From positions 62,126,001-62,186,000 of the forward strand of contig NC_086108.1 in the NCBI RefSeq assembly GCF_963921235.1: a stretch of DNA of 60,000 bases, in the 5' to 3' direction. Of this stretch, positions 1-60,000 are shown piece after piece (position 1 is the stretch's first letter; the number at the start of each line of letters is the position of its first letter). The notes under the pieces were generated by a model. That model was not told where the DNA came from. It saw nothing but the letters and a program-made list of their open reading frames with translations, and did not search any database. This stretch comes from Mobula hypostoma. Taxonomy: Eukaryota. The translations under genes were made by a program, and so were the position numbers.

Positions 1-22
1 AGACACTGGACTGATTTCTGGG

Positions 23-430
23 ATGTGGAGATCACACTGTGAGAAGAAATTGGCTGTGATATGCACACTAGAACTTAGAAGAGTAAGAGATGACACAAAC
101 AAGATTCTGAGAGTGTGTGACAGAGCTGCATGCTCCTTCCTCAAGACCAAAAATGGGAACATTAAAGGTCAGTTATTGAGGATTGGAATAAAGAAAAAAA
201 TATTTAAGCAGAGAATTGTAAATCTTTCAAATTCTATACCTCAAAGGCCAGAGGGTGCTTATCACTTTGGGAATGCAAGGCTGGGATTAATAAATTTTCA
301 AACACTAAGAGGATCACAAAAAAGGGGAATCGACCAAAATGGCTTGAGGCATTGAGTTAGTCAAGGTCTAAATGACTAGAAAAGCAAGTTCAAAGAGGTG
401 CATGGCTTACTCCTGCTTCTAATTATTATG
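23..430 (+). mobile_element. Highly decayed CR1 LINE 3' fragment
   Basis: Remnants cttagaagagtaagagatga, cagagaattgtaaatct and a cttactcctgcttct tail resemble the CR1 3' ends elsewhere in the window. Confidence 0.55.
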
Positions 431-447
431 CTCTTAGCATTTCATCA

Positions 448-860
448 AAAGTCAAAGTGAAATTTATTATCAAAGAATGTATATGTTAACATATACCACA
501 ATGAGATTCATTTTCTTGCAGGCATTGACAGAAAAATAAAAAATACAATAGAATTTACAAAAAAATATACATAATCAAAGACTAACAAACAATTGATGTG
601 CAAAAGAAGACAAGTTGTACAAACAAAAAATAATAGTAAGAACATGGATTGTAAAGAGTCCTTGGAAGTAAGTCTGTAGGTTGTAGTATCAGTTCAGAGA
701 TGTGCTAAGTGAAGTTATCCATGCAGAACCTACGTGAACCTATAAGAAAGTAGAGGTACTGTCGTGCCTTCTTTATGATGGCACTTACATACTGGTCCTA
801 GGACAGATCCTACGATATGATAATGCAAAGAATTTAAAGCTACTGACCCTCTCCATCATA
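448..860 (-). mobile_element. Decayed Rex1/Babar-type LINE 3' fragment
   Basis: Tail aaagtcaaagtgaaatttattatc and gacagatcc...aatttaaagctactgaccctctcc resemble the reverse complement of the Rex1-type copies at 49.6-54 kb. Confidence 0.5.
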
Positions 861-1022
861 TTTACCATAAATATTGTCCAAGCTACAGTGTACTAGCATT
901 ATGACCCAAAACAGATCCTACATCCATTCAACAGGAATTCTGCAGATGCTGGAAATTCAAGCAACACACATCAAAGTTGCTGGTGAACGCAGCAGGCCAG
1001 GCAGCATCAGTAGGAAGAGGTA

Positions 1023-1064
1023 CAGTCGATGTTTCAGGCCGAGACCCTTCGTCAGGACTAACTG
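1023..1064 (-). ncRNA. Minimal hammerhead ribozyme (GAAACATC variant)
   Basis: Reverse complement reads cagttagtcCTGACGAagggtctcggcctGAAAcatcgactg. Confidence 0.75.
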
Positions 1065-1353
1065 AAGGAAGAGTGAGTAAGGGATTTGAAAGTTGGAGGG
1101 GGAGGGGGAGATCCAAAATGATAGGAGAAGACAGGAGGGGGAGGGATAGAGCCAAGAGCTGGACAGGTGATAGGCAAAAGGGGATACGAGAGGATCATGG
1201 GATAGGAGGTCCGGGAAGAAAGACAAGGGGGGGGGGACCCAGAGGTTGGGCAAGAGGTATATTCAGAGGGACAGAGGGAGAAAAAGGAGAGTGAGAGAAA
1301 GAATGGGTGCATAAAAATAAGTAACAGATGGGGTACGAGGGGGAGGTGGGGCC

Positions 1354-3757
1354 TTAGCGGAAGTTAGAGAAGTCGATGTTCATGCCATCAGGTTGGAGGC
1401 TACCCAGACAGAATATAAGGTGTTGTTCCTCCAACCTGAGTGTGGCTTCATCTTTACAGTAGAGGAGGCCGTGGATAGACATGTCAGAATGGGAATGGGA
1501 TGTGGAATTAAAATGTGTGGCCACTGGGAGATCCTGCTTTCTCTGGCGGACAGAGTGTAGATGTTCAGCAAAGCGGTCTCCCAGTCTGCGTCGGGTCTCG
1601 CCAATATATAAAAGGCCTCATCGGGAGCACCGGACGCAGTATATCACCCCAGTCGACTCACAGGTCAAGGGTTGCCTCACCTGGAAGGCCTGTTTGGGGC
1701 CGTGAATGGTGGTAAGGGAGGAAGTGTAAGGGCATGTGTAGCACTTGTTCCGCTTACACGGATAAGTGCCAGGAGGGAGATCAGTGGGGAGGGATGGGGG
1801 GGACGAATGGACAAGGGAGTTGCATAGGGAGCGATCCCTGCGGAATGCAGAGAGAGGGGGGGAGGGAAAGATGTGCTTAGTGGTGGGATCCCATTGGAGG
1901 TGGCGGAAGTTACGGAGAATAATATGTTGGACCCGGAGGCTGGTGGGGTGGTAGGTGAGGACCAGGGGAACCCTATTCCTAGTGGGGTGGCAGGAGGATG
2001 GAGTGAGAGCAGATGTACGTGAAATGGGGGAGATGCGTTTAAGAGCAGAGTTGATAGTGGAGGAAGGGAAGCCCCTTTCTTTAAAAAAGGAAGACATCTT
2101 ACTCATCCTGAGAGCAGATGCGGTGGAGACGGAGGAATTGCAAGAAGGGGATGGCGTTTTTGCAGGAGACAGGGTGAGAAGAGGAATAGTCCAGATAGCT
2201 GTGAGAGTCAGTAGGCTTATAGTAGACATCAGTGGATAAGCTGTCTCCAGAGACAGAGACAGAAAGATCTAGAAAGGGGAGGGAGGTGTCGGAAATGGAC
2301 CAGGTAAACTTGAGGGCAGGGTGAAAGTTGGAGGCAAAGTTAATAAAGTTAACGAGTTCTGCATGCGTGCAGGAAGCAGCGCCAATGCAGTCGTCGATGT
2401 AGCAAAGGAAAAGTGGGGGACAGATACCAGAATAGGCACGGAACATAGATTGTTCCACAAGCCCAACAAAAAGGCAGGCATAGCTAGGACCCATATGGGT
2501 GCCCATAGCTACACCTTTAGTTTGGAGGAAGTGGGAGGAGCCAAAGGAGAAATTATTAAGAGTAAGGACTAATTCCGCTAGACGGAGCAGAGTGGTGGTA
2601 GAGGGGAACTGATTAGGTCTGGAATCCAAAAAGAAGCGTAGAGCTTTGAGACCTTCCTGATGGGGGATGGAAGTATATAAGGACTGGACATCCATGGTGA
2701 AAATAAAGCGGTGGGGGCCAGGGAACTTAAAATCATCGAAAAGTTTAAGAGCGTGAGAAGTGTCACGAACATAGGTCGGGAGGGATTGAACAAGGGGTGA
2801 TAAAAATGAGTCGAGGTATGCAGAAACGAGTTTGGTGGGGCAGGAGCAAGCTGAGACAATAGGACGGCCAGGACACGCAGGTTTGTGGATCTTGGGTAGG
2901 AGGTAGAAACAGGAAGTGCGGGGTGTGGGAACTATAAGGTTGGTAGCAGTGGATGGGAGATCCCCTGAGCGGATAAAGTCGGTGATGGTGAGGGAGACAA
3001 TGGCCTGGTGCTCCTTAGTGGGGTCACGATCAAGGGGTAAATAAGAGGAGGTATCCGCGAGTTGTCGCTGTGCCTCGGCAAGGTAGAGGTCAGTACGCCA
3101 GACTACAACAGTACCCCCCTTATCAGCGGGTTTAATAATAAGGTTAGGATTAGTGCGGAGGGAGTGGAGAGCAGAGCGTTCCGAAGGAGTGAGGTTGGAA
3201 TGGGGACAAGGTGCGGTGAAGTCAAGACGGTTGATGTCCCTTCGGCAATTAGCGATAAAGAGATCCAGAGCAGGCAGAAGACCAGAGCGGGGTGTCCATG
3301 AAGAAGAGGAGGGTTGAAGACGGGAGAAGGGGTCATCGGTGGAGGTGGAAGAGTCCTTGCTGAAGAAGTAGGCTCGGAGACGGAGACGGCGGAAGAAAAG
3401 TTCCGCATCGTGGCGAACATGGAACTCGCTGAGGTGTGGGTGAAGGGAGACAAACGTGAGGCCCTTACTGAGAACAGAGCGTTCTGCCTCCGACAGTTGA
3501 AGATCGGAGGGGATGGTAAAGACCCAGCACAGATGAGAGCTGGGATCAGAGGTGGGAGGGGGGAGGCTGGGTGTGTCAATGGAGAGGGGAGGGTTGGGGT
3601 GAGAGGAAGATGGAGCCTCTGAGGGCCCAGGAGCTGACGGTGGGATCTGAGGAAGACGGGGCTGCGGAGTGGTGGTGGGGGAAGGGGAGACGGGAGTCAC
3701 AACAGCAGCACATAAAGACCCGGCCTGGAGTTCAAGGTTGGAGTTGCAGTTGGTGCA
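1354..3757 (-). pseudogene. PLE polyprotein (reverse transcriptase + GIY-YIG endonuclease), disrupted
   Basis: ORF 2099..3769 has IKPADKG, LLPKIHK, GRPIVS, MDVQSLYTSI, GVAMG and YIDD. A small deletion/frameshift lies near 2100. The frame continues CKRNKCYTC...GVIYCVRCSR*GLLYIGETRRRLGDRFAEH...MNIDFSNFR to a stop at 1354. Confidence 0.9.
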
Positions 3758-4477
3758 GTGAGGCAACACTTCACCTGTGAGTCGACTGGGGTGATATACT
3801 GCGTCCGGTGCTCCCGATGAGGCCTTTTATATATTGGCGAGACCCGACGCAGACTGGGAGATCGCTTTGCTGAACATCTACGCTCTGTCCGCCAGAGAAA
3901 GCAGGATCTCCCAGTGGCCACACATTTTAATTCCACATCCCATTCCCATTCTGACATGTCTATCCACGGCCTCCTCTACTGTAAAGATGAAGCCACACTC
4001 AGGTTGGAGGAACAACACCTTATCCTCCGTCTGGGTAGCCTCCAACCTGATGGCATGAACATCGACTTCTCTAACTTCCGCTAAAGCCCCACCTCCCCCT
4101 CGTACCCCATCTGTTACTTATTTTTATGCACACATTCTTTCTCTCACTCTCCTTTTTCTCCCTCTGTCCCTCTGAATATACTTCTTGCCCATTCTCTGGG
4201 TCCCCCCCCCGCCATCTTTCTTCCCGGATCTCCTATCCCATGATCCTCTCGTATCCCCTTTTGCCTATCACCTGTCCAGCTCTTGGCTCCATCCCTCCCC
4301 CTCCTGTCTTCTCCTATCATTTTGGATCTTCCCCTCCCCCTCCAACTTTCAAATCCCTTACTCACTCTTCCTTCAGTTAGTCCTGACGAAGGGTCTCGGC
4401 CTGAAACGTCGACTGCACCTCTTCCTACAGATGCTGCCTGGCCTGCTGCATTCATCAGCAACTTTGATGTGTGTTGC
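3758..4477 (+). repeat. Inverted arm of the PLE (GIY-YIG coding end, 3' UTR and hammerhead)
   Basis: Near-identical reverse complement of 961-1680; mirrored ORFs in the ORF track (e.g. 1380..1604- vs 3834..4058+). Confidence 0.95.
4374..4415 (+). ncRNA. Minimal type I hammerhead ribozyme (PLE-associated), intact core
   Basis: cagttAGTC-CTGACGA-a-GGGT(ctcg)GCCT-GAAA-CGTC-GACTg: CUGANGA and GAAA core, stem I AGTC/GACT, palindromic ACGT in place of stem III. Confidence 0.85.
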
Positions 4478-4887
4478 CTACATCCCTTCAATGGAATTGG
4501 CTCAGTAATGTAAAAACTCTCTCCAGAGAAATTTAATCAACTCTGATTGATGACAAGCTTTATGTTAAGGAAAGGTACTGTTTCATGTCATTGCTGGATT
4601 TGCAAACGAGCAAGCTGCAATCAACATTTAGTTTTAAAAGCAGATTTGAAGAACATAAGATATGGTTATCTTTTGATATGTACAGTATGGCCACAATTAA
4701 ATTTAAAAAATGAAATGACAATTAAATGCTTATGATTTTGCTGAAAATAAATTATGATTAACTGAGAAAAGTCTTCTGTCAAACTTGTGAAATACTTAAG
4801 TGACAATTTTTATAAATTGTTTTTTTTTGCAAATGTATTTGAATTTAATTTACATATCCTACCTTTTGATATATGACACAATTTGAC

Positions 4888-5282
4888 TATAAGAATATAA
4901 GACCATAAGGTATAAGGAGCAGAATTAGACCATTCAGAGCATCAGGTCTGCTCCAACATTGAAGCATGGCTGATTTCTTTTTCTTAATCCCAGACTTCCG
5001 CCTTCTCCCCGTAATTCTTATCCCCCTTACCAAATGAGAACCTATCAACCTCTGTTTTAAATACACCCCAATTACTTGGCCTCATTCCATTGATTCACCA
5101 TGCTTCGGCTGAAGAAATTTCTCCTCATCTCAGATCTAAAGGGTGAAGCTGTGAAACTTTATTTTGAAGCTGTGCCCTTGGATCCTAGACTCCTAACAAT
5201 GAAAATACCTTCTTCACATCCACTCTATACAGGTCTTTCAATATTCAGCAGGTTTCAATAGGATCCCCCTCATCCTTCTGAC
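4888..5282 (-). mobile_element. CR1 LINE 3' end fragment
   Basis: taagaccataag tail repeats followed by the reverse complement of the RT C-terminus (gaagaaatttctcctcatctc). Confidence 0.75.
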
Positions 5283-6265
5283 TCATATGAATGCTAATGA
5301 TGCTTAATACTCAGCCCAGCAGCATCCACAGAAGAGAAATGTAAATTCAGTCTTTACTTCCATAATGTTTCAGGGTTTCATATGTATGTCAATATATCTG
5401 CCATTGACAAGCTACTGATAAAAGTCAGATTCTCATATCATGTGGAAAAACAAACTAAATATCCTAGGAATGTAATCTCTCAATTTCTGTACAATGAATA
5501 GACTTCATACCTACAGCTTTTATAACCTTGAAGGTGGCTATATTTCTGTGGCAGGCAGCATTATGCCAAAGACCAAGATTCTGACCATCTCATGAAAATG
5601 AGAGATGCATTCCAAAATTTTTCTTGAAATTGCTTTTATCTGAGAAGTTTACTGTTGTAAGAGAACAAAGAAAATGTCATGTGCTATGAGTTATTAAATG
5701 TCTAGGGACAATGCTAAGACAAAATTTTGTTTATGTTTTGGAATCTCTTAATTCTTGCCTAAATTCAAGATGTAATTAAAAAATCAAACACTTTCATTTG
5801 AACAAACTTTACTGTTGTGTTCCACCAGATGTCAATATGAAAAGCACTGTGCAGCCTTCAGCTTGGACCATTAAATGGCATACATAAAAATTAAGAAAAA
5901 TGAAGTAGAGACTTCTTTGGGGAAATTAGAAATAGAAGCTAAATATACTGTTAAAAAGGCATTACAAGTCAAAATAGCAATTAGAATCTAAAACGAATAA
6001 GAGAATTCAGTGGCACCTTAAATGTATATATGACACTGGTGAGTCTGCATTTATAGCACTTTGCAAAGTTCGTTCTCCACACTTCCAAAAGAACATTGAA
6101 GCAATTAAAAAGCTGCAAAAAAACCACTATGGAAATGAAAGATCATAGTTCTCAGGAAAGATTGAACAGGATGAAGTTATAAGATGGATATGAGAATTTG
6201 TGGTCTATATATATTAAACTTTAAATAACTGTATGGGTTGATTGATCAATTTCTTCAATTGATTG

Positions 6266-9200
6266 TTGAGGAGCAAAATTAGGGCATTTGGCCCATCGAG
6301 ACTGCTCCACCATTCTATCATGGCTGATCCTTTTTCCCCCTCCTCAGCCCCACTCCTTGGCTTTCTCCCCATAACCTTTGATGCCATGTCCAATCAAAAA
6401 CTATCAAGCTCTGCCTTAAATACACCCAACGACCTGGCCTCCACAGCTGCCTGTGGTAATAAATTCCAAAAATTCACCACCCTCTGGTGAAAGAAATTTC
6501 TTTGCAACTCTGTTTTAAATGGACGCCCCTCTATCCTAAGGCTATGCCCTCTTGTCCTAGACCGTCCACCATGAGAAACATCCTTTCCACATCTTAGTCT
6601 GTCTAGGCCTTTCAACATTTGAAAGGTTTCAATGAGATCCCCACTCATTCTTCTAAATCCAAAGAGTACAGACCCAGAGCTATCAAATGTTCCTCGTATG
6701 ATAGCACTTTCATTCCTGGAATCATCCTTGTGAACCTCCTCTGAACCCCCTCCAATGCTGGCATATCTTTTCTTGGATGAGGAGTCCAAAACTGTTGATA
6801 ATACTCAAGGTGAGGCCTCACCAGTGCCTTATAAAATTTCAGCATCACATCCCTACCCTTGTATTCTAGACCTCTTGAAACGAATGCTAACATTGCATTT
6901 ACCTTTCTCACCACTGACTCTCCCTGTAAGTTAACCTTCAGGGTGTTCTGCAGAAGGACTCTCAAGTCCTTTTGCATCTCCGATCTTTGGATTTTCTCCC
7001 CATTTAGAAAATAGTCTGCACATTTATTTCTCTACCAAAGTGTATGACCATGCATTTTCCAACATTGTATTTCATTTGCCTCTCTCTTGCCCATTCTCCT
7101 AACCTCTCTAAGTCTTTCTGTAGCCTTCCTGTTTTCTCAATGCTACCTGACCCTCCACCAATCCTCGTATCATTTACAAACTTGGCAACAAAGCCATCTA
7201 TTCCATCATCTAAATCACTGATATACAGCATAAAGAGAAGTGGGCCCAACACTGACCCCTGAAGAACACAAATAGTCACTGGCAGCCAACCGGAAAAGGA
7301 CCCTTTTATTCCCACTCACTGCCTCCTATCTATTAGCCAATGCTCAAGCCATGCCAGTAACATTCCTGTAATACCATGGGCTCTTAACTTGGTAAGCAAC
7401 CTCATGTGTAGCACTTGTCAAAGGCCTTCTGAAAGTCCAAGTATACAAAATCCACTGCATCCCCTTTATCTATCCTACATGTAATTTCATCAAAGAATTC
7501 CAGAAGGATTATCAGGCAAAATTTTCCCTTAAGGAAACCATGCTGACTTTGGCCTATCTTGTCCTGTGTCACCAAATACTCCGTAACCTCATCCTTACCA
7601 AATGACTCCAACATCTTCCCAACCAATGAGGTCAGGCTAACTGGTCTATAATTTACTTTTTGCTGCCTTCCTCCTTTCTTAAAGAGTGGAGTGACATTTG
7701 CAATTTTCCAGTCCTCTGGTACCATGCCAGAGTCCAACGATATATGAAAAATCATTACCAATGCCTCCACAATCTCTTTCATATTCCTAGGGTGCAGTTC
7801 ATCTGGTCCGGGTGTCTTATGTACCTTTAGATCTTTCAGCTTTTTGAGCACCTTCTCCCTTGTAATAGTAACTGCACTCACTTCTCTTCCCTTGTACCCT
7901 TCATCATCTGGCACACTGCAAGTGTCTTCCACAGTGAAGGCTGATGCAAAATACACATTTAGTTCATCTGTCATTTTCTTGCCCCTCATTATTATTTCTT
8001 TGGCCTCATTTTCTAGCGGTCCTATATCCATTCTCATCTGTTTTGTTTTTACATACTTGAAAAAAGCTTTTACTATCCACTTTGATGTTGCTTGCTAGCT
8101 TGCTTTCTTTCATATTTCATCTTTTCCCTCCTAATGATTCTTTCAGTTGCTCTCGGTAGGGTTTTAAAAGCTTCCCAATCCTCTGTCTTCCCACTAATTT
8201 TTGCTTTGTTGTATGCCCTCTCTTTTGCTTTTACATTAGCTTTGACTTCCCTTGTCAGCCACAGTTGCACTATTTTGCTATTTGAGTACTTCTTCATTTG
8301 TGGAATACATCAATCCTGCATCTTCCTCAGTTTTCACAGAAACTCACACCATTGCTGCTCTGCTGTCATCCCTGCCAGCATCTCCTTTCAATTTTCTTTG
8401 GCCAACTCCTCTCTCATAACACTGAAATGCTGCTATGTCAAATTTTACTTTCTCCCAATCAAATTTCAAGTTGAACTCAATCATACTGTGATCACCGTCT
8501 TCTAAGGGTTCCTTTACCTTAAGTTCCCTAATCACCTCTGGTTCATTACGTAACACCCAATCCAGTATAGCTGATCCCCTAGTAGGCTCAACGACAAACT
8601 GCTCAAAAAAGCCACCTCATAGGTATTCAACAAACTCACTCTCTTGAGATCCATCTCCAACCTGATTTTCCCAATCAACCTGCATGTTGAAATCTCCCAT
8701 GAGTATCATAACATTGCCCTTTTGACACGCCTTTCCTATTTCCTGTTGTAAACTGTGGTCCACATCCCAGCTACTGTTGGGAGGCTTGTATATAACTGCC
8801 ATCAAGGTCTTTTACACTCACATTTCCTTAATTCAACCCACAAGGATTCAACACCTTCCAATCCTATGTCACATCTTTCTACTGATTTGATGCCATTCTT
8901 TACCAGTAGAGCCATGCCACCCCCTCTACCTATCTTCCTATCCCTCTGATACAAAGTGTAACATTGGACATTTAGCTTCCAACTACAACCATCATTCAGC
9001 TACGATTCAGTGATGACCACAACATCATACATGACAATCTATAATAGTGCAACAATATCATCCATCTTACTTCTTATACTCTGTGCATTGAGATATAATA
9101 CATTGAGTACTGCATTTGCTACCTTTTTTGATTCTGCGTCCCTAATGCATTGATACTCACCCTGCTGGCTGCAATTAGGTCCTTTCATCTGCTTGCCCTT

Positions 9201-9550
9201 CCTGACAGTGTGACTGCACGCTTTCTTTGCTTTTTTACCATCCATCCTATCCTGAGTCCCTTCACTCTGGTTCCCATTCCCCTACCAAATTAGTTTAAAC
9301 CCTCCCCAACAGCTCAAACAAACCTTCCCACAAGAATATTGGTCGCCCTCGGGTTCAGGTGCAACCCATCACTTTTGAACAGATCATATCTCCCCCAAAG
9401 ACATCCCAATTATCCAAGAACCTGAAGCCTTGGACCCTGCAACAGCTTCTCAGCCATGTATTGATCTGCCAGATCACTCTGTTTCTACTCTCACTGGCGC
9501 ATGGCACAGGCAGCAATCCAGAAATTACTACCCAAGAAGCCCTGCTTTTT
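6266..9550 (-). mobile_element. 5'-truncated, decayed CR1 LINE (end of ORF1, APE and RT)
   Basis: Minus-strand ORF fragments with YKPPNS, MGDFN, PEDWKIANVTPLFKKG, LDFQKAFD, QGSVLGPLLF and LVRPHLEY. Confidence 0.92.
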
Positions 9551-10399
9551 TGGTGAAGAGTGAACTAACAATTCATGACTGGCGGAAGCTATAAATGAGT
9601 TACTGAGATTTTCTTCCCAAATCTAAGTGATATAATTCCCCACTGCACAACTTTTTTCAATCCTTGTTACAAGGGAGAGATCCTTGCTGCTGCAATAGAG
9701 CGCTTATCTCTATATCTGAGTTTCATCACTAAGAATTTTAAAAACATATTCATTCATAGATTCCACAACTTCCTCGCGAACTGTGATTTACTACAGACTT
9801 GTGTCTTAAGGAGATGATGGTAAACTACTCTTACGACAAGCTGCGCTTTGCCAGTTATTTCCAAGGACGGTTACTATTAATTGCAATTTGACAGAGCACT
9901 GAAGTGGCAGAGGAGTTTAGTACATGGGAGATTTATGTACACTGAGGGGAAGAGGTGCTGTACTACTCAGTGAACTAATCTAATAAATGGTGACAAGGCA
10001 AGGCGCCTCAACCTAGTGAATGCATATCTTGTGCTTTGTGAAACACCAGACATTTCCTGTGTCCTGGATAATCACAGATACAGGAAGTGCCATCAACCAC
10101 AGCGGGATTTAGAGCTTGAGCAAGAGCTGACAGCACTGAGGTCCCTTTGTGAGGCTGAATTTTGATGATTAGCATTTTCCAGGTGATTGTCATCCTGTAG
10201 ATCAACAGAGTGCAGGCAAAGAAGAAAGGTCCACCGCCATGCGGACAAAAAGGAGCAGGCAGGTTGATTAGTGTGACCTTGAGACCATGCAGGTCTCTAA
10301 TCACCGCATTTTCTGGGGAGTGATGGCAAAGGAAAAATTGTAGTACCTGCCCAGGGAAGGAGGAAAAAAGACCAAGAAGAAAAAAAATTCAGGGAATTT

Positions 10400-11460
10400 T
10401 ATTATTAGAGGAGTAGAAGATGTATTGATTGCAGAAGGCATTCCAGGAAGGTGTGTTGCCACCTTGGTTACAGAATCAAGGACATCACTGAGCAGCTACA
10501 AGAGAAAAATGAAGCGATCACGGCACAGATTAGTACCAAATATCCTAGACAAATAAAACAATGAAGAAGATTTTAAAGAGTTACAAAAGAGACTAAGAAG
10601 TGGGTCTTCAAAAGTAGAAATCTCCAGATTACTCTCCAAGGTAGATCACTGGCTAGGAGGAAAGGAGAATGGTCAATAGAAGGTTTGGTTATCAATGTTG
10701 CTTCAGATGACTCAGTAACTAGCCTGTTGCTTTTTGCAATTTATATTTATGATATAAGACTAAACGTAGGAGAAATGAGACTGAACTGTGCAATAGTACA
10801 AAACTTGGCTATGTGGTTGACTGAGGAGAAAAGCTCTAGACTGCAGGTAACTAGGCCTGTTGAAAAGGGTAGAATAAATGGCAAATGGAATTTAATGCAG
10901 AAAAGTTTGAAGTAATGCATTTACAGAAGTGCAGCTGTTAAGGGAATGGGCAAGAAGTGGTAGAAAATAAATAAGTGATGCCACAGAGGGAACTTTTTAT
11001 ATGCTCAGTAGGACAAGTCAATAATGTGGTTAGAAACCATTCAAGAGGCCTCCTTTAAGAGCCAAGATAGGTTATATCACAACTGAAAATAACCCTAGTT
11101 AGATCACAGCTTGTATTATCATGTACAGTTACAGTCACTGCATTCCATGAAAGATGTTATTGTTCTGGAGCTGATATAGAGGACATTATTAGGACTGAAA
11201 AATTAAAGCTAAGAAAATATTGGATAAATTAGTGTTGATTTCTTTGCGAGGTACAAGAGGCACAGAGTTTAATGTGTAGAAAATTATGAAAGGTCCAGAC
11301 AGAGCAAAATGAAAAAAATCTATTTCTCTTCAGAGAACTGCAAAATCTGGGGACATAGATTTAAAATGAAGAGATGAAGAAAACATTTCTCAGCTAGAGA
11401 TTTCTATGGTCCGAACACACTGTATGAAAAGATGCGGTAGCAAAATTCCACATCAGGTTT
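10400..11460 (+). mobile_element. Very old, decayed CR1 remnants
   Basis: Scattered motifs gtgtgttgccaccttggt (esterase), aaatggcaaatggaatttaatgcagaaaagt and ctagttagatcacagctt (RT). Confidence 0.5.
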
Positions 11461-11469
11461 AAAAAGTGT

Positions 11470-11640
11470 TCCCCTTGTCTCATCACCTTCTCTGCAACTT
11501 CAAGGAATTGCTATTTTACTCTCATTTGCTATTCTGATGTTGGGCCTTTGACCTGAAACATTAACTCTGTTTTTATCTCCGTGGATGTTGCCTAACCTGC
11601 TAAGCATTTCTTCTATTTTCCAGCAGATTTCCACCATATG
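11470..11640 (+). mobile_element. Decayed PLE 3' tail with a degenerate hammerhead
   Basis: ttCTGATGTtgggcctttgacctGAAAcattaact...gatgttgcctaacctgctaagcatttc. Confidence 0.55.
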
Positions 11641-12029
11641 GCTGCTTTATCTTAACTGAAGAAACATTTAGATGTGTACCTGAAGAACTGTGATCTGCAT
11701 CATTCTGTGCCTACTTTTGGAAGATGGGATTAGGTTGTACAACTCAGTACAGACATAATGGGCTAAATGTCTCCTTCAGTGGTGCATTAGGACATAGAAA
11801 ACAAAAAGAAATGGAACAGACACTTTGGCCCATGTTGTCTGTGTCAGTAATGATGCCAATCCAAACTAATCCCATCTGCCTGCACATCGTCTATATCACT
11901 TCATTCCCTACCTATTCCTTAAATGTCACTATCATATTTACTTCCACTGCTTTTCCTGGGAGTGCATTCTAGGCATCTGCCACACTTGGTGTAAAAAAAC
12001 AATTGTCACATAAATCTCCTTCATAAAAT

Positions 12030-13122
12030 TTAAGTGGCAGGCGGTATTTAATTTAGAAAAGTGTGAAGTGATACACTTTGGAAGGTCAGACTTGATGGCA
12101 GAACACCAAGTGATGGCATGATTCTTAGTAGTGTGGAAGAATAGAGGGATCTTGGAGTCCGAGTCAATAGATCCCTTAAAATTGCTCAGAGCATTTTTAG
12201 GGTGATTAAGAAAGCATATGCTGTGTTAGCCTTCGTTAGTCTGGGGACTGAGTTCAAGAGCCATGGGTAATGCTGCAGTTCAATAAAATTCTGGTTAGAC
12301 CACACTTGGAATATTGTGTTAAGTTCTAGTCACCTCATTATAGGAAGGATGTGGACGCTTTAGAAAGAGACAAAGGAAATTTGCCAGGATGCTGCCTGGA
12401 TTAGAAAACACCTTATGCGGAAATGTTGAGCGAGCTAGTGCTTTTCTCTTTGGAGCAAACAGGATGAGAGAAGACTTGATAGAGATATATAAGATGGTAA
12501 GAGGCATAGAGAGAGTGAACAGCCAGTGCCTTCTTCCATAGTCATAGTCATAGTCATTCTTTATTGATCCCGGGGGAAATTGGTTTTCGTTACAGTTGCA
12601 CCATAAATAATTAAATAGTAATAAAACCATAAATAGTTAAATAGTAATATGTAAATTATGCCAGGAAATAAGTCCAGGACCAGCCTATTGGCTCAGGGTG
12701 TCTGACCCTCCAAGGGAGGAGTTGTAAAGTTTGATGGCCACAGGCAGGAATGACTTCCTATGATGCTCTGTGTTGCATCTCGGTGGAATGAGTCTCTGGC
12801 TGAATGTACTCCTGTGCCCAGCCAGTACATTATGTAATAGTTAATGTGAGAGACCATCTAATTTTACAATAATTGGAGGGGGGGGGGTGTCAGAGTTAGG
12901 TGTTTTTTTTACCCAGAGAGTGCCTGAAGTGTATTGCCAGGGCTGATGTTAGATGCAGGTACAATGGGGAGATTTATGAGACTCTTAGATAGACACATGG
13001 ATAAAAGAAAAATGGAAGCCTAAGTGGGAGGGAAGGGTTCGACTGATTTCAGGGCAGATTAAGAGGTTAGCACAACATCATAGGCTAAAGAGTCTGTTCC
13101 GTGATGCACTGTTGTATGTTCA
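12030..13122 (+). mobile_element. CR1 RT C-terminal fragment, interrupted at ~12538-12835
   Basis: ctggttagaccacacttggaatattgtg (LVRPHLEYC), cccagagagtg and a gttgtatgttc tail. Confidence 0.8.
12538..12835 (-). mobile_element. LINE 3' end with (GACTAT)n tail nested in a CR1
   Basis: (catagt)x3 followed by tttattg (AATAAA on the minus strand) and a coding-like 3' remnant that interrupts the CR1. Confidence 0.65.
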
Positions 13123-13149
13123 AAATCTCCTTTAAACTTTGCTTATCTC

Positions 13150-13880
13150 AACAGGCACCTCTTCTGCTACCCTATCTACTTACATTGCCACTTTGAGGGA
13201 GATATGGACTTTCACTACAAGATCTCACTCTATTTCAATGTTCCTAAGAGACCTGTCATTTACCCCTTACATTTGACCTCCCAAAGCGCAACACTTTATA
13301 CTTTTCCAAATTAAACTCCATTTTCTATTTTCCTGACCATATTTTCAACTGGTGTATCTTCTGCTGTATTTTTTGACAACCTTCCTCACTATCCACCACT
13401 TAGCCTGTTTTTGTGTTGTCAGTGAACTTATTGATCTGCTCACATACGTTTTTGTAAAAATCATATATACAAAGTACCAACATCAGGGGTCCCAGCACTG
13501 ATCCTTTTGGAACACACTGTGTCAGAGGAGTACCCTTCCACTACTACTCCATCTTCCACGGCTAAGCCAATTTTGAATCCTGTCTACCCAAGTCTCCTTG
13601 GATCCCATATACTTCAATCTTCTGGATCAGCCTACCATGACATATCTTGTTGAAAGCTTTACTAAAGTCCACGTATAAAATATTTGCTACGCTACCCTCA
13701 TCAATCACCTTTGTTACCTCCACTAAAAACGTAGTCAAGTTTGGAAGATGCAATCCACATAAAGCCGTGCTGTAACTACTCCTAATAAATCTATACTTTT
13801 CCAGATGACATCTCTAAGAATCTTCTCCAGTAAGTTTCCTACCACTGATGTAAGGCACACCAGCCTTTAATTTCCTGGAA
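13150..13880 (-). mobile_element. CR1 RT fragment
   Basis: ORF 13562..13753: LYVDFSKAFNKICHGRLIQKI. Confidence 0.75.
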
Positions 13881-13889
13881 TTTTTTTGT

Positions 13890-14212
13890 AAATGCAAGCA
13901 GACTTTTTCCACTGAGGTTGGGTGAGACTACAACTAGAGGTCATGGGTTAAATATGAAATGTAAAACGTTTAAGGAGAACATGAGAGGGAACGTTTTTAT
14001 TCAGAGGGTGGTAAGACTGTGGAATGAGCTGCCAGCACAAGTGGTGGATGTGGGTTCAATTTCAATATTTAAGAGAAACTTGGATAGGTACATGGATGGG
14101 AGGGGTATGGAGAGCTATGGTCTGAGTGCGAGTTGATGGGACTAGGCAGATTAATGGTCTGGCAGGGACTAGATGGGCCTAATGGCCTGTTCCTGGCCTC
14201 TGTATTTCTATT
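13890..14212 (+). mobile_element. CR1 3' end fragment
   Basis: ORF 13918..14136: TRGHGL...QRVVRLWNELP...FKRNLDRYM. Confidence 0.85.
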
Positions 14213-14329
14213 GCTCTCCTACCGTGGGTTTGGATTCATGGTTCTGTACAGAGTAGTTATTTCCCCACACCCTCCCCAATAAAATGGACTAAATGAGTAT
14301 TTACAATATCCTGTTAGTTAACATTAACT

Positions 14330-14465
14330 ATACCAAATCTGTAATTCAAACGTATTCAATCTGGAAACTAAAATTTATATTTCTCAAGTGGCATATGAAT
14401 TCATGAATCTGAATCATTAGCCTAGGCCTCTGGATTGGTAGGCCAATAACATAACCAGCATGCGA
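14330..14465 (-). mobile_element. Decayed tRNA-derived SINE head (resembles chondrichthyan SINEs)
   Basis: Reverse complement has tggttatgttattggcctaccaatccagaggcctaggctaatg; recognised from memory only. Confidence 0.35.
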
Positions 14466-14835
14466 CTGTACTTCACAATAAGAGAAGGCAAAATACAACC
14501 AAAAGTACCAAGGAATTAGTTTTAAATGGGATAAATACAAATAAATATTAGTTTGAACAGGTTAATCATAAGACACTAGCACTAACAGAGAATACTTCTA
14601 AATAATGCTGTACAATCGAGTTAAATGCAATGCTCAAACTATTGCTTCAGATTAAGTGCATTATCAAATTAAAAATTAAATGAAAATGCTCCACAGGCAA
14701 TGGGGCACTGCAATGATTAAAAGAAAATATTGAAACTTATTAAAAGTCGAAGCAAGCAGCTGAGAAGGAGTGAAGAAATCGGGTAGAAAAAGTCATTTTT
14801 TTTTCTAAACACTGCTTGGGGAGAAAGGTCTGCAC

Positions 14836-14874
14836 TGCGCAGGCGCGTGACGTAGCACGCTAAGGTTTAAAAAG
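14836..14874 (+). promoter_or_regulatory. Putative CR1 5' promoter motifs
   Basis: TGCGCAGGCGC (NRF1-like), TGACGT (CRE/ATF-like) and TTTAAAAAG (TATA-like) clustered in a CpG-rich patch. Confidence 0.45.
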
Positions 14875-15035
14875 CAGACCACCATATACAGTGGCCATCG
14901 TTGTATCGGCGATCGTCGGAGTGGACAGAGTCAGAGTGGGACGGCTTTGGCTCAAACAGGCTTCGGCGAGAACAGGCAAAGGCCAGGGTAGGTTCCAGTA
15001 AGTTTTTTTTGTTCAGATTGTTTAGTGCAGTGAGA

Positions 15036-15971
15036 ATGCCAGGCAGGATGTTGGAATGCTCCTCTTGCAGGATGTGGGAAGTCAGGGAGCCCTCCGGTGT
15101 CCCTGACAACGACACTTGCAGGAGGTGCATCCAGCTGCAGCTCCTGACAAACCGCGTTAGGGAACTGGAGCAGGAACTGGATGACCTGCGGATCATTCGG
15201 GAGAATGAGGAGATTGTAGATCGTAGCTACAGTGAGGTAGTTACGCCAAAGGAGCAGAGGACAGGAAATTGGGTCACTGTCAGACGAGGGAAGAGGAAAG
15301 GACAGGCAGAGCAGGGTTCCCCTGTGGCCATTCCCCTCAACAACAAGTATACCGCATTGGATACTGTTGGGGGGGATGACTTACCTGGGACTAGCTGCAG
15401 TAGCCAGATCTCTGGCACTGAGTCTGGCTCTGCAGTGCAGAAGGGAGGGGGGAGAAAGAGGAGTGCGGTAGTGATAGGGGACTCGATAGTTAGAGGTGCA
15501 GATAGGAGGTTCTGTGATCGTGACAGAGAATCCAGGATGGTTTGTTGCCTCCCAGGTGCCAGGGTCAAGGATGTCTCTCATTGATTGCATGACATTCTGA
15601 AGTGGGAGGGTGACCAGCCAGATGTCGTGGTGCACATCGGTACCAATGACATAGCAAGGAAGAGTGAGGAGGTCCTGGACAGTGAGTATAGAGAGCTTGG
15701 TAGGAGGTTGAAAAGCAGGACCTCAAGGGTGTTAATCTTAGGATTGCTACCTGTGCTAGGTGCCAGTGAGGGTAGGAATAGGATGCTCTGGAGGAGGAAC
15801 AAGTGGCTGAGGAACTGGTGTAGGGGGCAAGGTTTTAGATTTCAGGATCATTGGGACCTCTTCTGGGGCAGGTGGGACCTGTACAAGAGAGACGGGTTAC
15901 ACTTGAACCACAGGGGGACCAATATCCTTTCAGGGAGGTTTGTTAGTGCTATTGGGGAGGCTTTAAACTAG
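15036..15971 (+). pseudogene. CR1 ORF1: zinc finger/coiled coil plus SGNH esterase, with one premature stop
   Basis: CSSC...CRRC, a leucine-zipper-like stretch, VIGDSIVR, HIGTND and DGLHLN; in-frame TGA at 15582-15584. Confidence 0.9.
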
Positions 15972-15973
15972 AT

Positions 15974-18671
15974 TTGCAGGGGGATGGGAACCAGAGTGCC
16001 AGAGCTGACAGTGTGGCTGGGGTGAAAATAAATGATGTTGAAAGTTTAAGCAAATCCGCTGATAGAAAGGTTGAAAAGCAGGATAGTGGTGGTGGTAAAA
16101 ATCTTCTGAGGTGTATATATTTCAATGCTAGGAGTATTGCGGGGAAGGCCGATGAGTTGAGGGCGTGGATTGACACGTGGAATTATGATGTTGTAGCAAT
16201 TAGTGAAACTTGGCTACAGGAGGGGCAGGACTGGCAGCTTAATATTCCAGGGTTCCGATGTTTCAGATGTGATCGAGGCAGAGGAATGAAAGGTGGGGGA
16301 GTAGCATTGCTTGTTAGGGACAATATTACAGCAGCGCTCAGGCAGGACAGATTAGAGGGCTTGTCTACTGAGTCCTTATGGGTGGAGCTGAGAAACAGGA
16401 AAGGTATGGCCACATTAGTGGGATTGTATTACAGACCACCCAATAGTCAACGAGACTTGGAAGATCAAATCTGCAGAGAGATAGCAGGCAACTGCAAGAA
16501 ACATAAAGTTGTGGTGGTAGGGGATTTTAATTTTCCATACATTGATTGGGACTCCCATACTGTTAGGGGTCTAGATGGTTTAGAGTTTGTAAAATGTGTT
16601 CAGGAAAGTTTTCTAAATCAATATATAGAGGGACCAACTAGAGGGGATGCAATATTGGATCTCCTGTTAGGAAACGAATTAGGGCAAGTGACAGAAGTCT
16701 GTGTAGGGGAGCACTTTGGTTCCAGTGATCATAACACCATTAGTTTCAATTTAATCATGGACAAAGATAGATCTGGTCCTAGGGTTGAGGTTCTGAACTG
16801 GAAGAAGGCCAAATTTGAAGAAATGAGAAAGGATCTAAAAAGCGTGGATTGGGACAGGTTGTTCTCTGGCAAAGATGTGATTGGTAGGTGGGAAGCCTTC
16901 AAAGGGGAAATTTTGAGAGTGCGGAGTTTGTATGTTCCTGTCAGGATTAAAGGCAAATTGAATAGGAATAAGGAACCTTGGTTCTCAAGGGATATTGCAA
17001 CTCTGATAAAGAAGAAGAGGGAGTTGTATGAAATGTATAGGAAACAGGGGGTAAATCAGGTGCTTGAGGAGTATAAGAAGTGCAAGAAAATACTTAAGAA
17101 AGAAATCAGGAGGGCTAAAAGAAGACATGAGGTTGCCTTGGCAGTCAAAGTGAAGGATAATCCAAAGAGCTTTTACAAGTATATTAAGAGCAAAAGGATT
17201 GTAAGGGATAAAATTGGTCCTCTTGAAGATCAGAGTGGTCGGCTTTGTGCTGAACCAAAGGAAATGGGGGAAGATCTTAAATAGGTTTCTTGCATCTGTA
17301 TTTAATAAGGAAGCTGGCATGAAATCTATGGAATTGAGGGAATCAAGTAGTGAGACCATGGAAACTGTACAGATTGAAAAGGAGGAGGTGCTTGCTGTCT
17401 TGAGGAAAATTAAAGTGGATAAATCCCCGGGACCTGACAGAGTGTTCCCTCAGACCTTGAAGGAGACTAGTGTTGAAATTGCGGGGACCAATTAGACCAA
17501 TCTGTTGGAGTTTTTCGAGGAGGTTACCAGGAAAGTGGATGAAGGGAAGGCAGTGGATATTGTCTACATGGACTTCAGTAAGGCCTTTGACAAGGTCCTG
17601 CATGGGAGGTTAGTTAGGAAAATTCAGTCACTAGGTATACATGGAGAGGTGGTAAATTGGATTAGACATTGGCTCGATGGAAGAAGCCAGAGAGTGATGG
17701 TAGAGAATTGCTTCTCTGAGTGGAGGCCTGTGACTAGTGGTGTGCCACAGGGATCAGTGCTGGGTCCATTGTTATTTGTCATCTATATCAATGATCTGGA
17801 TGATAATGTGGTAAATTGGATCAGCAAGTTTGTTGATGATACAAAGATTGGAGGTGTAGTAGACAGTGAGGAAGGTTTTCAGAGCCTGCAGAGGGACTTG
17901 GACCAGCTGGAAAAATGGGCTGAAAAATGGCAGATGGAGTTTAATACTGACAAGTGTGAGGTATTGCACGTTAGAAGGACAAACCAAGGTAGAACATACA
18001 GGGTTAATGGTAAGGCACTGAGGAGTGCAGTGGAACAGAGGGATCTGGGAATACAGATACAAAATTCCCTAAAAGTGTCGTCACAGGTAGATAGGGTCGT
18101 AAAGAGAGCTTTTGGTACATTGGCCTTTATTAATCAAAGTATTGAGTATAAGAGCTGGAATGTTATGATGAGGTTGTATAAGGCATTGGTGAGGCCGAAT
18201 CTGGAGTATTGTGTTCAGTTTTGGTCACCAAATTACAGGAAGGATATAAATAAGGTTGAAAGAGTGCAGAGAAGGTTTACAAGGATGTTGCTGGGACTTG
18301 AGAAACTCAGTTACAGAGAAAGGTTGAATAGGTTAGGACTTTATTCCCTGGAGCGTAGAAGAATGAGTGGAGATTTGATAGAGGTATATAAAATTATGAT
18401 GGGTATAGATAGAGTGAATGCAAGCAGGCTTTTTCCACTGAGGCAAGGGGAGAAAAAAACCAGAGGACATGGGCTAAGGGTGAGGGGGGAAAAGTTTAAA
18501 GGGAACATTAGGGGGGGCTTCTTCACACAGAGAGTGGTGGGAGTATGGAATGAGCTGCCAGACGAGGTGGTAAGTGCGGGTTCTTTTTTAACATTTAAGA
18601 ATAAATTGGACAAATACATGGATGGGAGGTGTATGGAGGGATATGGTCCGTGTGCAGGTCAGTGGGACTAG
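15974..18671 (+). pseudogene. CR1 ORF2: APE endonuclease + reverse transcriptase (frameshift and deletion)
   Basis: YFNARS, ISETW, YYRPPN, GDFN, SDHN; MDFSKAFD, GVPQGSVLGP, KFVDDTK. Frameshift near 17270 and deletion near 17490. Confidence 0.92.
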
Positions 18672-18989
18672 GCAGAAAATGGTTCAGCACAGCCAAGAAG
18701 GGCCAAAGGGTCTGTTTCTATGCTGTAGTTTCTATGGTTCTATGGTTCTAATGGAAATGAGATGAATAAGGAGAAACTGAGGAACAAAATAAAGAAATGG
18801 AGGTTAATTATAACTATACAAAATTATTATAGTGCAGGAAGAGGGCAGTCAAAGATAACCTTAAAAAATCTAATTGTGATTCAAACCAAGGACAATTTCA
18901 AAATAGCATATGTTCTGAATAGGCATTAATAACATCCTCACAACAATGAAGTTAACCCAAATAAAACCACAGACTTCAATACAGACAGG

Positions 18990-19672
18990 ACCTGGAATAG
19001 TGTATTCACTTCTGGTCACCATACTACAAGTTGGAAGGCTTGAGTTATGAGGAGAGACTGGATTGGCTGCGGCTGTTTTTGCAGGAGTGAAGGAGGCTGA
19101 GATTTATAAAATCATGAGGTAGGTGGTCACAATCTTTTTGCCAGGGTAGTAGGATCTAAAACTAGAGATAACTGCTTTCGAAAGAGGAACGATTTACAAC
19201 TGGCAAGTTTTTCCCTCACAGAGGGAGGTGTTATATGGAATGAGCTGCCAGTGTTATAGGCAGGTACAGTTAGAGCACTTAAAAGATATTTGGACAGGCT
19301 CATGGATAGAAAAGGTTTTGAGAGATACTAGCCAAACGTGGGCAAATAATGGTAGCGGAAGAAGGCTTCTTGGTTGAAATGGACAAAAATGGCTGTTAAC
19401 TACTGAATTTCTTATAAATATAAATGAGATCTGAGGGGTCAGTTTTTCACATAAAGATGCTGGTTATATCTAACAAAGTGCCTGAGGAGATAGTGAAGGT
19501 AGAAACAATTACAATGTTTAAAAGGCAACTTATCAGGGACTTGGATAGGAAAGGCACAAAGGGACATGGTCCTAGTACAGGCAAGCAGGATTAGCACAGG
19601 TAGTATCTCAACTAGCACAGTTGAAATGGGCTGAAATAGTCTGTTTTGGTGCTGTGTGATTCTATGATTCAA
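18990..19672 (+). mobile_element. Two decayed CR1 3' fragments in tandem
   Basis: ttctggtcacc, tggaatgagctgcca, and a second tail gtgctgtgtgattctatgattc. Confidence 0.65.
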
Positions 19673-20308
19673 CGATCACCAATGCTAGTAAAAGGAAATT
19701 CACGGGAATAAAAGGCTGAGCAATGAAAACTGTTAGGAGGATCTTACATTTTATAACTTAGAAAGGATTGGCCCAGCAGAAGATCCCTCAGAATTACAAT
19801 AGATAGGACGAAAAATTACATCTGATATGTTGCTATAAATTAAAATGCAACATGTTCGTCAGAGTCAATTACATTTATAAGCAATGACTTACACAAGTGA
19901 CAGGAAATAGATTTAAATTTAAAAAAAATGTTTCTCAGCTTCAATATTGAAGAATTGAGCAAGTCAAGGATGAATGACACACAATACAATTACTTGCATG
20001 TGGATAGCTGTAAATGAATGAGCATGAACTGACAAGTTTAGAGTTAAAGAGATAACTTACATTAGGCAAAATGCAGTATTTGGGGGAGACACACAAAATG
20101 TTATGTGACTTTAGATGTAAAATCCCAGTATAATTCTGATGAACAATGTAAGTATGTTTAAGTGTATATTTGTGTGCATGTTTGTTAATTAGAATATCAG
20201 CAATGAACACCCAATCTAGAAGTAAGACCAAAAGGAAAAAGTGCACAGCACTATAGGCAGGAGATTAGATTAATTCCTTAAATCAACAATCTGTATCATA
20301 TTACTTGC

Positions 20309-20414
20309 CTAAGGGATAGCTTGTACTTCTCCATTATCCAGCGTGCTTTATCTATCAACCGTACCCACAGAGGTTCTTCATTCAACTGCTTCAGCTCACA
20401 TTTGTATGGAAGGC
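20309..20414 (-). CDS. MYSM1: MYSM1 exon (last one found in the window; probable GC donor)
   Basis: tgtag|GC CTT...; (R)LPYKCELKQLNEEPLWVRLIDKARWIMEKYKLSL; the 3' boundary is AG|gcaagt, or an alternative GT 4 nt further on. Confidence 0.88.
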
Positions 20415-20732
20415 CTACATGAAAAGAAAACAGAGGTTCAAAAGCTGCTCTACATTTTGACACACGTGCAAATTTTATTGGATATTTAGTAAAGAATTTT
20501 GCTTAAGTGAGCCATGTGAGATTGCATGCTTTGATAGTCACAGTGTATCACAATCTGAAATAATATATATAACAAGCATATATTATTTACTTGCTAAATG
20601 TCAGCTTAAGTAATTCAAAATGGACACTCATGAGAATATTTCAATTCCCATCTACATGCATGAAGATTGAATGTGAAATATTCCAATGTAATAGATGAGG
20701 AGGAAGAGGTAGACAAGTATGAGAAGTAAATC

Positions 20733-22305
20733 ATAAACACAAGAGGTTCTGCAGATGTTGGAAATCCAGAGCAACACGCACAGAATACTGGGAAAACTCA
20801 GCAGGCCAGCTAGTGTCTATGGAAATGAATAAATAGTCAACTTACAACAGATTGGAAAGAAAGGGGGGAAGAAGCCAAAATCAGAAGGGGTATAGACTAG
20901 AATGTGATGTTTGGGGGGGGGAGAGGGAAGGGGAGGGAGGAGTACAGGCTAGAGGTGAAGCCACGTGGGTGGAAGTGGAAGTAAGAAGAAGGGAGGTGAT
21001 AGGTGACGACGGACTGGAATCTGAAAGGAGAGGAGAATGGACCATGGGTGAAAGAGAAGGAAGAGGGGTGATAATCAGGCAAGGAAAAGGGGAAAGGTGA
21101 GAGGAGAGCCGGAGTGGGTGGATGAAAGAAGAGGGAAAGGGGAAGGGGGAAAGGGGAACAATTACCGGTTGGAGAAATTTATGTTTATTACATCAAGTTG
21201 AAGGCTACCCAGACAGAATTTGAGGGGTTGCTCCTCCAACCTGAGATTGACCTCATTGTGGCAGCAGGCGAGGCCATGGTCTGACAAATTGGAATGTGAA
21301 TGGGGTTTGGAATTAAAATTGCTGGCCAACGGAATATCCTGCTTTTTGCAGATAGAGCGAAGATACTCAACAAAGAGTCCTCCAATCTCTGTCGGGTCTC
21401 ACAAAAGTGGCAGAGACCAACCTGGGAACACCAGATACAATACGCAACTCCAAAAGATTCACGTGAAGTATTGATTCACCTGGAAGGACTATTTGGGGCC
21501 TGAGTGGCAGTGAGGGAGGAGGAGGATAGGCAGGTGTAGCAGCAATGTTTGAGGAGGGAGATTAGTCGGGATGCACGAATGGAAAAGGGAATCATGGAGG
21601 GAGAGATCCCTGCAGAAAGCAGAAAGTGTGGGCTGTAAAGATATGTTTGGTGGTAGGATCCTGTTGAAAATGGTGGAAGTTATGGAGAATAAAAGCTGTA
21701 TGCAAAGGCTCATGGAGTGGTTGGTGAGAACAAAAGGAACTCTATCTCTGTTAAGACTGTGGGAAGATGGGGTGAGGGCAGAGGTCCAAAAATGAAGGAG
21801 ATGCAGGTGAGGGTGGAAGAAAGGAAACCCTATTCCTTGAAGAAGGAAGACATCTCTTATGTTCTGCAAAGGAAAGTCCCATCCTGGGAACAGATGCGGT
21901 AGAGATGAAGGGACTGAGAAAAAGAAACGGCATCTTTACAGGAGACAAGGTGGGAAGAGATATAGTTAGGATAGCCGTGGGAGTTGGTACCTTTATAGAA
22001 AATATCAGTAGACAGTTTGTTGCCAGAATGGAGAGATGAAGATAGAGAGATCAAGAGAGGGGAGAGAGGTGTCAGAAATGGACCAAGTGAATTTAAAGAC
22101 AGGGTGGAATTTGGAGGCAAAGTTGATGAAACTGATGAGCTCAACATGGGTGCATGCAGCAGCACTAATAAGGCCGTCAATGTAGCACAAAAGGAATTGG
22201 GAAGCATTACCAGGGAAGGCTTAGAACATGGGCTGTTCCATGTAGTCAATGAAAAGCAGGCATAGCTGGGGCCCATGTGGGTGCCCATGGCCACACCTTG
22301 AGTCT
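20733..22305 (-). mobile_element. Older, decayed Penelope-like element (RT C-terminus, GIY-YIG, tail)
   Basis: [35 protein letters not shown] and LYRICSQD fragments, colinear with the 932-3757 element. Confidence 0.88.
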
Positions 22306-22378
22306 GGAGAAAGAATGACAAGTATTGTCTTGTCTGCCTGAAGAACGTTGTGAAATGTTCTGAACTGCCCATACTTAC

Positions 22379-22511
22379 GGAAACTGCCATCTGCACTGAG
22401 TTCTTCACTAACTATAAGACATGTGACCTGGGAGTAAGGCAAGGAGTTGCAAATATTGTACGGACTGATGATCATTCCAACAAATTGTGTTCCTCCACGT
22501 GAAAAGTAATT
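22379..22511 (-). CDS. MYSM1: MYSM1 exon, MPN domain C-terminal part
   Basis: ttcag|...|gtaag, 133 nt, phase 0/1; [44 protein letters not shown]. Confidence 0.94.
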
Positions 22512-23426
22512 CTGAAATACACAGGAACCAGGAACCAGTAATTAGACTCTACACACAAAGGGATCAAGAAAAAGCAGTTTGCAGAACAATTTTTTTAATG
22601 AAACCTTTACAATAAAGTGTTTTTGTATAGTGCAACCTTTGGTACTACAAAGCACAATCTGTGATGAAGCAGTCCCATAAGTTTGACTCTTAGCCTTGCT
22701 GTGTATTTATATCACAATCCATCTTGAGAATGCAACTAATATAGCACAGACAGAACAGGAACACCATGAGGAATTAGACACTTTGCTAAACTATTAGTCA
22801 TGTTGACAGGGTACAATTTGGACATGTTGTCTGAACCACCAGGATTCTCCCCTGATTATGTCAAGTTTCTGGAGCCAGAATTATTTTTGGCAGCCATTAT
22901 GTCCTGTGCCAGGCAGAGGATGTGCTTGAAGAAAGTGCAGAAAATAGCCATGATGATTTTCAGGGAGATGCTGCTTCATTAAGAATTAAAACATTAAAAA
23001 AAGGTGACAATTCTTTTGACAGTACTATTTATCAGCCAATGACCATTACATACTTACAAAATTTAAATGGGCCCTTGGTGCCCAAAGCGGTACTGGACAC
23101 CAAGGATGAATTGGCCTGTATAACTAGCAATGAAGTGCTATAATTGTAAAGACTGATGATCATCTCAACAACTGAGCTCTTTCAAGTGAAAAATAAATTG
23201 ATGAGCTTTTTGTCTCCATTAACTGGAGCACAGTTCCTAAGCTATCCAAGTACATATTTAATGCTTCAGTTGTTGTCCTTAGCTGATAGTGCATATTCAA
23301 AATATTTATGCATTTCAGCTGAAAACCTATCTTAATTTGTCTACATGGTGAAACAGGAAAAGGAAAAGACAGCAATATTTTCAACTCGGTCATATTGTAA
23401 AATATACTATTAGTTAATTGCTTTGT

Positions 23427-23836
23427 CGTCCAAGAGGACCACAACCTTGTTGTAGTTTGGATGCTCAAATGTTTCAGTGATCCGAAGAGCTATGTTGGCT
23501 GGAGTTGGGGCTTTATGCTTTGGCTCTTGGTCGGGTCACCCAGGCCAAACAGGTCAAAGGGTAGAGGCCAGACTAAGAGAGGTCCACCAGTCCTCCAGGT
23601 TTGGAGTTCAGCTCAGGGCTAACAACCCTGACTGATAAAACAAAACTGTTACAGAAACAGCAATGAAGAATTCTTCTACATTCGATTGCAACAGTATTCC
23701 TGGGACTTGCATGACTGACAATAGTGAAAACCAAGAGGAAGCTCCTGACACGATGAAGGAAGCTCTGAACACCACCAGAGATGGAGAGCCTTCATTACAG
23801 CCCTAAATGCCTGCGACATAACAGGCACTAAATAAG
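23427..23836 (+). mobile_element. RTE-derived non-autonomous retroelement (SINE-like)
   Basis: Head ggaccacaaccttg...tcagtga...agctatg...gggtcaccca...aggtccac resembles RTE/BovB 5' UTRs; taaataag tail; TSD taattg(c/t)tttgt at 23415-23426 and 23837-23848. Confidence 0.7.
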
Positions 23837-24207
23837 TAATTGTTTTGTAATGTTGTTAGATGCCCATTTTTTCTTGCAATAAATATAATCCCAAGAAAAT
23901 TTAACTCTTAAAAATAGTTTCATTAAATGATGAAATGGAGAATATGTGCTCAGTGTTTTCTAAAAAATTATAAACATTAAAATAAATCCTAATTATGGCT
24001 TCTTTTAGTTTTGGTATGGATCAGTTAATGAATTGCTAAATGCAAGAAATATATAAATTTCTATTTCTATGATGACATTAAAAAACACGTGAAAACTCAA
24101 TTTATATTTTCAAAGCTATTAACTGGAAAATATATTAATCTCTATTTCTTTAAATCCTGAGCAATGGGAAATGTGTTTTTAATTCTGAACCTTGATTGAA
24201 TTTGTAC

Positions 24208-24396
24208 CTGATACTTTGCTTGGGTATCAATGTCCCTTAAAGATGGATTAGGATCAAAAGCAGGGTGTGAATGGTACCATCCAACAATGCTGTATCCTCG
24301 TCCAGCTAGAGCCTCTGATGCTTGGGTTTGTGACACGGGATCCATTTCGCACTGAAGTCCTGTGCTTAGGCTGTTGCATGGCTCTGCAACAAAGAT
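24208..24396 (-). CDS. MYSM1: MYSM1 exon with the JAMM zinc-binding motif
   Basis: tatag|...|gtaca, 189 nt, phase 0/0; [63 protein letters not shown] with intact HxHx7Sx2D. Confidence 0.97.
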
Positions 24397-24589
24397 CTAT
24401 AAACAAGAAAAAATCTGTCACTTTACATAGAGCTTTGTCACAAAATGGTGAAAATAATTTTCCTTTTATCAAAATTATGTGTTTATCACCGCTTTAACAA
24501 TTTTATTTCAATTAACAGTGTAATATTTAGTACCCCTATCCTTATGCCAATTATTAAAACTGAACTGCTGTTATAAAATACTCAGTCAT

Positions 24590-25535
24590 TCAGCATGTAA
24601 ATAGGTCTTGCGGTTCATCTGCTCCATGCTGACCAAGATGCTCATTTACCTAGATTTAAATGTCTTTATTGTACCTGCCTCAACCACTTCCTTTGGTAGC
24701 TCATTCTGTATTATTTGACCAGCCTCTAGCTGAAAAAGTTGCCCCTCAGGTTCCTATTAAATTTCACTCCTCTCACCATAAACCTATGGCCTCTAGTTCT
24801 CAATTCCACAACTCTGGGAAAATGTCTGTGCACATTCACCCTATCTATGCCATTCATGATCTTATACACTTCTATGAGAATACCTCTCATTATTGTTTGC
24901 TCCAATGAAAGAACTCCAAATCTGGCCAATCTGTCTCTGCAAGTCAATCACTTGAGTACCAGCAACATCTTTGTAAATCTTATCTGCACTTTTTCCAGCT
25001 TAATGGCATCTCGCATATAGGAGAGTGACCAAAACTGAACACAATATTTGACCTCATTAACATCTTGTAAAATTGCCACATATTCTATCTTCTATATTCA
25101 GTGCCCTTAGTGATGAAGGCCAATGTGCCCTATTGTGAGACACCTTCACAGAACTAACTTCTTGTACCTCTAGGTCCCCTGTTCTACAACACTCCCCAGG
25201 GCCCAACCATTCACTATGAAGATCAGACCCCAATTTGTCTTCCCATTATGCAACAGCTCACATTTACACAAATTAAACTCCATTTGCTATTCCTTGGCCC
25301 ATTTACCAAGCTGATCAAGATCCCTCTGTAAGTCTTGATAGCCATCTTTACTGCCCACAATATCATCTATTTTAGTGTCATCTGCAAACTTACTAATCGT
25401 ACCTGATACATTCTGAGACAAGTCATTTATACAGATGAGAAATAGCAATGGGTTTAGAACTGACCCATGGGGAACACCCTTACTTATGGGCCTCCAGTCC
25501 AAGAAACAACCTTCCGCCATCACCCTCTGCTTCCT
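24590..25535 (-). mobile_element. CR1 RT C-terminal fragment
   Basis: ORFs with GVPHGSVLNPLLFLICIND, ISKFADDTKI and TRGHRF. Confidence 0.85.
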
Positions 25536-26058
25536 GAGAACACATTAAATTTATGCATGGAACCTTGCAACCACAAAATGTGAGAGAAAGCACATCTGAA
25601 TCTATTTGATCTGAAGGCTGAGAGCATTTAGATGCTTACAGCAACAGAGAAGCAATACTTTGAGAACAGTGAACAAAAGACTGCAAACAAATAGACTTTT
25701 AGAAGATGCAGAGAAATGAATTTAGTGATATAAGGATTTGAAGTTGTGATCAGTTTTATCTAATGGAAGTTAAACCTTTTTCTATAAAATTACAAAAGAT
25801 TATCAATATAAATGCAATTTTTGCAGAACAGCACAACAAAAATCTGGGTTCTCAAGGTAGATCTAAACTGGTTCATGCATAAGTCCTTCAACCACAGACT
25901 AGAGAGCAATCAATACTCACTGAGCCTGAATTCTCCCCTTCTGACTTCATGGGCCAGAACGGAGTAATGCTCAGAATCCATCAGAATACATTTCCAGAAT
26001 TACTCCAAATAGACACTGCTTCCATGCTCATGTTTTACCCAACAGTTAACCTAAATTA

Positions 26059-26472
26059 CACTCAGTGGCCACTTTATTAAGTTCAGGAGTGGAACACATT
26101 GTGGCCTTCTGCTGCTGTAGCCATTTTCTTCTGACCTCTCTCATTAACAAGACATTTTTGCCCACAGAACAGCTGTTCACTGGATTTTTTTTTTGCACCA
26201 TCCTCTATAAACTGTTGTGCGTGAAAATCACAGAAAATCAGCAGTTTCTGAGATACTCAAACCACCCCATCTGGCACTAACAATCATCCATGGTCAAAGT
26301 CACTTAGATTTCGTTTCTTGCCCGTTCTGATGTTTGGTCTAAACAACAACTGAACTTATTGAGCATGCCTGCATGTTTTTATGAGTTGACTTGCTGCCAC
26401 ATGATTGGCTGATTAGACATTGGCATTAATGAGCAGGTGTACCCGTGTACCTAATAGGGTGGCCGCTGAGTG
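26059..26472. mobile_element. Tc1/mariner-type MITE
   Basis: TIR CACTCAGTGGCCACTTTATTAAGT vs the reverse complement of the right end CACTCAGCGGCCACCCTATTAGGT (20/24 match); TA immediately to the left; no transposase ORF. Confidence 0.8.
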
Positions 26473-26721
26473 GATAGCATAATAATTGTTCAGAGATGTA
26501 AGCCACTGCTTTAATGCAAGTGTGTATTAACTTTGTATAAGTTAATAAAACTTTCATCAATAAAGTACCTAGACCTATCACTGACAGTCCCATACACTTT
26601 CATGGAATATTAGATCCCGATATCATGCCTTGGCAATGGGTGGGCTGTGCAGTGGTGTTTGGAGGGGGGGGAGGTAGAAGAAAAGCAGAAACAAATATAA
26701 CTTAATGATGATCTCACTTAC

Positions 26722-26796
26722 CTCTAATATTTTCTTTCCTGAAGAATACCTCCCACCTAATAGGCCAATCACTTCTGCCATGGACACATGGGCATG
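26722..26796 (-). CDS. MYSM1: MYSM1 exon, MPN domain (JAMM Glu region)
   Basis: tttag|...|gtaag, 75 nt, phase 0/0; [25 protein letters not shown]. Confidence 0.95.
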
Positions 26797-27029
26797 CTAA
26801 ATCAAGGTAAGTAACAGTATTACTAACAGACAGAAAATAGCAGTCAAGCATATCAAAATGCACAGAGACTATCTGCATTGTGGAACATTGCGGAAGTATT
26901 GTGCTATCAACTGAAACACTTACATACCACTGCAAGAGGATCTTAAAAATTATTATTTACTGTACAATCTTACTTTCAGAACATTAAAGGTAAAGTTTCT
27001 GGAGCATTAATGGTCTAATGTCAAATTAA

Positions 27030-27757
27030 AATTTAAGTTTAAATTTAATTATCATTGAACCATACATGAATACAGCCAAACAAAACAGTGTTACTCCAGG
27101 GCCAAGGTGTAAAACACAATACCAACAATCATACACAGCACAAGGCACACATACCATATATAAGACAGCAGTAAAATATAGTCACACATAAAAATACAAG
27201 TCCCTAAGTCCAAGAATGTTGTAGCAGTCTGTAGTCGAACACAATACATCTTGTCATCTGCCGAGCAAACACCAGAAGGCAGCACCAACTCCAAAATGTA
27301 CACCGCGCCACACCACCTCCAGCACTCTGGTGGAGCTCACCGACTCCAAAGCCTCCCTCCTGGGTGAATGCAAACAGGTGACACTGCAGCTTGAAGTACA
27401 GTCCTCACTATGACCGAGGCCATGCAGCTTCCTTGCCGTCCGCCACTAAAACAATGAATCGAACTTGCGGCATTCAATATTAACAATATCCAATAGGGTC
27501 TTGTGACACAAGAAAAGTGACTTAGACTGCACACCCCCTTTGCACACACACCCTATGCCTCTCTGACGCAAACAGCAGCACAATCTGCACCAAGTCTCTC
27601 AGTTTCTGCACCAATGAAAAATTTGCTGATGGAGTAGACCTGCAGTACTTAATGTCCAGCAGGAACTTATGATCGTAAAAAATAGGTCTAAAAAAGACAA
27701 TAACGTCTTTGGTTGGCCCTGTAGAAGCCGCTGCATCCAAGTGCACCACTGTCTTAC
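27030..27757 (-). mobile_element. Non-autonomous LINE-tailed (SINE-like) repeat
   Basis: Tail aagtttaaatttaattatcatt...aaaacagtgttactccagg matches the Rex1-type 3' end at ~54715-54800; GC-richer non-coding body. Confidence 0.5.
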
Positions 27758-29151
27758 CGAAAGTCACTCATATGCCACTACATAATAAAAACACTATAAA
27801 CTGCATTACAAATCTGTGCATGAACCACTGGCCAGATTGCTACAGAAAAATTATGGGGACAAAAAGGAAAATAACTTACTTTTTATTAACCAAAGGAGTA
27901 TCTTAAGTTCAATGTTTCTTTAAATGTGAAAAGCCAACCACAAGAGAAGAAAAAACATCTGACATTGCTACAAGGTTGAAACCAAATTATTTCTAAAAGA
28001 CTGACAGAAGATTCAATACAAAAGACCAATGCACAACGTATATTTGAAGGCTGGCATAATACATTGCGCATAGACTAGTCAACCTGGATTTGATTTTGAT
28101 TTATGCTTTCAGGGAGGCTCTGTCTGTTTGTATCATTATCTGCATGACTTTCTTAGTGCACACCTTGTGTCCTTTATCCAAGGTATCAGCCTAAAAGAGA
28201 CACTGACACAGTAAAAGGCGTATCAGCCATTTCAACAAGAACAGCCTGGTATTCATATAGTAAGATAAATTTTCCCAAAATAGGTTACAGGAACATTGTT
28301 AAATTACACCACACAGAATATAAGGACAGATTAACGACAATTTAATATAGCGTTGACAGGCAGAGAATCTTAGGGAAGGATTTTGTTATATGGCACTGAA
28401 GGAGACAATTAGACCTAGAGCAATCCAGTAAGTTCCAGGTTTTTTGTGGATTTTAGTTTGCTTTGAACACACTGTTTCAATATATACATTTGAAGTGTGA
28501 TTACACTAAGTCTTGCTGCTAGAATTAATGCAATATAAAATTTCTGTAAGATCTTCTGGAATAAAGTCATACTACCAGGAAGGGAGCCTAGAAATAACCA
28601 GATTGAATAACTCAATCTACCCACAGCTGGATATTTCTTGAAGCCAGCTTCTCATTCTACAATGTACAAAGGATAATCTGTGTTTTTCATTCATGGACTT
28701 TATATATAAGATTTTTTTTAAAGAAGTATTTTGCGAAGTCAATCACAAAATGAGTTTTCCAGATGGAGCACTGTTCTTTGTATATTTACATGAAACATAA
28801 TCTTCAATTATTACGACATTAGCTCAAGGCATTTCTTTTTCCATTGCTACACAATATAATCACATATTTTAATAATTACAATAGATAAGCTCAAATTCAG
28901 AGCATTCATTTTTTTTGAATAATGTCAGCTTAAAGCATTTCAATGTTCCATCATATATAATTTCAGGATGTTGACATTGTATTATTTCTTTTTTATGGAG
29001 ACCTGTTACATGTATTAGGCACAGATCATGTTATGAGTGTTGTTAATCTGTACAGTACAATTATACTATGTTGCTTAATTCATAAATTGACAATATAAAC
29101 TTGTACATAAAGGATATAAAGGTTTAAAGTGTTTAAAATAGTTGTCCTTAC

Positions 29152-29202
29152 CATATCCATCACGAGCAATGCCTCTGCAGATACCTTCACCTCAAATGGC
29201 TC
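29152..29202 (-). CDS. MYSM1: MYSM1 exon, start of MPN domain
   Basis: tgcag|...|gtaag, 51 nt, phase 0/0; EPFEVKVSAEALLVMDM; preceded by a 96-nt intron. Confidence 0.93.
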
Positions 29203-29298
29203 CTGCAATGAAAAAAAAGATAATGACAAATACACCAGAATTTTACACAAAAGAAATTATTGTCATCTTTAGCTGAAGAAAACAGTTCAAATTCATAC

Positions 29299-29353
29299 CA
29301 GTTTGTCTTCATTGAAGCAGAGACATGGGATCAGCTGGAAAGGATCTAAAGTG
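29299..29353 (-). CDS. MYSM1: MYSM1 exon
   Basis: cttag|...|gtatg, 55 nt, phase 2/0; (S)TLDPFQLIPCLCFNEDKL. Confidence 0.92.
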
Positions 29354-30362
29354 CTAAGGAGAAAATTAGACAGACTTCTGAAGACATGTGTAACAGCAAA
29401 GGGGAAAATCATATTTAAATAAAACAGGATTTGACTAGTACTTTGCATCAGCAAATTTTTTAAGAATTTTGGCTCTCTGTAGATAATTCAATGAGAAAAC
29501 TTATTGGATGATAGTGATTTTACTGAGTGAGAAATGAAATTGTGGAGTATTCATTAAGCTGCTCTCAACTCAATGTGAAATCCAATTAAAATGTGGACAA
29601 CAGTTCACACAACTGTTAATCCAATGTGGTAACTTTAGGGTGCAAATTAGAGTTGGGTTATCATCATGGTAAGAAGGGAAGCCCACACCATTTTCCTTAA
29701 TTTAGAGAAGCAGTTCTACTTCTCTAGCACCACTAATAAAGTAATTCAAGTTTGGGAAAATTTTCCATGCACTACAGAGGTTAAGTGGGCTTTGTGGATG
29801 CTCTGTCCTTTATGTGAAATGACTTTTTTAAATAAGTCTTTTATATACCGTACTTCACTTTGTCCTGATTTGTTTGAATTTTTGAATCTTCTGTTTTATC
29901 AGGCATTCTTTGAATTTCCCATGGAAACATCAGAGAAAGAGGTCATTCAAATCAGTGCTGTTTCATCCATCAGGCAGAGGAATTAAAAAAAATCAATTAT
30001 TTGATGAATTTTACAAGAATTCTGATGGCAACAGAAGAATTTGCTGATAGCAAATCTTCATGCACTTAAGGCAACTGTGTGAAAATATATTTCGATTTCA
30101 GTAAAATTGATTATACAGTGCAACTAGAAATAAAATGTTTCTAAATAGCCCCTGCTACATCAATGAGATGTTCCTAATGTTTCTGAAATACCTGAATTAA
30201 AACCTGGATGTACCCTAATCCTATGTATCTAAATAAGGAACAAAGGCTGGGTTATTTCAAATATTACAATAGGGCTGTCTTGTCAATTTTGTAGTAAAAC
30301 AATTTAAAAGAACAAAGTTTTGGATTGTGTAGCTCTATTTGTAGCTCTTGAAGCTTCCATAC

Positions 30363-30451
30363 CTCTTTGAATGACGCAATGCTCTTGCTGGTTTTGGAGG
30401 CCTGTTCAATACTTCCTTGTGCCTTTTGGCCAGTTCTTCTGCTGTGAGATG
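30363..30451 (-). CDS. MYSM1: MYSM1 exon
   Basis: tttag|...|gtatg, 89 nt, phase 0/2; HLTAEELAKRHKEVLNRPPKPARALRHSK. Confidence 0.9.
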
Positions 30452-31104
30452 CTAAAAATTCATAACAGATCCACTTATTCAAAATATCTATTTATTTCTG
30501 CTGATATTCTAGATTAATAGTGAGAACTGCAAGTACTAATGGCTAACACTAGGGATGTTGGGTGGTAACCCTGGTTATGCTACCAATAAAAATTTCAAAT
30601 GGTCTACTGGGCCTTTTTCTATGAGAAAGAAAATCAAAATGCTAGGGACATTCAGGCCCATGGTTATAACACACCAGCACAGATCAGCATGGCAACATCG
30701 AGGAGATCATGCTTTCTTGGCTGGAAGGACCAAGAGAAAGGCCAGGAGACAACCCAGAGGATCTCATACATGGAGACTGTGAAACTAGAATATGGACAGG
30801 TAATCCATTTCTAATAAACTAATGAAAATTTTTTTTTAAACTACAGATGCTGGAAGCACCAAATGCTGGAAACACTTAGCAGGCAGCTTCGGAACTGAAC
30901 GAGTCTTCAGTCTGTAAGATCAGCTCCTGCCTTGTTGAGTGTTTTCAGCATTTTCTGTTTTAACTCACAATATTGTCAGGAACTCATCACTTTTGTGCAA
31001 GTCCAACAAAGTTCCAGCAGCTCAGCATCATCCAGAACAAAACAATCTGCTTGATCAGAACCTCAATGAATACCTAAGAAGTTCACTCCCCGCTCCACAA
31101 CATA

Positions 31105-31315
31105 TCATTTCCCTATCACCTCCAGCTTGTCCCCGTTCTCCTTCCCCACCTTTTTATTTGATATCTTCCATCTTCCTTTCCAGTCCTGATGAAAGGGCTC
31201 AGGCAGTAACATTGACTATTTATTCATTTCCATAGATGGTGCCTGACCTGCTGAGTTCCCCCAACATTTTGTGCGAGTTGCTCTGGATTTTCAGCATCTG
31301 CAAAACCTTTTGTGC
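31105..31315 (+). mobile_element. PLE 3' tail with a degenerate hammerhead
   Basis: cagtcCTGATGAaagggctcaggcaGTAAcattgact...gatggtgcctgacctgctgagttcc...cagcatctgca. Confidence 0.7.
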
Positions 31316-31429
31316 GTACCAGTTACAAGACGCTTTATAAACCACCTTGCAGGCATTCTTTGACACACACCGCAATCTGTAATTTTCCCTCCAAGTGACA
31401 ACAGAATACTTTTATACTGTATACTTTGT

Positions 31430-32345
31430 TGTTGCCAAACAATTGGTACTAGAACGTACAATCATCACAGCGATATTCGATTCTGCGCTTCACACTCCCT
31501 GGATTACAAATATTAAATATTAAAAATACAAACGGTTTGTAGTTAAAATTAGTAAATATTAAAAAATTAAATTATAAATCATAAATAGAAAATAGAAAAA
31601 TGGGAAGTAAGGTAGTGCAAAAAAACTGAGAGGCAGGTCAGAATCAGAATCAAAAACAGGTTTACTATTACCGCTTATGTTGTGAAATTTGCTGTTTTGT
31701 GGCAACAGTACATTACATTATACAAACGTTTGTAATAAAAAATATATAAATTACAACAAGAAATATATATTAAAAATAAATTAAGTAAGTAATGCAAAAA
31801 AAGTGAAAAAAATAGTGAGGTGGTGTTCATAGGATCATCGTCCATTCAGAAATCTGATCGTGGGTGAGGGGGGAGGGGAAGGGGAAGAAGCTGTTCCTGA
31901 AACATTGTATGTGTCTTCAAGCTCTTGTTCCTCCTCCCTGATGGCAGCAATGACAACAGGGCATGTGATAGGGGTCCTTAATGATGGATATTGCCCTTTA
32001 GAGACATTGTCTTTTGAAGGTGTCCCTGATGCTGGGGAGGCTAGGGCTCGTGAAGGAGCTGGCTGAGCTTACAGCTTTCTGTAGCTTTTTCTGATCAGAT
32101 GGTGATGCAACCAATTAGAATGCTCTCCAAGGAACACCCACAGAAATTTGCAAGTGTCTTTAGTGGCATACCAAATCTCCTGAAGCTCCCGTTGCACCTT
32201 CTTTGTAGTTGCATTAATATGTTAGAGACAGGATAAATCTTTGGAGATGATGACCCCCAGGAACTAGAAACTGCTCACTCTTTCCCCTATTGATTCCTTG
32301 GTGAGGAGTGGTGTGTGTTCCCTTGACTTCCCCTTCCTGAAGTCC
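31430..32345 (-). mobile_element. Adjacent LINE 3' fragments (Rex1/Babar-type from ~31640)
   Basis: agaatcagaatc tail followed by the reverse complement of a Rex1-type RT C-terminus (gatgcaaccaattagaatgctctcc, gaaactgctcactct). Confidence 0.7.
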
Positions 32346-32505
32346 TGAAGTTCAACATTGTGGGCCGAAGGGCCTGTACTGTGCTGTACTATTCTATGTT
32401 CTATGTATTTTGTAAGGTTAATGTAGTAGTCTGTAAATAGCAGGTGAATACAAAAATGTACAACTCCAGTTGCAAAATATATTAATAGTATAAGAGTATT
32501 AATCA

Positions 32506-32658
<153 letters not shown>

Positions 32659-32707
32659 TTAATAGTAATTTGTAAAAATCTCTGAAATACTTGGCAATAG
32701 TCTCAGG

Positions 32708-33892
32708 TCAAAAGGCTTTTGACAAGGTCCCACACAGGAGATTAGTGTGAAAACTTAAAGCACATGGTATTGGGGGTAAGGTATTGATGTGGGTAGAGAA
32801 TTGGTTGGCAGACAGGAAGCAAAGAGTGGGAATAAACGGGACCTTTTCAGAATGGCAGGCAGTGACTAGTGGGGTACCGCAAGGCTCAGTGCTGGGACCC
32901 CAGTTGTTTACAATATATATTGATGACTTTGACGAGGAAATTAAATGCAGCATCTCCAAGTTTGCGGATGACACGAAGCTGGGCGGCAGTGTTAGCTGTG
33001 AAGAGGATGCTAAAAGGATGCAGGGTGACTTGGATAGGTTAGGTGAGTGGGCAAATTCATGGCAGATGCAATTTAATATGGATAAATGTGAGGTTATCCA
33101 CTTTGGTGGCAAGAACAGGAAAACAGATTATTATCTGAATAGTGGCCGATTAGGCAAAGGGGAGGTGCAACGAGACCTGGGTGTCACTATACACCAGTCA
33201 TTGAAAGTGGGCATGCAGGTACAGCAGGCGGTGAAAAAGGCGAATGGTATGCTGGCATTCATAGCAAGAAGATTCGAGTACAGGAGCAGGGAGGTACTAC
33301 TGCAGTTGTACAATGCCTTGATGAGACCACACCTGGAGTATTGTGTGCAGTTTTGGTCCCCTAATCTGAGGAAAGATATTCTTGCCATAGAGGGAGTACA
33401 AAGAAGGTTCACCAGATTGATTCCTGGGATGGCAGGACTTTCATATGATGAAAGACTGGATCGACTAGGCTTATACTCTCTGGAATTTAGAAGATTGAGG
33501 GGGGGATCTTATTGAAACGTATAAAATTCTAAAGGGATTGGACAGGCTAGATGCAGGAAGACTGTTCCCGATGTTGGGGAAGTCCAGAACGAGGGGTCAC
33601 AGTTTGAGGATAAAGGGGAAGCCTTTCAGGACCAAGATGAGGAAAAACTTCTTCACACAGAGAGTGGTGAATCTGTGGAATTCTCTGCCGCAGGAAACAG
33701 TTGAGGCCAGTTCATTGGCTACATTTAAGAGGGAGCTAGATATGGCCCTTGTGGCTAAAGGGATCAGGGGGTATGGTGGGAAGGCAGGTACAGGGTTCTG
33801 AGTTGGATGATCAGCCATGATCATACTGAATGGCAATGCAGGCTCAAAGGGCCGAATGGCCTATTCCTGCACCAATTTTCTATGTTTCTATG
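32708..33892 (+). mobile_element. 5'-truncated CR1 (RT C-terminal half), relatively young
   Basis: ORF 32784..33515 has GVPQGSVLGPQLF, SKFADDTKL and RPHLEYCVQFWSP; tail ttctatgtttctatg. Confidence 0.95.
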
Positions 33893-34965
33893 AAAAGTGC
33901 ATATTTTCCCAGAATCAGTATTTTAATCTCCATAGAAGACTGTCCTTTTTAACAAAAATAATAAATCTGTCTGAAGGACAAACCCTCATAAATGTTACCA
34001 AAAATACAGCATATACAGCCAATCAGGTAGTTTTGCACAAGGTGGAATTTGAAAAAAAAAACATAATCAGGCAGAAAAAGAATACACTAAAGGAGCTGGG
34101 CTAACTAACACTAAGTAAACAGATCATTACCTGTTAGAAAGTACCCTAAAACACGGGGGTTAGGTCTTTTTATCATTGTGACACTAGTTAAGAAACAACA
34201 GTTATGTCTAATCTAAAACAGATATTTCTTTGAAAACTGTTGGTTAACTGATGACAGTTTGGGGCTGCAATAGTAAAGACGAAAAAAACAGGTTGTGGTT
34301 ATTTATAATGGGTTTAATAGATAACTTTTTATTGAAATGAAAGTTATGACTTCTCAAAATTATGAAAAGTTTTGCAACAGTAAATAATGAACCTTTTCTC
34401 CCCACCAATTGGAAAATCAGTTTCGCATGGAAAAATATAAAATGGAGTAATTTTCGAGGAGAAACACAAGATTTAGAGCTTAAATATATCAGATTTCTGA
34501 ACTGAATACTTAAAAATATTTTGAAACAGAAGAATGTAAATGAGGTAGAAAGAATATAAATATAACTGGAAACAGAGAGAGTATTGGCTTCAGAATAGAG
34601 AACTTGAATGGTATTTAGCATTCTTCTACATCAAATTTAAGATTAAATACAGGCTTGGTCAAAATAATTACAGATCGGTTGGAACGCAACTCAAGTTGAA
34701 ACTTTTAAAGCACCAGTGCAGCAAGGACCCTACTTAGACATGACAAATCTAACTAGCCGTGAATTATATTTAATAGTCCGTACTTTTCCTAGGTTACTAG
34801 GTGATTCTAGTTTAACGCTGAATTAGGAAGTATTATGAGAGATGGCTTGTACAGCGCATAATTCTGTGATCTAAAAAGATATGATAAGCTAATTTTACTT
34901 CATCAATGTTGGTGTGAAAGGCTGCAATAATGTGGTAGTTCAATTGCTATCTATATCCTACTCAC

Positions 34966-35072
34966 CATTGATTGTAATCTCTGAGCAAGCACATATGTCT
35001 GTACACTGTCCTTCCCCTCTTCTCTATTGCGGGTTCGATCCGCAGGTCTTGGTCGATTATACACTGCTTGTT
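34966..35072 (-). CDS. MYSM1: MYSM1 exon
   Basis: aatag|...|gtgag, 107 nt, phase 1/0; (E)[35 protein letters not shown]. Confidence 0.92.
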
Positions 35073-37167
35073 CTATTAAAAGAAAAAGGACTAAGTAATT
35101 TTACTAAAACCTATCAACCATATATTGTAGTATTAAAATGCTTACTTCAGATTTTGATTTATGTGGAATTTCAATGCCAATGTCATTGGAATGATTAAAT
35201 AGCAGATCACCAGAGTTTTATTTAATGTAGTGGAGCATTAGTCAGCTATGAAAAGTCCTATTTCTGGTGATACTTCTGTCACTGTTATTGTAATGACCAT
35301 TTAAAAATCAATATATGCTGATAATACGGTTCATCAACATGCTTCAGTATCAAAAAGCAGCTGTTAAAATGTCAAGATACCAGATGCAACTTTCAAACTT
35401 GACACTTTGATGTGGGATAAAACAAAGAATAAATAATAATATTTAACTGGCAGAATTAGAATGTAAAATTACCAAACCTCTAGTTTAAGATATATTTCCT
35501 ATCCTATAGAATAACAGATATGTTAAAATAACATTCTACAAAACCTGTTAATGGCAATTATTATGTTTAGTCAGTTTAACTGATAGTAAAATAGTTACAG
35601 GATTGAGGATTAAGAGGACCATGGTGTTCAAACTGCATGTAGAACAGGGTAATTCCTGAGCTGCTGGAATAAGAAAGGAGACAGACAGATGGTAATAGCT
35701 GATAATACAGCAGGAAAAAGTGAAAGCCTGTCACAAAACTAGTTTAAATTATACTGAAGAGAAGTGTCTGATTTACACAACAAACAAAATTACATGGGCA
35801 CTTTATTTTGTGCATGAATTAAGTGTTGAGAGAAACTCTGAAAGCATGAACCAGACTTGTTAGAAAGCAGGGCTTTGTAATCCTATTAACGAACAGTAGC
35901 CATCGTTGGTGCTGCCAAACTTTGGGTTTGTATTTCCCAATTTGAGTAAAGTACACTGGGTTTACTGAGGGCATCAAAGACAAAGAGCTGACAAGCAAGC
36001 CTACTCATTATTTGATTGTGCAAAAACTGAGTAACCATTTTTGCATTGACAGTTAATATGTGTGAAAAAGCATCATTGTTCCTGGTATGGAGGTAGCATC
36101 TTGACAGATGCTCCTCAAATCTAATTCCAGTATTTTCTATTTTCTTCTGCTGTTTCTTATTTTTAATCAGCCTTTTGCTTTATCTCCAACGTAGCCCAAT
36201 TCTTGGCATTTTATGTGCTGTGCACAACTACAGCACACCATTCCTGAACAGTTCAGCCCTTTGTAGGAATATGTCAAAAATGGAGTTATAGCACCACCCA
36301 AAGGAAAGTTTAGACACAGTTGCAATAAAACCCAGACAAAAGAATTACCTTGGATGAATTTAACTTGCCAGTGTGGAGTGAGAGACTCCAGAGTTAAGGA
36401 AATCCACAAGTTAGTGTGAGGCTCAATTAATGGCTTTGTAATAGTGTTATTTCTCTGTTTCCGGGCAACCTGCTTGACTGGGTGCAATAATAACTTGCAC
36501 GCATCAATTTAACTCTAGCATTTAAATTGACAGCAGAACACAGCAGAGAGATTACAAAGGGCCAGTGAACAAACAATCCTACTCTATTTAATGATATGCT
36601 TTGTGGGATGCCATAACTGGGAAGCCTGAGGTTGCAAAGAGACAGTTTTATCTGCAGACTGGAAGGAGAGGGTCCAATACCCGAGTGAATGGCAAGGGTA
36701 TAATCCCATTTGCCTGGATTCTAGACTGAACATAATCTCACTACCACTTCCGCTTAAGAAAGGTAATCACATTAGAATATTCATCCCACATTCCATTTGT
36801 ACATGCAGTAGCAATATGTGACCACAGGAGATCAAACCTAATAGCCATTCAATAAAAGAAATGAATGCCACCAATCCATACTGTATATAACACTGTCTTG
36901 AAGTCAGCACTGTGTAAAAATAATCATGCAAATAATAACCCAAAACATTCTTATCTTGAAAACTCTAATGTACCAGACATGCACATGATGACAAGAAATG
37001 AACCTCAGGGGAGATCATTTGTGCCAAGGATGTATCCCCAGACGACTCATACAGACAATCTACCATCTCAGAAAACCTTTCTTCACTGGGGCTGTTTACA
37101 AAGATTTTCACCCGATAACTTGCACATTGTAAGTGTAGGTAGGGCAATCTATCACAAGGCTCACTTC

Positions 37168-38597
37168 ATTCTGGCATGGTCCCGGAGGACTGGAAGATTG
37201 CAAATGTCAATCCACTCTTTAAAAAGGGAGGAAGGCAAAAGAAAGGAAATCATAAGCCAGTTAGCTTAACCTCAGTGGCTGGGAAAGTGTTAGAGTCTAT
37301 TATTAAGGATGAGGTTTTGAGGTACTTGGAGACTAATGACAAAGTAAGTCAAAGTCAGCATGGTTTCTGTAAAGGGAAATATTGCCTGATAAATCTGTTA
37401 AGCAGAGGATGTCATTTACCTGGATTTTCAGAAGGCGCTTGATAAGGTGCCACACACGAGGCTGCTTAACAAGATAAAATCCTACGGTCTTAACGGAAAG
37501 ATACTGGAATGGATAGCGGAATGGCTGACAGGCAGGAGGAAGTGAATGGGAATAAAAGGGGCCTTTTCTGGCTGGCTGCCGGTGACTAGTGGTGATCCTC
37601 AGGGGTCAGTATTGGGACCGCTGCTTTTCATATTGTTTGTCAATGATTTCGATAATGGAATTGATGGCTTTGTGGCAAAGTTTGCGGATGATATGAAGAT
37701 AGGTGGAGGAGTGGGTAGTGCTAAGGAAGCAGTGTGATTGCAGTAGGACAGAAAAATTGGAAGAATGGGCAAAAAAGTGGCAGATGGAATACAGTACTGG
37801 GAAATGTATGATAATACATTTTGGTAAAAGGAACAATAGTGTAGACTATTATCTAAATAGAGAGAATTTCAAATATCAGAAGTGCAGAGGGACTTAGGAG
37901 TCTTCATGCAAGATCCCCACAAGGTTAATTTACAGGTTGGATCTGTGGTAAGGAAGGCAAATGCAATGTTGGCATTTATTTCAAGGGGAATAGAATAAAA
38001 AAAGCAAGGAAATAATGCTGAGCCTTTATAAGACACTAAGTCAGACCGCACTTAAGAGTGTTGTCAACAGTCATGGGCCCCATATCTCAGAAAGTATGTG
38101 TTGTCATTGGAGAGAGTCCAGAAGAGGTTCATGAGGATGATTCTGGGAATGAAGGAGTTAACAGCATTTAGTAGCTTTGGGCCTGTACTCACCAGAATTT
38201 AGAAAAATGTGGGGGGGTCTCATTGAAAACTACCAAATGTTGAAAGGACCAGATAGGGTGGATGTGGAAAGGATGTTTCCTATGGTGGGGCTATCCAGAA
38301 CTAGAGGGCACAGCCTCAAAATTGAGGGGCAACCCTTTAGAACAGAGGTAAGGAGGAATTTTTTTAGCCAGAGAGCAGCAAGTCAGTGGAATGCACTGCC
38401 ACAGACTGTGGTGGAGGTCAAGTCTGTGGGTATACTTAAGAGGGAACTTGATCGTTTCCTGATCAATCAGGGCATATGGAAAGAAGGCAGGTGTATGGTG
38501 TTGTGGGATCCGGGATTAACCACGATGGAATGGCTGAGCAAAGTTGATGGGATAAATGGCCTAACTCTGCTCCTAAGTTTTATGGTCTTATGGCTCT
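37168..38597 (+). mobile_element. 5'-truncated, decayed CR1
   Basis: PEDWKIANVNPLFKKG, QGSVLGPLLF and KFADDMK; tail tttatggtcttatgg. Confidence 0.92.
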
Positions 38598-39177
38598 AAA
38601 TGGCTTTAGAACTAAATGGCATCTGGTCAAAAGTAGGCTCGCAGTCAGAGAAAAAACCGGAGTAGTCTACCATTACCTCTGCTGAAGCCAAGATGCTGCA
38701 TCATGAAGCAGTAATCAGAAAAGTAAGAATATGCAGTTGTTCATATGGATATAAACCTACATGCTTTGCATGGTGGATTTGGTTTCCATTGTTTTGACTC
38801 ATTTGAATATTATTTGTTCCTATTACTTTCTTCTTGCTGGGTTTTGGTTAGTCCACAGTAACTTGCTTCTCGCATGTGCTGAAAGTCAAGGCATGAATTG
38901 GCACCTAACATTAAGGAGCTGTGAAAGCAATGTTGCTTACTTGACTGGTTTGTATTGGGGAGCTAACTGGGGACAGTGAGGCTGTCAGGTAAAATGGATG
39001 GATGGAGCCCAAAGAAACTCTGCAATAATTAGCACATCATAGGCAGGAATGAGCATTATTCATGCTGCACTGGTCACATCACATTCCTCCTTGGAACCAC
39101 AAGTGCCCTTTATCTTTTGCAACACTCACAACACGCTGGAGGAACTCTGCAGGTCAGGCAGCATCCGTGGAAACGAT

Positions 39178-39215
39178 CGGTCGACATTTCGGGCCGGAAC
39201 CCTTCGTCAGGACTG
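39178..39215 (-). ncRNA. Minimal hammerhead ribozyme of a second PLE family (GAAATGTC variant)
   Basis: Reverse complement reads cagtcCTGACGAaGGGT(tccg)GCCCGAAAtgtcgaccg; stem II is kept despite a different sequence. Confidence 0.75.
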
Positions 39216-39334
39216 TAGGGGGAAGGGGCAGAGGCCCTATAAAGAAGGTGGGGGGAGGGTGGGAAGGAGAAGGCTGGTAGGTTCCAAGTGAAAAACCAGT
39301 AAGGGGAAAGATAAAGGGGTGGGGGAGGGGAGGC

Positions 39335-39503
39335 AGGGAGGTGATAGGCAGGAAAGGTGAAGACAGAATAGGGGAAAACACAATGGGTAGTAGAAGGAGG
39401 TGGAACCATGAGGGAGGTGATAGGCAGGAAAGGTGAAGAAGGAAAAAAGGAAAACACAATGGGTAGTAGAAGGAGGCGGAAGCATGAGGGAGGTGATAGG
39501 CAG
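39335..39503. repeat. ~76-bp tandem duplication (about 2.2 copies) in the PLE 3' UTR
   Basis: agggaggtgataggcaggaaaggtgaag...aaaacacaatgggtagtagaaggagg...catg is repeated. Confidence 0.85.
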
Positions 39504-41891
39504 CTGGGGGAGGGGGCAGAGTGACATAGGGATAGGGGAAGGGAGGGGGAGGGAATTACCGGAAGTTGGAGAATTCTATGTTCATACCAAGGGGCTGGAG
39601 ACTACCTAGACAGTATATGAGGTGTTGCTCCTCCAACCTGAGTTTAGCCTCATCATGGCAGTAGAGGAGGCCATGTATGGACATATCTGAATGGGAGTGG
39701 GAAGCAGAGTTGAAGTGGGTGGCTACTGGGAGATCCTGTCTGTTTTGGCAGATGGAGCAGAGGTGCTCGACGAAGCGGTCCCCAATCTGCGTCGGGTTTC
39801 ACCGATGTAGAGGAGGCCGCACCGGGAACACCGGATGCAATAGATGACCCCAACAGACTCACAAATGAAGTGTTGCCTCACTTGGAAGGACTGTTTGGGG
39901 CCCTGAATGGTGGCAAGAGAGGAGGTGTAGGGACAGGAGAAGCACTTGTGCTTACAGGGATAAGTGCTCTTTATCTTTTTCTATGTAGAATGCACTGCCT
40001 AAGGTGGTAATGAAGGGCAGTACTCTTTCAACATTTAAAAAGCATCTGGACAAACACTTGAAGCACAAAGTCATTGTGGACTATTAAACAAGAGTTTGTA
40101 AATGGGATTAGTCTCGTCAACGTGGATATGCTGGGTCTGTTGCTACATTGTATGACATTTTAATGCAACAAGATCACTTCAGCTCTGAGCCCACTCATTT
40201 AGGCATCTCAATGTCAAAGGGTATTTGCTTATTGGTCCAAACCATTGGATCTCTTATGGATACAACAGCAATGTTTACAACGTGTTTTCTTGTTTCTGCA
40301 TAGACAGTTTTGAGGTACAAAAAGATCAGCGAAGACAGAATGTTACAAGATAAAACATTTTGTTAGCTGCCTTAGAATCTTTCGCACACAACATGAATCT
40401 CTTTGTGTAGTTATACCTCAGCTGCATGTTGATGAAATGCAAATAATGCCATTTGAAGAATATTCCAGGTGATTTATGCCTCAACTGTCATTGGCATAAG
40501 ACCTTAAGACCATAAGATATAGGAGCAGAATCAGGGCATTTGACCCATCGAGTCTGATCTGCCACTTCATCATTTTTCCTCTCAGCCCCAATCTCCTGCC
40601 TTCTGCCCATATTCCTTCATGCCCTGACCAATAAAGAATCTATCAACCTCTGCCTTAAATATATATAAAGACTTGGCCTCCAAAGCTGCCCGTGGCAATG
40701 AATGCCACAGATTCACCACTCTCTGGCCAAAGAAATTCCTCCTCAACTCTGTTCTAAAAGAATGACCCTCTATTCTGAGGCTATGTCTTCTGGTCTTAGA
40801 CACTCCCACCATCTGAAACAGCCTACCCACATCCACCCTATCAAGGCTTTTCACCATTTGATAGGTTTCAATTAGGCGACAACTCATTCTTCTGAATTCC
40901 AGTGAATAGAGACCCAGAGCCATCAAATGCTCTTCTATGACAAGCCGTTTAATCCTGGAATTGTTTTTGTTAACCTCCTTTGAGCCCTCTCCAGTTTCAG
41001 CACATCCTTTTTAAGATAAGGAGCACAAAACTGCTCACAGTACTCCATGTGAGGCCTCACCAGTGCTTTATAAAGTCTCACCATTACATCCTTGTTTTTT
41101 ATTCCAGTCCTCTTGATATGAATGTTTACATCACACTTGCCTTCCTCACCACAGACTCAACCTGCAAATTAACCCTTCAGGAGTCCTGCTCAAGGACTTC
41201 CAAATCCTTTTGTGCCTCAGATTTTTGTATTTTCTCTCCACTTAGAAAACAGTCAGCCCTTTCACTTTTTCTAACAAAGTGCATGACCATACACTCCCTG
41301 ACACTGTGTTCCATCTGCCATTTCTTTGCCCATTCTCCTAATCTGCTAAGTCCTTCTGTAGCCTCTCTATTTTCTAAAAACTACTGGCCCCTCCATCTAA
41401 CCACATCATCTGCAAAATTTACAATAAAGCTGTCAATTCCATTATCCAAATCATTGACATAAAACGTAAAAAGAATCGGTCCAGACACAGACCCCTGTGG
41501 AGCGCCACTAGTCACCGGCAGCCAACCAGAAGAGGCTCGCTTTATTCCCACACTTCGCCTTCTGCCAATTAGCTACTGCTTTATCCATGCTAGAATCTTT
41601 CCGGTAACACCATGGGGTCTTAACTTGTTAAGCAGCCTCATGTGTGGCACATTGTCAAAGGCCTTCTGAAAATTCAAACACATAGCATCAACTGATTCTC
41701 CTTTGTCTATCCAGCCTGTTATTTCTTCAAAAAACTCCAAAAGATTTTTCAGACAAGATTTTCACTTGAGGAAGCCATGCTGACTACGGCCTATTTTATC
41801 ATGTGCCTCCAAGTACTCTGAAACCACATACTTAACAATCGACTCCAACACCTTCACAGCAACCGAGATCAGACAAACTGGCTGTAATTTC

Positions 41892-42280
41892 AAACAACAG
41901 GAATTCTGCAGATGCTGGAAATTCAAGCAACATACATCAAAGTTGCTGGTGAACGCAGCAGGCCAAGCAGCATCTGTAGGAAGAGGTGCAGTCGATGTTT
42001 CAGGCCGAGACCCTTCGTCAGGACTAACTGAAGGAAGAGTGAGTAAGGGATTTGAAAGTTGGAGGGGGAGGGGGAGATCCAAAATGATAGGAGAAGACAG
42101 GAAGGGGAGGGATAGAGCCGAGAGCTAGACAGGTGATAGGCAAAAGGAGATACGAGAGGATCATGGGACAGGAGGTCCAGGAAGAAAGACAAGGGCGGGG
42201 GGGGGGGGTGACCCAGAGGATGGGCAAGAGGTAAATTCAGAGGGACAAAGGGAGAAAAAGGAGAGTGAGAGAAAGAATGT
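41892..42280 (-). mobile_element. Solo PLE 3' tail with hammerhead, nested in a CR1
   Basis: Near-identical to ~930-1310; TSD gct(g/a)taatttc at 41881-41891 and 42281-42291. Confidence 0.92.
41989..42030 (-). ncRNA. Minimal hammerhead ribozyme (GAAACATC variant)
   Basis: Reverse complement reads cagttagtcCTGACGAagggtctcggcctGAAAcatcgactg. Confidence 0.75.
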
Positions 42281-44640
42281 GCTATAATTTCCTTTTTCTG
42301 CCTCACTCACTTCTTGAAGAGTGGAGTGACATTTGCAATTTTCCAGTTCTCTGGAACCATTCCAGAATCTAGTGATTCTTCGAAGATCAGTGCTAATGCC
42401 TCCATTATATCTTCAGCCACCTCTTTCAGAACCCTGAAGTATGCACTATCTGGTCCAGGTAACTTATCAACCTTTAGACCTTCCAGTTTCCCAAGAACCT
42501 TCTCTCTAGTAATGGTAACTTCATGACCCATGACAGCTGGAACTTCCACCATACTGCTATTGTCTTCCACAGTGAAGACTAATACAAAATACTTATTCAG
42601 TTTATCAGGCATTTCTTTGTCCCCCATTACTACCTCTCCAACATAGTTTTCCAGCAGTCTAATATCCACTCTTACCTCTCCTTTACACTTAATGTATCTG
42701 AAAAACTTCTGGTATCCTCTTTGATATTATTGCCCAGCTTACTTTCATATTCCATCTTTACCTTCTCAATGAGTTTTAGTTGCCTTCTGTTGGTATTTAA
42801 AAGCTTCCCAATCTTCTAACTTCCCACTAATATTTGCTCTATTATATGCCCTCTCTTTGGCTTTGACGTCCCTTGGTAACCACAGTTATGTCATCTTTCC
42901 TTTAGAATACTTCTTCCTCTTTGGGATTTCTATATCACGTGTCTTCTGAATTGCTTCTAGAAATTCCAGTCATTGCTGCTCTACTGTCATCCCTGCCAGC
43001 ATTCTTTTCCAATCAATTCTGGCCAACTCCCTTCTCATGCCTTCGTAATTTCCTTTATTCCACTGTAATACAACATGATCAATTGCCCCAAGGGTTCTTT
43101 TACCTTAAGCTCGTTAATCAATTCCAGTCCATTGCACAACACCCAATCCAGAATAGTTGAACCCATAGTAGGCTCGACCACAAGCTGCTGTAAAAAGTCA
43201 TCTCGTAGGCATTCCAGAAAATCCCCCTCTTGGAATCCAGCACCAACCTGATTTTCCCAATCTATCTGCATATTGAAATCCCCCATGACTATTGTAACAT
43301 TACCCAATTGGCATGCATTTTCTTCCTCCCACTGTAACTTGTAGACTACATGCTTACTACTGTTTAGCATTCTGTATATAACTCCCTTCAGAGTTTTTTT
43401 TACCCTTGCAGTTCCTTAGCTCTATTCACAATGATTCAACAGCTTCTGACCCCATGTCACCTCTTTTTAATGACTTAATTTCATTTTTACCAACAGAGCC
43501 ACGCCACACTATCAGCCTTTCTGCCTATCTTTTTGATACAATGTGTATCCTTGGACATTAAGCTCCCATCTAGAATCTTCTTTCAGCCATGGTTCAGTGA
43601 TGCCTACAACATCATACATGCCAGTCTGTAGCTAGTTATATCCTCACATCCTTACTTGGAAAGATCCTGAAGGATGCTAAAGCCAGTGGTAACTTTGACA
43701 GTAATGGTAGAGAATGGCCTTAAAATCTAATTGGGAACAAGTCCTATTCCAATGGCTGGAAATTTTACCATGATCTTGAGAATCCTGAGACTATGAGTTG
43801 GGACACATCAAGGACACCTCTTTGACGATTCCTTCCTCTTGTGGTATCAGAGGTCTGTAATTTCTGCTCCTGCTGCTGTTCACCATGATTCTCAACCAAA
43901 ATATGCCATTAAGACTCCAATTAAAGCTCCAAAGTACAAGACGTGTGGTAATTTCAAATTCCTGAACTCCAAAGGTGAACCAAAAGTTAGTCCTCCCTCC
44001 AGTTCTGAAATGATTTCTCACAGGGTTTTTTTACCTCCTCAAATTAATGCCCACTGCATTAGGAAAATAGATCATTAATTCTTTATGTGAAACATAGGAC
44101 AAACTCACCTCATTCACTTTTGAGTTGCATAAGGTCCAAAAAACTCGCATATTAATTTAGATAAATACTGCTGAGTAATTAACCTATGGAAATTTCCAGA
44201 GGGAGGGATGATGTATTTGCTTGTACATTATCTGATACACTTGCGATTGGAGGAAGTTGGCAGGTTGGAGATGTTTCCCAGCATGCTGTCAATTTCAATA
44301 CACATAATCCTCACTTGTTTCCAAGCACACTTATTCACATACATTTAAAAAAAATACTACATTTATGAAAATAAACTGTGAATGGCTTAAAATCCAATAG
44401 AATTAAGAAAACAATACAAATTCATAAAAGGAATGGAGAACCAAGACAACTGGGAAAAATAACACTTCTGAAATTGTCTCAAATGTTGATATCATAAAAA
44501 AGAATAAGGGAACTATTTTTCTGAGGAAATTCTCTGCTCGTTAATTCCCCTTGAACAAGTAAATATATCACTAAATATATATCAAAATTAAGCATTTTCA
44601 AAAATCTTTATCTCTTATATTAAACAAAGGACAAGCTTAC

Positions 44641-44771
44641 CACAGCCAAAATTTATCGCTCCAATGAGTTCCAAATATGTATGTATCCGTCCAATGCAAT
44701 TGACGTCTCCACAATTTTTCAGGCCTGGACGCACTGATGTTTTATTCAAATATTTAGGTTTACATTTGTCC
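44641..44771 (-). CDS. MYSM1: MYSM1 exon, SWIRM domain
   Basis: ttcag|...|gtaag, 131 nt, phase 2/1; [43 protein letters not shown]. Confidence 0.95.
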
Positions 44772-45234
44772 CTGAAAGAAGAAAACACATTATCCATCTA
44801 AACATTCTGACTGTAGCACAGTACTCCAAATTGCACTTGTCTCCTGCCAAGCTATTTCAATGTAGCTATAGCATGACTGAAGTACTTTTCAAAATGCTTC
44901 AGAAATACAGCATATGAGTAAATGTTTGCACCAGATTATCTGCAGGTGCATGACTCAAGAAATCCCAACTGAGACAAAAATAAGAGATGGTTTAAATGAA
45001 AATTCTCCCAAGTGCTCACCGCTTGACAGAGTAAAATTCACTAATCAATATTTCACTGGTATACTTATGGAAGTCTCAAGAAATACTGTTCTTTGTATTT
45101 TCTTACTTTCAGACTTCAAATTGATAGATGCATAAAAGTATTTTGACCAAAAATGTTCACTTTTCAATTCAAACAGTCAATTTATGCATACTTGTTTCAA
45201 ATAAATTTTAAAAGTACTTCTGATCAAGCAATGA

Positions 45235-45530
45235 GGAGGTATAATTTTAAAGTTTTAAGAGGAAAGTATAGGGGAGACGTCAGAGATAGATTTTTGTTTA
45301 TACACGGGAAGTGATAGGTGCATTCATTGGGCACACTGCCAGAGGCGGTGGTAGAGGCAGATACATTAGGGACATTTAAGAGATTCTTAGATAGGCACAT
45401 GGATGAAAGAAAAATGGAGGGCTACGTGGGAGGGAAGGGTTAGACTGACCTTGGTTTAAACGCCAGCACAATATTATGAGCCAAAGGGCCTTTATTCTGC
45501 TGTACTCTTCTACAGTATGTTCTATGTTCC
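45235..45530 (+). mobile_element. CR1 3' end fragment
   Basis: cactgccagaggcggtggtagaggcag...ttagataggcacatggat...tatgttctatgttc tail. Confidence 0.8.
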
Positions 45531-45709
45531 ATAAAGTTATATTAAACCAAATTCAGAACGTTACAGCTTATTCAGAGTGAAATAGAAAACAGCTATATTT
45601 TTGTCTGTGCAGCCTTCAAATAAGTAACAAAGTAATAATCCTAAAATAGTACTACTCTACATATTATCAACATTTTTAAAAATAGGTTTAAAACACAATT
45701 TTCTCTTAC

Positions 45710-46545
45710 CACTGATCCAAGATGTAGTTGCGTATTTTTAGAAAACGTTCTGGTGTTTTCGATGATCGTCCTTCAAAAAACTCAGGAATAGCTTGTTTCT
45801 CATCTTCTGTGATCATACTTCTGTCTAGTACAACTTCTTGTACAGGGAGTTTTAATATCTCTCCTTCACTATCACAGTTCTCTTCATCTACTTCCATTTC
45901 ACAAACTGAATCTACCACACTATATGCAGAGTTATCATTTTGAGATTCCTCCTTTTCTTCTAAATGATTAAATCCTAGAAATTCTGGTACTTGCTTTGCT
46001 AATTTTTCACTCATTGTATCAGGAGCAGGTTCACAATTTGTGTAGCCCACAGAGTCTTCCTTTGCTCCTCTTATTGGTGTTTCATTTTCTTTACTCTCAT
46101 CAATCATGGACTTTATGCTGTCAGTATTGCTACCATTTGTCTTACTATTGTTGGATATTTCCTGTGTGTCTGATATCTGATAACATTTTTGCAAGGTCAT
46201 AGCAGGAGTGGAAGAAATAAGCAGGGATTCATCTAGTTCAAAAACACTGTCACCATGGCTATTCGCCTTGGGTTCATCTGTCTTTGAATCAAATTGAGCT
46301 TTTACTTCTTTCTGCTCATGAAGTCCATCACAGTCACTATCTGTTTCATCCAAGACATCCACATCTTCATCATCAGACAAATGCTCAATCTTAACAGTGT
46401 TGACAGTGAGAAAAGCTTGACCTTGTGATGCTGTACTGCTGTAAGGCTCTAGTCCTATCTTCAAATGCCCAGCTCCATTTTCAGAAGTAACTGTTGCTTT
46501 AGGAGTCCAGATACTTGGCTCTGTCACAGGGCTTTCATTTTTTGC
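45710..46545 (-). CDS. MYSM1: MYSM1 large exon: acidic linker and start of SWIRM domain
   Basis: tgtag|GCA...CAGTG|gtaag, 836 nt; overlaps ORF 45706..46527 and ends EDEKQAIPEFFEGRSSKTPERFLKIRNYILDQW. Confidence 0.95.
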
Positions 46546-47999
46546 CTACAAAATTTAAAACAAATTTCACATGAAAGACCAAGTTCCAATCATTTTTCCA
46601 GTGCTCCTCACTAACGTCTATCCTCAACAATTTGCACATAATGAAATTCAAGTGCAAATTCAAATTAACAATGTTTTGTAAAGTCAGTTAAAATTGATAT
46701 AATGATTAGTTTATTTAGAATTAAATCAATTCTAATTTTGTACTGAATAGTTACATCACACCTTTTTGAAAATATATATGGAATTTTTCGAAGAACTATT
46801 GTAAGTTAAAGAATTTTGATCACCAGTGCTTCATCTGTAAAAATATTTAGAAAAATTCAGAGAAGCGAGTTTGAACACTGAGAATAAGAAAAAGTCTTGT
46901 AGCATATTGCCCATTGCTTACACCATGACAGCACTATCCTGAAAATACAGGTCCCAAAAATGCATTTGTTCTTTGTATGCTCAATGATATTCTTGAAATC
47001 TGGTGACTTTGCTTCCTTGTACATCTCTGGGTCACCTCTATTGTTGGCATATTATTTCATTTCAATATAGTAGCCTCCCACTATGACACATTTGCAATCA
47101 AGAGATCAAAATATTGTGGATTATAGCAATAATCAATGTCTCACAGAGCAATTACCAACAATTCTGGAAAGGAGATTAGCAGATCCCTAAATTAAGGGGT
47201 TGCACTGAATTGATGGGGATGACAGGCTATGAATGGGGCTGGTAGAAGGTGATATCCAATGGTAGGAAGCAGATAGTTTGTTGGGCTAGTTGGAAGTGTT
47301 CTTATTACTTTGGGCACTGCTTTGAAGAGACATCCTTTTTCACTCAAACTTGTGAAGTTGAGTTTAATGCATAAGTATTGCGAGGTACAGGTACAATCAA
47401 ATACTTGCTTCCAACAGCATCACAATCATATAGTTCAGACAGCACAGAACTTAAATTGTATGTATATTCTGCTTTTCTGTTTCTTGAAAAGGAAACCCAG
47501 CTGACTAGGCTTAAACCTGAACAACACATGGCATATTAGACATCCAGCCTGATAATAATATTTAAAAGTCACCAGCTAGGGCAGCTTGGTTGCCTTGCCT
47601 CTATTACACTTAAGGGTGCACTTCAACAATTAAGGTGGTCAAAGAGCTGCTCTGTGAATCACAGGTTCAATCCCAATGACATAGCAGCACAATTGATGCT
47701 ATCCTGAATGTGCAACAACTTTTAAGGATATCTAGGAAGCTGTGCCAGCCACGATAAAAGGCCTTTTCTGATCTCTATCAATTGTGGAGGCTCCTTTGTA
47801 AACCTGGCTATTCTCATATATTTGCCTCCATTTTATATGTGTTACTAAGTATGCAGATCCATATCTGATCCAGAACCGGTGCAGACTCATCAATGCCCCA
47901 ACACAGCTTCTCAACCCTTCTCACCATGATACTGCACCTCACCCTGAAAAAGCTTCCAGTGGTGTTGCCCTCATCTTAAAGACCCATGGAAAACTGTCA

Positions 48000-49420
48000 G
48001 CGTGCCAAATGCCTTATTCACCACCTTGTCTATCTGAGATGCTACTTTATGGAACTATACACTTACACTTCTGGGACTCTCTGTTGTATAACATGACCCA
48101 GGGCACCATCATTCACTGTATATGCCCTACCCTGGTTTGATCTCCCAAAATGCAATACCTCACATTGATCTGTATGGAAATCCCTGGTAATTTTTCATTA
48201 CCTTCTACCCTGTCTACAAAACTATTATCACCAACAAATGTACTAACTATATCTTGTACATTTACATTGAAATTGTTTATATAAATCAATGGTCCCCAAC
48301 CACCGGGCCGTGGACCAGTACCAGGCTCAAAGCATGTGCTACCGGGCTGCGAGGAAATGATTTGGCGACCCACCACGTTCAAGTGTAACTCATTGTTTTT
48401 GTACAGGGTATATCTTCCCCAGAAGAGAGCCAAATGATCCAGAAATTTTAAACCTTGCCCCCTGCATTAATTCTTCAGCCATGCCTTCAAGTGTCAAATC
48501 ATCCTATTCTTATCCTTTCTGTCACATGGCACAGGGGGCAATCCAGAGATTACTACCCTGGAGGTACTGCTTCTCAGATTTCTGATTAACTCCCTATATT
48601 CTTCTTCAGGGCCTCCTCCTTCTTCCTTCCTATGTCATTGATACCAATATATACTGCAACTTCTGGCTGTTTATCCTCCCCCTTTAGAATGCAGTGGACC
48701 TGATCCAAGACATCCCCTACCCGGGCACCTGGAAGACAACATACCATGCAGGAGTCTCTTTCATGTCCTCAGAATCTTCATTCTGCTCCTCTCCAATTAT
48801 CCAAACCCCTATCACTACTGAACTCTTCTTCCCCCTTCCTTTTTGAGCCACAGAGCCACACTCAGTGCCAGACATGCTGTAGCTTTCTCCTGGTAGATCA
48901 CCCTCCCCGAAAGTATCCAAAGTGGTATACTTATTATTGAGGAGTACTCTGCACTGGCAGTCTATTCACTTTCCCTCTCCTGACAGTCCCCCAGGTACCT
49001 GCCTAGTCATTTAGGGATGACTACCTCCCTGTATCTGTTATCTATCACCTCATCATTTTCCCATATGAGCTGAAGGTCATCCAGCTGCAGCTTCTGTTTC
49101 TTAAGGACCTGCAGCTCAGTGCACTTCATGCAGACGTAGTTAACAGAGAGACTGGAGATCTCCCAGAGTTCCCACATCTCACACAAAGAACATACCACTA
49201 CCTTTGGACCCATTCTGAGTATACTAGCTATGTACTAACAGAAATAAAAGACTTACTTAGAACCACCATCTGTGCTTCTCCAAGCCTGTTGAGCCAAAGC
49301 CTGACCACTCTAACACAGCACCACTCAGAGAATGGCCCCTCCGCATAGACCTCCCTTCCTTTTATTGGCCCATGCTGATTTCAGCCCGCCAAAAGGAGAC
49401 AAAAGCACGCGAGCTCTTTT
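48000..49420 (-). mobile_element. Internally deleted, decayed CR1 (ORF1 plus an RT remnant)
   Basis: ORF 49007..49213 VVCSLCEMWE...CMKC...LDDL matches the ORF1 at 15036; also an esterase remnant NELHLN. Confidence 0.8.
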
Positions 49421-49559
49421 TAAACAACACGTTGCGTCTCCAACAGTTGTGATCTCACACTGATTTCAGCCCACTGAAAGGCAATCAACTGGGATGATTA
49501 TTTCCATGATCAACCCAGTTTTACCCTCTCAAAGGCAGCACCGCACCTTCACCTCGGCA

Positions 49560-50720
49560 CCACTCCATGAGCCCCCCAGACCCTGAATCTTTCTTTTGAA
49601 CCCTTGTTAGAACAGCTGGACAGTACAGACACAAAGTTAGACTATTGTTTATTGATATCAGCTCTGCCCTCAATACTATAATTCCAAGTAAACTCATTAC
49701 CAAACTCTGGACCCTAGGAATCAACACGTTCTTCTGCAAATGAATCTTCGACTTCCTTACCAACAGACCACAATCTGTAAAGATAGGCTGCGCACGCGTC
49801 ACAATTATTCTCAACATTAGTGATCCACAAAATTCCATCCCTAGCTCCTTATTCTACTCCCTGTACCCACTCGATTGTGTTGCCAGATTCTGCTTTAACT
49901 CCATCTACAAATTTGCTGATGATACCACCGCAGTGGGCTATATCTCCTCAATGAGTCAGAGTACAGAAAGGAGAGGGAGTGCCTAGCACCATGACAAAAC
50001 CTTTCTTTCAATGTTAGCAAAACAAACGAGCTCGCCATTGGCTTCAGGAAGCGAGATGGTGCACACATTCCCAAATGCATCAATGCTGTTAAGGTTGAGA
50101 GCTTCGAGGTCTGAGGAGAGAACATTACCATTAGCTTGTTGTGGTCCAACCGCGTAGACACCACGGCCAAGAAAACTCACCACTGCCCGCCCCTACTTCC
50201 TCAGGCGGCTAAAGAAATGTGGCATGTCCACATCAACCCAAAACCAATTTTTATCGATACACGTGGATGCATATCACTTGGTATGACAATTGCTTATCAC
50301 ATGACCACAAGGAACTGCAAAGAGCTGTGAACACAGCTCAGCACCTCTCGGAAACCAGTCTCCCCTTGTCTATACCTCTCGGTGCCATAGTACAGCAACC
50401 AATATCGTCAAAGACCCCACCCACCCCAGACATTCTCTCTTCCCTCCTCTTTCGTTGAGCAGCAGTTACAAAAGCCAGAAAGCATGTACCACCAGGCTCA
50501 AGGACAGCTTCTATCCTGCTGTGATAAGACTACTGAACAGATCTCATTCACGTACAATAAGATGGAATCTCGACCTCACCTGCTTATCTCATTATGACCT
50601 TGTGGCTAATTGTTCACATACACTGCACTTTTTCTATAGCTGTTACACTTTATTCTGCATTATTTTATTGTTTTACCCTGTTCTGCCACAATGCCCTATG
50701 TAATAATTTGATCTTCAGGA
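49560..50720 (+). mobile_element. Rex1/Babar-type LINE RT fragment, decayed
   Basis: Codes remnants of VRLLFIDxSSAxNTIIP, IYKFADDT and RLKDSFYPAVIRLLN. Confidence 0.8.
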
Positions 50721-51129
50721 ACAGCATGCAAGAACAAGCTTTTAACTTACTTAGGATGGTGTTGATAAGTGGCGATGCTTTGTGTTCAGCACCAATAGGA
50801 ATCATCAAATATAACCATTTTGTACTACAGGAGCTGAAATCTACAGTCACAGCCATGGGTCCTTCAGTAAGCAACATCATTTAAGATGTTTAAAAAAATC
50901 TATCGATACTCAACATTGACGGACCCTAGATGGCACACTTGTCTCATGAGTGCAATTCCCCTTTAAGAAAATGGAAGTGGGGAAGGCACACAGGTGTAAG
51001 ATAAGATTGATATATAGTACCTGTATGTCAAATGACTTAAATGCAGAGGCTTTGGACCACTACTCCTGAATATCCTGCTGATGAATGTACAGTCACTGGA
51101 AAATAAAACTGAAGACCTCAGAGCAAGAT

Positions 51130-54095
51130 TGCAATACCACAGGGACATTAGGGACTGCTGTGTACTTTACTTCACAGAAACATAGCTAATCTCTGCCATT
51201 TCAGACACAGCGTGGCTTCACCATTCTCCTCAAAGACAGGACAGCTCAGTCTTTTAAAGACAGAGGAGGTGGTGTATGCATTAGGATTAACTCATCAGAG
51301 TGCACGGACGTGGCGGTTCAGTCTCCATGCTGCTCACCTGACCTGAAATATTGAGTAGTCAAATGTCATCCATCTTGTCTGTCAAGAGAGATTTCCAACA
51401 TCACCCTGGGTAGCATATACATTCCATCCAAGGCCAACGCGAGGCAGGCACGGGAAAAGCTGAGCTCTATTATAAGCAGTCACGGAACAGTGCTCCTGAT
51501 GCCTTCCCTATCTTTATGGGGATTTCAATCAGGCCAACTTGAAGAAGTCTCTAAACAATTACCACCAACATATCATCTGTGGAACCAGAAGAACCAACAT
51601 ATTTGACCACTGTTACACCCGCCATTAAAAACGTTTACTGTGCCATCCCACACCCACACTTTGGAAAGTCTGATCACCTGACTGTACTTGTACTCCTGGC
51701 ATATAGGAAGAGGCTAAAGACCACAGCACCAGTGGCAAGGACTAAGAAGGTATAGTTAAAGAAGGCAGAGGAGTGCTTACGGGACTGCTTTGAGTCAGTG
51801 GACTGGACAATGTTCAGGGATTCATCTTTGAATATGAAGGAATACATCACAGTTGTCACCAACTTCATCAAAATCTACGTGGATGAGTGTGTACCTTTGA
51901 AAACATACTGGTCATACCCATAGTTTGCTGATGGCTTGATCTGTGGTATTCAAGACCAGTGATCCAGAACTATACCATAACTGCAGGTATGACCTACAGA
52001 AGGCTATTTTATGAATGAGAAAACAATTCCTATTGAAGTTAGAGACGGAATTGGATGCACATCAGCTCTGGCAGGATGTGCAGGTCAGCACTTCCTACAA
52101 AACAAAACCTCACATCACAAATGGCTGTGATGCTTCATTCCCAGATGAACTCAAGGCCTTTCAAGCACATTTTGAAAGGGAGAATAAAACTACAACTGTG
52201 CATATCCCTGCAGCATCTGATAACCCAGTGATCTCTATCTCGGAAGCTGACTTCAGAACATATTTCAACAATGAGAACCTGCACAAGGTTTCAGGCCCTG
52301 ATGGTGTACCTGGTAGAGCACTGAAAACCTGTGCCACCCAACCACTGGGAGTGTTCAAAGATATCTTCAAATTCTCACTGCTGCAGTCAGAGCTTCCCAC
52401 CTGCCTAAAAAGGACGACAATCATACCAGCGTTAAGAAGAGCAGGGTGAGCTGCCTCAAAGACTACCATCCAGTTACACTCACATCTAATGTGACAATTG
52501 TGCTTAGAGAGATTGGTCATGGCCAGAATCAACATCCAAACCAGAATCATGGCTTAAACAAGGATCGGACCCTCTGCAATTTCACTAAAAGTCTACAGTG
52601 GATGCAACCTCACTGGCTCTCCACTACAGCTCAGCATTCAACACAATCATACCCTCAGTTCTAATCAACAAGCTCCAAAACCTGGGCCTCTGCACCCCCC
52701 TTTGCAAATGGATCCTTGTCTTCCTTTCTGGGAGAACAAAATGATATCTCCTCCTTGCTTACAATCAACACTGGCACACCTCAAGGATGAATGCTTAGCC
52801 TAAGCTCTACTCTCTCTACGCCCATGACTGTGTGGCTAGGCACAGCTCAAACACCTTCTATAAATTTGCCAATGACACAGCTATTGTTGGCAGAATTTCA
52901 GATGGTGACAGGGAGGCAGACAGGAGCAAGAGAGATCAGTTGTTTGAGTGATGTTGCAACAACAACCTTGCACTCAACAGAGGTAAGACCAAGGAACTGA
53001 TTGTGAGCTTCAGGAAGGGGAAGTTGAAAGAGTCTACAGCAGCGAAAAGGGTGAGCAGTTTCAAGTTTCTGGGTGTCAACATCTCTGTAGATCTATCCTG
53101 GGCCCAACATATTGATGCTATTACAAAAGAAAGCACAACAGTGACTATATTTCATTAGGAGGTTGAGGACACTGGGTATGTCATCAAAGACACTCGCAAT
53201 TTTCTATAGGTGTACTGTGGAGAGCATTCTAATCAGTTGCATTACCGTCTGGTATAGAGGGCCACTGCACAGTACCCAGGACATCTTTAGGGAGCGGTGA
53301 GTCAGAAAGGCAGCGTCCATTATTAAGGACCTTCCGCACCCAGGGCATGTCTTTTTCTCACTATTACCATCGGGTAGGAGGTACAGAAGCCTGAAGGCAC
53401 ACACTCAGCATTTCAGGAACAGCTTCTTCCCCTCTGCCATCCGATTCCTAAATGGACATTGAAGCTTTGGACACTACCTCACTTTTTTAAAAAATATACA
53501 GTACTTCTGTTTCTGCACATTTTAAAAAAAATTGATTCAATATCCATAATTGATTTACTTGTTTATTTATTGTTTTATTTTATTTATTATTATTATTTTC
53601 ACTCTCTGCTAGATTATGTATTGCATTGAACTGCTGCTGCTCTGTTAACAAATTTCACATCACATGCCAGTGATAATAAACCTGATTCTGATTGGAAAAA
53701 GCTGCAGGAAGTTGTAAGCTCAATCAGCTTCATCAGGGGCTGTAGACTCTTCAGCATACAGTGCACCTTCAAAAGGAAATGCCTCAAAAAGGCAGCATCC
53801 ATCATTAAGGACCTCCATCATCCAGCACATGCCCTATTCTCATTACTACCGTCACGGAGGAGCCTGAAGACACACACTCAACATTTCAGTAACAACTTCT
53901 TCCCTTCCACCATCAGATTTCTGAATGCACAATAAACCCATGAACACCACCTCAATATTTCTTTTGCTCTTTTTGCATTACTTATTTTATATATATTTAT
54001 TGTCATTTATAGTTTTTTATTATGTATTGCAATATACTGCTACCACAAGACAACAAATTTCATAAGATATGCCAATGGTATTAGATTCAGATTCT
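51130..54095 (+). mobile_element. Rex1/Babar-type LINE (APE + RT), decayed, with a nested same-family 3' end
   Basis: GGGVC, GDFN and SDH endonuclease remnants; GPDGVPGRALKTCA, DYHPVTLTS and YKFAND; agattcagatt tail. Confidence 0.85.
53273..53690 (+). mobile_element. Nested Rex1-type 3' fragment
   Basis: Has its own aataaacctgattctgat tail; the host resumes at gattggaaaaagctgcag and repeats the homologous 3' region. Confidence 0.75.
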
Positions 54096-54109
54096 TTTCC
54101 CTGTATCTC

Positions 54110-54222
54110 AATAACCAATTTCACTTCCAGTTCTGACAAAGGATCTTCATTCTGAAACGCAAGCTGTTTCTCTTTGCATTGATGCAGGTTGACTGCTAAG
54201 TATTTCTAGCGTTTTCTGATTT
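54110..54222 (+). mobile_element. Decayed PLE tail with a degenerate hammerhead
   Basis: cagttCTGACAAaggatcttcattctGAAAcgcaagctg...gatgcaggttgactgctaagtatttc. Confidence 0.5.
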
Positions 54223-54707
54223 TATTTTTTTCCTTTATAAGTGCCTTGATATCACCTGCCTTACTATAGATTCCAGAGTTTCCGTACTCCCATTGTAAAG
54301 CTGACGAATTGATGGTTTTGTTTTCTTACTCTGTTGTTTCTTAAACAGTGAGGTCATATTTGCTACTTCCAATCTGCAAGTATTATTTTAGAATCTACAA
54401 TTGTAAAAAGATGAAACCAGAACATTCAATGTCTTTATAGCTTCTCCTTCATAACTCTGCAATGCAGATCATCAGGTCTGTGGAACATACCAGTTTTCAG
54501 GCTCATTAACGTAATAATTTTATAATTATTAATAATGATGTCTTTTATTTCCTCATCTGCACTGAATCTTTAGTTCTCCAGTAGTTCTGGGACGTTTTCT
54601 ATAGATTCTTCCTTGAACAATAAACAGAACATTTGTTTAATTCTTCTTTTCTTTATTCTTTCTTCTGTAAGAGACTCAGATTTGCCCCTAAATGATCTTT
54701 TTCATTT

Positions 54708-56160
54708 TAGTCAAGTCGTCACTTTTTATTGTCATTTCGACCATAACTGCTGTTACAGTACACAGTAAAAACAAGACAACGTTTTTCAGGACAATGGTGC
54801 TACATGAGACAATACAAAAACTACACTGAACTGTGTAAAAACAACACAAAAACTACACTAGACTACAGACCTACCCAGGACTGCATAAAATGCACAAAAC
54901 AGTGCAGGCATTACAATAAATAATAAACAAGACAATAGGCACAGTAGAGAGCAGTAGGTTGGTGTCAGTCCAGGCTCTGGGTATTGAGGAGTCTGATGGC
55001 TTGGGGGAAGAAATTGTTACAGAGTCTGGTCGTGAGAGCCCGAATGCTTCGGTGCCTTTTGCCAGATGGCAGGAGGGAGAAGAGTTTGTATGAGGGGTGC
55101 GTGGGGTCCTTCATAATGCTATTTGCTTTGCGGATGCAGCGTGTGCTGTAAATGTCTGTAATGGCGGGAAGAGAGACCCTGATGATCTTCTCAGCTGACC
55201 TCACTATCCGCTGCAGGGTCTTGAGATCCGAGATGGTGCAATTTCTGAACCAGGCAGTGATGCAGCTGCTCAGGATGCTCTCAGTACAACCTCTGTAGAA
55301 TGTGGTGAGGATGGGGGGTGGGAGATGGACTTTTCTCAGCCTTCGCAGAAAGTAGAGACGCTGCTGGGCTTTCTTTGCTATGGAGCTGGTGTTGAGGGAC
55401 CAGGTGAGATTCTCCGCCAGGTGATCACCAAGAAATTTTAGATTATGAGAACACTCAGTCCTGTTTCATTGTCATTTAGAAATGCATACATGCATTAAGA
55501 AATGATACAATGTTTCTCCAGAGTGATATCACAGAAAACAGGACAAACCAGAGGCTAACACTGACAGAACGACATAATTATAACATATAGTTACAGCAGT
55601 GCAAAGCAATACCATAATTTGAAGAACAAACCATGGGCACGGTAAAAAAAGTCTCAAAGTCCCGAGTGGATCGACTCATGAGTCCCTGATAGCAGGCGGC
55701 AAAAGGGAGAAACTCCCTGCCATAAACCTCCAGGCACCATCAACTTGCTGATGCCTTGGAAGCAGCCGACCACAGCCGACACCAAGTCCTCTGGTGCTCT
55801 TAACGATCTCTATGGAGGAGCCGTCAATGTTCAGCGGAGAGTGGTCGCTCCGTGCTCTCCTGAAGTCAACAACCATTCTTTTGTTTTGTTCATATTCAGA
55901 GACAGGTTGTTGGCTCTGCACCAGTCCGTTAGCCGCTGCAGCTCCTCGCAGTATGCTGACTCATCGTTCTTGCTGATGAGACCCACCACGGTAGTGTCAT
56001 CGATGAACTTGATGATGTGGTTCGAGCTGTGTGTTGCAGCACAGTCATGGGTCAGCAGAGTGGACAGCAGTGGACTGAGCACACAGCCCTGGGGGGCCCC
56101 CATGATCAGCGTGATGGTGTTGGAGATACTGCTTCCGATCCGGACTTACTGAGGTCTCCC
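54708..56160 (-). mobile_element. Rex1/Babar-type LINE RT C-terminal fragment, interrupted at ~55438-55792
   Basis: GAPQGCVLSPLLSTLLTHDC, IIKFIDDTTVVGLI and NFFPQAIRLLN. Confidence 0.88.
55438..55792 (-). mobile_element. Short retroelement 3' fragment nested in the Rex1-type LINE
   Basis: Splits the host sequence caccaagaaatt|tggtgctcttaacgatct and has its own AT-rich tail. Confidence 0.6.
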
Positions 56161-56169
56161 AGAGATTCT

Positions 56170-56642
56170 GAGTAACACGCAACACACACAAAATACTGGA
56201 GGAACTCAACAAGTCAGGCAATATCTATGGAAACCACATTTCAGGCCTCCATCAAGACTGGAAAAAAAGGTGGCAGAAGCCAAAAGAAGAAGGTGAAGAG
56301 AGAGGGAGGAGTACAAACTGGCAGTTGATAGCAGGTAAAGTACTAAAGAAAGAATTTGATTGGAGAGAATAGTGAACCATAGAAGAAAGGAATGGAGAGG
56401 CACCAGAGGGAGCTGATGGTCAGGTGAGGAGAAGAAAAGGGGCGAGAGGGGAACCAGAATGGGAAATGGACAAAAAGAGAGAAAGGGAGGTATAGAAATT
56501 ACTAGTTCCCAGTAGTTAGAGAAATTGGTGTTCATGCCATCAGGTCGGAGACTACCCAGACAGAATATGGGGTTGCTCCTCCAACCTGAATACAACCTCC
56601 GTGGCAGTACCAGAGGCCATGCCAGAATGGGAATGGGAAGTC
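56170..56642 (-). mobile_element. Decayed PLE 3' fragment (end of GIY-YIG plus tail)
   Basis: ORF 56206..56595 has LGSLRPDGMNTNFSN; tail aacacacacaaaatactggaggaactcaacaagtcaggca; hammerhead degenerate. Confidence 0.8.
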
Positions 56643-56821
56643 CTCATACTGTCAATTCTTCTGTAATTCTCTCCATCAGCAATGCCTCCTCTTATAAATG
56701 AACAATAGCCTTGTGGATAAAGTAACTGAAGGCTATTGCTCCACTAGGATAATATCCCAACACATTCTCTTCCTTTACAGAGAACTGTCAAAAATTAATT
56801 TTAATCTTTGTCCAAACTCAC

Positions 56822-56920
56822 CTTGCTCTTAAAATACTGTCTGGCATAACTTTTCACCTGCAGTACTGTCCGTGATTCGATCAGCTTTGCAATTTTTGTC
56901 CATCGTCGACCAAATTGGGC
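56822..56920 (-). CDS. MYSM1: MYSM1 internal exon, SANT/Myb domain C-terminal half
   Basis: tttcag|...|gtgag, 99 nt, phase 0/0; translates [33 protein letters not shown], recognisable as the MYSM1 SANT domain. Confidence 0.95.
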
Positions 56921-58954
56921 CTGAAATTAAAACAAATTAAATCTATAGCTCAAACTTCATTTACCAGTAAAAACACATCCATTAAAGTAATGCAAGGCAA
57001 AGGTTAGGTGCTACAACATCATTTTCAATGAAAAATAACAGGAAAGTACATTATCCTTTTATTCTGCACTACCACCATATGTATGCAGAACTAATAGACA
57101 AAGCTTTTATACTATGTCATCTGAAAATTAATATGACAGTATACTGGGTATGCTGAATGGAGAACCCATTGGAAGTCAATCCTCCTGTACAAAGATGCTG
57201 CTGATTTGACATGACTAGTGCAACTTGACAACCTAATTTAGTGCCAGTCATGTCAAATTATATGAAAGGCAGCCTCTTGGGAAATGGAGGAAAAAAATAC
57301 ACAAAACACAGCTGTCAAAGGACTTGAGTGATATGTCTTTACCATATTGTTCTAATAGGTTAGACCATGCTCTTGATGATGGATCTGTTCTGGACAGTCT
57401 TAAAAATTTCTGACTGCTGAAAGTCCATGCCCTGCCTGAACAGGTTGGGCCCCATTTAATGTGGGATGATCTTCACCTTCAGCTTTAGCAAGCCACCAAT
57501 ATGCAATGCATAGCTTTCCTGAAGCTTGTAATCCAGCTGGATAATGGCAGATGAAAACACTTCAAATTATATTAAGGAAGTCTGCTCTCATTGAGCAAAA
57601 CATATCTCAATTAACAAAGTGGGTAATGTAGGAACAACAGTACAGGTCTAGTGTAAATAGATTTTTGATGAGGAATTTGCTTTTTTCCTTCATGAGTTAT
57701 TAAAGAAGTTAATTGCCACTGTTACAATGCCACATTGCTAACTAGATATGGTTATTTTAAATATGAAATGGAGTCATCAAATAGAGAAAGACCAAAATTA
57801 CACTCTACCTTTAATTCATTAATAATAAGACTCTTTTAATATTCTCATGCAAACACTATTAAGCAAGCACTTCAAATTATGTCAAACTAAACATCCTAAC
57901 AACCAAAAGACTTACTCAAATTATTAATACAATATTCATTATCAACAAGATGATAGCTTCCTTTACAGATTCCAAAATAACATCAGGAGATAACCTTTCC
58001 CAGAATTATCATTGCTTCTTGAGATTATTTCCATTAACTATGTTTTAGATTAATATTTTGGGCATAATCCCTTTGCTTTAATATTTGTATGATAAAAGCC
58101 ACAATCAATCACAAATTTCATTAAAAGTTACTTGTTAATAGAATAAAATACAGATTGGAAACTCCAGTTGATTTAGGAACTTTAAATGAAAGTGACAAAG
58201 TGAACATCACAGTAATATAGAGTATGCTGGTGATCCAGTATAATGTGCAGTCATGCCATTATATTTATGAAATTACAATAGAGGACATTAGCTTGATATT
58301 TTGGATGGAAACACACAAGCTGACAATTAAAATGTGTTCTGACAGTTTTGAAATGGATGCGGTTGTGCCGAAATAGACTGAGGCAACAGTGTGAATGCCT
58401 CAGGCAGTTATGACGATATGCCCATAAGATTTACATCAAAATATCTATCTAGTCTAAATTACAAAATTGAAAAAATAATTAAAATTATACGCAAACTTAT
58501 ATGTCGCTGCTATGAGGTTATAAAGCAAGAAGCGATGCAAGAATAGAACACAAAAAGTAATAACTTGCCCTATTATAATGTCACTAAGAGATAAGTGAAA
58601 GAGGCAATAAAGGTATCTTTAATTTAAGAAATTAATGTTCACCTTGCTTTTAATTAACCCTGCAGTATTCAGCCAAGGTCATGGCAGAGCAGGATAGAAA
58701 TCCAAAGACATTGTGGAGAACTGCAAGTAGGGGCTTAGATCAATTAAAATATAGGGTTCAAAAGCTACGTGAGCAACAAAGCAACCGTGGTCGCTGCTGA
58801 CTTCGTTCATCTCTGCATAGATCTAGCAGATCTAATGGTGAAAATAATTTCCCCTTTTTCAATACATGAAGCTGTCAGCAATTGTTATTTTCAAAGCATT
58901 ATGGGCATCCAACAGCTGTGATATCATCAAGCTAGCTGAGCAGCCAATTGTAAT

Positions 58955-59200
58955 AACTTATTGGGGATGTCAGAGGTAGATTTATTGACACAGAGGGTGG
59001 TGGGTGTGTGGAACACTCTGTCAGGGATGGTGGTAGAGGCAGGTGCATTAGGCACATTTAAGAAACTTTTAGTTAGGCACATAGATGATAGAAAACTGGA
59101 GGTTATGTAGTGAAAAAGGTCAAGATTGATCTTAGAGTTGGTTAACAGCACAATATTGTGGGCCAAAGCACCTGTACTGTGCTGTAATGATCCATGAACT
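58955..59200 (+). mobile_element. CR1 3' end fragment
   Basis: cacagagggtggtgggtgtgtggaacact...gggccaaagcacctgtactgtgctgt. Confidence 0.8.
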
Positions 59201-59849
59201 TCTCATAACAGAGAGCAATTTCCAATTAATTTTAAGCATCAAAGTTCCCAATTACATAACTTATTTAAAGCATCAATTTTAACAAATTTTACAATACTTT
59301 AAAATACTGTATTTTGAATTTTTCAAGATGTAGAAAACTTTCTAAGCAACAATTCAACTTGGAATACCCATAATAAAATTACAAAACTTTCATATAACTC
59401 AGTTTAATATATTTAGGGATTTTGATTGCAGGGCCAGCTCTAAATACATGAAATTTGCTTGTTTAAACAATTGCCCTGAATTGGGCTGCAGAAAATTCCA
59501 CGACGACATGTGAATTTCCAGGCAGGAAATTTAGGATCCACAGAAGTCCTGAAGTTACCATCAGTTTCACCAAGTAATAATGACGAAATTGAAACGTCTA
59601 TGCCCTTCTAACTGGATAAATGTTCATACTACTGCAAATTCATGTCTTGACACAGAAATTGACCATTCAGCCCACTTAGTACCTGCCTGCCACCATGGAA
59701 ACCATCCCAATCCCCCTCGCCTTATTTTACTGTGCTCCTGCAAATTACTTGCTCTTACGTATATCCAACAACTCCACTTTAATTTGTTATGCCATTAATC
59801 TATTCAAGAAGTGAATTACAGCAGCAAACTAATTTAGTGCATGTATTCT

Positions 59850-60000
59850 GGTTTCAAGAATCAAGATTGTTTAATGTCATTTCCAGTACACAAGTGTAAA
59901 GGAGAACAAAGTAATTGTTACTCTGGATCCAGTGAGCACTTTAAAACATTAGTAAGGTAAAGAACATAATAAGCACAAATACATAAGACATTTTATATAT
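59850..60000 (-). mobile_element. LINE/SINE 3' tail, truncated by the window edge
   Basis: ttcaagaatcaagattgtttaatgtcatt tail resembles the other Rex1-type tails. Confidence 0.45.

Follow-up and report, generated by a model that had tools for sequence, protein, structure and literature searches.

How a retroelement came to carry the same 720 nt twice, in opposite orientations and within a single TSD, is the question raised by positions 917 to 4491 of the window, as we call the whole 60,000-nucleotide stretch of Mobula hypostoma DNA analysed here. The following features were used to answer it.

917 to 931, no strand: left TSD, of which 929-931 also match the element's own end
932 to 960, minus strand: one-sided tail of a Penelope-like element (PLE), 29 bp (32 bp with the three-letter overlap), missing at the right end
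961 to 1680, minus strand: left arm, the 3' 720 bp of the long copy, with the GIY-YIG coding end, the 3' region and a hammerhead
1023 to 1060, minus strand: left-arm hammerhead motif (descriptor match), position 16.2 being A
1354 to 2109, minus strand: C-terminal part of the ORF, with thumb/linker, CX4CXXC finger (about 1732-1758) and GIY-YIG endonuclease
2102 to 3757, minus strand: 5'-truncated RT frame with DKG motif and YIDD, ending near 2099-2109 at an internal, frameshifting deletion
3756 to 3757, no strand: head-to-head junction, two letters (CA) outside the listed family continuation, no palindrome
3758 to 4477, plus strand: right arm, the inverted 5'-truncated short copy, without tail and with the same TGA as the left arm
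4378 to 4415, plus strand: right-arm hammerhead motif (descriptor match), core and helix III pair intact
4477 to 4491, no strand: right TSD, its first letter common to the arm
20311 to 56920, minus strand: MYSM1 coding exons, residues about 142-787 of the 861-aa stingray protein
41989 to 42026, minus strand: hammerhead motif of a third copy (descriptor match)

The initial annotation had placed an RT-GIY-YIG protein on the minus strand, and this is borne out by Pfam, below its cut-offs, and by tblastn. RVT_1 was found with E 9.8e-7 and 29.1 bits, just below the cut-off of 29.6, and the two ends of GIY-YIG scored 15.5 and 16.5 bits, below the cut-off of 22.6. Against a full-length relative, tblastn gave 54% over 520 aa and 45% over 249 aa, in the order RT and then C-terminal GIY-YIG of a single ORF, which is broken here. 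The long copy lacks the N-terminal coding part, the match to a 904-aa relative beginning at residue 145, and the closest named protein comes from Mobula hypostoma itself, with 90% identity over 70% of the query. A DKG motif, named as a PLE motif in PMC8557442, precedes the RT core (KPADKGG in the frame 3757-2102), and the finger of the RT-EN linker reads CKRNKCYTC. By the account in PMC8557442 a CX2-5CxxC linker distinguishes Neptune and Nematis from Penelope/Poseidon, which lack it; it was present in 64 of 66 homologues of at least 790 aa. Judged from these predicted motifs the element is an EN+ Penelope-like retroelement, of Neptune/Nematis type by its CX4CXXC linker, and the PLE identity first assigned to it is supported.

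The ORF is dead. Besides the 5' truncation and the frameshifting deletion near 2099-2109, a TGA at 1618-1620, present in both arms, replaces the second cysteine of the CxxC in the CCHH finger between GIY and YIG of the endonuclease. The family majority letter differs there, and the CxxC motif is kept in 52 of 66 long homologues. The ATG that follows the hammerhead was rejected as an ORF start, since its frame meets a stop after 16 codons.

The inverted segment described earlier is real: 961-1680 and 3758-4477 are 720 nt each, spaced 2077 nt apart, and the arm alignment gave 24 unlike sites of 720 and zero gaps. The single 15-bp TSD around the whole unit was likewise confirmed, as a direct repeat CCTACATCC(A/C)TTCAA with one mismatch at 917-931 and 4477-4491. 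None of 2991 random pairs of 40-bp stretches of the window held a 15-bp match with at most one mismatch (best random, 14). It should be noted that the unambiguous part of the left TSD is shorter than 15 bp because 929-931 match the element end too; the letters common to target and element number three at the left end and one at the right. Along the plus strand the order is TSD, tail, long copy reversed (to about 3757), two letters, short copy forward and TSD; hence each outer end is an element 3' end and the 5'-truncated ends face each other mid-unit, at a junction (3756-3757) where inspection found no palindrome. On the element the two termini lie 29-32 bp apart, both at family-wide end points, and the short arm stops at the inner one without tail. 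The unit thus combines an inverted arm of the kind known as a pLTR (direct or inverted in PLEs), a one-sided tail of 29-32 bp where 30-40 bp is typical, and a TSD. The 29-bp tail, which only the left end has, between TSD and arm, had been overlooked earlier.

The family was studied in contigs from four public runs, each of a different study (X1, X5, X9 and X12), aligned to 300-3790; X1 may be the source sample, and the family percentages given below are rough, summed contig depth not being a copy count. The family is very abundant and 3'-biased, with 328,354 X1 contigs on 300-3790. Among 24 listed of 6188 loose-end rows, family ends fall before 929 (253 in X1 and 241 in X5), before 933 (264 in X1, 271 in X5 and 13 in X12) and before 960 (156 in X5 and 24 in X9). 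The largest clusters among these 24 are the two ends of the tail, with A-rich flanks, and the unit uses one of them per terminus. Both sites recur in the window: the tail site terminates the third copy (41892-42281), which has an 11-bp TSD, and the inner site terminates a related copy at about 39120, whose TSD is about 18 bp long. Strand-changing joints are represented by one (982/1553) among 15 listed of 1138. No contig among those listed for 300-3790 bridges any junction by the standard applied, the X1 piece 826-952 reaching only 21 letters into the element; neither the 300-416 bin nor position 901 has any depth in X9 (RNA by guess only) or X12, and a metagenome scan with a 32-base end pattern gave 0 matches.

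The arms have a common and defective origin. Among 40 listed of 145 difference rows, eight set the left arm apart from the family; the right arm carries the family majority letter in six of them, and two (1618 and 1203) are common to both arms. The other letter accounts for 97.7, 93.5, 95.3 and 97.1% of depth in the four runs at 1618, and for 98.3, 98.9, 100 and 100% at 1203. The arms' own letters at these sites are carried by at most 2.3% and 1.7% of X1 depth and by at most 6.5% and 1.1% of X5 depth, respectively. Because two family-rare letters are common to both, one of them the endonuclease stop, we conclude that a single defective source lineage gave rise to both arms. This lineage probably carried the stop already and would have been copied in trans. 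Relative to the family, window-A changes outnumber window-T changes by 43 to 15, which might suggest strand-biased mutation; base composition (G 1054, C 437) accounts for the excess (p 0.67).

The unit is therefore best described as one dead PLE insertion, made of a long copy, an inverted short copy, a one-sided tail and a TSD. Its arrival in a single event, as proposed from the start, is supported by the one TSD around the unit and the two family-rare letters in both arms. The layout is not unusual, as it is the published PLE norm: PLE insertions are described as bearing, at their 5' end, a 5'-truncated copy in inverted orientation, with a tail of 30-40 bp that is often one-sided (PMC8557442, including the legend of Fig. 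2), and Pen2a_Av shows the same layout inside a 9-bp TSD (PMC3846280). The further proposal of an inversion or a twin-priming-like integration is not supported, since the 3' 720 bp occurs in two copies and each terminus is a 3' end. The inverted, non-overlapping RNA parts and internal deletion of L1-type twin priming were not found; twin priming as outlined in PMC2837659 rearranges, whereas here 720 bp are duplicated.

The simplest reading, to which we give a probability of about 0.7, is that the two 3' ends of a staggered cut served as primers, each for one cDNA and each at its own site, and that the resulting pair of cDNAs was linked by end joining. The element protein, acting in trans if the source already had the shared stop, would have made a staggered cut with 3' overhangs of about 15 nt. 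The top-strand 3' end would have primed at the outer start site, so that the tail was included and about 2.8 kb copied, and the bottom-strand 3' end at the inner site, with 0.72 kb copied. The template RNA or RNAs would derive from one source lineage. End joining with a slip of one or two letters would then have joined the cDNAs head to head, and fill-in would have generated the TSD. A purified Anolis PLE protein is reported to cut and extend both strands and to start at two adjacent RNA sites bounding the tail (PMC11167929). We infer the priming steps by analogy with that system, in which the element is a Poseidon and not of Neptune type and the in vitro work, as reported in PMC11167929, did not build the inverted insertion.

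A fold-back has been proposed in print for such structures (Discussion of PMC3846280; 'EN-mediated resolution' in PMC8557442). A single cDNA, or an antisense template, would have turned back on a short inverted match and copied its own 3' part, after which the endonuclease would have resolved the intermediate at the tail. An inverted match of three to four letters does exist between the end of the long copy and 1678-1683, and both the family-rare letters common to the arms and the CpG-enriched, evenly spread arm differences agree with such a copy. The two-letter junction is itself compatible with fold-back as well as with dual priming. We nevertheless find fold-back improbable, as the junction lacks the palindrome of the rotifer cases, and as a tail-less short arm at the inner end point, a direct outcome of dual priming, would need a second cut. 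Gene conversion can act between inverted repeats, and such exchange could also explain the family-rare letters common to the arms; in a family as abundant as this one (328,354 X1 contigs), one might likewise think of two independent insertions at one spot, or of a later duplication or gene conversion making or homogenising the inverted arm. We consider this very unlikely: one TSD brackets both pieces, the junction holds no second TSD and no host DNA, the geometry repeats a class-wide pattern, and conversion between the arms was rejected for want of an unusually long identical tract (longest identical run 141, p 0.29).

That the inverted arm is an assembly artefact, a mis-join or chimeric read, deserves mention because PLE inverted structures trouble assemblies (PMC8557442), and the inner junction is bridged by no listed contig. 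A fold-back artefact would, however, yield near-identical arms, yet 24 of 720 sites differ with a CpG bias; the right arm has a biological end point that leads into the TSD, and the window contains no N letters. We hence attach hardly any weight to it, and return to dual priming as the preferred reading.

Whether the arm differences date the insertion in the way LTR divergence does, as initially suggested, depends on how they arose. They comprise 17 transitions and 7 transversions, giving a K2P of 0.034 with a Poisson interval of 2.1-5.0%. CpG sites are over-represented: with four adjacent poly-C sites excluded, 4 of 44 CpG bases differ, as against 10 of 672 elsewhere (Fisher p 0.008). The differences are evenly spread (p 0.29), and in comparison with the third copy both arms carry changes, 10 and 6 of 348 columns. 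This CpG enrichment, even spread and presence of changes in both arms, along with the TSD mismatch, favour ageing after insertion. The arms also differ at 1148 (non-CpG, family 70/30) and 1030 (CpG, 75/25), the left arm having the letter of the third copy at both; with 40 of 145 rows listed, such family-polymorphic differences may still lie within chance.

Position 901 is covered in X5 (organism B) by a single contig, which has another letter there, 31 letters from its end. That end would be the last TSD base, which fits an empty allele and equally the geometry of a variant bubble, and the observation is hence ambiguous. The X5 flank differs at 2 of about 616 letters plus one indel (about 0.3% divergence), so that an empty site in organism B would predict about 2 arm differences (upper bound 8) acquired since insertion, against the 24 seen. 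Thus the difference spectrum fits ageing and speaks for arm dating, while the two family-polymorphic differences and the ambiguous empty-site hint speak against it. We lean slightly towards arms that were identical at birth, and dating in the LTR manner is plausible but unproven because the templates may have differed already; had fold-back made the unit, the arms would have been identical at birth and the dating valid. A thin literature search found no paper on arm-divergence dating of PLEs. A tentative alternative is that the arms differed at landing: the two target strands would have been primed on separate RNAs, or separate repeat units, from one non-autonomous lineage with a dead endonuclease, and the insertion would be much younger than 3.3% suggests. 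If true, loci with unlike arms would demonstrate directly, at the genomic level, that a PLE dimer carries out dual priming on two templates.

The hammerhead reported in each arm was recovered with a descriptor of the minimal type I hammerhead, after PMC4209133, run on both strands of the whole 60 kb. It matched three times, once per arm (1023-1060 and 4378-4415) and once in the third copy; Rfam gave 0 matches up to E 1 in the window. The predicted motif in the terminal repeats has a 5-bp stem I and a bulged stem II, as described in PMC4209133. The core reads GAAAC-A-UC in the left arm and GAAAC-G-UC in the right, and since position 16.2 is A the 15.2-16.2 pair is lost in the left-arm motif; it is also lost in the third copy, in both cases by a CpG change common to about 25% of family depth. 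Minimal motifs are stated to require a partner for cleavage (PMC4209133). As the two motifs of the unit lie on opposite strands, a single transcript carries only one, and a cis dimer of the two is ruled out. In a minus-strand transcript, the strand of MYSM1, the sole hammerhead has the broken helix III pair, and a hammerhead within a transcript would be buried in the stem formed by the arms. In the one PLE assayed in vitro, insertion was reported to be independent of hammerhead cleavage (PMC11167929).

Further, the unit probably lies in a host gene. SWIRM and JAB matches on the minus strand (140 of 173 non-repeat frames scanned) identify MYSM1, closest to the stingray protein, with exons running from 56920 down to about 20311, the last one ending at a GC-type donor. 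For the last approximately 74 residues no match was found in the window (C-terminal peptides score 21-29 of about 100, against 104/111 for a control MYSM1 exon present in the window). Because these residues are missing from the window, the unit is probably in the MYSM1 intron after the exon ending at about 20311. If the gene is whole and collinear this intron exceeds 20 kb, a placement that rests on the missing exons. The host pre-mRNA would then carry both arms, which supports the earlier suggestion that a transcript would fold into a stem of about 720 bp and makes MYSM1 a likely source of such a transcript. The arm duplex has a predicted energy of -1497 kcal/mol, 15 mismatches after G-U pairs and perfect runs of up to 141 bp. 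Precedent makes ADAR editing of the intronic stem likely, Penelope being described as a heavily edited repeat in lizard (PMC5625713) and as hyper-edited in Xenopus tropicalis (PMC10636886); inverted Penelope copies yield siRNA in Drosophila (PMC3681739). Circularisation of an exon by the arm pair was discarded, as no MYSM1 exon lies between the arms. There is no sign that the unit has a function of its own, and the probable intronic stem would be a by-product.

What we describe is hence a real, dead and ordinary PLE insertion of known layout, the new element being its probable position in a long MYSM1 intron. As one decayed copy of a very abundant family the single locus matters little, its use being that of a data point. 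Such units, along with sequenced close relatives, would allow one-template and two-template origins to be tested against each other, and would also test whether arm divergence can date insertions. Each intronic unit is a self-contained source of dsRNA, which may explain the heavy Penelope editing in lizard and frog; were the arms to come from two templates, every such locus would seed intronic dsRNA, here in MYSM1 pre-mRNA.

Among known systems the unit resembles Pen2a_Av of Adineta vaga (PMC3846280; scheme in PMC8557442, Fig. 2), as described there, in its inverted 5'-truncated copy placed head-to-head beside the 5' end, its one-sided tail (30-40 bp in the published scheme), its single TSD around the unit and the hammerhead in its terminal repeats. 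It differs in lacking a direct upstream pLTR, in that the long copy is itself truncated, in an arm of 720 bp that includes endonuclease coding sequence, in the missing junction palindrome, and in a TSD of 15 bp against 8-10 bp in the rotifer. With the Poseidon element of Anolis carolinensis (PMC11167929) it has in common two adjacent end points that bound the tail, the apparent extension of both target strands, A/T-rich flanks at family ends and a hammerhead upstream of the tail. Unlike Poseidon, it has the CX2-5CxxC linker, its tail lies about 60 bp downstream of the hammerhead, and no ORF start was found in the hammerhead. L1 twin or dual priming, as presented in PMC2837659, is similar in that both target 3' ends prime cDNA, one TSD results and the inner junction lacks clear microhomology. 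Twin priming inverts a different upstream RNA part and deletes between, whereas the unit has the same 3' segment twice, and the proposed L1 'dual priming' variant is the closer analogue. Finally, in its long and near-perfect inverted arms within one potential transcript, the unit is like the dsRNA-forming Penelope copies described in PMC3681739, PMC5625713 and PMC10636886.

A third copy of the Penelope-like (PLE) family that makes up the main unit was found in a MYSM1 intron, and it carries the tail and is without the inverted arm. It was inserted into a LINE, with an 11 bp TSD, GCT(G/A)TAATTTC.

Features in the window
41892-42281, minus strand: third copy of the main unit's PLE family, 94% identical
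~39120-39967, minus strand: member of a related PLE family (78%)
20747-20809, 21168-22313, 31182-31305, 56514-56589: older PLE fragments (69-88%)
20311-56920, minus strand: MYSM1 coding exons
15947-17281 (plus strand), 54968-56145 (minus strand), 6269-9043, 37170-43630: LINE remnants

This member of the related family ends at the inner, tail-less site, has a TSD of about 18 bp and contains a 76 bp tandem duplication (39335-39503). Among the LINE remnants are an open endonuclease frame of 445 aa and fragments of RT, and one LINE family is represented by several decayed copies. The MYSM1 exon ending at about 20311 has a GC-type donor (AG/GCAAGT). The last two coding exons are absent from the 60 kb window.

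At position 901, one contig of the close relative organism B (run X5) shows another letter and ends 31 letters off; the contig could stop there because the TSD of an empty allele ends at that point, or it could stem from a variant bubble.

All older PLE fragments except 31182-31305 are oriented as MYSM1 transcription, and the right arm of the main unit is antisense to them. This arm could pair with the 41.9 kb copy (92% over 355 bp), spanning several exons; the left arm is far nearer to it than that copy is.
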